A stretch of DNA of 64,000 nucleotides from Chiloscyllium plagiosum. Taxonomy: Eukaryota. The translations under genes were made by a program, and so were the position numbers. The notes below the pieces were generated by a model that was not told where the DNA came from, made no database searches, and worked only from the letters and a program-made list of their open reading frames with translations. The stretch lies in the NCBI RefSeq assembly GCF_004010195.1, contig NC_057746.1:11134881-11198880 (forward strand), given 5' to 3'. Every line of letters begins with the position of its first letter. The stretch's first letter is position 1. Below, one piece after another: positions 1 to 64,000 of the stretch.

Positions 1-139
1 AGAGAGTGAAAGAGAAAAAAAAACACCGCTGCCCGCTACCGGTAAGTACTTTTAAAACCAAACGGTCTTACCTTCGCTGCTGCTCGCACTGGAAAATCAG
101 TTGAGGGAACAAGCTCTGTGCTGCTTCTTTTGCAACAAG

Positions 140-453
140 AACCTTTCACCAGTGAGGAGAATAAGCTTGCATTCATACCTCCAGATATGGTCTCACTGAA
201 ATCCTCTCCAGCGGCAGCAACGCTTTTCCAGCCTGCTGTAACATTCCCAAACAGGATAGAGCATCATCAGTTGCCTGCACTGCATTGTTGAAATATCATC
301 GTCATTTTGTACTCGAGCAGCTTAAGGCAAAACTGTTTAAAATATCGCAATGAAGCTGGTATGCAAGGAATAAAATATGGTGAGATGTTCTCTCGCCAAA
401 CATCTCGAGTCAACCTCACCGGAGGCAACGTCACTCAGTTTCCACTGAGTCTG
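140..453 (+). pseudogene. Possible highly decayed Ig C1-set constant exon
   Basis: ~314 bp between a pyrimidine-preceded AG (138-139) and a phase-1 donor g|gtaaga (454). Reads FIPP...AATL, then agc(230) and tgc(272) 14 codons apart (each one substitution from Cys and Trp), then tgg(357) and tga(381) 8 codons apart (W..C spacing of C1 domains). Multiple stops and frameshifts; weak. Confidence 0.25.
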
Positions 454-1512
454 GTAAGATGGAGTTTCAGAATTTAAATTTCCTAGATATACCAAGTGAC
501 AATGGGACATTACAGGAAGGATGAGATTTCCCTAGAAGGGATACAGGGAACATTCAACAGGGTGTTTCCTTAGGACGAAGCATATCAGCTATGATGACAG
601 GCTGGAGTATCGCGGGTTGTTTACTCCGAAGGAGAAGTTGCTGATGGGGACATAATTCAGAAATAGGATTACAAGGAGCATGGTCAGGACCAGTCGTCAG
701 CAGAGTTTCCCTTTAGTCAGAAACCAAGATCAAGGGGGCACACTTTGAATGTGCAGCCTTTCAGGAATACACAGAATTTGAGGACTGTTTTCCACCCAGA
801 AGGTGTCATTATCTGGAATGCATTTCCTGAGATGGGAGCTGTAACGGCTAAACTCACAACCGTTAAAGCATACGTGGACAAGCACTTGAAGTGTCATAGC
901 ATTCATGGGTACGGATGACGTGCAGCAAAGTGGTTCTAATGTAGATCAAGCTGTATTACTGACCTATCACCTTCTCCCTCATCTTCATTTACCTAACGCA
1001 GAGTCTATGCTTTTGTGACTGCGTAACTATGGAAGGTCAATGATTGAGAAGCGTACACAAGAACTAATGGCTTTCTGAAGAGAGTGTTAACAAGATTTTG
1101 AAGAATACAAAGTAATATGTTCTAAAGCTATGCCAACTTCAGGAGTTAGAGAAGACAAGTGCAGCTTCGTTAGAATTTGAACCCACGTAAATGAGACGGG
1201 AAATGGCGCAAATATGAAGCAACAGTTTTATCTTTCTTTTAACAGAAGAAAACAACACAGAATGAAAGAAGAAAAACAGAAATTCTCAGAAATCAACGTC
1301 AGGTGAGTAAAGGTAGTAGAATGAAATTTCTGAAGAAATGGAGAGTAGGAAACTATTCAGACTGGAGGTAATGTGCACAGTCAACATCGATTTAGAAAAT
1401 GGGAAAATACTTGAGAAACGGACTGGGAGAACAATTATGGAGAAGCAATAGTTGCATTGCATTTGGATTTTCAGAAAGATTTTTGTAGGTCACAAGCCTT
1501 GTGTGGAAAATA

Positions 1513-1792
1513 AGATTAGATTAGATTACTTACAGTGTGGAAACAGGCCCTTCGGCCCAACAAGTCCACGCCGACCCGCCGAAGCGCAACCCACCCATAC
1601 CCCTACATTTATCCCTTTAACCTAACACTAGGGCAATTTAGTATGGCCAATTCACCTGCCCCGCACATCTTTAGACTGTGGGAGGAAACCGGAGCAGCCG
1701 GAGGAAACCCACGCAGACACGGGGAGAATGTGCAAACTCCACACAGTCAGTCGCCTGTGAGGCAGCAGTGCTAACCACTGTGCCACCGTGCC
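1513..1792 (-). mobile_element. HE1-type SINE (B-box region deleted)
   Basis: Near-identical to 47064-47366 except a deletion at gtcgcctg|tgaggcag. Confidence 0.88.
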
Positions 1793-2261
1793 ACAGGGCT
1801 ATGGCATTGCGGCTAATATATTAACCCTGTTTTGGAATGGGAGAGCTGTCAGGAATCCATGAGTAGGAATGAAAGTTCGTTCTTTGGGGTGGGAGGCTCG
1901 TGGTGTATTGCAAGGAGAGATGCTTTGACCCCAACTATTCACAACGCATATCAAATAAGTGTTTGACCGAACAAAATGCAATATTTCCACGTCTGTTGAT
2001 GGCACTAACCTTTGTCGGATTTTGCATGGGTGAGCAGGACTTAAAAAATATCTCAAGTTGTTGAGATAAGTGAAGTGAATGCGTAAATATGTGGAAGAAG
2101 AAAAGCAACGGGGATATTTTGTAACGTTGTGCACTTTGCTTGACAGAAGCAGAAAAATACAATGGCAGCTTACCATTTGAAAAGGGAGTTGTTGAAAAAT
2201 GTCGATCGTTAAAACAACTTCAGCATTCCTTTATCGTTTTTTTTTTACTTTTGAGCAGACC

Positions 2262-2819
2262 ATCAACGTCCATTGAGATCAGCGATCTTGTTGCAGTTGT
2301 ATAAGACTCTGGTGCGGCCGCATCTGGAGTATTGTGTGCAGTTTTGGTTGCCATACTATAGGAAGGATGAGGAGGCAATGGAACGGGTGCAGAGGAGGTT
2401 TACCAGGATGTTGCCTGGTATGGTAGAAGATCGTATGAGGAAAGTCTGAGGCACTTGGGGTTGTTTTCATAGGAGAAAAGAAGGTTTAGGGGTGTACAAA
2501 ATGATTAGGGGTTTAGATAGGGTTGACCGTGAGAACCTTTTTCCACGTATAGAGTCAGCTATTACGACGGGGCATAGCTTTAAATTAAGGGGTGGTAGGT
2601 ATAGGACAGATGTTAGGGGTAGGTTCTTTACTCAGCGAGTCGTGAGTTCATGGAATGCCCTGCCAGTAGCAGTGGTGGACTCTCCCTCTTTATGGGCATT
2701 TAAGCGGGCATTGGATAGGCATATGGAGGATAGTGGGCGAGTGTAGGTTAGGTGGGCTTGGATCGGCGCAACATCGAGGGCCAAAGGGCCTGTACTGCGC
2801 TGTATTCTTCTATGTTCTA
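2262..2819 (+). mobile_element. Young 5'-truncated CR1 3' end
   Basis: LVRPHLEYCVQFW...YKMIRGLDRVD...FFTQRVVSSWNALP...FKRALD, ending ttctatgttcta. Confidence 0.9.
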
Positions 2820-3052
2820 ATACTGGGAATGGCATTGGAACGCTGAACACTGTAGATAAACCCACCAAGTGTGTATCTATAACATTGAAAAGTAACTGCA
2901 TCTAGACGTACACCAATCAATTAAACAATTTTGCATGAGCATGAAGAAGGTAAATTGTGTATTTTTCGTCATTTCAAGGGGATTTGAGTACTGGAGTAAA
3001 GATTTCTTTCTCTCTGGACAAGACCTAGGTGAGTCCTCATCTTGAACATTGT

Positions 3053-6000
3053 CGAGAGTGTGGTGCTGGAAAAGCACAGCAGGTCAGTCAGCAATCATGG
3101 AAGTGGGGGCTGAGAAATGAATGGGAGATGGTGAGTTTGGGGGAAGGTAGCTGCGAAAGCGATAGGCAGATGAAGGTGAGGGAGAAGGTGATAGATCGGA
3201 GGGGGTGGAGCGGATTGATGGGAAATGTGATGAATATATCAGCATGGTAATGTCGAGTTGGAGGCTTGGAACTGGGATAATGTGGAGCGAGGGGAAATAA
3301 GGTAATGTTGAAATAGATATTCATTCCGTACGGTTTCAGGGTGAATGGCAGAATATGGGGCTTTCTTCCTATAGGCATTGAGTGGTAACGGTTTGGTGGT
3401 GGAGGAGGCCAACGGCCTACATGTCCTTGATGGTGTGGGAGGGGGAGTTGAAGTTTTCAGCCACGGGGTCGTGGTGCTGGTGGTTGCGGGTGTCCCAGAG
3501 ATGTTCTCCGAAACGATCAGAAGGAAGGCATTCTGTCTGCACAAGGCAATGGAGACATCCGGTGCAATGAATACATTCGATGACATTGGCAGAGGTACAG
3601 GCAATTTTCTCCCAAATGTGGAAGTATACTTTGAGTCATTGGGAGGAGTTGAACTGAGTAGGTTGGGTACAGGTTTTACAATTCCTGTAGTGGCAGCGGT
3701 AGGTGTTAGTAGAGGGTGTGGGCTGGTGGGGGGCATGGATTTGACGACCGAGTCATGGAGGGAATTGTCTCACTGGAATGCTGACAGAGGTGGGGAAGGA
3801 AAAATACCGCTGTGACGTGATCTATTTGGTTGTGGCAGAAGTGGCAGAGAACGATGCAATGTATGTGGAGTTTGGTGGGCTGGAAGGTGAGGACTGGCAG
3901 TTCGTTCCTTGTTGCATTGCAACGAGTTAGGTTTAAGTGCGGTGGTACCGGAAATGGAGGACTTGCGTTAAACAGAATCGTTAACCACGTGGGAAGGGAA
4001 ATTGCGATCTTGGAGTGGGAGGTCATCTGGCATTTTCTAAGGTGAAATTGGTCATCCTGGAAACAGATGCGTTGGAGGCTGGGGAATTGGGTTAATGGAC
4101 GGCGTTTTTACAGGAGGTAGGGTGGGAGGAGGTTTAATCTTGATTGCAGTGGGAGTCGGTGGGCTTGCAGTACATGTCTGTGTTTAGTTGCTTGCCGAAG
4201 ACAGTAATAGAGAGACCAGGAATGAAAGGGAGGTGTCTGAGATGGTCCAGATGAATTTGATATTAGTGTGGTGAAGTTGATGAACTGCTCGGTCTCCTCG
4301 TGGGAGCACCAGTTAATGCCAATACAGTCATTGATAAAACAGAGCAGCAGCTGGCGTGAGATGCTGGTGTAACTGCAGTAGATAGACTGTTCAACTTACC
4401 CGACAAAGATGCAGGCATAGCTCGTTCTATGGTACCCATGGCTACCCCTTTGGTTTCGAGGAAGTGGTGGGAGGATTAGAGGAAGTTGTTGAGGGTGAGG
4501 ACCAGTACAGCCAGGCGGATAAAAAGGCCGGTCGAAGTGGACTTGTCAGGACGGAGTGAGAGGAAGAAACGCAGTGCTTGTTGGCCTTCTTCGTGGCTAA
4601 TCGATATTTATTGGGACTGGAAGTCCGTGGTGAAGATAACGAAAGTCTTAGAGGAAATCAAGCGCGTGGGTGGTGTCCGAAATGTCGGTGCTGAGTTCCT
4701 GGACTGAGGGAGAGAGGACGGTGTCACGGTTGGCAGAGATGACTTCAGTGGGATAGGTGCAGGCTCAAACAATGGGTCGAAGGAGGAAGTCAGGTTTGTA
4801 AGTCTTTCCGGGAGATAGAAACGGGAGATGCAGAATTCACGGGAAATGAGTTTGGAGGCCGTGAATGGTGGATCCGCAAAGCTGATGAGGCTTTAGATTG
4901 TCTTGGAGATGATGGTTAGCTTATGGGAGGTATGGTCCTTGTCAAGAGGGCAGTAGGAGGAGTTGTCTATGAGTTGGAACCTGGCTTCAGCTGTATAGAG
5001 GTGGATGCACCAAACTACTACTGCTCCGCCCTTGTCTGATAATGACGGTGGAGTTGGAGTGGGAGTTGTGGAGGCCTGCACCTTGTGAGGGCGGGAGGTT
5101 GGAGTGAGTGACGGATGGGCAGGTTGAGGCTATCAATTTCATTGCAGCAGTTTGCGATGAAGAGGTCACTAGCAGATAAGAGGCCAGCATGGAGTTTCCA
5201 GCTGGATGGGGTGTGTTGGAAATGGGAGAAAGTGTTACACGTGCCTGGGCAGGAGTCTTGGTTGAGAAGGTGGACCTGGTCGTGAGGCTGCAGAAGGAAC
5301 ATTCAAGGTTGCGATGTATGTCGAACTCATTAATCTGGTTGAGTAAAGGGATGAGGTGAGGCCCTTGCTGAGGACTAAACATTCGTCCTCCCTGAGGAAC
5401 AGGTCTGGGGAAATTGTAAACGCACGGCAGGAATGGGAGCTCGGAGCTGAGGTACGAGCTGGGTGTGGACATGGAGATAGTGACTTGATTTTAACATCAG
5501 ATGTGACGTAATAAACGGACGTGACGCTCAAAAAAGGGTTGGCTTTGGGGCCGACAGTGGAGACCACGGTGTGTGTATGTGAATTTCGCGCACTGCGGCA
5601 ATGTTGCAGTCTGGTTCTCGGTGGGTGATGTCACTGGTGCCGGAAGTGACGTCGGCGATTATGTGTTCCGTATCCAGGTAAGTGATTTATTTCAGGGCAG
5701 CTATGGCTGCGGTGGCTGCAACTGTGGAGACAGAAGTGTTGTGCAGCTTAGGTATCGTGCTGTCATGGAAGTGGTGAATCGAGCGATGGAGGTCAATCCC
5801 TTGGTGGTAGGGATGGCGGTCGACTTCCCGCCAGTCACGGATGTGGTTGGATGCATAGTGATTGTGGAGACTATGTGGTGGTCTGTGGCTAGGATCGGTG
5901 TGGCGCCGGGTGTGGAAGTGGCCGCATCATTCACCCCAAGAGTTTTGGAAGTAGTGGCCACATGGTGACTGGTGTCAAAGTGGTTCCAAACGCCAAGGAA

Positions 6001-8855
6001 AAGCTCTGAAATGATCGATGGAACCCGTGTATTGCGGTAGTTACTTAAAGTCTGTTTAACGTACGTTATTTTATGTCTAATATGGTGGAACAAACCGTTC
6101 GTTGAGTGCATGAATTCTTCTAGGAAGTACAACAGCAGAAGTCCACTGCAGGTCTGGGAAAGTATGGCCGTGAGCTGAGGCAGGCTAACTGCAGGGAGAG
6201 TAGGTATCAGCGCACAGCTATGACCGTGAAGTGGATGGACCAACGACTGCCCTCTTTTAGAGTGTCACTTCCTTTAGTAACGTTATTCCAGACTATATAA
6301 CCATGGCCACTCATGTGACTGTCTCCACCCACACACCCAGCTCCCAGCCTCGTCTCGTGTTTGCCATTCACCCAGACTTCACTTTCAATGAGGACGAACG
6401 TTTAGTCCTCAATAAAGGCTTCATATTCATCCCATTGCACTCCCTGAGTAATTATTACCACCTTGACTTCTGAGCCCACTTTTTCAATCAGGACTCCCGC
6501 CCATACACAGGGAACCTTTCTCCGACCTCCAACACAACCCATCCACCTGGACACCCCGTGTTGGCCTATTACGTACACTTAATTTTTTTATTTCGAGTTG
6601 TCGCCGTGACATTGACAGCCGCAACATGTCCACCTCCCTCACCTGGTCCTACCTCCCGCCCTCACAATACACAGCCCTCCATTCCTTCCGTTCCAACCCT
6701 AACCTCATCATCAAAACAGCAGTCAATGGGGCGTTGTGGTAGTTTGGCACACCAAACTCTACAACAGTGAAACCAGGCGCCAACTTGCAGACACCTTTTA
6801 CTACCGCCCCCTCACCACCGCCCTCACTTCTGAACACCACACAATCAACTCACAGACTATCGGCAATCTGATCACTTGTGCAGAACTCCCATTCACAATC
6901 TCAAATCTCATTGTCCATGAACCCCGTACCTCCTGATCCTAACTCCCAGCAAAGTTTCACAAACCTGACTTCCCCAGTCGACCCATTGTCTCAGCCTGCG
7001 CCTGTCTGACTGAACTCATCTCTGCTTACCTTGACACCTTCTTCTCTCTCATAGTCTAGGAATCACTCACCAACGTTCAGGAGACCACCCACGCCCTTCA
7101 CTTCCTTCAAGATATTTGGTTTCCCCCCACCCCCCCACCAATGCCTCATATCCACCATGGACATCCAGTCATTTTATAAAGAGACTCACCACTATGAAAT
7201 TCTACATGCTCTCCGTTTATTCATCTCATGACGTCCAACCAGTACCCTGTCACTGACCCTCTCATCCGCCTGGCTGAACTGGTTGTCACCCTCAAGAACT
7301 TCTCCTTCCAATCGTCCCACTTGCTTGATGTAAATGGGATAGCCACCAGCCCCATTACAGTATACAGCCTTGTCTGCCTCTTTGACTGGTATGTAGAACA
7401 GTCCATCTTTTGCATTTACACCAACATCACACTCCACCTGATCCTCCGCTCTGCGATCACTGTACTGGCGCTAACAGGTCCCCCGACGAGGAGGTCGAAC
7501 AGTTTATCAACTTTACCAACACTTTCCATCCCGATGGCAAATTCACCTGGACCATCTCAGACACCTCCCCATACTGGACCTCTCAGACCATCTTTGGTGA
7601 CCGACTAATTACAGACATCTACCCAAGCCTTCAGACTCCCACAGCTACATTGACTACATCTCCCACACTACCTCTTGGAGAAACGCCATTCCATATTCAC
7701 AATTCCTCTGCCTCCACCGCATCTCTTCCCAGGATGATGAATTACGCCTGAGAAAATCCAAGATGGCCCAGTTATTCCAAGATTACAGTTTCCCTTCCCT
7801 CATGGTTGATGCTGTCCAGCGCATGTCTTCGACTTCCCGCACAACCACCCTTCAACACCACCTCCTCCAATGCAACAAGGACTGAACCGCCGTGCTCCTC
7901 ACCTTCCACCCCACCAATCTCTGCATACATCGCATCATCCTTCACCACTTCTGTCACATCGAAGCCAATCCAAACAGCAGAGCTTTGTTTCCCTCCCCAC
8001 CTTTATCAATGTTCCAGAGAGACCAATCTCTCCGTGACTCCCCTGTCAGGTCCTCGCCCTGCACCAGACCACAGCCCACTCCAGATACCTCGCCTTTCCA
8101 TCGCAGGAACTGCAAAATCTGCGCCGCCACCATGCCCCTTACCTTCGTCCAAGGCCGCAAAGGATCGTCCCACATTCACCAGAATTTTACCTGTACCTCT
8201 CGCAATGTCATCTACTGTATCTGTTGCACCCAATGTGGTCACCTCTACATTTGGGAGCCAGGACGCCTTCTTGCAGGAATATTCAGAGAACATCTCTGGG
8301 ACACGCTCCACACATACACACACCAATCCCACCGTACCCTAGCAGAACTCTTCAACTCCCATTCCCACTTCTTCAAGGATATGCAGGACCTGTGACCTCA
8401 AGGACCTGTGCCTCCTCCACCGCCAAACATTACGACCCAAAACCTGAAGGAAGAACGACTCATATTCTACCTTCGCACCGTGCAACCACACGGGATGAAT
8501 GTATAATTTAAAGTTACCTTACTTCCCATACCTCCAAACTTTCACAGTAGGAAGTCTCCAATTCAGCACAACTCTCATGACCTGTCCATCATGTTTTCAA
8601 TCTATCTGCTCCAGCCCCTGCGACTTATCACCTTGTCCCTCACGTTTAACTACCTATCGCATTCTCAGCTACTTTCCTCAAACCCATCGCTCGCATTTAT
8701 CTCTTTGGGCCCCACAGTCACAAGCCTCATTCCTGATGAAGGACTTGTGCCCATAATGTCTATTTTCCTGCTCTTTGGATACTGCCTAACCTGCTATGCT
8801 TTTTCAGCACCAAACTCTCGAATATGATTTCCAGCATCTGCCGCCCTCAATTTCC
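3053..8855. mobile_element. Inverted (head-to-head) Penelope-like element pair, 5.8 kb, with 15-bp TSD
   Basis: Minus copy ~3053-6240 and plus copy ~6290-8855. Both carry E..VL.KGL.F, DKGGAVVVW, RT remnants and a GIY-YIG endonuclease (FTCTSRNVIYCICCTQCGHLYI...FREHL). TSD catcttgaacattgt (3038-3052) / catcttaaacattgt (8856-8870). Splits an old CR1. Confidence 0.88.
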
Positions 8856-10569
8856 CATCTTAAACATTGTGCAGTGATTTGTGCAGTTTTGTCTCCTTAC
8901 CACGTCAAATTTGACATTGATGGAGTACGACAAAAGATGACCAGACTGAACTCTGGAATGACAGGATTGTTGTGAAAGCAGTGTTTGGTCGATTGAGCCA
9001 GTGTTTCGTGAGGTTGTGAAAACGGAGCGGAGATCTCAGCGAAGTGTACAGAATTCTTGCAGGTGGAGATCATTTGGAAGCAGGGGTGATAATTCCCCTG
9101 GCTTGGACGACTAAAACAAAGGGCCACAGTATTAGGTAATGATAGGCCACTTTGCGTTGAGATGAGAATTAACATCTGCTCTCCGAGACTGGTGAACTTG
9201 GGAAATTCTCTTCAACATTTGGTTGTGGAATACATGGCATGAGATAGAAATAACGATCTTTTGACTCTAAATTGATAAGTAGAGAGCAGGGGTATGTCGT
9301 GGACATACAGGATCAGCCTTCTTTACATTGAAAGGAAGCAAAGTTGATGCACCCAAGGGACTATTGCAGTTCCTATTTTAACGTTTCCAATGGTTTATCA
9401 CATTATGCGATGTGCACCATTTGGGGGAAATTGCATTGAAGAGATGTTCGGCAGTTTAGTGAAATGGGGATGGCTCGATGTGCTAAATGGCCTACTCGTT
9501 TCCCGATGTTTCTATGCAGTCTGTGGGAATGCTATGTAAATTTTGTCACACGCTTTCAGATGTTAGTAAGGAGGTTTCTGTTGTATCGACAGGGTTGTGT
9601 TTCCCGTTCCACTTTCTGACATCGGCACAGATGCTGGGTGTTTTGTCCGGTTTATGCCATTAAGAGCTTGGACCAGTTTGAATCAACTGAGTGTTTTGCT
9701 TGGCCGTTTCAGAGACCATAGAAGATTTTATCACATGCCTGTGTGTCTGGTGACACGTTTATGTCAGAGCAAGAAAGCTCCTTAACTTAATTCCTGAACG
9801 AAGTTTCGTGAAGGAAATCTGTGTTTACAATCGAAATTGGCCAATGGACACAATTAATGATGTCAGATTGTCGGCTTCGTTAATTTATTAATAATTCAAC
9901 TTTCACAAAATGCCAGATTCTAAGTCTCGCTATTTTATTAACTGTTTTAATTATCCCCCAGCTTCCAGATCTGTAACCTCATCTGAATTAGTAATCATGA
10001 TGTTTGCATAACAGCACTATTTCCACTTGGGGATCTACCAGAAACCACATTGAGCAGATTGTCTCTGTGCTACCTGAAAACTTTGTTTAAAAAAAAACAC
10101 TTCTACTAATCTGACTGCAGTGATGAGACAGAAAGAGTAGAAATTCATCAGATTGAAATGACACCCATGTTAGTGCACTGGACATAGTTCAGAAATTTTC
10201 CACATTCCAGATAGATGTCACAGTTGGAGCTGTAATGAAACAGCTTCCTTCGGGATACGGCTTGTTTTGCAGCTCAAATATGCAATTATCTTGCAAGACT
10301 GGTGTCAGGGCCCATTGTGTTTCGACTGTTTTCAATGATTTTTTGGTGTCACGTACAGAAAATCGAATTGTTTGAAAATTGGCATATATGAATCTGTGGG
10401 CATCATCAAAATGACAATTTTGGCTGAGGATTGTGCAGATACTTTATGCTTGTCTTTTGCACTGACATGCAAGAGTTTTGCACTATTTAGGAATGAAAGG
10501 TAATGGCTTATTTGTGTTTTCGCTGGTCTGTTAATTAAGAAACCCAATGAACTTTCCTGGTACCTAGGT

Positions 10570-10860
10570 ATGAAACCTGCCACAGCATATGGTGACACTT
10601 CAAACCCATGAATATCTAGAATTCAGAGTGTAATGATGACCATGAAGTGATTGTCGACTGTCAGAAAGAGTCGTCTGGTTGACTAATATTGTTTAGAAAA
10701 GAAATCTACCATCTTTACCCGGTCTAAACAACACGAAGCTGACATATGACTCCAGATCCATAGCAATGTGTTTGACTTTTAACTGACCTGTGGGCAAACA
10801 GGGTTGGACAATAAATGTTGGCCAAGCAAGCGACGCCCTGACACAGTCAGTAAAATTAAA
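10570..10860 (+). repeat. SINE-like interspersed repeat, family unassigned
   Basis: Contains tgactccagatccatagcaatgtg..tgacttttaactg; an inverted diverged copy lies at ~9680-9835. Confidence 0.4.
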
Positions 10861-11626
10861 AACATACATTTTGTGGAGGGCTCTCCTCGACTGTAATGTT
10901 TAAGAATCGATCACCATTTACGGCTGGTTGCAGCAGTCATGCAGATGTGAGATCTGATTTATTGGTTGTGGAATCATTTCGCCCTCTCCACGAGATGTTA
11001 ATTTTACTATTTGGAATGCAAGCACTCAAGTCCGCTACCTTGAGTGTCAACAATTGATTGTCAACAATTTCAGTTACACATGGAAAGTTGACCCGCACTC
11101 CTCAGTGAAACATAGATCGGCTTGATGATTATGATAGACTGAGGGATTTTCTCAGGTAAAAAGTTGTAGGTTGTGATTGAGCCTAATTCTGCTTCTGCTG
11201 CTGCTGTTGTCTGCTGCATGTTATAAATGCCAGGAATTCTATATTCAAGACATTTTCCGAGAACTACATAATTGAAAGTATTTAAGAAGGATTTTTGACT
11301 TCATAATGAATTGATGACGATAAATCATTGGTCATGGAAGAGGAGTGAGGGTCACAGAGTATTAGAATCATACACTTGTGCAAAATAACATTCAACCAAT
11401 GCCAAAGAGGTTAGTTAAACCAAACTAGTCCCACATGCCCATGTTTGATTCATATTCCTTAAAAACCTTTCAATCCACATACCTGTCCAAATATATTTTT
11501 CATGTTGCAATTCTATTCGACTCTATCACTTCCTTCGATACTTTGTGCAACACGCATGTGTGAAACAGGTTCTACTATTATGACTGTGAAAGCTTTCCCC
11601 TCTCACTTTTATCGTATGGACTTCAG

Positions 11627-11837
11627 TGTTGAAACTTTCTTGCTGGAACAGCACAGCAGGTCAGGCAGCATCCAGGGAACAGGAGATTCGACGTTTCGGG
11701 CACAGGCCCTTCCTGAAGAAGGGCTTATGCCCGAAACGTCGAATCTCCTGTTCCCTGGATGCTGCCTGACCTGCTGTGCTGTTCCAGCAATAAAGTTTCA
11801 ACTTTGATCTCCAGCATCTGCAGACCTCACTTTCTCC
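11627..11837. mobile_element. Palindromic Penelope pseudo-LTR mini-element with exact 15-bp TSD
   Basis: 85-bp inverted arms 11628-11712 and 11718-11802 (3 mismatches) around a 5-nt loop; TSD tcgtatggacttcag at 11612-11626 and 11838-11852; nearly identical to the termini of 41987-42561. Confidence 0.92.
11710..11743 (+). ncRNA. Minimal hammerhead ribozyme motif
   Basis: TTC-CTGAAGA-A-GGGC-TTAT-GCCC-GAAAC-GTC-GAA; the stem II loop differs (TTAT vs CTGT) while pairing is kept. Confidence 0.65.
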
Positions 11838-14800
11838 TCGTATGGACTTCAGCTTTGTTATCCTCTACCCTGGTGGAAAGGTCTTGACTATTCATCTTAT
11901 CCATACACCTCATACCCCTCATGGATTTATAAACCTCTTGAAGGTCATGCATCCTCCAATGCAAGAGGGAAAGGCAACCTAACCTATCTTTATGGTTCAA
12001 AATCTTCGCTTTCATTCAGTAACGTCATTTTTAACATGTTTGTAGCATTTCCAGTTCAATAACATTTTGCCAAAGCAAGTCGGAAAGAATTGTACACAAA
12101 ACTTGAGATATTGCATTATAATTGGCTCATACAACTTGTGGGCTCCAGCCGAGAAAATCAACAGTGCCTACCTCCTTCTTCAATGCATTGTGTAATTGTG
12201 ACTGCAGTTTCAAGGAATCATGTTCTTGCACATCTGCGTCTCTCTGTTCAAAAATACTCCCCATTGTGGACAATAAAAAATATATATCCTGCGTGGCTTG
12301 TCTAACAAAAAGCATTTATCTGCATTAAACTTCATCTTCCATTCCTTGACACACTGGCCCAATTGTTCAAGATCTCATTGTACTTTCAGACAACTGAATA
12401 CCATGCTTCCTATATTCTCATCCAAAATAATTGTTTGAATAGTCAACCTAGAATCGTTCCTTGCATTACACTACAGGTACAAGGCTTCCAATTGGATGAA
12501 CAACACTCTGTTCTTTCTCTCTGCCTCCTACCGTCAAGCCAATGTTGTATTCAACATTTTGCAGCGCAGCTCTTCCCGATTCAACATAATTTGCCATTAC
12601 ACATACAGAACATTCTCGACAGACTTGATGAAGTCCATGCAGACAACATTTATCTCTTTGCCTTCATCTTTCTCTTCGACACCTCCTCAAAAGTTCAATC
12701 AAGTTTGTGAAGAATGAACGTAGCCATGCTGATGATCCAAAGTCAGTCCAAGCCTTTCCACATGCATGTGAGTACTGTCTCTCAGATTTTCCTTCACCAG
12801 CTTACCCACTACAGACGTCAGGCTCATCGGTCTGCAGTCTCTGGCTTTCCCTAGCCGCCTGTATCTTCCAGCCCATTACCAAAGATTGTTAATGATGTAG
12901 ATGTCTCTGTTGTATACTCTGAATTTTCATTCCAAACTTCCCATTAAGTTCTGAGATACACTTGATACTGTCCCCAGGATTAATCTACCTTTATTAAAAA
13001 CTTCTTCTGGACTGAGGAATCATTTCAACACATCACAATTTATTTTCCCGAAGTTGCTGAGTCTCCCTGTCTTTCTACACATCAAATACTTACACGAAAT
13101 ATTCATGTAGGCTCTAACAATCTCATTTGGTTTCACTCATAGCTATAAACCTGACCTCCATTCTCTCCATAGTTACTCTTTTTCTCATAATGTCATTGCA
13201 CAATCTCTTAGGATCCTCCTTTCGCTTATCTGTCAAAGCTATCTCATGTCCCATTCCAGACCCCTCATTTCCATCCTAACAGAAGCCGACACCCACTAAT
13301 GTTTCCAAGGAATTGACTGATGCTGCTGTCGATAGTTGACACATGCCTGCTTACTTTCCCGTTACCAGAGCCTCAATGTCCAGTATTCCCCACTCCAATC
13401 AGCCTTGCCCTTCATCTTGACGATCATGCCATCCCTCATTATGCTGTTGAAAACCTCCCACTTCCAGATCTATTTTGACTGGAAAACCATTTCCTCAATT
13501 AGCTTTTGACAGTTCCTCCCTGAAACTGTCAAAACCTACCTTGACACAGTTTTGAGCTTTAACTTAGAATCGGACTAACGTTTTACATTGCAATTTTAAA
13601 ACTGACAGCATAGTGTGACAGCCCCCAGAGTCCTTCCTGATACCAACTCAACAACTTTCTCTGCCATATTTTCGAAGAGGAAATAAAGTTGAGGCCTACT
13701 ACAGATCAGCCATGATCTTAATGAATGGCACGGTAAATGGGGAGGGGGTGGGGACGAATGTGCTACTTGGGCTTCTTGTGTTCTCACTTTTTTTTGGAAA
13801 GTTAGTGATTGTTCTTTTCCAGCAAGTTCTGTTTTGAATGCTGCAGTCTAAGCACTAAAGGATTTTATTATGCATCTTTGGGTGAGGAGCAGTTACTGTA
13901 TTCACACCTAATCTGTATCTATAACATGACCAGCAAATGAAATACACCTTGCAAAGAGGGGAAGCTCTGTATAGAGTGATGAGAGACCTCTTCCATGTTC
14001 AAGTTGGATTTGCAATTACATTTTCCAACTAATTTTAATCTTTCTTCCTCATATTGACCGGTCAAGAAACAGTCTGACATCGTCTGACATCTTAACCTTC
14101 GAACTGATTCCCTAGATTTCATCCCGTGTAAGACGAGCCATCAATCATGTATACTCCTTATATACTCTCCTCATGAATTTATGCCGATTGTCAGAGCATT
14201 TCTTGTTCTCAGTCCAATCCTGTTAATTATTGATAAGCCTTGATGATTTGGAAGTGCCAGTGTTAGACTGGTGTAGAGAAAGCTAGAAATCAGGCAAACC
14301 AAGTTATAGTCCAAGAGGCTCATTTGGAAGCACTAGCTTTCGAAGCTTAGCTTGTTCATCAGGTAGTTGTGGAGCAGAATTATAAGACAGAGAATTTATA
14401 CCAACGGAATTACAGTGTCATAAAAAATGTAATGTTAAACAAATGTAGATTAAGTCTTTCATCTTTTAGGTGAACCTCCAAGAACCCACATTAAAGTATT
14501 TCTTCTGAGGATTTGCTCATTAACCTTCTCTATCTGTATCCCACAGCAGCCTCTGTACCTCTGCTTAACAATTTACTGAATTACTAACCTTGGTGGATGA
14601 ATTGACTGAGGTCCTATCAATTCGAACCCCTCTTCCACAGTATTAACACAGGTTTTAATCATTGATGAGCTCACACGATCCCTTATGAACTCCAATGAAT
14701 AAAGATTTACAACCTTAGTATAAACAGTTATGTCCACTTTGTATTTCCTGTTAGCTTATCAGGGCTACTCTATTGGTCCATAGCAATGTAGGAGGGACAA

Positions 14801-17129
14801 TCGTATCGTCCTATGCTGCGCAATTCCACAACAGCTCAATGACCTCATTCGAGTCCTGTGTAACTCCTAAGAGGAACGTGATGGTCTTCTTCTATCTCAT
14901 TGTGACGATGCTCAGTGTCTGATAGGGATCTTCCTCTACCTCCGTAACGGTATAGGATGGTTGAATTAGAGAACACCACAATGGGTTAGGAGCATCATTT
15001 GGCCATTCCGCCCCTCGAATCTGATGCAACATTCAAATTGCTCATTGTTGTTCTAATTATGGCTGAAGATCCCTTTCATGTTGATTCCAAATAATCATTG
15101 AGTCTGTTGTCCATCAAATGTCAGTTGAACTCAGCCTTCAATATCTTCAGCAACCAAATTTCACTGTTTCCTGGGATGAGGATAACACAAATATCACAGC
15201 CCGAACGAGAAAGGGACATCATGTCTCAATAGAGGACGTTTTCATTTCTAAATAGTGTTAACCTGGCACCAAGTCACCACATCCTTTGAAGCACAAGGAC
15301 ATAAGAATTAGGAACAGACATTGACCACTCTGGCCCTCAAACCTGCCTCCCATTACCATGGACTGTCCAGCCAAATTTTCAGCAACCTTACCCTAAACTG
15401 GGTTAACGGGGCACATTTCAAGATACGAACTGCAACACCATACGAAAATTTTAAATTCGTACCAGAGCTAGGTCATATGGCCCATTACCTGTGCTCTTCT
15501 GTTGAGCATGGATGTTATGTTTCTCAACACCGTTCTCTTGCTTTCTCCACGTAACACGTGATCAACTTATAAATTAACAATTTGTCAATCTCTATCCTAA
15601 TGATGCTACTGTCTCGTTGTGACTCTGTGTGTCTATGTAGTTATCGCTTTGGGCATGTGCATCTGTGTCTTTGTGTGTTTACTTGTATAAGTATATGCAT
15701 TTATTGGTCTCTGTGTTGTGTCATTTAGTGTATCAATGTATTTATTTCTGCATATGCATCCTTTTACAGTTAGGTTTCTATTGTTTTCGACCGGTTACAT
15801 TGAAATTGGGATCAATCTGGCTGTCCCCTTTGTGTTCGAATGAAAGAGATCAGGATAGCATAAGACCATAAGACATAAGAGCAGAAATTCGGTCTTTCGA
15901 ATCTGCACATCTATTCAATTATGAATGATCAGTTTCTCTGCACCATTCTTCCACTTTGTCGCCATAACCCTCGATCTTCTTGACAAGCAAGAACCAATCT
16001 TTCACTATTTTCAATATACTCAATGAGTTAGCCACTGCAGCCCATCTATGGCAGTGACTGCTTTAGGTTCATTACTCTCTGCCTGAAGAATTTTCTCGTT
16101 GTCCCCATTATTCTAAGGTTGTGCTCTCGTGTCCTATTCTCTCCTACCAATGAAAACACGTTCCCCAAATCCATTCTGTGCAGAGCAATCAGTATCCTGA
16201 ACGTTTCAATTAGATTTCCCCTTTATCCTTCTAAAGTCGACCAAGTATAGATCCACATTACTCAACCGTTTCTCATATGTGAAGCTTTTCATTGCTGGGA
16301 CCAATGTTGGGGAACACCTCTGAACACGCTCCAGAGACAGTGCATTCTTCCCGAAATAGGAAGCCTGACCAGAGCATTATAAAGCCTCAGAAATATATAT
16401 TTTTCTCATTCCAGTTCTCTTAACATAATCACCATCATTGAATTTGTCTTCCTAACTCTTGACTCAATTTTTCCTTGATCGAATCCTGGAATTAAACTGC
16501 CACTTCCCCTGTACTGTAGACTTCGACACTTTCTCAACAATTAGAAAATAGCCCATACCTTTAATTCTTCCTATCAAAGTGCATGACCTCATACTTTCCC
16601 AGTTTATACTCCATCTGCAGATTCTTGACCCACTCTCCTGACATCCAAATTCTTCTGCAGCCTCCTCTGCTCCTGAATGCTACCTGACCCTTAACATCCC
16701 ACAGTGCCTTCATCTGGATCGTAATGATAAAAATAAAAAATTGTGCTTCCAAAACAGAGCCTTGCAGAACACCACTTGTCACCTGCTGCCATCTTGCAAA
16801 AGATCATTTTATCCCGAAACTGTTTTTTTCCCCGACAGCCAAGCTTCTAACCATGCTTGCACTTTCCCTTTTCGATCATGGTGCCTTAACTCACTCGTGA
16901 GCCTCTGGTGTGGTGTCTTGCCAAGATCCTTCTTGAAGTCCACATATATGACATCTATTGGTTCTCCTTCATCTAGCATGCTCGTAACTTAATCAAATAA
17001 TTGTAGGACATTTGTCAGGCATGACAGCGCTTTGATGAAACCTTGCTGACTCTGCCTATATTATTAGACTCTTCCATGTATTCAGAAAGGTCGTCCTTCA
17101 AAACGGATTTTAGGATCTTACTATCAACC

Positions 17130-18023
17130 AGTTTAGTCTCAAGGCCGTATCGACAGAAATTACCAACAGTACACATCCGTGCTCGAGCAGACCCTCACGC
17201 GACCAGTGAGTCCCTCGCGCCACCCATGAAGTGGTAACCATCGGGACTTATTAACATCACATGGAAATTTGTCTCAATCTCTTAGTCCGACACCGATTCA
17301 ACCCACTGCACCGTTTTCCTGAACAATCATCTGCATCTCTTCAAACTTGAATTTTCAATCCACTTTGTGGTTCTTTGGATCTGAGAGATCCACCAGCAGA
17401 TTTCTTTGCAACTCTCTGATCCTGAGGACCTCACTTACAAAGTTTACAGTAAATGCTAATCTTCGTTGTGTGGGTAGACGGCCCTTTCGTTCTGTCTGTT
17501 TTAAGAGAGTTCCCCATTAAACGTAGTAGTGCCCTGCAACTGTAACCTCTTTCAGACAGAAAGATCGCTTCTCAGTCCCATCTGGAGTGCCAAATTTGTT
17601 GTGGAAGAATCACTCAACATGGCATAAAAAATTACCAGGAGACGCAGAAAATCCTTCATGAAATTAAACTTTAGTCTTGCAAAATCAAAACTGTGACAAT
17701 CAGAAAGTGTCTTTCTTGTCTGCCCACGAGACCATTGTTTCTCTGCAGTCTATACAGTCTTAGGTTCCGGCACTCATCTGATCGCATTAGCAGATCCAGT
17801 CATGCGGGTTTGCTTTGGATTCCTCACCTAATTATCATTTGCCTCATTTGGTTCACTACATTACACTTATCTTTTCATAATACAGCTCAATCGTCTTCAG
17901 TATTAGTTCAGCTATCAGTGATTTAACTAGTCTATAACCGTGCACGACCATTATATGTTATTGGAGCTCCTATGCATGCAATACAACACTAAGTTAGCTA
18001 CATAACTGTCTAATTAACTTCCA
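17130..18023 (-). mobile_element. Truncated related ERV: 5' LTR (17597-18023), PBS and leader
   Basis: LTR homologous to 26619/33640 copies; leader 17440-17574 aligns with 33480-33617; PBS at 17575-17592. Lies between two pieces of a minus-strand CR1. Confidence 0.75.
17575..17592 (-). promoter_or_regulatory. Primer binding site, tRNA-Arg(CCU)-type
   Basis: Minus strand TGGCACTCCAGATGGGAC, 4 nt after the LTR; 17/18 match to the complement of the recalled tRNA-Arg(CCU) 3' end (TGGCACCCCAGATGGGAC). Confidence 0.75.
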
Positions 18024-20644
18024 TGCCCTTCGAAACATTATTTGTTTTATCGTTTGTTTTTATACAATCCATTACTTCCCTGGACACCCATGGTTGCCTC
18101 ATCCATCCTTCACCATCGTTCCTTTTCCTTAGGATGAATCTCTGCTGTGTCTCATGAATTATTCTCAGAAACCCTTGCTGTTGTTGTTCCACTGGCTTTC
18201 CTGCTCGGTGTTTCCTCCCGTCAATTCTACTCAGCTGCTCACCCATGCCTCAGCAGATGCCTTAAATCAGCGGTAACATCGGTACCTAGGATTCTACCTT
18301 CTCCCTTCAATATTGAGGCGTAAATTCAATCACCATTTTATCACGGCCTCCGGCATGTTCCTTGACCTTTAGTTCCCTTACCAAGACTGCCTCTTTGCGC
18401 GACACTAAATTCAGTATTGCCTGTTCATTTGTGCACTCCACAACAAATTGCTCCAAAAAACCAACTCATAGATACTCTACAAATGTTTTATTTTTCTTGC
18501 AGTACATTGCTAACCTGATTTTCCCACTCCACTTGCATATTGAGATCACCCAGGATCACTGTAACATTGCGTTTCCTTCACATCTTTTATTTTTCCGGAT
18601 GTATCTTGCACCCCAATTCGTGAACACTGTTTGGAGGCCTGTGCCTCACTCCAAAGTTTTCTTTTACCTTTGTGGTTCCTCAATTCTGCTGACACATTCT
18701 AATCCATCCGATACTACTTCGTGTATCACGAATAATTAACGCTATATATTTATAATTTGGAAACTCCGCCGCTGCCAACCTATCTATCTTTACCATAGAA
18801 GGTATATCCTTGAACACTTACCTCCCAATCCTGATCCCCTTGCAGCCACGTCTCCGTGTTGCCAACCTGCTGAGAAATTTGATTTACGCCAGAAGCTCAT
18901 TATCCTTATTCCTAAAACTGTGCGCATTCAGATATAGGACATTCAATCCTGTATTAACCATTCCTGCTCTCATTGTCTTTCATTTGTCGTCGTGCTTGAA
19001 GTTTGATCGTCAACGTTTTCCAAAATCTCTGCTTTATTTGTGTCGGTGCTGGAGAATTTAAAGAGCTCTTCTGAATTCTGAATTCTTGCATTTTTCTTTT
19101 ATTCTGTTTTTCTAACTTGCCCGATAATTGACCCTACATTTCAAGCTCCCGACTCCCGCCCCAATTTCGTTTAAAGCCCTGTCGACGGACCTCGCTGTGT
19201 AATTCGCGAGGACTCTGGTCCCAACACGTTTCAAATGAAGACCATCCTATTGGAACTGTTCCCGCCTTCCCCAGTGCTCGTGCCATTGTCCAATAAATAA
19301 AACCCATTTCTCCCACACCAGTCATGACAATGCCACTATGTTCTGAGCGCCTACAGTATGTCAAAAGCATGTCCAATAAATAAAACCCATTTCTCCCACA
19401 ACAATAATGACAATGCCATTATCTTCTGAGAGCCTATAGTATGGCAAAAACAGATGACGTATTTTACACAAATTTCATAAGTTGCAGGACAATTTATTCA
19501 TCTTACGAAAAAGCAGTGCTTTGAAAGCTTGTGACTTCAAATAAACCCGTTGGACTGTAACTTGGTGTAATCTGACTTCCGAATTTGTCTGCAATGGTCT
19601 AATACTAGCACCTCCACATTATGACATATTTTTTATGAGAAACATCAAAGACTGCGAATGTCTCACATTTCACGTTCATTTTGTCCTTTTTGGATACTCA
19701 TTGCAATGCTAGGCCAATTCCTACCGTTAGGTTTTTATCATGGCTTTTTATCCTGTCTCACCAGAGTTTGAAGCGTATGTCAAAATACATTCTAAGTTAG
19801 AGAAATGGAAATGGAAATTCATCTTAACATCTATCAAAATTCTTCAAAAGTAAACAACCTTGTTCCAGCACGAATGATCCCTCTGTCAAATTCAAACCAA
19901 TTTTATATGACTATAACTTATTTCAAGATTCAGTCATATGCTCATCCAAATATCTCTGCAGACCAAATGCTCATCCAAAACTCTCCATCACCTGAACTCA
20001 CACGAATATCCAAGTTAACCATCTTTCCTGGAAATACATTTTTGGGGAAGAACGAGTACAGAGAGGGAGAAACGACTGGGGGATGCCGGGAAGGGAAATT
20101 ACTCACGTCAAAAAGGACTTAAATCGAACCTGAAGCCTCCATTTCCAGCAGGGATGAGAGCGAGGAGCTGAATGGGAGCCGTCGAATTGCATTCTGGGAA
20201 GGTGAGTGAACTCTTATATATGCGCAGTGGCTCAATCCGAGATTCCAGATGGAATGTGTAGTATCTCCCAGCAGCTTTCGTCCTCTAACCAAAAAGGACG
20301 CATCTGGTTGGTTCATGACGTAACGTTTGACTATTTCATCTTTATTGTGTGATTTCTTTCCTTTGTAGTCTATCTAAGTTCAGACCACTTTAAGGTTAAC
20401 ATTAAAAACGGCAGGGCATGGCAGACCCGTCATATGCTCCTCTAGCTCAATGTGGCAGCTCTGGGAGACAATGATGTTCCTGACACCTTCATGTTCAGGA
20501 ATTGTGTCCAGCTGCAAAACGTGTTAGACGGAATGAGGTCTCTGGAGCTACGGATGAACTCACTTTGGAGCACATGCGATGATGACGCGGTCCTGGATAT
20601 TAAGTTTAGTGAATTGGTCACGCCGCACATTATGAGTGCTGATT

Positions 20645-21943
20645 GAGAAGATTTGTAGCTCAGGTGCTCGTTGTTGTGGTTCTGTTCGCCGAGCTGGGAA
20701 TTTGTGTTGCAGACGTTTCGTCCCCTGTCTAGGTGGCATCCTCTGTACTTGGGAGCCGCCTGTGAAGCGCTTCTGTGATCTTTCCTCGGGAATTTATAGT
20801 GGTTTGTCTCTGCCACTTCCGATTGTCAGTTCCAGCTCTCCGTTGCAGTGGTCGGTATATTGGGTCCAGGTCGATGTGCTTATTGATTGAATCTGAGGAT
20901 GAGTGCCATGCCTCGAGGCATCCCCTAGCTGTTCTCTGTTTGGCTTGTCCTAAAATAGTAGTGGTGTCCCAGTCGAACTCATGTTGCTTGTCATCTGCGT
21001 GTGTGGCTACTAAGGATAGCTGGTCGTGTCGTTTCGTGGCTAACTGGTGTTCATGGATGCGGATCGTTAGTTGTCTTCCGGTTTGTCCTATGTAGTGTTT
21101 TACCGCAAACAGTCTTACCGCAAACTCTGGGTCAGATATGTGGATGACACCTTTGTAATCATTAAGAACACACACCGGATCATCAACGCCACACTCACAG
21201 GAATCCGATTCACTAGAAAGGAAGAAAAGGATAACCAACTCCCATTCCTAGACGTGTTGGTACAGAGAACATCTAACGGAGAATTCACCACAAAGGTATA
21301 CAGGAAGTCCACACATACAGACCAAGTCCTGAACCACGAAAGCAACCACCCCAACACACACAAAAGAAGTTGCATCAAGACACTGTTCAAAAGAGTCACA
21401 ACACACTGCAGTACACCAGAACTGCAAAAAGTGGAAGAAGAACACATATACAATGTATTCACCAAAAATGGATACCCGCGCAATTTCACGAACAGATGCC
21501 TAAGGGAAAGTCAACGGAACGAGGACATGCCGCAACCCAAAGGACTAGCCACACTAACATACATCAAGAGCATTTCTGAACTGACAGCCAGACTACTGCG
21601 ACCACTAGGACTCATAACAGCACACAAACCAACAGCCACTCTCAGACAACAACTCACCAGAACGAAGGACCCGCTACCCAGCATGTGCAAAACCAATGTA
21701 GTGTACAAAATCCATGCAAGGACTGCGGAAAACACTACATTGGACATACAGGAACACAGCTAACCATCCGCAACCATGAACACCAATTAGCCACGAAACG
21801 ACACGACCAGCTATCTTTAGTAGCCACACACGCAGATGACAAGCAACATGAGTTCAACTGGGACAACACTAAGGATGTCACCTAGACAGAGGACGAAACG
21901 TCTATAACATAAATTCCCAGCTCAGCGAACAGAACCACAACAA
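20645..21943. mobile_element. Penelope-like element (second family), inverted 5'-truncated structure inside CR1 ORF1
   Basis: Minus-strand GIY-YIG/3' end 20645-~21100 (HYIGQTGRQLTIRIHEHQ...LEAWHS) joined to plus-strand RT C-terminus and GIY-YIG (LWVRYVDDTFV, VYRKSTHTDQVL, NVVYKI); both ends finish in the same pseudo-LTR with a degenerate hammerhead (...ggatgtcacctagacag.ggacgaaacgtc). Confidence 0.9.
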
Positions 21944-23949
21944 TAAGAAAGGCAATGACTGATCGAAAGGCAAAGAAAGAACAGAAAAACAGTGCAAGTG
22001 TCCCTGCGGTCATCTCCCTCCAAAACACGTATACCATATAGGATACTGTTGGCGGACATGGCTCGCATGTGGAATGCAGCCGTATCCAGCTTCATGGCAC
22101 CTTGACTGACTCTACTGTTCAGAAGGATCGGAAAAAGATTAAAATGGCTATAATCACAATGGATTCAATTGTAAGGGGTGTGGATATGTGGCTCTGTGGT
22201 CGAAAACGAGACACACGAATGGTATGTTGCCTCCCAGGTCCATAGGTCAGTGATGTGTCAGACCGGCTGCAGAACATTCTGAAGCGAGAGGGTGTACAGC
22301 CAGTTGTCGTAGTGCATATAGGCGCCAATTATATAGGCAATAAATGGAAAGAGGTCCCACAAGCAGAACTGAGCGAGTTAGGAGCCAAGTTAAAACGTAG
22401 GACCTCAGAGGTCGTACTCTCAGGATTGCTACCCGTGCCACGTGCTAGTCAGAGCAGAAATGCAAGATTAGGCAGGATGAATGCGTTTGCTTGAGAGATG
22501 TTGCAAGTGGGAGAGGCTCAGATTTTCGTCACAAGTTTTGGGAAGTTGTGACGATTCCAATTTGGATTTTCTATACTTGGGCTGGACAGAAACCAATATT
22601 TTCACGGGTCATTTTGCTATTGATGTTGGTTCGGGTTTCAACTAATGTGGCAGTGGGATGAGAACCAAATGAGGCGGTTGTGGACTGTAAGTAGGTAGTA
22701 ACTAAAGCCTGTAAGGAACTAGATCATGACATCAGTGTGACTAGACCGGAATAGTAGGCCGGGAGCAGAAAGGAACTAGCGATCAGACTAAGGCAGATGA
22801 AGTTAGGGCTTGCATTAATACCCGAGAGTATGATGTTATTGAAATTGCAGAGACATATTTGTGGAAAGGGCATAATTGGCAAATAAATATCCCAGGTTAT
22901 CGATACTTCTTCAGGCGAGACAGGGAGAGAGGTAAAAATGCTGGAGGGGGTGTACTATTGGTCAGAGAGGGTATCACAGTTGTGCTGAAGGAGGGCAGTA
23001 TGTATGACTTGAGCAGTGAGGCAATATGGGTAGAGCTCAGAAAAAGGAAGGGTGCAGTAGCAATATTGGGCTGTGCTGTGTGCCTCGCAACAGCGAGCGT
23101 GAGGTAGAGGTACAAATGAGTCAACAGGTTTGGCAAAGATGCAGAAACAACAGGGTGATGGTGAGAGGGTTTTTTTTTTAAAATTTCCCAACATTGATTG
23201 GGATTCACTTCGTGTTAGACCGACCAGAATTTGTAAGAAGTATCTCGGAGGATTTTCTGGAGCAGTACATACCGTACATACTGGATCTGGTGGTGGGAAA
23301 TGAGCCTGGACAAGTGCTTGAACTTTCAACAGCAGATTACTTTGGGAATAGAGATCATAATTCCGTAAGTTTTAGAATACTCATGGACCAAGATGAGGGT
23401 GCTTCTGAAGGAAGTGCGATAAATTGAGGAAAGGCCAACTATACCAAAATTGGGCAGGAGCCAGGGAACAGAGATTTGGAGCACCTGTTTAAATGTAAAT
23501 ACACATTCGATAAATGGGAAGCTTTTTAAGAGAGGTTGATACGATTGAAGGAAAGATATATTCATGTGAAAATGAGAGACAGAACTCGCAAGATTAGGCA
23601 GCCAAGTATGACAGGTGAAATTGTGGGATTCGATTAGAGAAAAAGAAAGCGTACATAAGGTTTATGTAACTGAAGACAGACAAAGCTTTGTATGGATATT
23701 GGGAAAGTATTACCATTTGGAAATGATGATTTAAGAGGACTAAAAGGGATATATATTTAGCAAACAGTCTTAAGGAAAATCATCTGCTTAGAGCAAGAGG
23801 GTAAGTAGATAAATGGGTGGCCCACTCACGGACAAAGGAGGAAAGCCATGAGTGGACTCAGAGAAAATTGGTGACATTCTCCATGAGTACTTAACGTCAG
23901 TATTCACCTAGGAGAGGAACATGATGGTTATTGAGTTTAGGGATAGATG

Positions 23950-24050
23950 CTAAAAGATGTGTTGCTGGAAAAGCGCAGCAGGTCAGGCAGCATCCAAGGA
24001 GCAGGAGAATCGAAGTTTCGGGCATAAGTCCTTCTTCAGGAACCACCTAG
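23950..24050 (-). mobile_element. Short Penelope pseudo-LTR fragment in CR1 ORF2
   Basis: gctggaaaagcgcagcaggtcaggcagcatcc...tttcgggcataagtccttcttcagg; flanked by ttagggatagatg (23937-23949) / ttagagatagatg (24051-24063). Confidence 0.75.
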
Positions 24051-26618
24051 TTAGAGATAGATGGTTTGTTACTCCAGTTCAGGTTGGCATAAGGAGGGAG
24101 TCTTGGGTATTTAAAAAAAAAACATTAAGGTGGATAACTCCTCAATTCCAGACGGGATCTATCCCAGGTTATTGACAGAAGCCAGAAAGGGAATAACTGG
24201 GCATTGACAGTTATTATCGCAACATCTGTGAACACGGGTGAGGTCCTGGAGGACTTTAGAATTGATAATCTTGTCCCATTGTTCTAAGAGGTGCCGCAGG
24301 AATAAGCACGTAATTATCGACTGTTAAGCCTGACGTCACTGGCACGGAAGCTGCTGGAGAAGATAATGAGGGTTAGAATGTATTCCCATTTGGAACAAGC
24401 TGGGCTTCTCAGTGATAGGCAATCCTTTGAGGATGTGACAAAGTTGATTTATACGGAAGGGCCATAAGCGTCAAATACATGGATTTTTTAAAAGACGTTT
24501 GATAAGATTCTTTATGGTAGGCTGATGGAGAAGGTGAAGTCGCAAGAGGTCCAGGGTGTTCTTGTAAAAAGATGAAAATCTCGCTGAGTAACATGAGACA
24601 CAGCAGAATAGTGGAAGGGAGTTTCTCAAAATAGGGACCTGTGATCTCTGCTAAGTTGAATGTTGCTTGTAATTTGCATAAGTGATTTGGACGAAGGTAT
24701 AGGTGGTTTTATTAGCAGGTTTGCAGCTGACACTAAGATTGGTGGAATAACGGATAGTGAAAGGGAGTGTCAGAGGATGCAGCAGAACATAGCAAGATTG
24801 GAGAATTGAACGGAGAAAGTGCAGATGGAGTTCAATCTGGGCAAATGCGAGGTGATGCATTTCCGAAGAGCCAATTCAAGAACGAACTATACAGTAATTA
24901 GAAAAACAAATCTGTGTAAAATTGATGTAGAAAGGGATCTGCGTATTCAGATCCATTGTTCCCTGAAGGGGGCCTAACAGGTCAATAGAGTAACTAAGAA
25001 GGCATACAGCATGCTTCCCTTCATCAGACGGGGTGTTGAAGACAAAAATTGACAGGTTAAGTTGCAATTATATTGGTCATTGGTTCGGCCACTTTGGGAA
25101 TACTACATAAACTTCTGGTAGTAACGTTACCAAAAGGATGTGGATGCTTTTGAGAGGATTCAGAAGAGGGACATGAGGATGTTCATTGGTATGGAGGGGG
25201 CTAGCTATCAAGAAATGTTGAGTCAACGTGGATTACTTTCATTAGAAAGACAGATAGCAAGAAGCCTTTTTTTCCCAGAGTGGGGAACACAAGTGCCTGG
25301 GGTCATGGTGTGAAAGTGAGAGGAGAAAATCTTAGGGGCGAGATGCGTTGAAAGTTCTTTACACAGAGAATGTCAGCTGACTGAAAACACGTTGCCAGCG
25401 GCGGTTGTCGACGTGGGCACATGAATGGGCAGGGAGCAAAGGGGTACAGACCCTTAGAAAATAAGCAACAGGTTTATATAGAGGGCCTGGATTGCCACAG
25501 CCTTGAATGCCGAAGGACCTGTTAATGTGCTTTTTTTTTGTTCTTTGTTTTTTGGTTGGTGTTGATAGGTACTTTCAAACTGTGTTCATTTCTGTATTGT
25601 GAAACCTGTGAACGCATTCTTCCATGACACTGTCTCTCAATCTCCCTCTCCTAGTCAATGTCCATTACTCCTCGCATTTATTGGTATTTAAATTAATTCC
25701 CTCGACATTTCTCTCTGGCAGTAGTTTTTACATCCACAGCACGCCTTGTTATGACACAATGGAGATAGTGAGCTGTAAATACATTGGAGATGCACATCTC
25801 GTCATTTCCAGCATGATCTAACAGCGTTACCGAACAATTCCCTGTGATGGTTTGCACAGCGCCCATCGATACAGAGTGCTATTCCGTGTTTTTACTTCGA
25901 TGTGAAAATAAATCAAGTGCAATGATCAGTTTCTCAGATCATATTCATCAATGCACTAGCCTGATCATTTACCGTTTTGGATATTTGTTGTGGGAGAGGG
26001 GAAACGACTTACCAGGGGTAAACCAAGGCTTACACATCTCTTGTGCAGAGTCCATCCCTGCTGCTCAGAAGGGAAGGGGTAGAGGAACATGGCTTTAGTC
26101 ACGAGCGACTCCATCATTTGGGGAATATTTAGGAGATGCTGTTGGACCGAGAGATTCTCACGGTTGGTGTGTTGCATCACAGGTTTGTGATGTTTCCAAG
26201 CCTTAAAGGTAAGGGAAGCAGACCCAAGTCGTGGCACCAGCGACAGAGGTAGGAAAAGGGATGGGGATGTAAGGCAGAAATTCAATGATCGAGGGTGGAA
26301 GCTTCGAACTAGAACAAACAGAGTCGTTATCTATCATTCGTTACCCGTGACACGTGCTAGCCCGGCGAGGAATAGGGAGAGAGAGCAGTTGAATAGGTGG
26401 CGACAGGAATAGTGGAGGAGGAACGGATTCGGATACATGGATACCAGACGCTCATTCTGGAGTTGTTCGGACCACTGCAGATTGGGTGGACTAAAACCTG
26501 AACTGGAGGGATACTGATTACCTGGGGGAACTTTTGTAATGCTCTTTGGGATGGTTCAAAGTAATTCAGCAGGGGTTGGGAACCTAAATTTGATCTCCAG
26601 AGTACATGAGGTTGAACG

Positions 26619-27529
26619 TGCTGTGGAGAGATCACCTGAAACTCTGAGAGAAGTACCAAAAGGCACAGAAAATTCTTCATGAAGTTAGATATTTATTTGC
26701 AAACAAAAGCTGTGAACGAGAAAATGTCTTCTCTGTCTGCCCACACATTCCTGGGGCCCCTTCTGTTTATAATTTTCTCGTTCCCGCACTTATCTGGTGT
26801 TATTAGCATAACCAATCATACTAGCTTGCTTTAACCTTCCAAACTAATCATCTTCGGCCACACCCGTTTGCTACTTATTTTTTTTTAAATTAGGTTACTT
26901 ACAGTGTGGAAGCAGGCCCTTCGGCCCAACAAGTCCACACCGACCCGCCGAAGCGCAACCCACCCAGACCCATTCGCCTACATTTATCCTTTCACCTAAC
27001 ACTACGGCCAATTCACCTAACCTGCACATTTTTGGACTTCGGGAGAAAGCAGGAGTCCCTGGAGGAAACCCACGCAGAATGTGCAAACGCAACACAGTCA
27101 TTCGCCTGAGGTGGGAATTGAATCTGGGTCTCTAGCGTTGTGAAGCAGCAGGGCTAACCAATATGCCAGCCACTTGCACTTCAGCCACCACATTACACCA
27201 CCATCATATTTAGCATGAGCTCATCTATCACCTGATTTGACTAGCCTGTCATAGTCAGAGTCATAAAGTCATAGAGATGTACAGCATTCAACAGACCATT
27301 CGGTCCAACCTGTCCATGCCGACCAGATATCCGAACCTAATCTCGTCCCACCTGTCAGCACCCAACCCATACTCCTCCAAACCCTTCCTATTCATATACC
27401 TATCCACACTTTGTTAACATTATATTTAGCATGAGCTCATCTACTGCTCATCTATAACATGATCCTATATATGCATTGCTCCGCTAGGTTAACGCTAGGA
27501 CTGCCAAAGTAACTACCATATCTTCTGTA
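26619..27529 (-). repeat. ERV 3' LTR, interrupted by an HE1 SINE (~26890-27170) and a CR1-type 3' tail (~27250-27408)
   Basis: Homology to 33640-34095 on both sides of the insertions; polypurine tract adjacent at 27530-27541. Confidence 0.82.
26890..27170 (-). mobile_element. HE1-type SINE inside the ERV 3' LTR
   Basis: Same family sequence; LTR homology resumes after it. Confidence 0.85.
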
Positions 27530-27849
27530 TTACCCCTTTTAGACATACTTGTCTCACACAGAACAAGAATACAACGAGCTGGGCGGACAAAGGCCACATC
27601 GGTAGCAGTTGACCAGAGCAAAGAAGCTTCCAGGGTCCAGTTCACAAAGGATTCTCTCTCTCCATTCCAGTAGTCATTGAACCAAAAACCCGTCCCGTAA
27701 TAGTTAGAACAGGAAACGAAAATACCCAAGGACCGCACACAATCTAAGTATGCAGTCAACGCATTTCAAGCCGGATTCAATCTTCGTCCAGACACGGCTT
27801 CGGCACTTCAGCAGAGAGCAGATCATAGGAATAGAGCATTAGCACCTTG

Positions 27850-28900
27850 GTGGAAGAGAGGAATGGTTCCGGAGTTCGACAGAACAACGGGCAATTTATG
27901 CATAGTAAGACACACTAATAATGACTTAATAAGAGTTATTACACAGAAAAATATAAATGCAACAATAATCAGAATGATGCCTATAAAACTCCCAAACATG
28001 GCGAACCAAACCCACCAATTCAGCCAAAGCGTTATCCAATCAGCGAGAAAAACCGATGGTCAGACCCTACATTCTCATTTAGCTCCTGCATAAGATTACT
28101 TAGCTTATCCTTTACCTTATTAAATGATCCTTCCGGGAGAGTATTATTGGATATGATAGTACAGCAATGCTCCCTGAACAGTGCACTGACACCACCTCTC
28201 TCAGCCTGTCCAAGGCCTGCGTATTTGTCATGCCATTTTGCTGGTAGCATCCAACTGCTCACCTAATGCTGAAAGGGCATCATCGGTGTAATTAATAAAT
28301 CTCTGCTGGTTGCAATAGACGTAAATTATAATTCAAAATTTTTGCTGACACCGATGACAGGGTTAAGTTCTCCCAGACCACTGTAATTTCATTTCGGGCC
28401 TTGAATTCACTGGGGACGCTTCTGGGCTGACCTATACCATCAATTTCTCTGGCTGGATCAGGGATGTACTCATGTTTAGGTCGGTGCAAAATCGGTGGTG
28501 TTAAGGCGTCAGACCAGTCCTGTGGTGACACAACAAGGTGCATCACATGGGTGCAGACACCATCCTGGCCAGTGGGAAACGTCAGATGCAGTCCCCCTTT
28601 AACGGACACAACCACTAAGTATTTGCGAAGAGAACTTGCTGAGACTTCATAATAAACTAATGGTGCAGCGTACTGGCACCAAAATTTCTCACAGTCTCAA
28701 CATCAAGCGTGATCCCACAAGGGGCTTCAAAGTGGCCAACATTGGATACACAGATCCGCCAGGTCTTCCAAATTGATGGTCCCAAAGTCTGTAGAGGAGT
28801 AGAAATGTTCAGGACTGAGGAGGGGGGCATTAGTGGCTTCTCTAACCCCTCCCCAGCCATACACACAGCAGAAAAATCTCCTTTCACAGACCCATTCTGA
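27850..28900 (-). pseudogene. env: ERV env remnant (gamma-type TM)
   Basis: IDGIGQPRSVPSEFKARNEI (fish-ERV TM N-terminus pattern), AERGGVSALFREHCCTIISNN (end of immunosuppressive domain plus degenerate CX6CC, first Cys->Ser), then a hydrophobic anchor FAMFGSFIGIILIIVAFIFFCV near 27930-28005. Confidence 0.85.
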
Positions 28901-29049
28901 TATGCCCGGCGGCAGTAGTATCCCTGAAGACCTCACTCACCAATTGATCAAAGTCACGTGAAAATGTATCAATTCCTAGCGCATCCAGTTCAGTCACCCC
29001 TGCCTTTTCTTCACCCCCACTTGCATCAGCTCTGGAGTCCATCTGCGTC

Positions 29050-32000
29050 TGCAGGACAGCACTGGTGCAATAAATGAGATGATACCATGTGGATCGTCCG
29101 TCCACTTGAATAGCAGTGGGCGATGCCTTGGTTACCCTGAAGGGTTCCACTCTTCTCGGCTCATTTCACTTTCTCCCGAAAACTCGTATATGCACCTGAT
29201 CTCCGGGTTAAAAGTAACCTCTTCTTTGCTACACAATGGCTCAGTCAGTTTTCCCAGTGTGTGGATGGACTCATATATCATAGTTAGCTGCTGCTTTACT
29301 GCGTATCTCCTAGCTCCAAAAAGCTAGGTCCATCATATGGGCTGCTCCACATGTACAATGGCATGGGGCTAGCAGTAAGTATTGCGTGCGGCGTCCAGTT
29401 CGTCATGCAGTTAGTCTGCATAAAGTAGCTCATCAGTGCAAATGGCAGCACGTCCGCCCATTTAAGATTGGCACTTGCAAAAATTTTATTCAACTTGGCT
29501 TTTAAATTTCCATTAAACCGTTCCTCCATACCTTGCAACTGGGAATGATACACACATCCAAATCTCTGTTTGATGCTCAAAGTCTGCAGCAGCAACTTAG
29601 CCACGCTTTGGATAAAAACAGGCTCCTTTTTCTGAACTGATCTCTGATGGCATGCCAACCTTTCGAATAATTTCACTTGTTAAGAATCTATCTACTAAAC
29701 CAGTCGATTTCCACGAACATATGTCTTTTCCTTCTCACTGTCTTTATCATGTCCACATAGTCGATCATGAAATGCTGAAATGGTCCCTCAGGTATTGGCA
29801 TGTGTCCTATAGGGGTCGCTATCCCCTTTCTGATAGTATTTTGAACACAAACATCGCACTATGGCAATATGTAATCCACTGAGACCTGCACGTAAGGTGA
29901 CCAGATTCCCTCCTTCATTATCCTCCCCAGTACTTCCGCTCCAGCAGAGTGATCCAAACAATATGCCTCTGCGATGAGAATGGTCCAGAAAGGGGTAGGC
30001 GCCAATCACAAACCCTCCTCTGTGTACCAAAGGCCATCTTGGTTTTGATTGGCTCCCCTTTGTCCCCACAGTATTTGTTCAGCTAACGTTGCCTTAGCTC
30101 GCATCTCAATGACATCTGGTTTTATAGGCTCGGTTCCAAACGCACCTGGAGCGCAATTGCAGCTGAAATTCATCCAGTGGCCATTCTAGCCGCTTTCTTT
30201 GCTGCCTGATTACCCTTAACCACTAAATCATTGCTTTTTTGTGTGTTGGGCACTTTATAATAGCTAGCGCTATGGCCTCACTAATGCAGTCGTCAACTCT
30301 GCAATATGGTGGCAATGTTGTTTGGAATGTCCGTTGCTCTTCCTTCAGCCTCTTTGCTTTCAGACCGCCCCAAGTAAATGGCAGACACCCATGCGCATAA
30401 GTTTAATCAGTACTGATATCCGCCTTCTCATCTTCCATCAACACGCATGCTGTTGTTAATGCCTTAAGCTCAGCTAGCTGTGCTCAACAGGTTGTGGACA
30501 GGCCTCCAATTTGACCATCCTACACTGAGACTGTTCTTGCTGCACTATTGCAAACCATGCATGACCCCCGTCTTAATCCTTGTAACTACTAAGAATACAA
30601 TTTTTTGTCCTCACCAGGCAGCGCTTCAGACTGTAAATGAGCGAGCATCGTCACCTCTCTTATGCAATTATGCGTCTCTGACTCATGTTCTAGTGGAACA
30701 TAGGCTGCTATGTTCCTTGTGGCGCATCTCTGCGAGGGTATGTGTGGAAATGTCAATAACATTGAAATGCTATTATCCTGGCAGGCGTCAACCAACATTG
30801 CCCTTTTTCTAACAATTCTGCCACCTTACAGTACAAGATTACAGGATAGTGTATCATTATGGAATATATCCTGTTAGATGCAAAGTGAACCGCCACCAGC
30901 CCCTTGTAATAAGGTGGATATACTTGAGCAACTTCATCCAATTAAAAGCAACAAGCTGCCTGGCTCTCCCTACGCCCGTCTCTTGCTCATGGACCGTGGC
31001 AGCATGCACTTCCTGGGCGTTTGACACCTAAAGGTGAAAACATTTTTCATAGTTACACATGGGGAGGTCAGGATCGACTGCAATGCCTGCTTACCAGTGT
31101 TGAAAGCTGCTGAAGCGTCCTCATTCCAATGCAGTGCACTCTTCAAACATGCATGTCCTGCCTCCTTTTTAAATTCGTCAGGGAAACCATAATTTTGGCG
31201 CATTCCCCAATCCTGTCTGAACTAAATCCTGCCATCCCAAAAACGTCGTCATTTTTGCAACTGTCTCAGGCCTTGGAAGCTCGAGGCGTTGCCTCAATCT
31301 GATCAGGCGGTCTCAACTTAAGCCCCTTAGAAAGCAGTCTGCTGAAATGCTCGACCTGCTGCTTGTAGAAGTGTAGCTTCTGCCATCGACACTTTGTGAC
31401 CTCCATATGCTAACCTTTCTGGAAGTTATATGATTTGCATTGCCTTTGATTTTCTGAACTAACTAACAAATCATCAACATATTGGATTAGTGGACTTTCC
31501 AACGGTATACTCTCCAAATCTATAATCAACACCGGATTAAATACATGCGGAGAGTGCCTAAAACTCGAGACATTTGAGTATAAGTGTGCTGCCTTCTCTT
31601 CTACATAGAAGGAACCTAATATTGACATTGCTCTGCCAGTGGAACACTAAAAAATGCTGAACACAAATCAGTCACTGAAACGTCAATCATGCACCAGATT
31701 CCATTTCAGTTTAGTCGTGTTTGGGACAGGATTCTGCGGAGTTTGACAGGGAGTGCACATTTCACTGAGCACTCATGCTTCCAGCAGTCCCTATATTGTT
31801 GCTGCTATTCCTTCCTCTGCTTCTGGTTCCAAGGGGCATTGTGGTCTTCTCACTGGATTTGCTCCCTGTTTTAATGTTATTTCCATTGTATTTGCTGACT
31901 TCACTCTCCCCGCATCATTGTCATGCTCTGACCATAAAATAACCGGCAACGAATCCTATTATTCTTTATCGTGGTGGTCTCTGCCTCCAGCTATCGTTAG

Positions 32001-32860
32001 CATACTCCGTTGCGAAGTCACCTCAACCTCCATTGGGTTCCCCACCGTGTCAAAACGAACTTCAACTCTAACAGTCACTCTTTCCAGATTTCCAGACCCC
32101 GGGTGCCGTCATTTGCTAGTCACTAATCGATTCTGCCTGCTTTACCATAGGTCCCACATAATTGAACTGTTGTACCTCATTTACGAGCAACGACACATGG
32201 TGCACGGCTCCTGACACATTGTATAATTTTTCTAGAAAATCATTGTTTCTTATCTGCCACGCTGCTCCCTACTTTCCAAATATGATAGCTTCGTTCTTTA
32301 AATGCTGTGGGTTGACAACTTAAAACTACCATGGTTTTGGAATATTTTATCTCAGTCTCGTCAAGTATCACTGTGAAATGCAGCTGAAACTTGGGTGGCT
32401 TAGCTTCAGTCAGTAATGCTAAAACATCTTTTCTCCATTTCCCCAAAACTCCCAAATGTAACAGTCTTGTCTCCTATACAATATTCATTGGCGTTCCTGG
32501 CTTTCTGCAATACCACCTGAGAACTCGCCCTTTCTGAACTTAACCACTTTTGGGTATATTCCAATTTCAATTCTAATTTCAGCAAGGTGTCTCTACTTAG
32601 CAAATTAATCGATGTCCACTTGTAGACTAATAAAGGCAAGACGACATTTTAGCATCCATTTGTATTCTTACTGGAGATGCAAACCTTGTCAACTGTGGTT
32701 TATCCGAGAACCCTACAGTATTAATAAATTTTCCTCACCTGGGAATGTGGTATTTGTATTACGGTTGGACGCAAGTGTAAGTAGCTCCAGTATCTATCAT
32801 CATAGGTGTCAACCGTCCTTCTAAAATAACCTATACAATGGGTGCCTGTTCAGCCTCCTG
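29050..32860 (-). pseudogene. pol: ERV pro-pol (protease, 2H phosphoesterase-like insert, RT, RNase H, integrase), many stops and frameshifts
   Basis: MMIDTGATYTC (32783-32794) and INLLSRD (protease); DLCSAFFSVPL, FRHSPHVF and LIQYVDDLLV (31470-31481) (RT); ELKALTTAC...ISTD (RNase H); QGMEERFNGNLKAKLNK, WADVLPFALM, PFRVTKASPTAIQVDGRSTWYH (integrase core and GPY/F region). Confidence 0.92.
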
Positions 32861-32869
32861 TGTTATCAT

Positions 32870-33470
32870 AGGGTAGTGCCCCTTCCTATTCGGGTTCTCT
32901 GGACTCCCCAGCAGAATCTGTGCTGGTTGGCAGTCCCTAAAGGACCCATATGCATTTGTGGCGGGACATCCAGATTTTGCTGGTGCAAAGGTTCACCCTG
33001 GGGCTGTGAGTGCCAGGTCCAATATGGGCAACCCCTGTGAAAATGACCTGGTTGATAACATCGCCCACACACTATTTTTCAGACTCTGACTTGTCACCAT
33101 ACCCTTTGTCTTACTCAATCAAACCCAGCACAATCAATCCGCGAATTGTCCACAACATTCTTCAGGCGGGATCGGTACATTATCTCTCTAAATTTCGAAA
33201 TCCCCACTACGTTAATTTGCCGTGCCTTCAAATCCCCATAGTCAGCAACAGTCCTGTGGTTTCTGTCTTCAAAGTGTCTAATCCACTTTACTGCTTCCTC
33301 GTGTAAGCTGTGCAGCACATTTTTCAGCCCTTCTAGATCCTGGGTTCCACAATTTATTCCAGCTTCCCGCCAAACTTCAATTTAACATCCTTCTTTTGTT
33401 TTTTGGAAAGACCTTTCGGCAGTTTCCCTGCACTTCTGCCTTCTTGAGTACCTCCCATACTTGACAGAAC
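32870..33470 (-). pseudogene. gag: ERV gag remnant (capsid C-terminus and nucleocapsid)
   Basis: CGRCYQPGHFHRGCP = CX2CX4HX4C knuckle near 33025-33070, preceded by EAVKWIRHFED; only ~0.6 kb, so most of gag appears deleted. Confidence 0.75.
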
Positions 33471-33617
33471 ATAGTCCAACTTAGCAGTAATATGTTTACC
33501 TTCCTTTGTGGGAGTCCAGCCCTTATTCTTCCAATCTCAGGAGTGTCCCCAGTAAAACTGGAGAGTGCCCTGCAGGTTCCGTCCCTTTTTGGTAGGTAGA
33601 TGAGTCGTCTCTTTCTG

Positions 33618-33635
33618 AACCTGCCCGCTGCGCCA
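33618..33635 (-). promoter_or_regulatory. Primer binding site, tRNA-Ser(UGA)-type
   Basis: Minus strand TGGCGCAGCGGGCAGGTT, 4 nt after the LTR; 16/18 match to the complement of the vertebrate tRNA-Ser(UGA) 3' end as I recall it (TGGCGCAGCGAGCAGGGT). Confidence 0.75.
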
Positions 33636-33639
33636 AGTC

Positions 33640-34095
33640 TTTTGTGAAAAGATCTCCCGATACTCTGAGAGAATTATCAGGAGAAGCAGAATATCCTTCA
33701 CGTAGGTACACTTTCACTCGCAAATAAAAGCTATGGCAGTCAGAAAATGTTTTCTTTGTCGGCCCACATTGTTGTGGCCCTTTCTGTTTATACTTTTCTA
33801 CTTCCCAAGCTCTCTGGTGTCATTGCCATAACAAATCATAGTAGCTTGCTTTGTCCTTCTAAATGAATCATCTTATGCAATACTAGTCTGCTACGTACAT
33901 ATAACCTGTCACATTACACCACCGAAATCCTACTCATTCGCTCAACTGTCACTTGATTTGACTCGCTTATCATTGTGTACTACCGCTGTTTTCAGCATTA
34001 ATTCATCCATTGCTCATCTCTTACATGATCCTATGCATGCATTGCTACATTAAGTTAAGTATAGTACAACCAAAGTATCTGCCATTTATTACCCA
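33640..34095 (-). repeat. ERV 5' LTR
   Basis: Aligns by eye along its length with 26619-27529 and 17597-18023 (shared blocks such as actctgagagaa, agaaaatgt, tagcttgcttt, acatgatcctat); PBS immediately adjacent. Confidence 0.85.
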
Positions 34096-36541
34096 AGAAT
34101 CGTGTGGTCATAAATATTGTTTCAAAATCGCAAGAATGTGCCAGCAGACGGGATGGTGGTTTGAAATGTGTCTACTTCAACGCCAGGAGCATCTGGAATA
34201 AGCTGGGTGAAATTGATGCATTCCTCGGTACACGCGACTTCGATGTAGTGGCCACATTGGAGACATGGATAGAGCAGGGACAGGATTGGCTGTTGTAGGT
34301 TCTAATGTTTAGATGTTTCATTAAGAACAGAAAAGGTATCAAAAGAGGGTGAGGTGTGGCATTATTTGTCAACGACAGTATTATGGTGACAGAAAGGACA
34401 CTTGATGCGGACTTGTCTACTGAGGTAGAATGGGCAGACGGTAGAAACTGGAGGGGAGAGGTGACATTGTTGTGAAAAGTTCCAGAGATGTCGAGGACCG
34501 ATTTCAAAGATGATCCTGGAAATGAGGGAAAGTAACAGGGTCGTTGTCATGGGTCCTTCAATTTTCCGAATAGTGACTAAAAATGTTGCAGCTTGAGAAT
34601 TCTAGATTGGCCATCTTTTTTCCAATATGCGCAGAAAGGCTTCCTGACACAGTGTATAGATAGACCAACAAGATAGATGTGCACTTTGGAGTTGTTACTG
34701 TGTAATGAACGAGGCAGGTGTTAAACTTGGAGGAAAGTGAGCACTTTGGTGATAGTGACCACAATTCGGATATGTTTATTTCAGCGATAGAAATTGACAG
34801 GGAAATACCTCAGAGCAAGATTTATAGCTGGGGCAAAGACAATTAGGATGCGATTAGACAAAAATTAGGATGCAGAGGATGGGGAAGAAAACGGCAGAGG
34901 ATGGGAACAATTGTAATGTGGAGCTTGTTCAAGATCAGCGACCACGTGTCCTTGATAATTATATACCTGTCAGGTAGGCGGAAGTGGTCGAGCAAGAGAG
35001 CCGTTGTTTAGTAAAGAACTTGAATCGTTGGTCAAGTGGACGAAGCAGGCTTATGTAATGTTGAGACGTGTAGGCTCAGTTAGGGTGATTGTGTTACAGG
35101 TTAGTCAGGAACGTCCTAAAAATAATAGTAATAAATGGCCAGGGGGGATACAAGAAGTCATAAAATCATAGAGTCATAGACATGTACAGCATGGAAACAG
35201 ATCCTTCAGTCTCACCCGTCCATGCTGACCAGATATCCCAACCCAATCTAGTCCCACCTGTCAGTACGCGGCCCATATCCCTTCAAACCCGTCCAAGGAT
35301 CAGGAAATCCCTCAAGCTTTCTGCAGGTATGTCAGCAATAAATAAATAACCAGAGTAACGTTAGGGCCAGTCAAAAACCGTATTGCAAAGCTGTGCATGG
35401 ACTCTGAGGAGATAGGAGTGGCGCTAAGTCAATATTTAGTGTCAGTATTCACACTGGAAAAAAATGTTGACGAGAATACCGAGATAAAGGCGACTGGACT
35501 AGGAGGAATTGCTGTTCATAAGAAGGAAACGTTAGCAATTCTGGAAAGCGTGAAATTTTGTAAGTCGCCTGGGCCAGATGGGATTCATCCTCGGATTCTC
35601 TGAAAGTTCAGAATAAGATTGCAGAAACTTTGGCTTTGAGCTTTATGCCGTCATTGTCTACAGGAATAGTTCCAAAAGATAGAGGATAGAAAATGGTAGC
35701 CCCTTGTTCAAGAATGACAGACAGCATTTATAATCATCAAGAAAGGGAATAATTCCATTGGGGATGGGCAACACCGTTTTGTGAAATGTAGATCTTGCCT
35801 CACAAACGTTATTCAGTTATATGACAAGGTCACTAAACAGTGAATGGGGGTGAAGCGTTTGATGTGGTGTCGATGGATTTCAGTAAGTCATTTGATAAAT
35901 TTCCCCACGGTAGGCTCTTGCAGAAAATACGGAGCCATGGAATTGAGGGTTTTTTTTTAGCCGTTTGAATCAGAAATTGGTTAGTCGAAGGAACACAGAG
36001 GTCGATGTTGATCGAAAATGTTCATCCTTGTGTACTCTTGGTGTACCACAAGGACCTGATGTGGGCCCACTTCTTTTGCATTTAAATGACCTGAATGAGG
36101 GCGTAGAAGGATGGGTTAGTAAGGTCAGTGGAGTTGTGGACAGGGTCGAATGTTGTTGCTGGTTACAGATTAACATAGATAAGCTACAAAGCAGGGCAAA
36201 GTGGCGGCAAATTGAGTTTAATGCGCTATAGTATGAGTTTTATCACTTTGGATGGAGTACAAGGAATATGAAGTACTGGCTTCATGATGTTTCTGGGTCG
36301 TGTAGATTAGCAGACAGATTAGATTAGACTCCATTCAGTATGGAACGGGCCCTTCTGCCCTACAAGTCCACATTGCCCCTCCGAAGGGTAAGCTACCGAC
36401 ACCCATTCACCTACCCTATATTTACCTCTGACGAATGCAGCTAACCGTATTGGTCAGGTAAATTGTGCATGGCCAATTTACCTGACCAATACATCTTTGG
36501 ATTGTGGGAGGAAACTGGAGCACCCGTAGGATAGCACCTGC

Positions 36542-37875
36542 TGTTATTGATCGGGCCGAACACGCTCAAATCATTTTAAGAGGGTAACCCAGACCCTACC
36601 GTTTTCAGTTGTTTTCAGTAATTACAAGGTGGAAATCCCAGGAATGATGTAGCTGGTCTGAAGTAAAGCATAATTTACTTGTGCACCAGCAAACAAAATA
36701 TAAACAAACGCAAAAACACAATTTAAAATAGCAATGCTTTGAAAGCCCGTCCAACACAATACCCCCCACAACTTAACAAACAGCTGTTTCAATTTCCCAC
36801 AAGTTCCCATAATATATCGCTAGATCAAAAGACATATTCAGGCATAGGATTCATGCAAGCAGCAGAGATTTCATGGAGAAAGTTCAGGCAACATAACTGT
36901 TGAAACTTGCATTCTCTTTTCACTTCGGCTGTTTGTCTTGGAGCCCTGCTAAAGCTAACCTAAACATGAAACTGAAAGGGGAGCAATGAACACTCCCGTA
37001 TCATTGAAGAACGGTTAAAACCAAAAAGTCTAAAAACCAAAAACCATTTCCTGATTATTGCCTTATGCAGAACCCGTTAGCCATAATTAATGTGGCCTTT
37101 CCCAGCCAAATCAGAATCTCCGCCTTTCATAAACCCCTCTGAAAATAAATCAAGTGCAAACAAATCGTTATTGAAGGCATAGTGTCGTCATTCCTGTGTA
37201 CGCATTTCTTGGCTATAAAGAATCAACATGAATTTGTGTAAAAGACAGAAATTTCCAAACTCAATTTGTCTTCAACGAACCCGGAGAAAACCGTTCAGGA
37301 TCCTAGGAACATGTTCGCCCATGTATCAGAGAACGTGGAAATGCCCCAGAAATCGTCTTTGTTACGGATGTGTGTCTGAGGAGATGTGATTCTTTGTGTT
37401 TTAAGTCACATTTTTGCAAGTAATTCAGAACTTTACACTACCTATTTCCACCTCAATTATATCAAAACCTTTCTAAATACAGCGACACATGAGAAAATAT
37501 CACTGGGTCGTCAAACAGGCTGGTACCTTTGCATCCAAGCTATTGTATAATTTGCTTGTTTTCTTTCATCACAGTCAACGTATTGACGATATATATCCTG
37601 CTTTATAAAGAGAGTTCCAGCCTGGACCTGATTCGATAGGTTCAGCAGCATTTTTTTCACTGCTAAAGAAAATCAAACCAGCAGGAACCCTGGGCTGGGA
37701 GAACTGGCCACACTCTTTCATTGAAAGCCTCTGCCTGTGGCATTGTCTGTTACCTACTATCTGATCTGTCCAAAACTCTACACCCCAGACTTTTCCGAGT
37801 CTGTGTCAATTACGATCACGGTTAAAAATTAACACATGGACTACACAATCTTGTGAAAGGAGCCGATTCGTTGCA
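36542..37875. repeat. Two probable solo LTRs (~36542-37190 and ~37360-37875)
   Basis: Starts TGTTATTGA / TGTTACGGA, ends TCGTCA / TCGTTGCA; the two share an internal block (gctaaag...cactc...tcattgaa). No TSDs seen. Confidence 0.4.
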
Positions 37876-37921
37876 TTTCAATCGCTGACACATCAAGGTA
37901 GGAAAACTAGTGGTTGGCTTT

Positions 37922-40344
37922 TGTTATGAAGCTGTAGAGGTGACTGTACCTTTAAGATATTTGAACAGCTTGCAAGGGCAAAGCACAGATAGCCCAGAAC
38001 AAGGTTAAAAAAAAGTCACACGTGGTCGAAACAAATAACTGCGAATGGGTTGCCATGAAACAAAAACCAAATTAAAATTGGCCAAACGGTTTAAATTATG
38101 CCCCAGAAAACCAAAATCTAATCATTTTCAATTTAGTGTGCATTAACATTAATACTTAACAAATTATCCGGTATTTCGGAGTATAAAACCGGACCGGTTT
38201 AGTAGTAGTCAGGGATGAACAACCAAAGACCAACAAATGTAGACTGCTTCTTGAAGAACTCTCTGAAAGGTTCTTGTCTGTTGTCAGTTTGCATAGCAGG
38301 CCGACCTGAAGAGAATCGAATAAACAAGACAATCGGCAAAGCTGACCGGTTTTGAATCGTGGTTATCCCATTTTTTGTAAGTCTTAATCGGGATTTCTTT
38401 ATCAGATTAGTATTGAAGAGTGGCAGGTAAAAGATAGGTTTAGTAGAAAAAAAGTTCGAAATGGTTGTTGGTTTTAGTATTCTCCATTGGATTTGAAGAA
38501 CAATGTTGTTTATTTTTATTTTAAATAGAGACGTCTGTGATTGTTTTTGCCTCTGGAATTTTAACAGACTATTGAGTGAGTTTTTTTTCTGTTGAAATTA
38601 GCAGAAGGGTTTACCCTGTGTCATAACAGTTTTGGGATTTCGTCCACAATATGAACTGGTTTCAACAGATCCAGCCTGAAACATGGAGAGATTCGAATAG
38701 ATTTGGGATACTATACCGCCCAGTATACTTAGACATGGGCAGGTTAATGTCCTAGATCTTTAGATAAAACATGGGTAAGACAATTTGTTTAATTTCGGTG
38801 ACTTGTGGTTGGTTAAATTAAAAGTGAGAGAAATGTCTGCTCAAATTGAGAAAGAGGTTTTGAGATTTGAAGATGATTCTCAAATTTGCCAAAACGTTTA
38901 GAAGGAAAGAAAAAAGCCACAATTTTATAATTAACAAGGAAGTTAAATTTGGGTTTAACCAAGGACAGAAGGAAACCTGAAATTGTAAGCGTGGTACTCA
39001 AACACTTGGGTTTATCAGAGAAACTAGATGTAGAAAACCTTAAAATACAATTGATAAAATGGAGTCTGAAGAGAAGGAAAGGAAGTCAGAAAGAGAAAGA
39101 CAGAGAGAAGAAAGAGAAAGAGAGAGAGAGGAAATTAGAGGGAGAGTGAGAGAAAGAGACAGTTCTTAGCTGAGCAAAGGGAGGAAGAAGCCGGGGACAG
39201 AGGAAGAGACAGGGGAAAAATAAAGATAGAGAAGGTTCTGAGCTGATGAACAAAGAAGAAAAAGATTTTGAAGTTGACAAATTGAGACTTAGCAAAGTCA
39301 ACTTGACAGTTTGGAGATTAAAAGGGTAAGTAGCGATATATATATATAAATACGTCAAAACCCTGTTGCATTTTGATGACAAAGATACTGAGGTCTTATT
39401 TATTTTATGTGAAGAATTGGCTCGGCAGATGGAGTTGAGGATCCAAAATTTGAATTTATGCTGTTGTCAGAAGCAACAAGTATGTTTAGGTTTGTATCAA
39501 CCACAAAATGGCTTTTCAATTTAAAATGACACATCAACATGGTACAACTAATGATTTGACGCTGTGAACTTGAACTGATGTTTTGCTAAGTTGGTTGTAT
39601 TTAGAGATAAGAGAAAACAATGGAGTTTTCATAATATAAATCATAAGACAGTCATTCCGTATTCGAAATAACTTTGAACTGCTGCCATGAAATGACGATT
39701 TATGAAATTAAGACTCCTTTCTCAGGGAATATAATTGGTTAGCCTGCTGTCAATTATGTCACCTTATTACATTTTATTGGTCTTTTCTAGTAAATAAGGC
39801 TGTACAGTCTCTTATAAAACAAATTAAAATTGTGCAATTTTTGAATGTAATTATACCATTTTCCCACAGAACGCAGGAGCATTTGACCTCCCTGTTGCTG
39901 GATAAATCTGCGCCAGGCTGCATCAATTTATTAAACTGATAAACTTGCTTTAAACAGACCGTACTCCTCGTGATTCTTTTCACCGATCTCGAACCAAGAA
40001 ACCTTTTTGGAGGGGTCCAGATCTTCAGAGTTGCCCGAAGATTTATGGGTAATGCGAATTCAGACTAAACTGGTAGGCGGCGCCAGTGAGGTAATGCCAT
40101 ACGCTGTTTATAACTGATTGTGTCGGAACCTCCCGAGAACTGAAAGGGTGAAGCAGCAATTGTTAACGAGAATGGATGTGTCTATCATATGTGTGGAGGC
40201 AATTCCATTATGGAGTATCAAGGCAAAAATAGTGTGTGAGGTGTTAGTAGTTTTCTTCAGATGGTCTGAGCTACCCAGAGAGTTTCAGTCAGACCAAGGT
40301 TCAGATTTTACTGCTCGGCTCTTGAAGGAGGTTAAGGATTCAAA
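37922..40344 (+). mobile_element. Gypsy/Gmr1-like LTR retrotransposon relic (5' LTR, gag fragment, integrase fragment)
   Basis: LTR 37922-38628 with perfect 8-bp inverted ends TGTTATGA/TCATAACA; degenerate tRNA-Pro-like PBS at 38633-38650 (12/18); K/E/R-rich gag then HFDDKDTEVLF...LARQME[insert]LPEDLWVMRIQTKLVG; integrase LLTRMDVS...EAIPL...FQSDQGSDFTA at ~40110-40340. Confidence 0.78.
39436..40027. mobile_element. Solo LTR (592 bp) inserted in the Gypsy gag
   Basis: Ends TGAGGATC...GATCTTCA (7/8 inverted repeat, TG..CA); 4-bp TSD GAGT at 39432-39435 and 40028-40031; removal restores the gag reading M-E-L-P-E. Confidence 0.8.
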
Positions 40345-42080
40345 GTTCGGGAGAAGATTTGTAGCTCGGGTGCTCGTTGTTGTGGTTCTGTTCACCGAGC
40401 TGGGAATTTGTGTTGCAGACGTTTCGTCCCCTGTCTAGGTGACATTCTCAGTGCTTGGAAGCCTCCTGTGAAGCGCTTCTTGATGTTTCCTCCGGCATTT
40501 ATAGTGATTTGTATCTGCTGCTTCCGGTTGTCAATTCCAGCTGTCCGCTGCAGTGGCTGTTATATTGGGTCCAGGTAGATGTGCTTATTGATTGAATCTG
40601 TGGATGAGTGCCATGCCTCTAGGAATTCTCTGGCTGTTCTCTGTTTGGCTTGTCCGATAACAGTAGTGTTGTCCCAGTCGAAATCATGTTGATTGTCATC
40701 TGAGTGTGTGGCTACTAAGAACAGCTGGCCATGTCTTTTTGTAGCTAGCTGGTGTTCATGTATCCTGGTGGCTAACTTTCTTCCTGTTTGTCCTACGTAG
40801 TGTCTGTGGCAGTCCTTGCATGGAATTTTATAGATGACGTTGGTTTTGTCCATGGGTTATACTGGGTCTTTTAAGTTTGTTAGTTTTTGTTTGAGAGTGT
40901 TGGTGGGTTTGTGTGCTGCGAGGATTCCGAGGGGTCTCAGTAGTCTGGCTGTCATTTCTGAAACTACACCCTAAACCTCAACCTGAGTTACAAAACTTCA
41001 CAAACCTTGCGAAAACCTATGGCCGCAACACGCTATAACTGGCCCGAAGATGGGAAAGAAATGCCATCCGAGAGAGTTCCACCCGCGAACAACTGTACTT
41101 CCTGCATGGATGTTTAAGAAAACAGGTACTGCCAAAATGTCTCCAATATAAACCGCTGAAAAAAACACCTCAAGACAGAAATTTAACAGAACAAAACGGC
41201 CGCAGAATGCTCCAAGAACTAATCAGTGACGCCCACCACAGACTCCGAAAATACAACCGGGAAATTGTGCGCCAAAAACTGTTATTCAAACAAGCAACAA
41301 ATCAAGAATGGACAGACGCGGTAGAACAAGCCATAAACACCAAACAACGACAAACGTAGATAAAGAAAAATCGGGATCTGAAGAAAAAACTTGACAAACT
41401 CACAAAAAAAGACAAAACCGATAATTCAGAGTCATGGATAAAGAACCAATCAGACCGGACCCTATCAGACACAAAAAAAGTGGTACTAGTCAAAGGATTA
41501 AATTTCAATTACCGAGATGCTGACAAGAAGGATTTCCGAGCGGAATTAAAAACCACATTGAAGGACAACAATCTCACGGAAGAAACACAACAAACTATCA
41601 GACAGACAGTTGCACCTACTCTCAGCCGAAAAAGGGAAGGAAACAAACTGAACACACAAGAAAAGAAAGCCCTCGAGAACCTCAAAAAAGTCAAAAACAT
41701 CGTTATATTACCTGCTGACAAAGGTTGGATCACAGTCATCCTGAACAGAAGGGACGACATAGAGAAAGACAATTCACTACTCGCAGACACCAACACCTAC
41801 CAAAAGGTGGCGCTAGACTCGACCCCACAACTAGGAAACAAAATTACATATCTCCTAAGAAAATTACACAATTCCGGACAATTAAACAAGACGGAATTCC
41901 AGAAAATGAAACCCGACGGGACCAACACCCCACGATTCTACGGACTACCAAAAATCCATAATCCAGGAGGCCCCCTCAGACCTATAAGGAGAAAGTGAGG
42001 TCTGCAGATGCTGGAGATCAAAGTTGAAACTTTATTGCTGGAACAGCACAGCAGGTCAGGCAGCATCCAGGGAACAGGAG

Positions 42081-42116
42081 ATTCGACGTTTCGGGCACAG
42101 GCCCTTCTTCAGGAAT
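42081..42116 (-). ncRNA. Minimal hammerhead ribozyme motif (inverted copy)
   Basis: Exact reverse complement of 42469-42504. Confidence 0.7.
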
Positions 42117-42468
42117 GAGCAGAGAGTGTTCAGCAGGAGAAGATAAAAGGTAGGGAGGAGGGACTTGGAGGAGGGGAGTTGGAGAGGAGGAGCGTCTTAT
42201 CTTCCGACTGGGAACCCTCCAACCGCAGGGGATGAACTTGGACTTCACCAGTTTCTTCATCCCCCTCCCCCCCCCTTGTCTCAGCCGAATCCCTCCCGCC
42301 TGGCACCGCCTTCCTGACCTGCAGTCTTCTTGTTGACCTCTCCGCCTCCATCCTACTCCGACCTATCACCCTCACCTTGACCTCTTTCCACCTATCACAT
42401 TTCCAACTCCCCTCCTCCAAGTCCCTCCTCCCTACCTTTTATCTTCTCCTGCTGAACACTCTCTGCTC

Positions 42469-42504
42469 ATTCCTGAAGAAGGGCCTGTGCCCGAAACGTC
42501 GAAT
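42469..42504 (+). ncRNA. Minimal hammerhead ribozyme motif
   Basis: ATTC-CTGAAGA-A-GGGC-CTGT-GCCC-GAAAC-GTC-GAAT: stem I ATTC/GAAT, CUGANGA core, stem II GGGC/GCCC, GAAA core, palindromic ACGT in place of helix III, GUC triplet. Confidence 0.7.
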
Positions 42505-45500
42505 CTCCTGTTCCCTGGATGCTGCCTGACCTGCTGTGCTGTTCCAGCAATAAAGTTTCAACCCCTCAGACCTATACTCTCACTACTTGGAACAGCAGCT
42601 TACAGACTAGCAAAATAACTACACGCAAGACTGAAATACGTAGTAGAAGAGTCACAGCACTCCATCCACTCCACCAGGAATTCCAAAAAATCATCAAAAA
42701 CAACAATGTAGAGGAAGACGAAGCAATAATCTCATTCGACATAACAGCACTGTTCACCTCCATCAACGTCGACTTAGCAAAAGAAACACTCGCCACACTT
42801 TTAGAAGAGACCATTTCACACACACCAACCACCATCAATCACATTACCAACGAAAGCATCATGAAGCTAGTGGACCTGTGCCTCACCACCCACTTCACTT
42901 TTAACAACATAGTATACAAACAAACCAACGACACACCCATGGGATCTCCACTATCAGGATTCATAGCAGAAGTGGTAATGCAAAGGCTAGGACAAACAAC
43001 CCTACCAATCATCAAACCAAAAATCTGGGTTCGCTACGTAGATGACACCTTTGTGATCACCAAACGAAACAAGATAGAAGAGACATTTAACATCATCAAC
43101 AACACCCTCACAGGCATAAAGTTCACCAAGGAGGAAGAAACCGACAACAAACTCACATTCCTGAACGTCACAGTAGAAAGAAAGGACAAGGGAGAATTAC
43201 AATCCTGCATATACAGAAACTCACAAACACTGATCAAATACTCAACTACACCAGCAAACATCCCAACACATACAAACGAAGCTGTATCAGAATACTATTC
43301 CAACGAGCCAACACACACTGCAGCGCAGACTAACTTCGAAAAACAGAGGAGAACCACCTATACAACGTATTCAAGGAGAACGGATACTCAAAAAACACAG
43401 CACGCAGATTCCTCAAGAGCAAACCACGACAAGCAGACAAAACCCAGCCAGAAACCCTAACCACCTTACCATATATCAAAGAAGTTTCAGAAATGACAGC
43501 CACACCACTAAGACCCCTCGGAATCCTAGTAGCACACAAACACACCAACACTCTCAAACAAAAACTAACAAACGTAAAAAACCTAGTACAACCCATGGGC
43601 AAAACCAACGTCATCTATAAAATTCCATGCAAGGATTGCCACAAACACCACAAAACAGGAAGTAAGTTAGCTACCAGGATATATGAACACCAGCTAGCCA
43701 CAAACAGACACGACACCCTCGCCCTCATAGCCCTACACACGGATGAAAAAAACCACCATTTCGAGTGGGACAACACGTCTATCCTGGGACAGGCTAAGCA
43801 AAGACATGCCAGAGAATTCCTAGAGGCCTGACACTCCAACCACAACGCCATTAACAAGCACATAGATCCAGATGCCATCTATCAACCCGAACAGGAAATG
43901 ACATCACCACAAACCCCAGGAAACCTATCCAGGAGAAAGATATAAATAGAAAGCAGGAGACAACAGCTTCGCTTCACTTGGAGGTCGCCACTGATAATGT
44001 TACCTAGCCAGGTAATGAAACGTCTGGATATCAAACCTACAGCTCAGCGAGCAAACCTACACCCTAAACCTCAACCTGAGCTACAAATCTTCACAAACCT
44101 TGCCATTGACTTGTATAAAAGAGGTGAGCGCAGTGATTCAGCTAAGAGTGACGGAACCGTATAAAAGATAGTGGATGACTCAGGATGGCATCAAGAAACC
44201 TGGCTAAACTGAATTTAAGCTGACACTTAAAATATTGTCTAAAATCTGAGCATGTTTTAGGTCGTGTGTCATGGATATCGCCCCTGCCTCTGTGCCGGTG
44301 CTCTGGACTCGATTTCAGTCCATCAGGTTGTGATAGTGTCCATCTCTTTGGAGCGGACTGTCTGGATTCAAGTCCTGAATTTCACAGAGGTGTGTCACAA
44401 AATGTCAGAATGGGCAGAAGTAAAAACACACAGCAGATTACTGTTGCAGCTTTATGGGCTATTGGTGTGTAGTGGTAGTGTCAGAATCTCTGGGTCTAAA
44501 GTTCTTATTTCCAATCCCACAGAGGTATTTCATAATGTGCCTGAACAGGTAGATTAAAATGAATTTATAATTGTGATTTGATCGAGAAGGAAGAGGTATC
44601 GGTATTAAATTTCAGAATGTAGGCCCGGGATGACTGAAAGCACAGCCATTCCTGTTGATTGGAGACAAATTAGCACCTTCGAGAGATTTATAAAATTATG
44701 AATATGGTGAATAGTCGAGGTCTTTTTTTTAACCAGGCTATGTGAATTTAAAACTAGAAGGTATAAGTTTAAGATGGGAAGATAAAGATTTCAGTGACTT
44801 CAACGGTTAACTTCTTTCACGCAGAGGATGATGTTTTTATGGAATAAGCTGCCAGCGGCTGTACAATTGCAAAATTTAAAAGACATCACGAATGGTATTT
44901 GAGTCTGAAGAGTTTACAGGAATAAGGGTCAAATGCTGGTAAATGGGACGAGATTAGTTTTGAATTTTTCGTCAGTTTGGACGAGTCGAAACGTTTTTCA
45001 GCGGCAACAGCACGTCGAAGGGCAGGGGGTTTGAACAAGGGCCTGCCGGGAGCGGTGAGTCAGTGATTTGAACCTTTAAAAACTTACTTCGAGCGCGGGA
45101 GTCCTCCATTATGTTTTTCAGCGGCAGCAGCAACTCGAAGGGCAGGAGCTTGGACCAGCGGCCTGCCTGGAGAGGTGAGTCATTGATGTGAGCTTTTACT
45201 TTTGAAATCTGAGAGCAGCGGTTTCTGGGAAAGGAGGGACTTCTTAATTTTATTTCCATTCAGCTATATAAGTCAGTGTTTTCTAAAACCGAGACCCTGC
45301 CTTTGTAGAGCCTCGCACCCAACCAGCTCTTCTGACCTTAAAGATCCGGGACACAAGAGGTAATTGTCTCCTTTTTTAAACTTTGTAATAAGGGGACTAG
45401 CAGGGATTGCAGTGCGGGAGGTCAATGCTCCCCCTGCATAATGTTTGAGGTGAGAGATGCTTCTAGTGTTCTATCCAAATACATCTGCAGCAAGTTCACC

Positions 45501-47063
45501 TAACTCTCACTCCTCCAAGACCGTGTTAGGGAATGGACGGGAGCTGGATGAACTTCGGATCACTCGGGACGCAGAGGCTGTGATAAACAAGAGTTACAGG
45601 GAAGTAGCTACACCTCGGCACGAAGAAAGCTGGTTGTCTGTTCGAAGGGGGGAAAGCAGTCACTGGAGGGATCTCCTGTGGCGGTTTCCCTGAAAAACAT
45701 GTATATCGTTTTGGATACTGTTGTGGGGGAGGACTGACTGGGGTAAGCAGTTGTCCAGGTCTCAGGCACAGAGCCTGTCCCTGTTGCACAGAAGGTAAGG
45801 AGGGAAACGAGGAGAGCGCTAGTGATTGGGGACTCAATAGTTCGAGGGTCAGATCGAATGTTTGTTGAAAACGAACGAGACTCACGGTTCGTGTGTTGCC
45901 TGGCAGGTGTCAGGATCCATGAAGCTTCAGATTGTATCTTTGGGGTTCTGAAGGGAGAGGGTGACCAGCGTCAAATCGTGGTCCATGTATGTGCCAACGA
46001 CATAGTAGAAAGACGGATAGGGATAAGGCTGGATTTCAGGGAGTTAGGGTGGCAGCTGAGAGGTAGAAAAAACAGAGTTGTTGTCTCTGGTTTGTTACCC
46101 ATGCCACGTGATAGCGAGGCAAGTAATAGGGAGAGACATCAGCTGAACACGTGGCTGCAAGGATGGTGCAGGAGGGGGTGCTTTCAGGTACTTGGATAAT
46201 TGGGGCTCATTCTGGGAAGGTGGACCTGTACAAACAGGGCGGTCTTCACTTGAAACAGAGGGGTACTAATAAACTAGGTGGGGCATTTGCTGGTGCTATT
46301 TGGGTTGATTTAAACTGGCTCAGCAGGGGGAGGGGAACCTAGAATGTACTTGCAGTGCACAGGAGGATGACAGGAGGGAGAACAGGGACAGGATTTCAGG
46401 GTCACAGGAATGTGCTGGCAGACAGCAAGCCGGTTTGAAATAAGGCAGTTGAACTTGCAGCATGGATAGGTACCTGGGACCTCGATGTTGTGGCAAATTT
46501 GGAGACATGGATAGAGCAGGGTGAGGAATGGATTTTGCCGGTTCGAAGTTTAGATCTTTCATTGAGAACATGCAAGGCAGTAAAAGAGGGGGAGGCCTGG
46601 ACCTGTTAGTCAAGGATAGCATAAGTGGCTGATAGAACATTTGACGAGGACTCGTCTACTGAGGTAGTGTGGGCTGAGAGTAGAAATAGGAAGGACAGTT
46701 CACACTGCATGGAGTTTTTTTATAGGCCTCCGCAGTGTTTCAGGGAGGTGGACAAGGGTAATAGCAAAATTATTCTGGCGACAAGTGAAAGGAAAAGTGG
46801 TCATTATGGGAGACTTTAACTTCCCAAACATTGACTGGAATTGCTATAACTATAGTACATCGGATGGATCAGTTTTGGCCCAATGTGTATAGGAGGGTTT
46901 CCTGACACAGTATGTCGAAGGGCCGACAAGAGGGAGAGCACACGGGACCTAGTGCTTGGTAATGAACCAGGCCACGTGTTTGATTGAGTTGTAGGTGAGC
47001 ACTTTGCAGAGAGTGACCGTAATTCAGTTGCGTTTAGGTGAGCGATGGAATGCGATAGATACA

Positions 47064-47366
47064 TAGATTAGATTACTTACAGTGTGGAAACAGGCCCTTC
47101 GGCCCAACAAGTCCATACCGACCCGCCGAAGCGCAACCCACCCATACCCCTATATTTACCCCTTCACCTAACACTACGGGCAATTTAGCATGGCCAATTC
47201 ACCTGACCTGCACATCTTTGGACTGTGGGAGGAAACCGGAGCACCCGGAGGAAACCCACGCAGACACGGGGAGAACGTGCAAACTCCACACAGTCAGTCG
47301 CCGGAGGTGGGAATGTCTCTGGCGCTGTGAGGCAGCAGTGCTAACCACTGTGCCACCGTGCCGCCC
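47064..47366 (-). mobile_element. HE1-type SINE
   Basis: Reverse complement of the 58828 element. Confidence 0.9.
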
Positions 47367-48801
47367 AGAGGTAAAGAGTTATCTATGGGACAAGGGCAAT
47401 TACAATGCGATTAAGCAAGAATGAGAGTACATAGAATGGGGTAGCAAAATGCAGGGGATGCAGACAATGGAAATGTGGAGCTGTTTTAAGGAACAGATAT
47501 TGCATGTCCTTGATAGGTATGTTCCTGTCAGGAAGGGAGGAACGGGTAAGGTAAGGGAACCGTGGTTTAATGCAGACGTTGCATCTCTTTTTAATCAAAA
47601 GAAGGAGGCTTATGCATTGATGAGGCAATGTGGTTCAGATGAGGCGATGGAGAGTGACAGATCAGCTAGGAACGATTCAAAGAGAGAGATAAGAAGAGCA
47701 AAGACAGGACACTAGTAGTCCTCAGCAAATAGAATAAAGGAGAACCCTAAAGCTTTCTATAGGTATGTGAGGAATAAAAGGATGACTGCAATAGGAATAG
47801 AGCCAGTCAAAGACAGAAGTGTGAAGTTGAATGTGGACTCTGTGGAGATTGGAGAGGTGCGAAACGAACATTCCTCATCGGTTTTCACTCAGCAAAAGAA
47901 CAATATTGTAGAGGAGAAGAATGAGGTATGACATATTAGACCAGAATAGGTTGAGGATAATTACGAAGAAGTTATTAATTGTACAAGGAGTGAAAGTAGA
48001 CAGATCCCCTGGGCTGGATGAGATTTATCCGTGGATTATCTGGGAAGTTTGGGAGGAGATAGCAGAGCTTTTGGCTTTGATATTTGAGTCGTCATTGTCT
48101 ACAGTACCAGAAGACTGGAGGATTGCAAATGTTGTATCCTTGTTCAAGAAGGGCAGTGGAGATGACCCAGGTAAATATACGCCAGTGAGACTTACGTCTA
48201 TTGTAGGAAAGGTTTTGGAAAGGATTATAAGAGATAAGATGTATAATCATCAAGCAAGCAACAATTTGATTTCAGATTGTCAACAAGGTTTCGTCAAGTG
48301 CAGGTCGTGTCTCACAAAACTATTGAGTTTTGAAAAGGTGACCAGGCATGTTCTTGAAGATAGGGCCCTTGACGTGGTACACATGGACTTCAGTAAAGCC
48401 TTTGATAAAGTTCAACACGGTAGGCTGTTGGAGGAACTGCAGAAACATGAGATTGAGGCGATTTAGAAGTTTGGATTAGAAACTGGATTTCTGAAAGAAG
48501 GCAGCGAATGGTGATTGATGGAAAATATTCAACCTGGAGTCTAGTGGTGTGCCACAAGGATCTGTTTTGGGACGACTGCTTTTGTCATTTTTATAAATGA
48601 CTTAGCCGAAGGCATAGGTGGTTCGAAGAGTAAATTTCAGATGACACTGAAGTCGGTGGAGTAATGGACAGTGTGGAAGAATGTTACAGGTTGAGGGGGA
48701 CATGGATAAACTACAGATTTGGGCTGAGAGCTGGCAAATGGAGTTCAATGCAACCAAATGTGAAGTCATGTACTTTGGGAAGAATAACAGGAAGGCAGAA
48801 T

Positions 48802-49597
48802 ACTGCATCAATGTAAAGATTCCTGGTTGTGTGGATGTGCCGAGGGATCTTGGAGTCCAGGTGCAAAGATCTCTGAAAGTTGACACCCAGGTTGATAGTG
48901 TTCTTAACAGGGTTTGTTAGGCTTCATTGATAGACGGATTGAGTTCTGGACCTGTAATATCATGCTGCAACTATACAAAACCCTCGCGTGGCCGTACATG
49001 GAACATTGCGTGCAGGTGTGGTCGCCATATTTCGGCAAGGATGTGGAAGCATTGGGAAAGGTGCAGAGGAGATTTACCAGGATGTTGCCTGCTCTGGAGG
49101 GAAAGTATTATGAGGAAAGGCTGCGGGTCTTGGATCTGTTCTCATTGGAAAGAAGAAGGCTGAGAAGGGATTTGATAGAGACATAGAAGATTATCAGAAC
49201 TGCATCAATGGAAAGATTCATGGTTGTGTGGATGTGCAGAGGAATCTTGGAGTCCAGGTGCATCGAGTCCTTAAAGTTGGCACCCAGGTTAATAGTGCTG
49301 TTAAGAAGATTTGTTAGGTTTCATTGGTGGAGGGATTGAGTTCTGGAGCCGCAATATCATGCTGCAGATATGCAATACGCTCGTGCGAACGTACATGGAA
49401 TATTGCGTACAGTTGTAGTCGCCATATGTCGGGAAGAATGTGGAGGCATTGGGAAAGGTGCAGAGGAGATTTACGAGGATGTTGCCTGTTCTGGAGGGAA
49501 AATCTTATGAGGAATGGCTGAGACACTTGGGTCTGTTCTCATTGGAAAGAAGGAGGCTATGAGGCGATTTGATAGAGACATACAAGATGATCAGAAC
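48802..49597 (+). repeat. 397-bp tandem duplication within CR1 ORF2
   Basis: Units begin actgcatcaatg at 48802 and 49199 and both end gatttgatagagacata.aagat.atcagaac. Confidence 0.9.
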
Positions 49598-52299
49598 ATT
49601 ATATAGGTGTACAGGGAGTCTTTTTCCCAGGATAATGACGTCAGTTTTTACGGGGGGGGGGGGGGGAATACTTACAAATTCAGGGATGATAGATTTTAGT
49701 CAGATATCAGAAAAGGTTCTTTACTCAGAGTGTGGTAAGGTCGTGGAATACCCTACCTGCCAATGTAGTTAACTCAGCCACATTTAAACAAACAGATTTA
49801 AACAAAACGTGGATAAGCACATGGATAATGATGGGACAGTGTAGGGGACGAGCTGAGAATAGTTCACAGGTTGGTACAACATTGAGGGCTGAAGGACCTA
49901 CTCTGCGCTTTATTGTTCTATATTCTATGTTTGTTTCCCTGCTGAACATCCCTATGTTTCACTGATTCTGTTGGTGAGGATCTATTTGCCATCATATATG
50001 TTAACTTCTATGCAAACCTATGCACGATACGTGTCACCCACATACTTGCTAATCATTCCTTCTATAATTCCTATCTAAATCATTAATGTAAATGACAAGC
50101 AACAGTGGATCCAGCACTTTTACCTGCAGATCATCGCTGGTGACAAGCTTTCAATCCGACAAACAGCCGTCCTCGGACAGCCTGTCTCCTGCCATTAAGC
50201 AGATATACATAGAAACACAGAAGCTCATATATAGATATATAGAGACACAGACACAGTCATGTCTTCAAGATAGAGATAGGTAAGGTTTGAGTAATACTGG
50301 TATCAAGATTAAAAGTGAAAACGCGAGATAATTGTGTTGAGAAATTACAACTGGCAGGCATGATGGAACAGCAGAGCGGACTTGATGGGCCTCACGGCTT
50401 ATTCCACTATCCTCTGTTGCATTGTCTTAAGGAATCATGAATATTGTCTGAAGGGAGAAGTGGAGGCTGTTTTTGATAAATACATATTGAACAATCAATA
50501 GGAATGTGGAATATTTCTTAGAGGCTGAATGGTCTACATCTGTTCCTGTTTGTGTGCCCTTATTTCTGAAAAGAGAACGTGACTGTGACGTTAACAGCCT
50601 TTAAAATTCCGGGGTCTCCCGTTAAAATTTGGAATAAGTTTTTTCCTTTCTCCGAAAAATTGTGTTACCTGTGGTGCTGTTTTGACCAGGAAACTGTGAA
50701 GATATTCAAGACTGTGTTCGACTGATCGTTGATGAATTGAACAGTGTTTATGTGAACAGGTAGGAAGGGTCAGCCATAATCCGACCAGCCATGATCTTTC
50801 CAAAATTGAACAGAAACCTCCAGTAACCGAGCACTCAACTGTGCTCCTACCGCAAGTGTTGTTTTCTCAAATCACCCTTAGAGGCTGTTGCAGAGTGAGA
50901 GGAAGACCCCATTCACACACTCATCATCTTTATTGTGAGACAAGAGGAAACCATTTTGCTCCTTCATGGAGTTACACAAGAATAGCATGACGTATTCCGT
51001 CAATTGTGTAAATTTTTACAGGATAGGACGAGACCACGTAACCATTCTCGGCTATTACACAGGATCATGGAAGCCCAGGATAGTCACAAGGAAGTACTGA
51101 TTAGTGATAATTACTCGTTTTCAGGTTGGAAAGTTGTATCGAGTGGAATTCCGAGATACAACTAGGAATCACGTGAAATCACGTACAATTTACAAAATAG
51201 CTTCATGATTTGAATAGAGGAACTGATTGATTTGGAGCTCAATTTGCGAATACACCAGGGCAGTTATTTAATCGATGTCAAGTGGAGATAGAACATCTGC
51301 AATGGGGAACAGACAGGGGAGGTTAGTGAGTAAACCCTCACCAAAAGAATCAGGACAATGTGTGTGATGTGATCCGTGTGTTTTGGTGAAAGGATAAACA
51401 GCAGTTTTAATCTTACTCGCCGCAGAATGCAGAACTCGGTGAAACAAATGGATTTGTGTGTCCTGGTACATGAAGCACATCAAGTTATTCTGGAGATGCA
51501 GCAAGAAACATTGAAGGTAAACGGAATGATGCTGTTCCTTGCAAAAGGTATCAGGTATGATCTTAAGTATGTTTTTCTGCATCTGGGCATGGCATTGCAG
51601 AGAAAACAACTCATGTATTGCATGAAGTTATGCTGCCCGAAACCGAAACAAACAAAACAGCAAAACTGATTGTAAATCTTTTCAACGATGTTTTTTATTT
51701 ACTCGTTCTTGGGCTGAAGGCATTATGTTATTATAGTTGAACCCTTTAGAGCTGAGAACAAGAAATGTTCTTATTGATCATATTTGATCTTGAGGTCAGT
51801 GCACTTGGTGAAATCCCGATTGATATTTCCCCTTGTGTGAGAGGATAAAACTGGGCAGTAAATTAAGAATAAGACCGGGATTAAAGAAAGGTCTCTTCAC
51901 CCGAAACTTTAACTCTGGTATCATTTCATACATGTTGCAAGACCTGCTGAGCTTTGCATCAATTTCTATATTTGCTTAAAAGTAAGACACTCATTTTAAT
52001 AAAGATGTTGTGAAGACATTAGACACTTCATTTTTTAAATTACGTCGACACATATAAACACATCTTCAAATTATGTAGAGCCTTTTTTTTAAGGAAATGG
52101 TTGTACATATGACAGCAGCAGTGGTACACCTACGTGGAGCAGGGATTAGGATGGAGACATATCGTTCGGATAATGTTCAAAGAGATCTCACATTGTACAC
52201 GTTGGGTTCTGATAACATTACTCGTTCAACTCAAAGAGGAGAAAATGTAACCTGTCTCTCAAGGAACAGTCTTTGCAAGTTTTGAAAAGATTTGTCGCT

Positions 52300-54637
52300 C
52301 AGGTTGAGGCTCTGGAAGGTCTTCTTATTCAGTATGTGGACAAGATGACGACGGGAGAGTCCGTTTTGGATTTGGTGCGCGGCAATGAGCCTGGACAGGT
52401 GTCAGATCACGAGGAGGGTGAACAATTTGATGACAGTGACCATAACAGCCTCACGTTTACAATAGCCATGGAGAGGGAATGGAGCAGTTACCATAGGAAG
52501 ATTTTTAATCGGCGACAAGGAAATTATGACGTTATCGGACACGATTTGAGAAGTATAGATTGGGAGCAATTGCTCCACGGAAAGGGCACAACAGGCAAGT
52601 GGAGACTGGTTAAGGAGCAGTTGTTGTGAGTGATGCACAAATTTGTTCCTCGAGACAGACAAGAAGGGTTAAGATTAAGGAGCCTTGGATTACGAGAACA
52701 GATGAGCTTCATATCAAAAGGAAGAAGGCAGCTTATGCAAGGTGTTGAAGCAAGGGTGTGGCACAGTGTGATAAGATTACAGGCTTGCCAGAAATAAAAC
52801 CCGCAAATCGACTGAGGAGAGCCAGGAGGCAGCAGAAAAAGGGCTTGGCGTTAAGCATTAGAGAGAACCCAAACGCATTTTACTCATACCTGAGGAACAA
52901 GAGAATATTCACGGAGAAGGTAGGGTAGATCAGAGATAGTGTCGGGAACTTGTGAGTGGAGTCTCAGAAGAGAGGGGAATCCCTAAATACATTATTTGCT
53001 TCGGTTTTCACGAAGGTAAGGGACATTGTTGTGAATGAGAACTTTGAGAAGCTCGGAGTTAAGCCTGAGCAGATCAAGATTGATGAAGCTGATGTGTTGG
53101 AAACTTTGGCTAATATTACGATTAGTAAGGTCCAAGGGTCAGTCCAGATTCTTCCTCGGTGGCTCTGGGAAGGGAGAAAGGAGTTTGCTAAGATGCTGGG
53201 GAAGATGTTTGCTTCTTCACTCACACAGGAATCGTACTGGAGGATTGGAGGGAGGTGAATGTTGTTTAGTTTCAAGAGTGTAATAGGAAAATCCCTGGCA
53301 ATTACAGTCCAGTCCGACTTACGTCTGTTATCAGCAAGGTTTTGGAAAGAATTCTGAGACATAGCATTTTTGACTACTTGGAAAAGCAAAGCATAATGAA
53401 AGCCAGTCAGCATGGTTAGGTGAGGGGTAATCATGTCTCACAAATCTTATTGAGTTCTTTGAAAAGGTGATGAGCCAGGTCGACGAAGGTGGATGTGGTG
53501 CATGTGGATTTCAGGAATGCACCTGATAAGGTTTCCTACGGTCGGCTCATTCCCAAGGTCAGGAGGTATGTGATACAGGAAGATTTGGCTTTCTGGGTTC
53601 AGACTTGGTTGGCTGAAAGAAGGTAAAGAGTAGTTGTAGATGGAAAGTATTCTGCCCAGAGTTCAGTGGTGAATGGTGTCACGTAGGGCTCTGTTCTTGA
53701 GCCTCTGCACTTTGTTGTTTATTTTTATATATAACTTGAATGAGGATGTTGAGGCGTGGGTTAGTAAATTTGCCGATTACACAAGGGTTGGAGGTACCGT
53801 TGATAGTATCAAGGTCTTTTGCAGGCTGCAGCGTGATATAGACAGGATGCAGAGCTGGACTGAGAAATGGCAGATGGAGCTCAATTTCGATAAATGAGAA
53901 GTGATGCATTTTGGAAGGTCGGACTTGAATGCTGATTGTAGCATTCAAGACAGGATTCTTGGAAGTGCAGAGGAACATCTGATTCTTGGTGTTCAAGTGC
54001 ACAGATCCCTTAAAGTTGCCACCCAAATGAATAGGGCTGTTAAAGAAGTGTATGGTATTTTAGATTTCGTTAACAGGCGGATTGAGTTGAAGAGCTGCGA
54101 GGTTTTGCTGCAGCTCTACAAGACCCCGATGAGACCACATTTGGAATATAATGCCCAGTTTTGTTCGCCCTATTAAAGGAAAGATACCGAGAATTTGCAG
54201 AAGGTTTGTGTTACGAGGAGAGTTTGACTCAGCTCGGACATTTCTCTCTGGAATGAAAGAGGAAGAGAGGTGAACTTATCGAGGTATGCAAGGTAATGAG
54301 AGGCATGGATAGAGTCTAAAGCCAGAGACCTTTCCCCATGACTGGATTCACTAGCACTAAGGGTCATAGTTTTAAAGTTTTTGGAGGAAGCTGTCGAGGA
54401 GATATCAGAGGTAGGTTCATTCCACTGAGAGTCGTGAATGCATGGAATGCGTTGCGAGTGGTGGTTGAAGTCGAGTCATTCGGGACACTTAAGCGACGCT
54501 GGACGTGCACATGTACAGCTGTGAATTGAGGGGTGCCTTGATTACATTATTTTATTTAAGATTTGGAATAATCGTCGGCAAAACATCGTGGTGCGAAGGA
54601 CCAGTTCTGTGCTGTACTTTTCTATGCTCTGTTATGC
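52300..54637 (+). mobile_element. CR1 LINE, 5'-truncated ORF2
   Basis: LDLVRGNEPGQV...SDHNSL, WVSKFADYT, WQMELN, RPHLEYNAQF, RVVNAWNAL and CR1 3' tail. Confidence 0.88.
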
Positions 54638-54639
54638 TC

Positions 54640-56350
54640 TGCCAACTGCCAGTCAGCCAGTTCTGTATCCATTTTTGTTCAACTTAAATCGGATCCCATT
54701 GGCTTTGATGTTTGCTAACGCCTGGACATCGACTTACCCCTTCGAAACCTACAAGCGAATTGTTTAGACATGACTTCCCCTCAACAAGCCACGATGAGAA
54801 TTTTTGATTAATCTTTTACATCAAGACTAATCCCCCTCCTCAATAGGTCCAGTTGTTTCCCTACGATGTGAGCCTGGTTTTACACGACGGTGGTTTAACA
54901 CGCCGGTGGTTTAACTGTTAATTCCTTCATCCGTCCTGCATAGCGCTACCGCGTTGGCTGCTCTACACTTATTTGGCACATCAATTGTGGCCAGACAGGA
55001 ATGCTAAATTATTGCCAGCGACTCAACTATTTCATTCTTTGCATCACTCCATATCCTGGCATGCATTTTATGGGCCCTGGAAATGAAAGCACTCTTAATG
55101 CAGCAAGATAACACAGAAACTCACGTCATCTGTCTTAATTTCTGAAAGGATCCACACATTTTTCCATGATTTCTATACACATATTGTCTCTCTCTGTCGT
55201 GAATACTGACACAACGCACTGATTTCGTGCAGAACCTAATCCTCCGGCTCCACGCCAATAATAACACTGTAGATTCTCATGGGCATTGCTGTTTCCTGCA
55301 TTATCCTTTTAAGATATATGAACTGGTAATGTGCTTTAATAATTTCCCTTACTTTGACTGGTATTACTTTTCCATGGTACTTTTTGCTCTCCGAATTTCG
55401 CTTTTTTGCGATTCCCTCTTGCAACGTCTGTACTCCATGAGAGTTTCTATTGTTTTGAGACTTCATTATTTACCGTCCACCTTCCTTGTTTCTCTTTTTT
55501 TCTCACCCTCCCTGACCATTGATGTCTTAGTACCACGCTGTGGCTTCATCAGAAATGTCATCCCTGTGCTTTGCCGATTTCTATCCCGCTGCCCTGATTC
55601 ACATTTGCCAATGAATGTCAGACTCCAGTCAATTCTGGTTACATCGTTACTTGATTTTACTAAAACTTTCCATCCATCATTTCAGAGTTGTTCAGGCCCT
55701 TTCCTATAACTTTCTGGAACTAGCTTAAATCCAACAGATTCATGATCTTTTTCTGCAAAGTGCTCCACCATTGATGTTTAAGCCACTTCGCCGACTGTAT
55801 TGCCTCAACTTAAGTTCAGGTTCACCACTCTTGAGCATGGTGTGTATTAAAATTCTCTCTAATAAACACGCACTTCATTAAAATATTCTCCTGCAGTCAT
55901 TTTCAGAATTCTGCTCCCTTTAAATTTCTGACGTGATGAATGCCTAAGTTCTTCACCCCCCTGTTTAACTTGTATTTCTCTGGTGTTTGCCTATGTATGT
56001 ACACCTTTTGAGCTTTTGGACGTGTAGTGATGTCTATAGCGCTCTCCAAATAATTACGTTTGCTTTATTTCAGTTTTGAAGAACTGTCTATTTGCCTTCA
56101 TTCGTGGAGGTATTCATGATTTCACTTGTATTTGCAGCTGAAAATAATCTGTCAGAATTGGAATGGTACCGACTTTCTCTACCTCCTTCCCTCAACCAAC
56201 CCCCTCCACCACCATCCCCAACCCTGCTACAACCTTCTCTGTGCAGCCTAAAAGTACTCTATCATGGACTGTTGAACAGCCACTCCTGACCCTCCTCAAC
56301 ATGTGTCCGTCGTATCAATTGCACCATTTCCTTATTTATGCCATCAAATA
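54640..56350 (-). mobile_element. Very old CR1 ORF2 remnant
   Basis: Scattered reverse-strand RT and endonuclease-like sequence; heavily decayed. Confidence 0.5.
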
Positions 56351-56677
56351 ATCTGCGTTGCTCAACAGACTCTTTCATTAAAATTAATTCATCTGAATTT
56401 GCTCTCTCCCTTCTAATTTAACCAGCCTATAATTTCTATACCTCCCTGACTTCCTTGTCGTGACTTCTAATTTTGGCATCACATCATTATGTACAGATCC
56501 GCTCATATGATTCTGCTAGTCTTTCCGGGTGGATCTCAGCTTCTCTATTGATCTGTATAATTATGGTTCTTTTAATATCGAGGTTAGTATCTAGTAAACA
56601 CGACAAACTTGATATTTAAGAACTGGTTGTTTTTGTGATCGATTCGTCAGATAATTTATACGATGTGTTTCCTGAAG

Positions 56678-56993
56678 GTACATTAGATATTGGCCACCCA
56701 AACCTTCTCCTAACTGTGAATGTCAAAGAAGAAATCGCAAACACCAAATTTGCAAACATCGTCGGTTCAAATATTGATTTCCATCCGAAGTAAATCTCTG
56801 TTGGTTGGTTGAAAAATGGCCGACCCTTGGATTCTGTCTTCTTCCCGTCTCCTGTGTGTGTTTAGAGAATGGAAACTTCGCGGTGACGAGTGGGCTGATA
56901 GTCTCTTTTGGTGAATGGTTTAACAGCGCAGTCTATACTTGTCAGGTCACTCATAGAGAGAACACTCAACGTCAATACATCACAACGCCCCAG
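56678..56993 (+). pseudogene. IGHM: IgM heavy chain constant exon Cmu2 (disabled)
   Basis: Acceptor ...gtgtttcctgaag ends 56677. Phase-1 translation TLDIGHPNLLLTVNVKEEIANTKFANIVGSNIDFHPK*ISVGWLKNGRPLDSVFFPSPVC/LENGNFAVTSGLIVSFGEWFNSAVYTCQVTHRENTQRQYIT matches the recalled shark Cmu2 pattern (LLLTV..EEI..RKFA.IVCSI.DFHP..ISV.WLKNG...SPVC..NGNFS.TSRL.V...EWF..AVYTCQV). Lesions: first Cys->Gly, TAA at 56791-56793, +2 slip in a (TG)n run near 56860, GT donor lost (ggaaaag). Confidence 0.92.
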
Positions 56994-58827
56994 GAAAAGA
57001 GAAATGTACTGATAGAATTACAAATTATTCCGAACTCGGATGTTAATCAAATTCACATTTTATCTTGTTTTGTAAACAGCACAGTGCAGCTCCTAATTTA
57101 CCAACATGTCATTTGTCTCTTATTTACATTTGAGTGTTATATTGGCATTGCTCATAAATTAACTTTTAACAGATTAGAAAAGCTTGCTTCCCTCCATGTT
57201 GAAGACAATTAGACTGTGAGCTGGATTAACTGTCTTTTGTAAAATAGCCAGTTGGCTGACGATACTGGGAGAATCAGTCAGACATCCGAATCCATTTCTA
57301 GTAATGGCATCAAAATGACGTGGGGATAGGATGTATCACGTTGAAACTTAGACAATACTGAGAGACCGAGATAAAGTAAAATTAGAGTACATGTTATAAC
57401 CAATAACCAAGCCTAGCACCGAAGGGCACAGCCTCAGAGGCAAAGGGCACAGCATTTTGAACTGAAATGGTGATGAATCTTTGGAAATCATTGCTGCAGT
57501 GATCTGACGACTCCAAATCATTGTGGATATTAAAACAGACAGAGTTTGGATTTCACTTAATAAGTGATGAAGGCAGGGAAATAGGCTAGGGAACCACAGC
57601 AATCACGATAGATCAGACATAATTGACCGAATAGACTCACTCTGCTCCATTATCTTCTGGTCTTACGGTCTCAAAATGACATTGTAAAAATATGCAGTGA
57701 CGCTTATTTGAAAATAATTAGTGCGTTTTCAATACTCATTCGCTGCTCATGAATGATTTGTTGACCTTGCATATTGTACGATATACCTTTTATCCAGTAC
57801 TGAGCTCTTTAAATTCATTCATATGGGATCAGACCACAAAACAATTGGGTATCACATTTGATTGACAGGGATAAGCAATATCTAATTGAGCCTCTTTGAG
57901 ATGCTAGTTAAATTAGTGACTGTTCAGGAGAATAAATTCCGGTGGGAATGCTTCAATCGTGATGAATCAACAAAGAATTCTAGCCAGGCTGTTTCAGCCT
58001 TGTTTAAGGTTGGAGATATTCTTATCGTGCTTCGTGGAAGTATGAATAACACGATCACAAATTTCCATCAGATTTGTACTATTCTACGAAGAAATTCCAG
58101 CAACATTTGCAGATTAGTAAATAAAGTGAAAGTGGAGAACAGTCATGATCTAACCGAATGGAGGGATATGATGGTTGTCCTACACTATATCCAATGCTGT
58201 ACTCACTGTATAGTTGTCAGAATACTCCAGATTTGGTACATGAGGAACAATGAAACTCATTAGAGAACGATTTCGCATCAGCAATGTAATTCATTTTCGA
58301 TTATGTTCAACATTGTGAACAGAATTTCCATGGCTGTTCCCCCCTCCTGTAACACCTTATAACCTCTGCAAATCATGAAGTCAAAGAGAATAGTTACGAT
58401 TGATTACAGTTTCCCTAAAATTCTGGATGTGATTTGGCACTCGGCCTGACCACGAGAAAGTGATGAAGTGCCGATACTGGAGATCAGAGTGTCGAATAAA
58501 GAGTTCATGCTCGAATCGTTGACTCTTCTGCTCCTCGGATGCTGTATTTTTCTAGCGCTTTTCTAGCGCCACACATTTCAATTCAGCGTGAGCAGCAGCA
58601 TTTGCATATAAGGATCCTGAACATATAAATGAAATCATTAGTTCCGGGCTTCTCTATTCACAACTATCAATAGATTGTCTTATGGTACCTGTGATGATTT
58701 TATTTTTTCATAGATTGCATCATGGTACCTGTGATGATTTTACTTTTTCCAAAGATTTCACTTATTAAAAAGGTCGTGTTCTTCATGAATAATTACACAG
58801 GTTTATGTTATAGGTAACCACGGATAT

Positions 58828-59125
58828 GGGCGGCACGGTGGCACAGTGGTTAGCACTGCTGCCTCACAGTGCCAGAAACCCGGGTTCAATTCCCAACTCA
58901 GGCGACTGACTGTGTGGAGTTTGCACGTTCTCCCCGTGTCTGCTTGGGATTCCTCCGGGTGCTCCGATTTCCTCCCACAGTGCAGGTCAGGTAAATTGGC
59001 CATGCTAAATTGCCCGTAGTGTTGGGTAAATGTAGGGGAATGGGGGGGTTACGCTTCGGCGGGTCGGTGTGGACTTGTTGTGCTGAAAGGCCTGTTTCCA
59101 CACTGTAAGTAATCTAATCTAATCT
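58828..59125 (+). mobile_element. HE1-type tRNA-derived SINE, full length, in the Cmu2-Cmu3 intron
   Basis: gggcggcacggtggcacagtggttagc (A box), ggttcaattcc (B box), central gtgtggagtttgcacgttctcccc, CR1-like tail ending (aatct)n. Confidence 0.9.
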
Positions 59126-59279
59126 GAATGTTTTCACAATTCAAAATATATAAACAACAGCAATTATCATTACAACAATAGTCGAAAGTGAACATTTCCA
59201 AGGTGGTTTCGTTATTTTGTGAGGAAAAGCCTGAAAACCGATTGCACTTATTTCATTTACTTTGATTTCTGTTTAATAG

Positions 59280-59570
59280 GAGTTACCAAGTGCCACGATT
59301 ATACAGTTAAAATTGTACCGCCGCGAGTAGAACAGGTCTTACTGGAGGCAATGGTGATATTAACTCACGTTGGTATCCAGGTCACCTTGATACAAGAAAA
59401 GAATCCTCTGCAATTAGAGATTGCTGACCAGCCTGGAGAGAATACCGACAGCGTGATCAGCAAATTAGGCATTTCAACTGAAACCGGGCTGAGTGGCATT
59501 AGGTTTAAATGTCTGGTGAACCATCAGTTTTTACCGACTCCTCAGAGACACTCTATCCACAAGGAGAAAT
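59280..59570 (+). pseudogene. IGHM: IgM heavy chain constant exon Cmu3 (open but degenerate)
   Basis: Acceptor tttctgtttaatag (AG 59278-59279), phase-1 donor t|gtgggg after 59570. Translation [96 protein letters not shown] matches shark Cmu3 ([17 protein letters not shown]...ISKLxISTxAWLS...CVVNHQxLPTPLRxSIHKE). The first Cys is removed by an in-frame deletion and both Trp are substituted. Confidence 0.93.
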
Positions 59571-60017
59571 GTGGGGGCTGAGACGAACGCACAAAGTATC
59601 CCATGTGTAATTTCGATCCAGTTACGTAAATGGCATGACTTGATTGGTAACAAACAAATACCGTTGGTAGCATTAATGATGAATCTGATGGCAAGAGAGC
59701 TAAGTAAAAGAAGACGGACCAAAGAATAGTCTATTCACATTAAGCCACAAAAGGTGGGAAGATGTCTGGTTTGTGACATAAACGTGACCAATGACAAATG
59801 GCCAGAATGTCCGAGTTGTGTTCTGGAAACATCGAGGTGACCTTCAATTTAAACTCTTTATTTCTTTACATGAATAGAATGCATATCATTCTGCTCCTGT
59901 ACAAAACGAAAGTGAACAAATCCCAAGTGAAAATATCGTACTTAAATATTTAGTGGAACTTAAATGTTGACTCTGGATTTTCATCGTTGATTTATATTTG
60001 TTTCAAAGGTTTTGCAG

Positions 60018-60408
60018 CAATAACTTCACTGGAGCCATTTGTGTCTGTGCTCCAGCCACCGACAGAAGAAATCTCCATTCGAAGGTTTCTTTTCCTCACC
60101 TGTTTAGTGAGAGGTTTATCCCCCCGAGAAATCTTGGTCAAGTTAACAAACATTGACAAGCCGGTGAATCATAGTAACTACAAGAACATCAAGGTGATGG
60201 TGGAGAATGACAACACCTTCTTTTCATGTACAGCCTGTTATCCTTTGCAGCAGACGAATGGGCCAGCGGTGCTTCATATTCCTGTGTGGTGAGACATGAA
60301 GCGATTGCATTGAAGACCATCAACAGAACAGTTGATAAATCAAGTGGTAAATCGAGTTTTGTGAGCATTCCAACTGCATAGGTGGACACTGTAAATTCAT
60401 GTCAATAA
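60018..60408 (+). pseudogene. IGHM: IgM heavy chain Cmu4 exon with secretory tailpiece (disabled)
   Basis: Acceptor ttttgcag ends 60017. [68 protein letters not shown] / frameshift near 60225 / [58 protein letters not shown]. This is the characteristic shark mu C-terminus (DKSSGKxSFV...DTVNSCQ). Premature TAG at 60379-60381. The internal membrane-form donor (agtg|gtaaat, GT 60347-60348) is intact. Confidence 0.95.
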
Positions 60409-60449
60409 AAATGACAAAGTTGCATTTAAAAATGCAGCACAGTAATAAA
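60404..60449 (+). terminator. Polyadenylation signals of the secreted mu transcript
   Basis: AATAAA at 60404-60409 overlapping the CAA-TAA end of the tailpiece, and a second AATAAA at 60444-60449 followed by GT-rich sequence. Confidence 0.6.
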
Positions 60450-61334
60450 GAATTGTTCCTCCAGTTGTGATTTATGTACAAACGTTTAATTGTGTTTCCC
60501 ACTTTTACTTGCATTCCATCTGCCCAGTTAAAATGCCTTATTAATCGGTCAATGGTTCGTGTCTTGTGCAGTTAATTTTTCCTTCTCAGACACACCCTGG
60601 TTAAGAGACATAGTAAATCTCACCTGTGCAGGATTCGGCAAAATAACTTATCCATATTAAATCCCTTTGAATTGGAATCTGACAATGTCTATTTTATGGC
60701 AAATGAAGGTAACGAATTGAGAACTTAGTGATCCTGAGTCCCCGATGGCCCATTCTTACAGAGTTCATGTCAACTTTAAACTGCCACATTTCATCACTTG
60801 GGAACATTAAGCTTAAGAGACGTTTCTTCCCGCAGCCCAAAGATGTGCAAGTCAGGTGAATTGGCCATGCCAAATTGTCCCATCGTGTTCAGGGATGTGT
60901 AGGTTGGGTGCATCCGTCAGGTGTAACTGTAGGGTAGGGGAAACGGATCTGAGTGGGTTACTCTTCTAAGAGTCGTTGTGGATTGTCTGACCGAATGGTA
61001 TATTTCCACACTGTAGCGATTCTACGATTCTATGAAATCAACACACGAACAGATACCATCATGTAAACATAAACCTCCATCAAAACATGAAGTTACATAA
61101 TAACATTAGTGTAGAACCACCATGAAGACAACCTTCTATTGGTTGTATCGGAAATAGAGACATAACACGTATTTTTGATCACACAAACGAAAAATAAACA
61201 CATTCACAAACAAATTAAAGATAAATCTATGCATGAATGAAGTGGCATATTAACACATTGTGAAATGAATAAAATGTACGGACACAAACTCGTGAATAAT
61301 CACAAAAGCACTAAACGAACGTGAATATGCTTGA

Positions 61335-61650
61335 CTGAATTACCTACAGTATGGAAACAGGCCATTTAGCTGTACAAGTTAACACCGACCCTCTGAAGAG
61401 TAACTCACGCAGACTCATTTCCCGACATTTATCCCTGCCTATTGCACCTAACACTATGCACAATTTAGCATGGCCAATTCACCTTAGCTGCAAATCTTTG
61501 GACTGTCAGAATAAACCAGAACACCCGGGGGAAAACCCACATTGAGGCGGGGCGAACTGCAAACTCCACACAAACATTCTCCCGAGTCAGGAATCGAATC
61601 TGCCCACCCAGCACTGAGGCAGCGTGCAAACAACAGAGTCACTATGCCAA
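61335..61650 (-). mobile_element. Older HE1-type SINE in the Cmu4-TM1 intron
   Basis: Diverged copy; further partial copies at ~36315-36530 (-) and ~60830-61035 (+). Confidence 0.75.
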
Positions 61651-62117
61651 GCGTTCAGTTTGCTTATGCACTAACTCCAATACAGGCAAGTGCAAAGTGA
61701 GAGGCACTCATACCCACAAGCACTAATGTGAAAAGAAAAACATACACACCAAGCATGAGCAAAATTAAATTCAGGGACACATGCACAAAAACATTTTTCC
61801 TAACTAACCTACAAACAAAAATAAGAAGCAATTATCTTACTGTGGATGTAATTTATATTCATGATTTTCCAAGCAGTTAGTCACCAATAAATGAAGATGG
61901 CAATCACATTTGAACTCTTACCAGTTATGGCCACAATTTTCAACTAAACTGCTGTCGCAGCTCACATTTAAAATATAATAACGTAATTAAAATAATCGTT
62001 CCCAATAAGTGTTCCCCAAATGATAGACCACCATAGTATTCTTGAATAATAGATTTAAATGCAAAATAATTCAAAATGTTCTGACATGGATAATAAAGAA
62101 AGAGCATGTGCATATAA

Positions 62118-62210
62118 GATGATAACGGCAACATCTGGACAAGTGCTTCCACATTCATCACTCTTTACTTCCTCAGTATTTTCTACAGTGCGGTCGTCAC
62201 TCTTGTGAAG
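62118..62210 (+). pseudogene. IGHM: IgM transmembrane exon TM1 (5' end damaged)
   Basis: DDNGNIWTSASTFITLYFLSIFYSAVVTLVK followed by donor aag|gtgaga at 62211; antigen-receptor TM (CART) pattern WTxASTFIxLFxLSxFYSxxVTLxK. In-frame TAA at 62115-62117 and no clear acceptor. Too short to appear in the ORF track. TM2 not found before the CR1 starting near 62330. Confidence 0.92.
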
Positions 62211-62329
62211 GTGAGAATAATAAAGTCTTTCAGGCGTCATGCAGCAGAATACATTTTGTTAAATTTCTAAGCCATTGTTCTTCCATTTGGAAGGCAGAGG
62301 GAGTTATTGAGATTGATTACAGCGAGGTA

Positions 62330-64000
62330 GTTTCTCCACAGCTCCGTGAAGAATGCAGATGTGTTACCGTCAGGGAATGGAAAGGGACCCTGTAGGGTGT
62401 GCAGTGATCTCCTGTGATGCTTTCCATCAACAACAAGTGTACTGTTTTGGATACTGTTGGGGGTTGACTTACGAGGGGTAAGCAATGGAGAGCAGGTCTT
62501 GGCGCAGAGTCTGTCCCTGGTCCTCAGAGGGAAAGGGGGAAGAGAAGAAGCGCTTTAGTTACTGGTGATCCCATAGTTAGGGGACACATTGTAGGCTTTG
62601 AGGGAAAAGGAGAGTCTCACAATTAGTTTGTTGCATCCCAGGTGCCAGGGTTCACGATGTTTCTGATTGTGTTTTCGGGATCCTTGAGGGGGCGAAGGGG
62701 CAGCACAAAGTCGAGGCTCCCATAGGCACGAACGACATAGCAAGGACGAAAGGTGGGGATCAAAGGCAGAAATTCAGGGAGCTAAGTTGGATGCTTAGAA
62801 TTAGAACGAACAGAGTGGTTATATCTAGTTTGTTGCATCTGCCATGTGCTAGTGAAACGAGGAACAACGGGGGAGAGAGGAGCTCAACACATGGCTAGAT
62901 GGATGGTGCAGGAGGGAGTGTTTTGGATTCTTGAAGTATTCGAACTCTTGCTGAGGAAGGTGGGACCTCTACCAGCAGGGTGGCGTTTACCTGAACCTGT
63001 AGAGTACCAATGTTCTGCAGAGTAGGAAAGTTGTTGATGCTCTTTGTAGGGGGTTTAACCTAATGCAGCAGGGGGGGTGGGAAACAGACGTTTCGTCCAG
63101 TGTACATGAAGTTGAGGTTAGTGAGGACAGGGATAGGTTTAAAAGGCCGTGAGACAGCACAAGCAACCAGGATGTTGGTTTGAAATGTGTGCACTTCAAT
63201 GACACGAGCATCCAGAATGAAGCGGGTGAACTTGCTGCATGGGTTGGTACCTGGGATGCACCATGGCTAGAGCAGGGGCATGGCTAGACGAGGGACAGTA
63301 ATGATTGCGATAGATTCCGGGGTTTAGATATTTCAGCAAGAACAGAGATGATGTTAAACGTTGGGGGTGGTTGGAAGGCATTGATAATCAAGTGTAAGAT
63401 AACAACAGCTGAGAGAACATTTGCACACTTATCCAAAGAGGTCATTTGAGCTGAGTTTGGAAACAGTAAATGAGAGGTCACCCTGTCGGGTGTTTTCTAC
63501 AGGCCTCCTAATTGTTCCAGATTTAAGAGGAAAGGTTAGTAAAGAAGATTCTCGATCGGAGCGACAGTAACATTGTAGTTGTTATGAGGGACATTAACTT
63601 CCCCAATACTTACTGGGAATACTATAGTTCGAGCAGTTTAGATGGATCAGTCTTTGTTCAATATGTCCAAGAGGGTTTTCTGATACAGTGTGTAGACAGG
63701 CCAACAAGGGGGCATGCCATATTGGATTTGATACTGCGAAATGAGCCCGCAGGTGTTTGTTTTGGAGTTAGATGAGCAGTTTGGCGATAATGACCATAAT
63801 TCGTTTATGTTTACAATAGCAATGAGCAGGGAAAGGTATATACTGCAGAGAATCGTGTATTACTGGGGGGAAAGCAATTACGATGCGATTAGCAAAATTT
63901 AGGATGTCTACAATGGACAAGGAAACTGCACTTGGAATGTGGGGCTCATTCAAGGAACACTGTGGGTTCTTGACATGTATATACGTATAAGGCAGGGAGG
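62330..64000 (+). mobile_element. CR1 LINE 5' part (ORF1 esterase and ORF2 endonuclease), runs off window
   Basis: LVTGDPIVRG-type esterase, GLKCVHFN start of ORF2, DINFPN, PTRGHAILDLIL. Confidence 0.85.

What the first reader, a model, noticed from the sequence alone, without database searches (positions are those of the whole stretch)
32100..32500. Shark ERV with a 2H-phosphoesterase-like domain between protease and RT
Seen: ~0.5 kb of extra coding-like sequence separates the protease end (INLLSRD) from the RT start. On the minus strand it contains FQLHFTVILD (H-F-T, 32372-32380) and, ~60 codons later, GAVHHVSLLVNE...VGPMVK (H-V-S, 32191-32199). Established: paired H-hydrophobic-[ST]-hydrophobic motifs define the 2H superfamily (CNPase, LigT, coronavirus NS2 and rotavirus VP3 2-5A phosphodiesterases), and such a domain is known in the pol of some fish class I retroviruses. 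Inference: this elasmobranch lineage carried the same accessory enzyme, possibly for tRNA primer end healing or for degrading antiviral oligonucleotide messengers. It is split over two frames and not obvious from the ORF track.
Basis: partly seen in the sequence, partly recalled or inferred. Interest (0 to 1): 0.75.

Follow-up and report, generated by a model that had tools for sequence, protein, structure and literature searches.

The report
CNPase-like enzyme domain in shark retrovirus
A dead endogenous retrovirus carries, between its protease and reverse transcriptase, a broken copy of a conserved two-histidine enzyme domain predicted to fold like the host enzyme CNPase, which likely opened cyclic-phosphate RNA ends; such domains are already reported from bony-fish retroviruses.

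Summary
Both motifs sit at the stated coordinates inside a ~516-nt insert between protease and RT of a decayed, LTR-bounded class I provirus (~26,620-34,095, minus strand). The motif pair alone is chance-level (6 such pairs in the window), but a profile of sibling copies hits the stretch at E 1.5e-23 and 8e-7. The His-x-Thr pairs are near-invariant in three ERV lineages of this genome, in a stingray ERV and in a pike ERV. Fold searches rank vertebrate CNPase first (Z 6.0-6.5 on a weak model; TM 0.78 for the pike homologue). The 2-5A phosphodiesterases NS2, VP3 and AKAP7 rank lower. In younger lineages the domain is as constrained as RT (dN/dS 0.18 vs 0.23). This copy is dead: three frames, four stops. 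Best reading: a Pol-encoded 2',3'-cyclic phosphodiesterase for RNA ends; 2-5A degradation is less likely. No activity was tested. The arrangement is known from teleost retroviruses; cartilaginous fish extend the host range. This scan found it before on other DNA, including this genome. A side result: an RT-deleted non-autonomous family keeps gag-PR-2H.

The parts
33643..34095 (-). 5' LTR (outer edge approximate)
   Evidence: Three blocks align with the 3' LTR at 75-77% identity; K2P 0.27 over 412 sites
33618..33635 (-). PBS-like 18-mer starting TGG, 7 nt after the LTR end; tRNA not identified
   Evidence: Sequence read directly; tRNA match not tested
32990..33380 (-). gag remnants (capsid-like piece, zinc knuckle); much shorter than in sibling elements
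   Evidence: Weak zf-CCHC_2 hit, E 0.13; siblings hold ~1.8 kb and ~0.7 kb more in this region
32517..32908 (-). Retroviral protease, broken (DTG at ~32794, INLLSRD 32609-32589)
   Evidence: tblastn to stingray P0001 and sibling L042, 52-65% identity, 3 stops, one frame change; the sibling frame is Pfam RVP at E 1.3e-11
32001..32516 (-). CNPase-like 2H phosphoesterase domain, pseudogenised; three frames, four stops
   Evidence: fold evidence from a sibling copy and the pike homologue
32372..32380 (-). First 2H motif H-F-T (H-C-T in most copies of this lineage and in host CNP)
32191..32199 (-). Second 2H motif H-V-S (H-V-T in most relatives, H-V-S in pike)
30300..32000 (-). Reverse transcriptase / RNase H region, broken (YVDD 31481-31470); far edge approximate
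   Evidence: (RVT_1 E 0.028); the family's RT start is closest to MLV RT among solved structures
29010..30080 (-). Integrase, broken (N-terminal edge approximate)
   Evidence: tblastn to the integrase part of a sibling, which carries Pfam rve and MLVIN_C hits
27800..28900 (-). env remnant (TM-like cysteine motif and hydrophobic stretch read by eye)
   Evidence: Shared with sibling elements at 64-75%; no Pfam hit; the env label rests on position and recalled motifs
26622..27540 (-). Polypurine tract (27540-27533) and 3' LTR, interrupted by inserted repeats
   Evidence: no target-site duplication recognisable

Best explanation
This is a decayed copy of a two-histidine (2H) phosphoesterase domain in the Pol of an old class I (epsilon-like) fish retrovirus, predicted to fold like CNPase and likely to have hydrolysed 2',3'-cyclic phosphate RNA ends to 3'-OH/2'-phosphate. 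Shown: position between PR and RT; an amber stop at the gag border in relatives; conservation of both motifs across three lineages, a stingray and a pike; purifying selection in the younger lineages; matching main splits in the RT and 2H trees. Predicted: CNPase fold. Inferred: made as part of Gag-Pol by readthrough and so packed into virions; in this lineage probably cut free by the viral protease (conserved S/TQ-LVL and QRSM-P borders); there it would open cyclic-phosphate ends on packaged RNA (tRNA primer, nicked genome), leaving a 3'-OH. This window's copy is inactive. Odds: CNPase-type 2H domain ~0.95; 2',3'-cyclic phosphodiesterase chemistry ~0.65; RNA end healing as the role ~0.4.
For: Motifs in 56 single-frame segments: first His 55 of 56, its Thr 56 of 56, second His 53 of 56, its Thr 51 of 56. 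These were top-scoring hits, so the counts lean high. The near-invariant columns across lineages only 20-28% identical are H46, T48, W98, H107, L110, G122, P123. VIA search of 48,161 chains with a sibling model: CNPase first (Z 6.0, rmsd 4.3, 144 aligned), next row Z 3.7; 16 of 21 rows are 2H proteins by title or recall. The Foldseek PDB list is headed by CNPase, though E 0.17; the second look gives CNPase/RICH in rows 1-37 (Z 5.5-6.5). Atlas model of the pike homologue: TM 0.78 over 155 residues to chordate CNPase, and feature score 0.95 to tRNA-ligase CPD. Ungapped offsets match the host's own CNP: aromatic at His1+5 (53 of 56; Phe235 in CNPase) and Gly at His2+15 (56 of 56), followed by a predicted helix. 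PMC4643303 and PMC5283653 (passages) call that helix unique to CNPase. Lineage C aligns to the host CNP exon over motif 2 at 48%, pairwise E 1e-4. dN/dS in lineage B: 2H 0.18 (0.13-0.25), RT 0.23, PR 0.34; lineage C 0.38 (0.23-0.62). Trees: the window's lineage plus stingray splits from pike/B/C with 100% bootstrap in both RT and 2H. TAG at the gag border in 10 of the 13 A2 copies where the border was matched, of 18 examined.
Against: No activity was measured. My model is weak (pLDDT 56, pTM 0.48; below 50 at 111-123, just before the key helix), Z is under 8, and no PDB Foldseek hit has E below 0.001. Pfam CNPase finds only the host gene, no ERV. Other 2H Pfam hits are all under cut-off (E 0.03-0.2). 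The profile scores host CNP exon pieces barely above shuffles (2 of 217, 7 of 222 and 108 of 167 scored shuffles reach the score), and hhalign probability is 3%. Two CNPase substrate residues differ: no Arg at the Arg307 position (0 of 56), and Lys/Arg at the Val321 position (56 of 56), so specificity may have shifted. No retrovirus is known (my recall) to need end healing, and most lack the domain. In the RT-less family the domain is no more constrained than its flanks (0.66 vs 0.75 and 0.62). The cleavage borders are read by resemblance and are not evident in lineages B and C.
Confidence: 0.6

Rival explanations
1. Immune antagonist: the domain degrades a nucleotide messenger (2-5A, as coronavirus NS2 and rotavirus VP3 do, or cGAMP, as phage Acb1-like enzymes do).
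For: Other viral 2H enzymes do this (PMC9503650 passage). The host has an OAS gene cluster (15 exon matches, most on one contig). Weak Pfam Acb1 hits (E 0.067 and 0.14). A basic residue replaces CNPase Val321 in 56 of 56 segments.
Against: NS2, VP3, AKAP7/18 and Acb1 score Z 2.6-3.6 against 6.0 for CNPase. The 2-5A binding side is blocked by helix alpha7 in CNPase (PMC5283653), and the viral domain keeps that spacing and a predicted helix. The only KEN-domain genes found in the host are IRE1-like; no RNase L was found (exon-wise search, weak negative). Pol is made at low level, late, and is packaged (established for readthrough retroviruses), a poor place for a cytosolic antagonist.
Confidence: 0.17
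2. It clears cyclic-phosphate RNA fragments or free 2',3'-cNMPs made by host stress or antiviral nucleases in the producer cell. Same chemistry as the best reading, but to dampen sensing and not to repair viral RNA.
For: Same fold evidence. Host CNP is described as interferon-stimulated (abstract of PMC3832489 in a search listing). Nidoviral 2H domains sit beside nucleases that make such ends (PMC9503650).
Against: Location in Pol implies low abundance and packaging. No data here on substrate or place of action.
Confidence: 0.13
3. A non-catalytic role: an RNA- or Gag-binding module, or a decoy for host CNP, which blocks lentivirus assembly by binding Gag.
For: Host CNP binds Gag and inhibits HIV assembly (passage in PMC5434554). 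An RT-less family kept gag-PR-2H while spreading.
Against: The catalytic His and Thr are the best-kept columns across lineages 20-28% identical, which points to catalysis. The RT-less family shows no extra constraint on the domain.
Confidence: 0.07
4. Chance motifs in a decayed spacer.
For: Six motif pairs at that spacing occur in the window. No Pfam hit for the window's own pieces.
Against: Profile hits at E 1.5e-23 and 8e-7 at exactly this place, cross-lineage conservation, fold match, purifying selection.
Confidence: 0.01

Closest known systems
CNPase-encoding epsilon-like ERVs of ray-finned fish (Basta et al. 2009, not held; as summarised in PMC4977317, passage read) and 2H domains of fish retroviruses such as walleye dermal sarcoma virus (Mazumder et al. 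2002, not held; as cited in PMC9503650, passage read)
   Same: A CNPase-like 2H domain in a class I fish retrovirus. A pike ERV protein has the homologous domain directly before RT. [quoted passage not shown]
   Different: The host is a cartilaginous fish. This lineage is only ~25% identical to the pike domain, has H-C-T in motif 1 like host CNP, groups with stingray ERVs, and has cleavage-like borders on both sides. The passages I could read do not give the domain's position in pol.
Vertebrate CNPase / fish RICH catalytic domain (PDB 2xmi, 1woj, 2ilx, 2i3e; Pfam PF05881)
   Same: Top fold match. Both motifs; aromatic at His1+5; Trp before the loop leading to motif 2; Gly at His2+15 followed by a helix; similar order of elements.
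   Different: About 170 against 210-235 residues; 5-18% identity in structural alignments; not detected by PF05881; no N-terminal PNK-like domain; no Arg307 equivalent; Lys/Arg in place of Val321.
tRNA-ligase cyclic phosphodiesterase domains (Pfam PF08302; fungal Trl1 CPD and phage/protist relatives)
   Same: Best feature match (0.95) and TM 0.58-0.66 for the pike homologue; compact size; RNA end-healing chemistry.
   Different: No kinase or ligase partner in the provirus; lower TM than CNPase.
Viral 2',5'-phosphodiesterases (MHV NS2, rotavirus VP3 C-terminal domain) and AKAP7/18
   Same: 2H fold and motifs; virus-encoded.
   Different: Lower fold scores (Z 2.7-3.6); they bind substrate on the side that CNPase's helix blocks.

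Membership tests
2H phosphoesterase superfamily | Two H-x-[ST]-hydrophobic motifs | tested here: met
   Window HFTV and HVSL; His 55 of 56 and 53 of 56 in relatives; definition in PMC5434554
2H phosphoesterase superfamily | 2H fold with each motif at the start of a strand | tested here: met
   Sibling model: strands 45-51 and 106-112 carry H46 and H107; 16 of 21 VIA rows are 2H; pike homologue TM 0.78 to CNPase. Tested on relatives, not on the broken window copy.
2H phosphoesterase superfamily | Phosphoesterase activity | not testable with these tools
   Needs an enzyme assay; the window copy is broken
CNPase clade | Helix alpha7 after the second motif | tested here: inconclusive
   Helix 124-129 predicted after an invariant Gly at the same offset as in host CNP, but pLDDT there is about 47-56
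CNPase clade | Substrate-stacking aromatic at His1+5 (Phe235) | tested here: met
   F/Y in 53 of 56 segments; Leu in the window copy
CNPase clade | Arg307 and Val321 | tested here: not met
   No Arg at His2-2 (0 of 56); K/R at His2+12 (56 of 56)
CNPase clade | Pfam PF05881 score above cut-off | tested here: not met
   No hit for any ERV segment; so filed as CNPase-like, not as a CNPase orthologue
CNPase clade | N-terminal PNK-like domain | tested here: not met
   The insert is ~172 codons and abuts the protease
Viral 2',5'-PDE (NS2/VP3/AKAP7) | Closest fold neighbour within the AKAP7/NS2/VP3 group | tested here: not met
   Listed at Z 2.7-3.6, below CNPase at 6.0; the Atlas ranks CNPase first
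Viral 2',5'-PDE (NS2/VP3/AKAP7) | Cleavage of 2-5A | not testable with these tools
   Needs an assay
Class I (gamma/epsilon-like) ERV | LTR-gag-pro-pol-env-LTR order with an MLV-like RT | tested here: met
   env labelled by position and recalled motifs only
Class I (gamma/epsilon-like) ERV | Amber stop between gag and pro (readthrough) | tested here: met
   TAG in 10 of 13 matched A2 copies, of 18 examined; not clear in the window copy itself
Epsilonretrovirus proper | RT tree placement with WDSV/WEHV | not tested
   No reference epsilonretrovirus sequence was returned by the tools; the trees hold only this genome, stingray and pike

The most novel reading that the evidence does not exclude
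An ancestral retrovirus of jawed fishes captured the catalytic domain of CNP once, fixed it in Pol and kept it in shark, ray and teleost lineages as a virion-packaged, protease-released RNA end-repair enzyme: a fourth catalytic activity beside PR, RT/RNase H and IN that rescues primers or genomes cut by host nucleases, with a basic residue at the Val321 position retuning it for RNA-linked ends.
Probability: 0.25. Interest if true: 0.7.

Novelty: new member of a known kind. Interest (0 to 1): 0.33.

Why it matters
The domain has been noted in fish retroviruses since 2002-2009, but I found no functional test of it. This work shows it in at least three ERV lineages of one cartilaginous-fish genome and in a ray, travelling with RT and under RT-level constraint. 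That argues for an old, needed Pol function, not a stray capture. If it heals RNA ends, it would be an unrecognised retroviral enzyme and a handle on the open question of CNPase's natural substrate. This particular copy adds little: it is dead and decayed.

Tried and rejected
Pfam on the window's own pieces: nothing for the domain. Single-sequence homologue searches with a sibling frame: none; only the profile found 4 proteins among 7,993 scored. PDB sequence searches: no 2H hit. Single-sequence fold: pLDDT 35, discarded. Atlas feature search with a stingray protein: scores 0.76-0.77, uninformative. The viral-contig scan could not be seeded. The 1.84-billion-protein representative search never ran, so the range beyond shark, ray and pike (amphibians, reptiles, WDSV) is untested. 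The lineage C 2H dN/dS of 1.00 came from a query in the wrong frame; it was redone (0.38; core only 0.30). Between-lineage dS is saturated, so no ratio is given. Rows dropped before the 56-segment counts: 7 of 30 loci (partial match), 3 of 30 (short contigs), 1 of 7 (degenerate). Dating: LTR K2P is 0.27, but no reliable rate is known (the rate assumed in PMC4422223 would give an impossible age) and no target-site duplication was found, so no age is given. RNase L was not found in the host; this is a weak negative. The position of a Tyr168 equivalent is ambiguous and was not counted as evidence. The 430-bp repeat pair at 20645 and 40351 is not this element's LTR pair. Papers not held: Basta 2009, Mazumder 2002, Paul 2006, Shen and Steiner 2004.

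Full report
OBSERVATION. They lie in a provirus bounded by LTRs at about 33643-34095 and 26622-27533 (75-77% identical in three blocks, K2P 0.27), with a TGG-initiated PBS-like sequence, a polypurine tract, and broken gag, pro, pol and env. Mapping natural relatives onto the window shows the insert running from about 32516 to 32001. It is spread over three frames, with frame changes near 32460, 32350 and 32072 and four stops in the frame of motif 2. The copy cannot make the protein.

CHANCE. Pfam gives nothing for the window's pieces. A profile of 25 natural segments that leaves out the window's rows hits the stretch at E 1.5e-23 (32346-32074) and 8.2e-7 (32449-32351), and nothing else below E 0.44.

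THE FAMILY. A DNA search of the own genome gave 42 matches (40 of 187 candidates scored). Among its 30 loci, 15 show H-C-T at motif 1 and 9 show H-x-T/S at motif 2; the rest are changed, frameshifted or do not reach the motif. Across lineages only 20-28% identical, the near-invariant columns are H46, T48, W98, H107, L110, G122 and P123. In 56 single-frame segments the two His are kept in 55 and 53, the two Thr in 56 and 51. These were top hits (23 of 30 loci, 27 of 30, 6 of 7), so the counts lean high.

FOLD. A natural sibling segment folded with a 39-row alignment gave a modest model (pLDDT 56, pTM 0.48). Foldseek on PDB found nothing at E below 0.001, but CNPase headed the list. VIA-align over 48,161 chains put CNPase first (Z 6.0, rmsd 4.3, 144 aligned), then ASCC1 3.7, MHV NS2 3.6, LigT 3.4, AKAP18 3.2, rotavirus VP3 3.1 and Acb1 2.6; 16 of 21 rows are 2H proteins by title or recall. 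The tool warns that Z under 8 can be unspecific; what carries weight is that the list is almost all one superfamily. The second look gave CNPase/RICH in rows 1-37. Independently, the Atlas model of the pike homologue (pLDDT 0.73) matches chordate CNPase at TM 0.78 over 155 residues and tRNA-ligase CPD domains by features at 0.95. The one significant viral fold hit is Q2VF30 (E 9.8e-5), unnamed by the tool and recalled by me as a salmon retrovirus polyprotein.

RELATION TO CNPASE. The host's CNP gene was found as three exon matches; the same Pfam model finds no ERV. Set side by side without gaps, the viral and host sequences share H-C-T in lineage A, an aromatic five residues after His1 (53 of 56; Phe235, needed for substrate binding according to PMC4643303, passages) and a Gly fifteen residues after His2 (56 of 56), after which the model has a helix (124-129, low confidence). 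That helix (alpha7) is described as unique to CNPase among 2H enzymes and as blocking the side where 2-5A binds in NS2/VP3-type enzymes (PMC4643303 and PMC5283653, passages). Against simple identity: Arg307 has no counterpart, Val321 is Lys/Arg in 56 of 56, and sequence similarity to host CNP is marginal (pairwise E 1e-4 for lineage C; hhalign 3%; shuffle test). I file it as CNPase-like, not as a CNPase orthologue; capture from CNP is likely but not shown.

SELECTION AND HISTORY. Pairwise dN/dS in lineage B is 0.18 (0.13-0.25; 27 copies) for the domain, 0.23 for the RT start (20) and 0.34 for the upstream protease region (24). Lineage C gives 0.38 (6 copies; the value 1.00 was a frame error). 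The older A sub-families give 0.66, as expected when post-insertion drift dominates. RT and 2H trees agree on the main split: lineage A plus stingray against pike, B and C, 100% bootstrap in both. The pike-B pairing is resolved only in the RT tree, and the 2H tree carries a long-branch warning (unrooted, 26 and 29 rows). This fits inheritance of the domain with Pol rather than repeated captures, but no outgroup was available.

HOW IT WOULD WORK. Relatives have TAG at the gag border (10 of 13 matched A2 copies, of 18 examined), so the domain would be made by readthrough as part of Gag-Pol and packaged (established for gamma/epsilon-type viruses; inferred here). In lineage A both borders are conserved (S/TQ-LVL/M upstream, QRSM-P downstream) and resemble retroviral protease sites (recalled), so it was probably released as a ~170-residue protein. 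CNPase-type chemistry turns a 2',3'-cyclic phosphate into a 2'-phosphate with a free 3'-OH. The simplest use in a particle is to reopen blocked ends on tRNA primers or nicked RNA. I put the fold at ~0.95, the chemistry at ~0.65 and this role at ~0.4. The immune-messenger rival is not excluded: the host has OAS genes. But no RNase L was found (weak negative), and the fold neighbours point away from it.

WHAT IS KNOWN. PMC4977317 (passages) says some epsilon-like ERVs of ray-finned fish encode a CNPase (citing Basta 2009); its section on cartilaginous fish does not mention one. PMC9503650 (passages) lists 2H domains in fish retroviruses, including walleye dermal sarcoma virus (citing Mazumder 2002). 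The two primary papers were not held. Han 2015 on elephant shark ERVs (PMC4422223; first 10,000 of 14,366 characters read; whole-text term search; supplements not viewed) has no mention of a phosphodiesterase. Nine searches turned up no report for sharks or rays and no functional test, but the library lacks most subscription papers, and I read only listings for most hits. Earlier notes of this scan describe the same domain in this genome and in four findings from other genomes; they agree but are not evidence.

VERDICT. Real, correctly interpreted at the family level, a new member of a known kind. The host-range extension, the RT-level constraint and the RT-less sister family are modest additions. 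The open question is the enzyme's substrate, which an assay on an isolated natural domain can settle. Interest 0.33.

Noticed in passing
L039-L060, L101-L106 (own genome): A non-autonomous, LTR-bounded sister family (LTR pairs 85-96% identical in 5 of 6 fetched elements) keeps gag, the amber stop, protease, the 2H domain and env remnants. It joins the RT start in frame to the integrase core, lacking ~2.2 kb (window 31861 to ~29690). The same junction motif occurs in 11 of 18 copies, so it spread in this form. No extra constraint on its 2H domain.
   Followed up: partly
L061-L096 (own genome): Two further, younger 2H-bearing ERV lineages. One is 53% (2H) and 62% (RT start) identical to a pike ERV, closer than to the window's lineage, which hints at movement between teleost and cartilaginous hosts.
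   Followed up: partly
L009, L017, L026, L027: A small sub-group shares H-V-K in place of H-V-T in motif 2: a probably inactivating change present in several near-identical copies.
   Followed up: no
P0003 (stingray XP_059848893.1): A database protein named 'E3 ubiquitin-protein ligase Siah1 isoform X1' is in fact ERV protease plus 2H plus RT start: a likely misannotation or a chimeric gene model.
   Followed up: no
G000 C25 ~15.32-15.38 Mb; L107, L108: The host has a cluster of OAS genes, but the only KEN-domain genes found are IRE1-like.
   Followed up: partly
window 20645-21075 and 40351-40780: Two copies (85-94%) of a repeat that reads by eye as a Penelope/GIY-YIG retroelement fragment (recalled motif); not LTRs of this provirus.
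   Followed up: partly
window 38931-39524 (+): Broken frames that resemble an LTR-retrotransposon gag start by eye; no Pfam support.
   Followed up: partly
window 26890-27415: The 3' LTR is interrupted by short repeats; one also occurs at 35196-35294 (82%).
   Followed up: no
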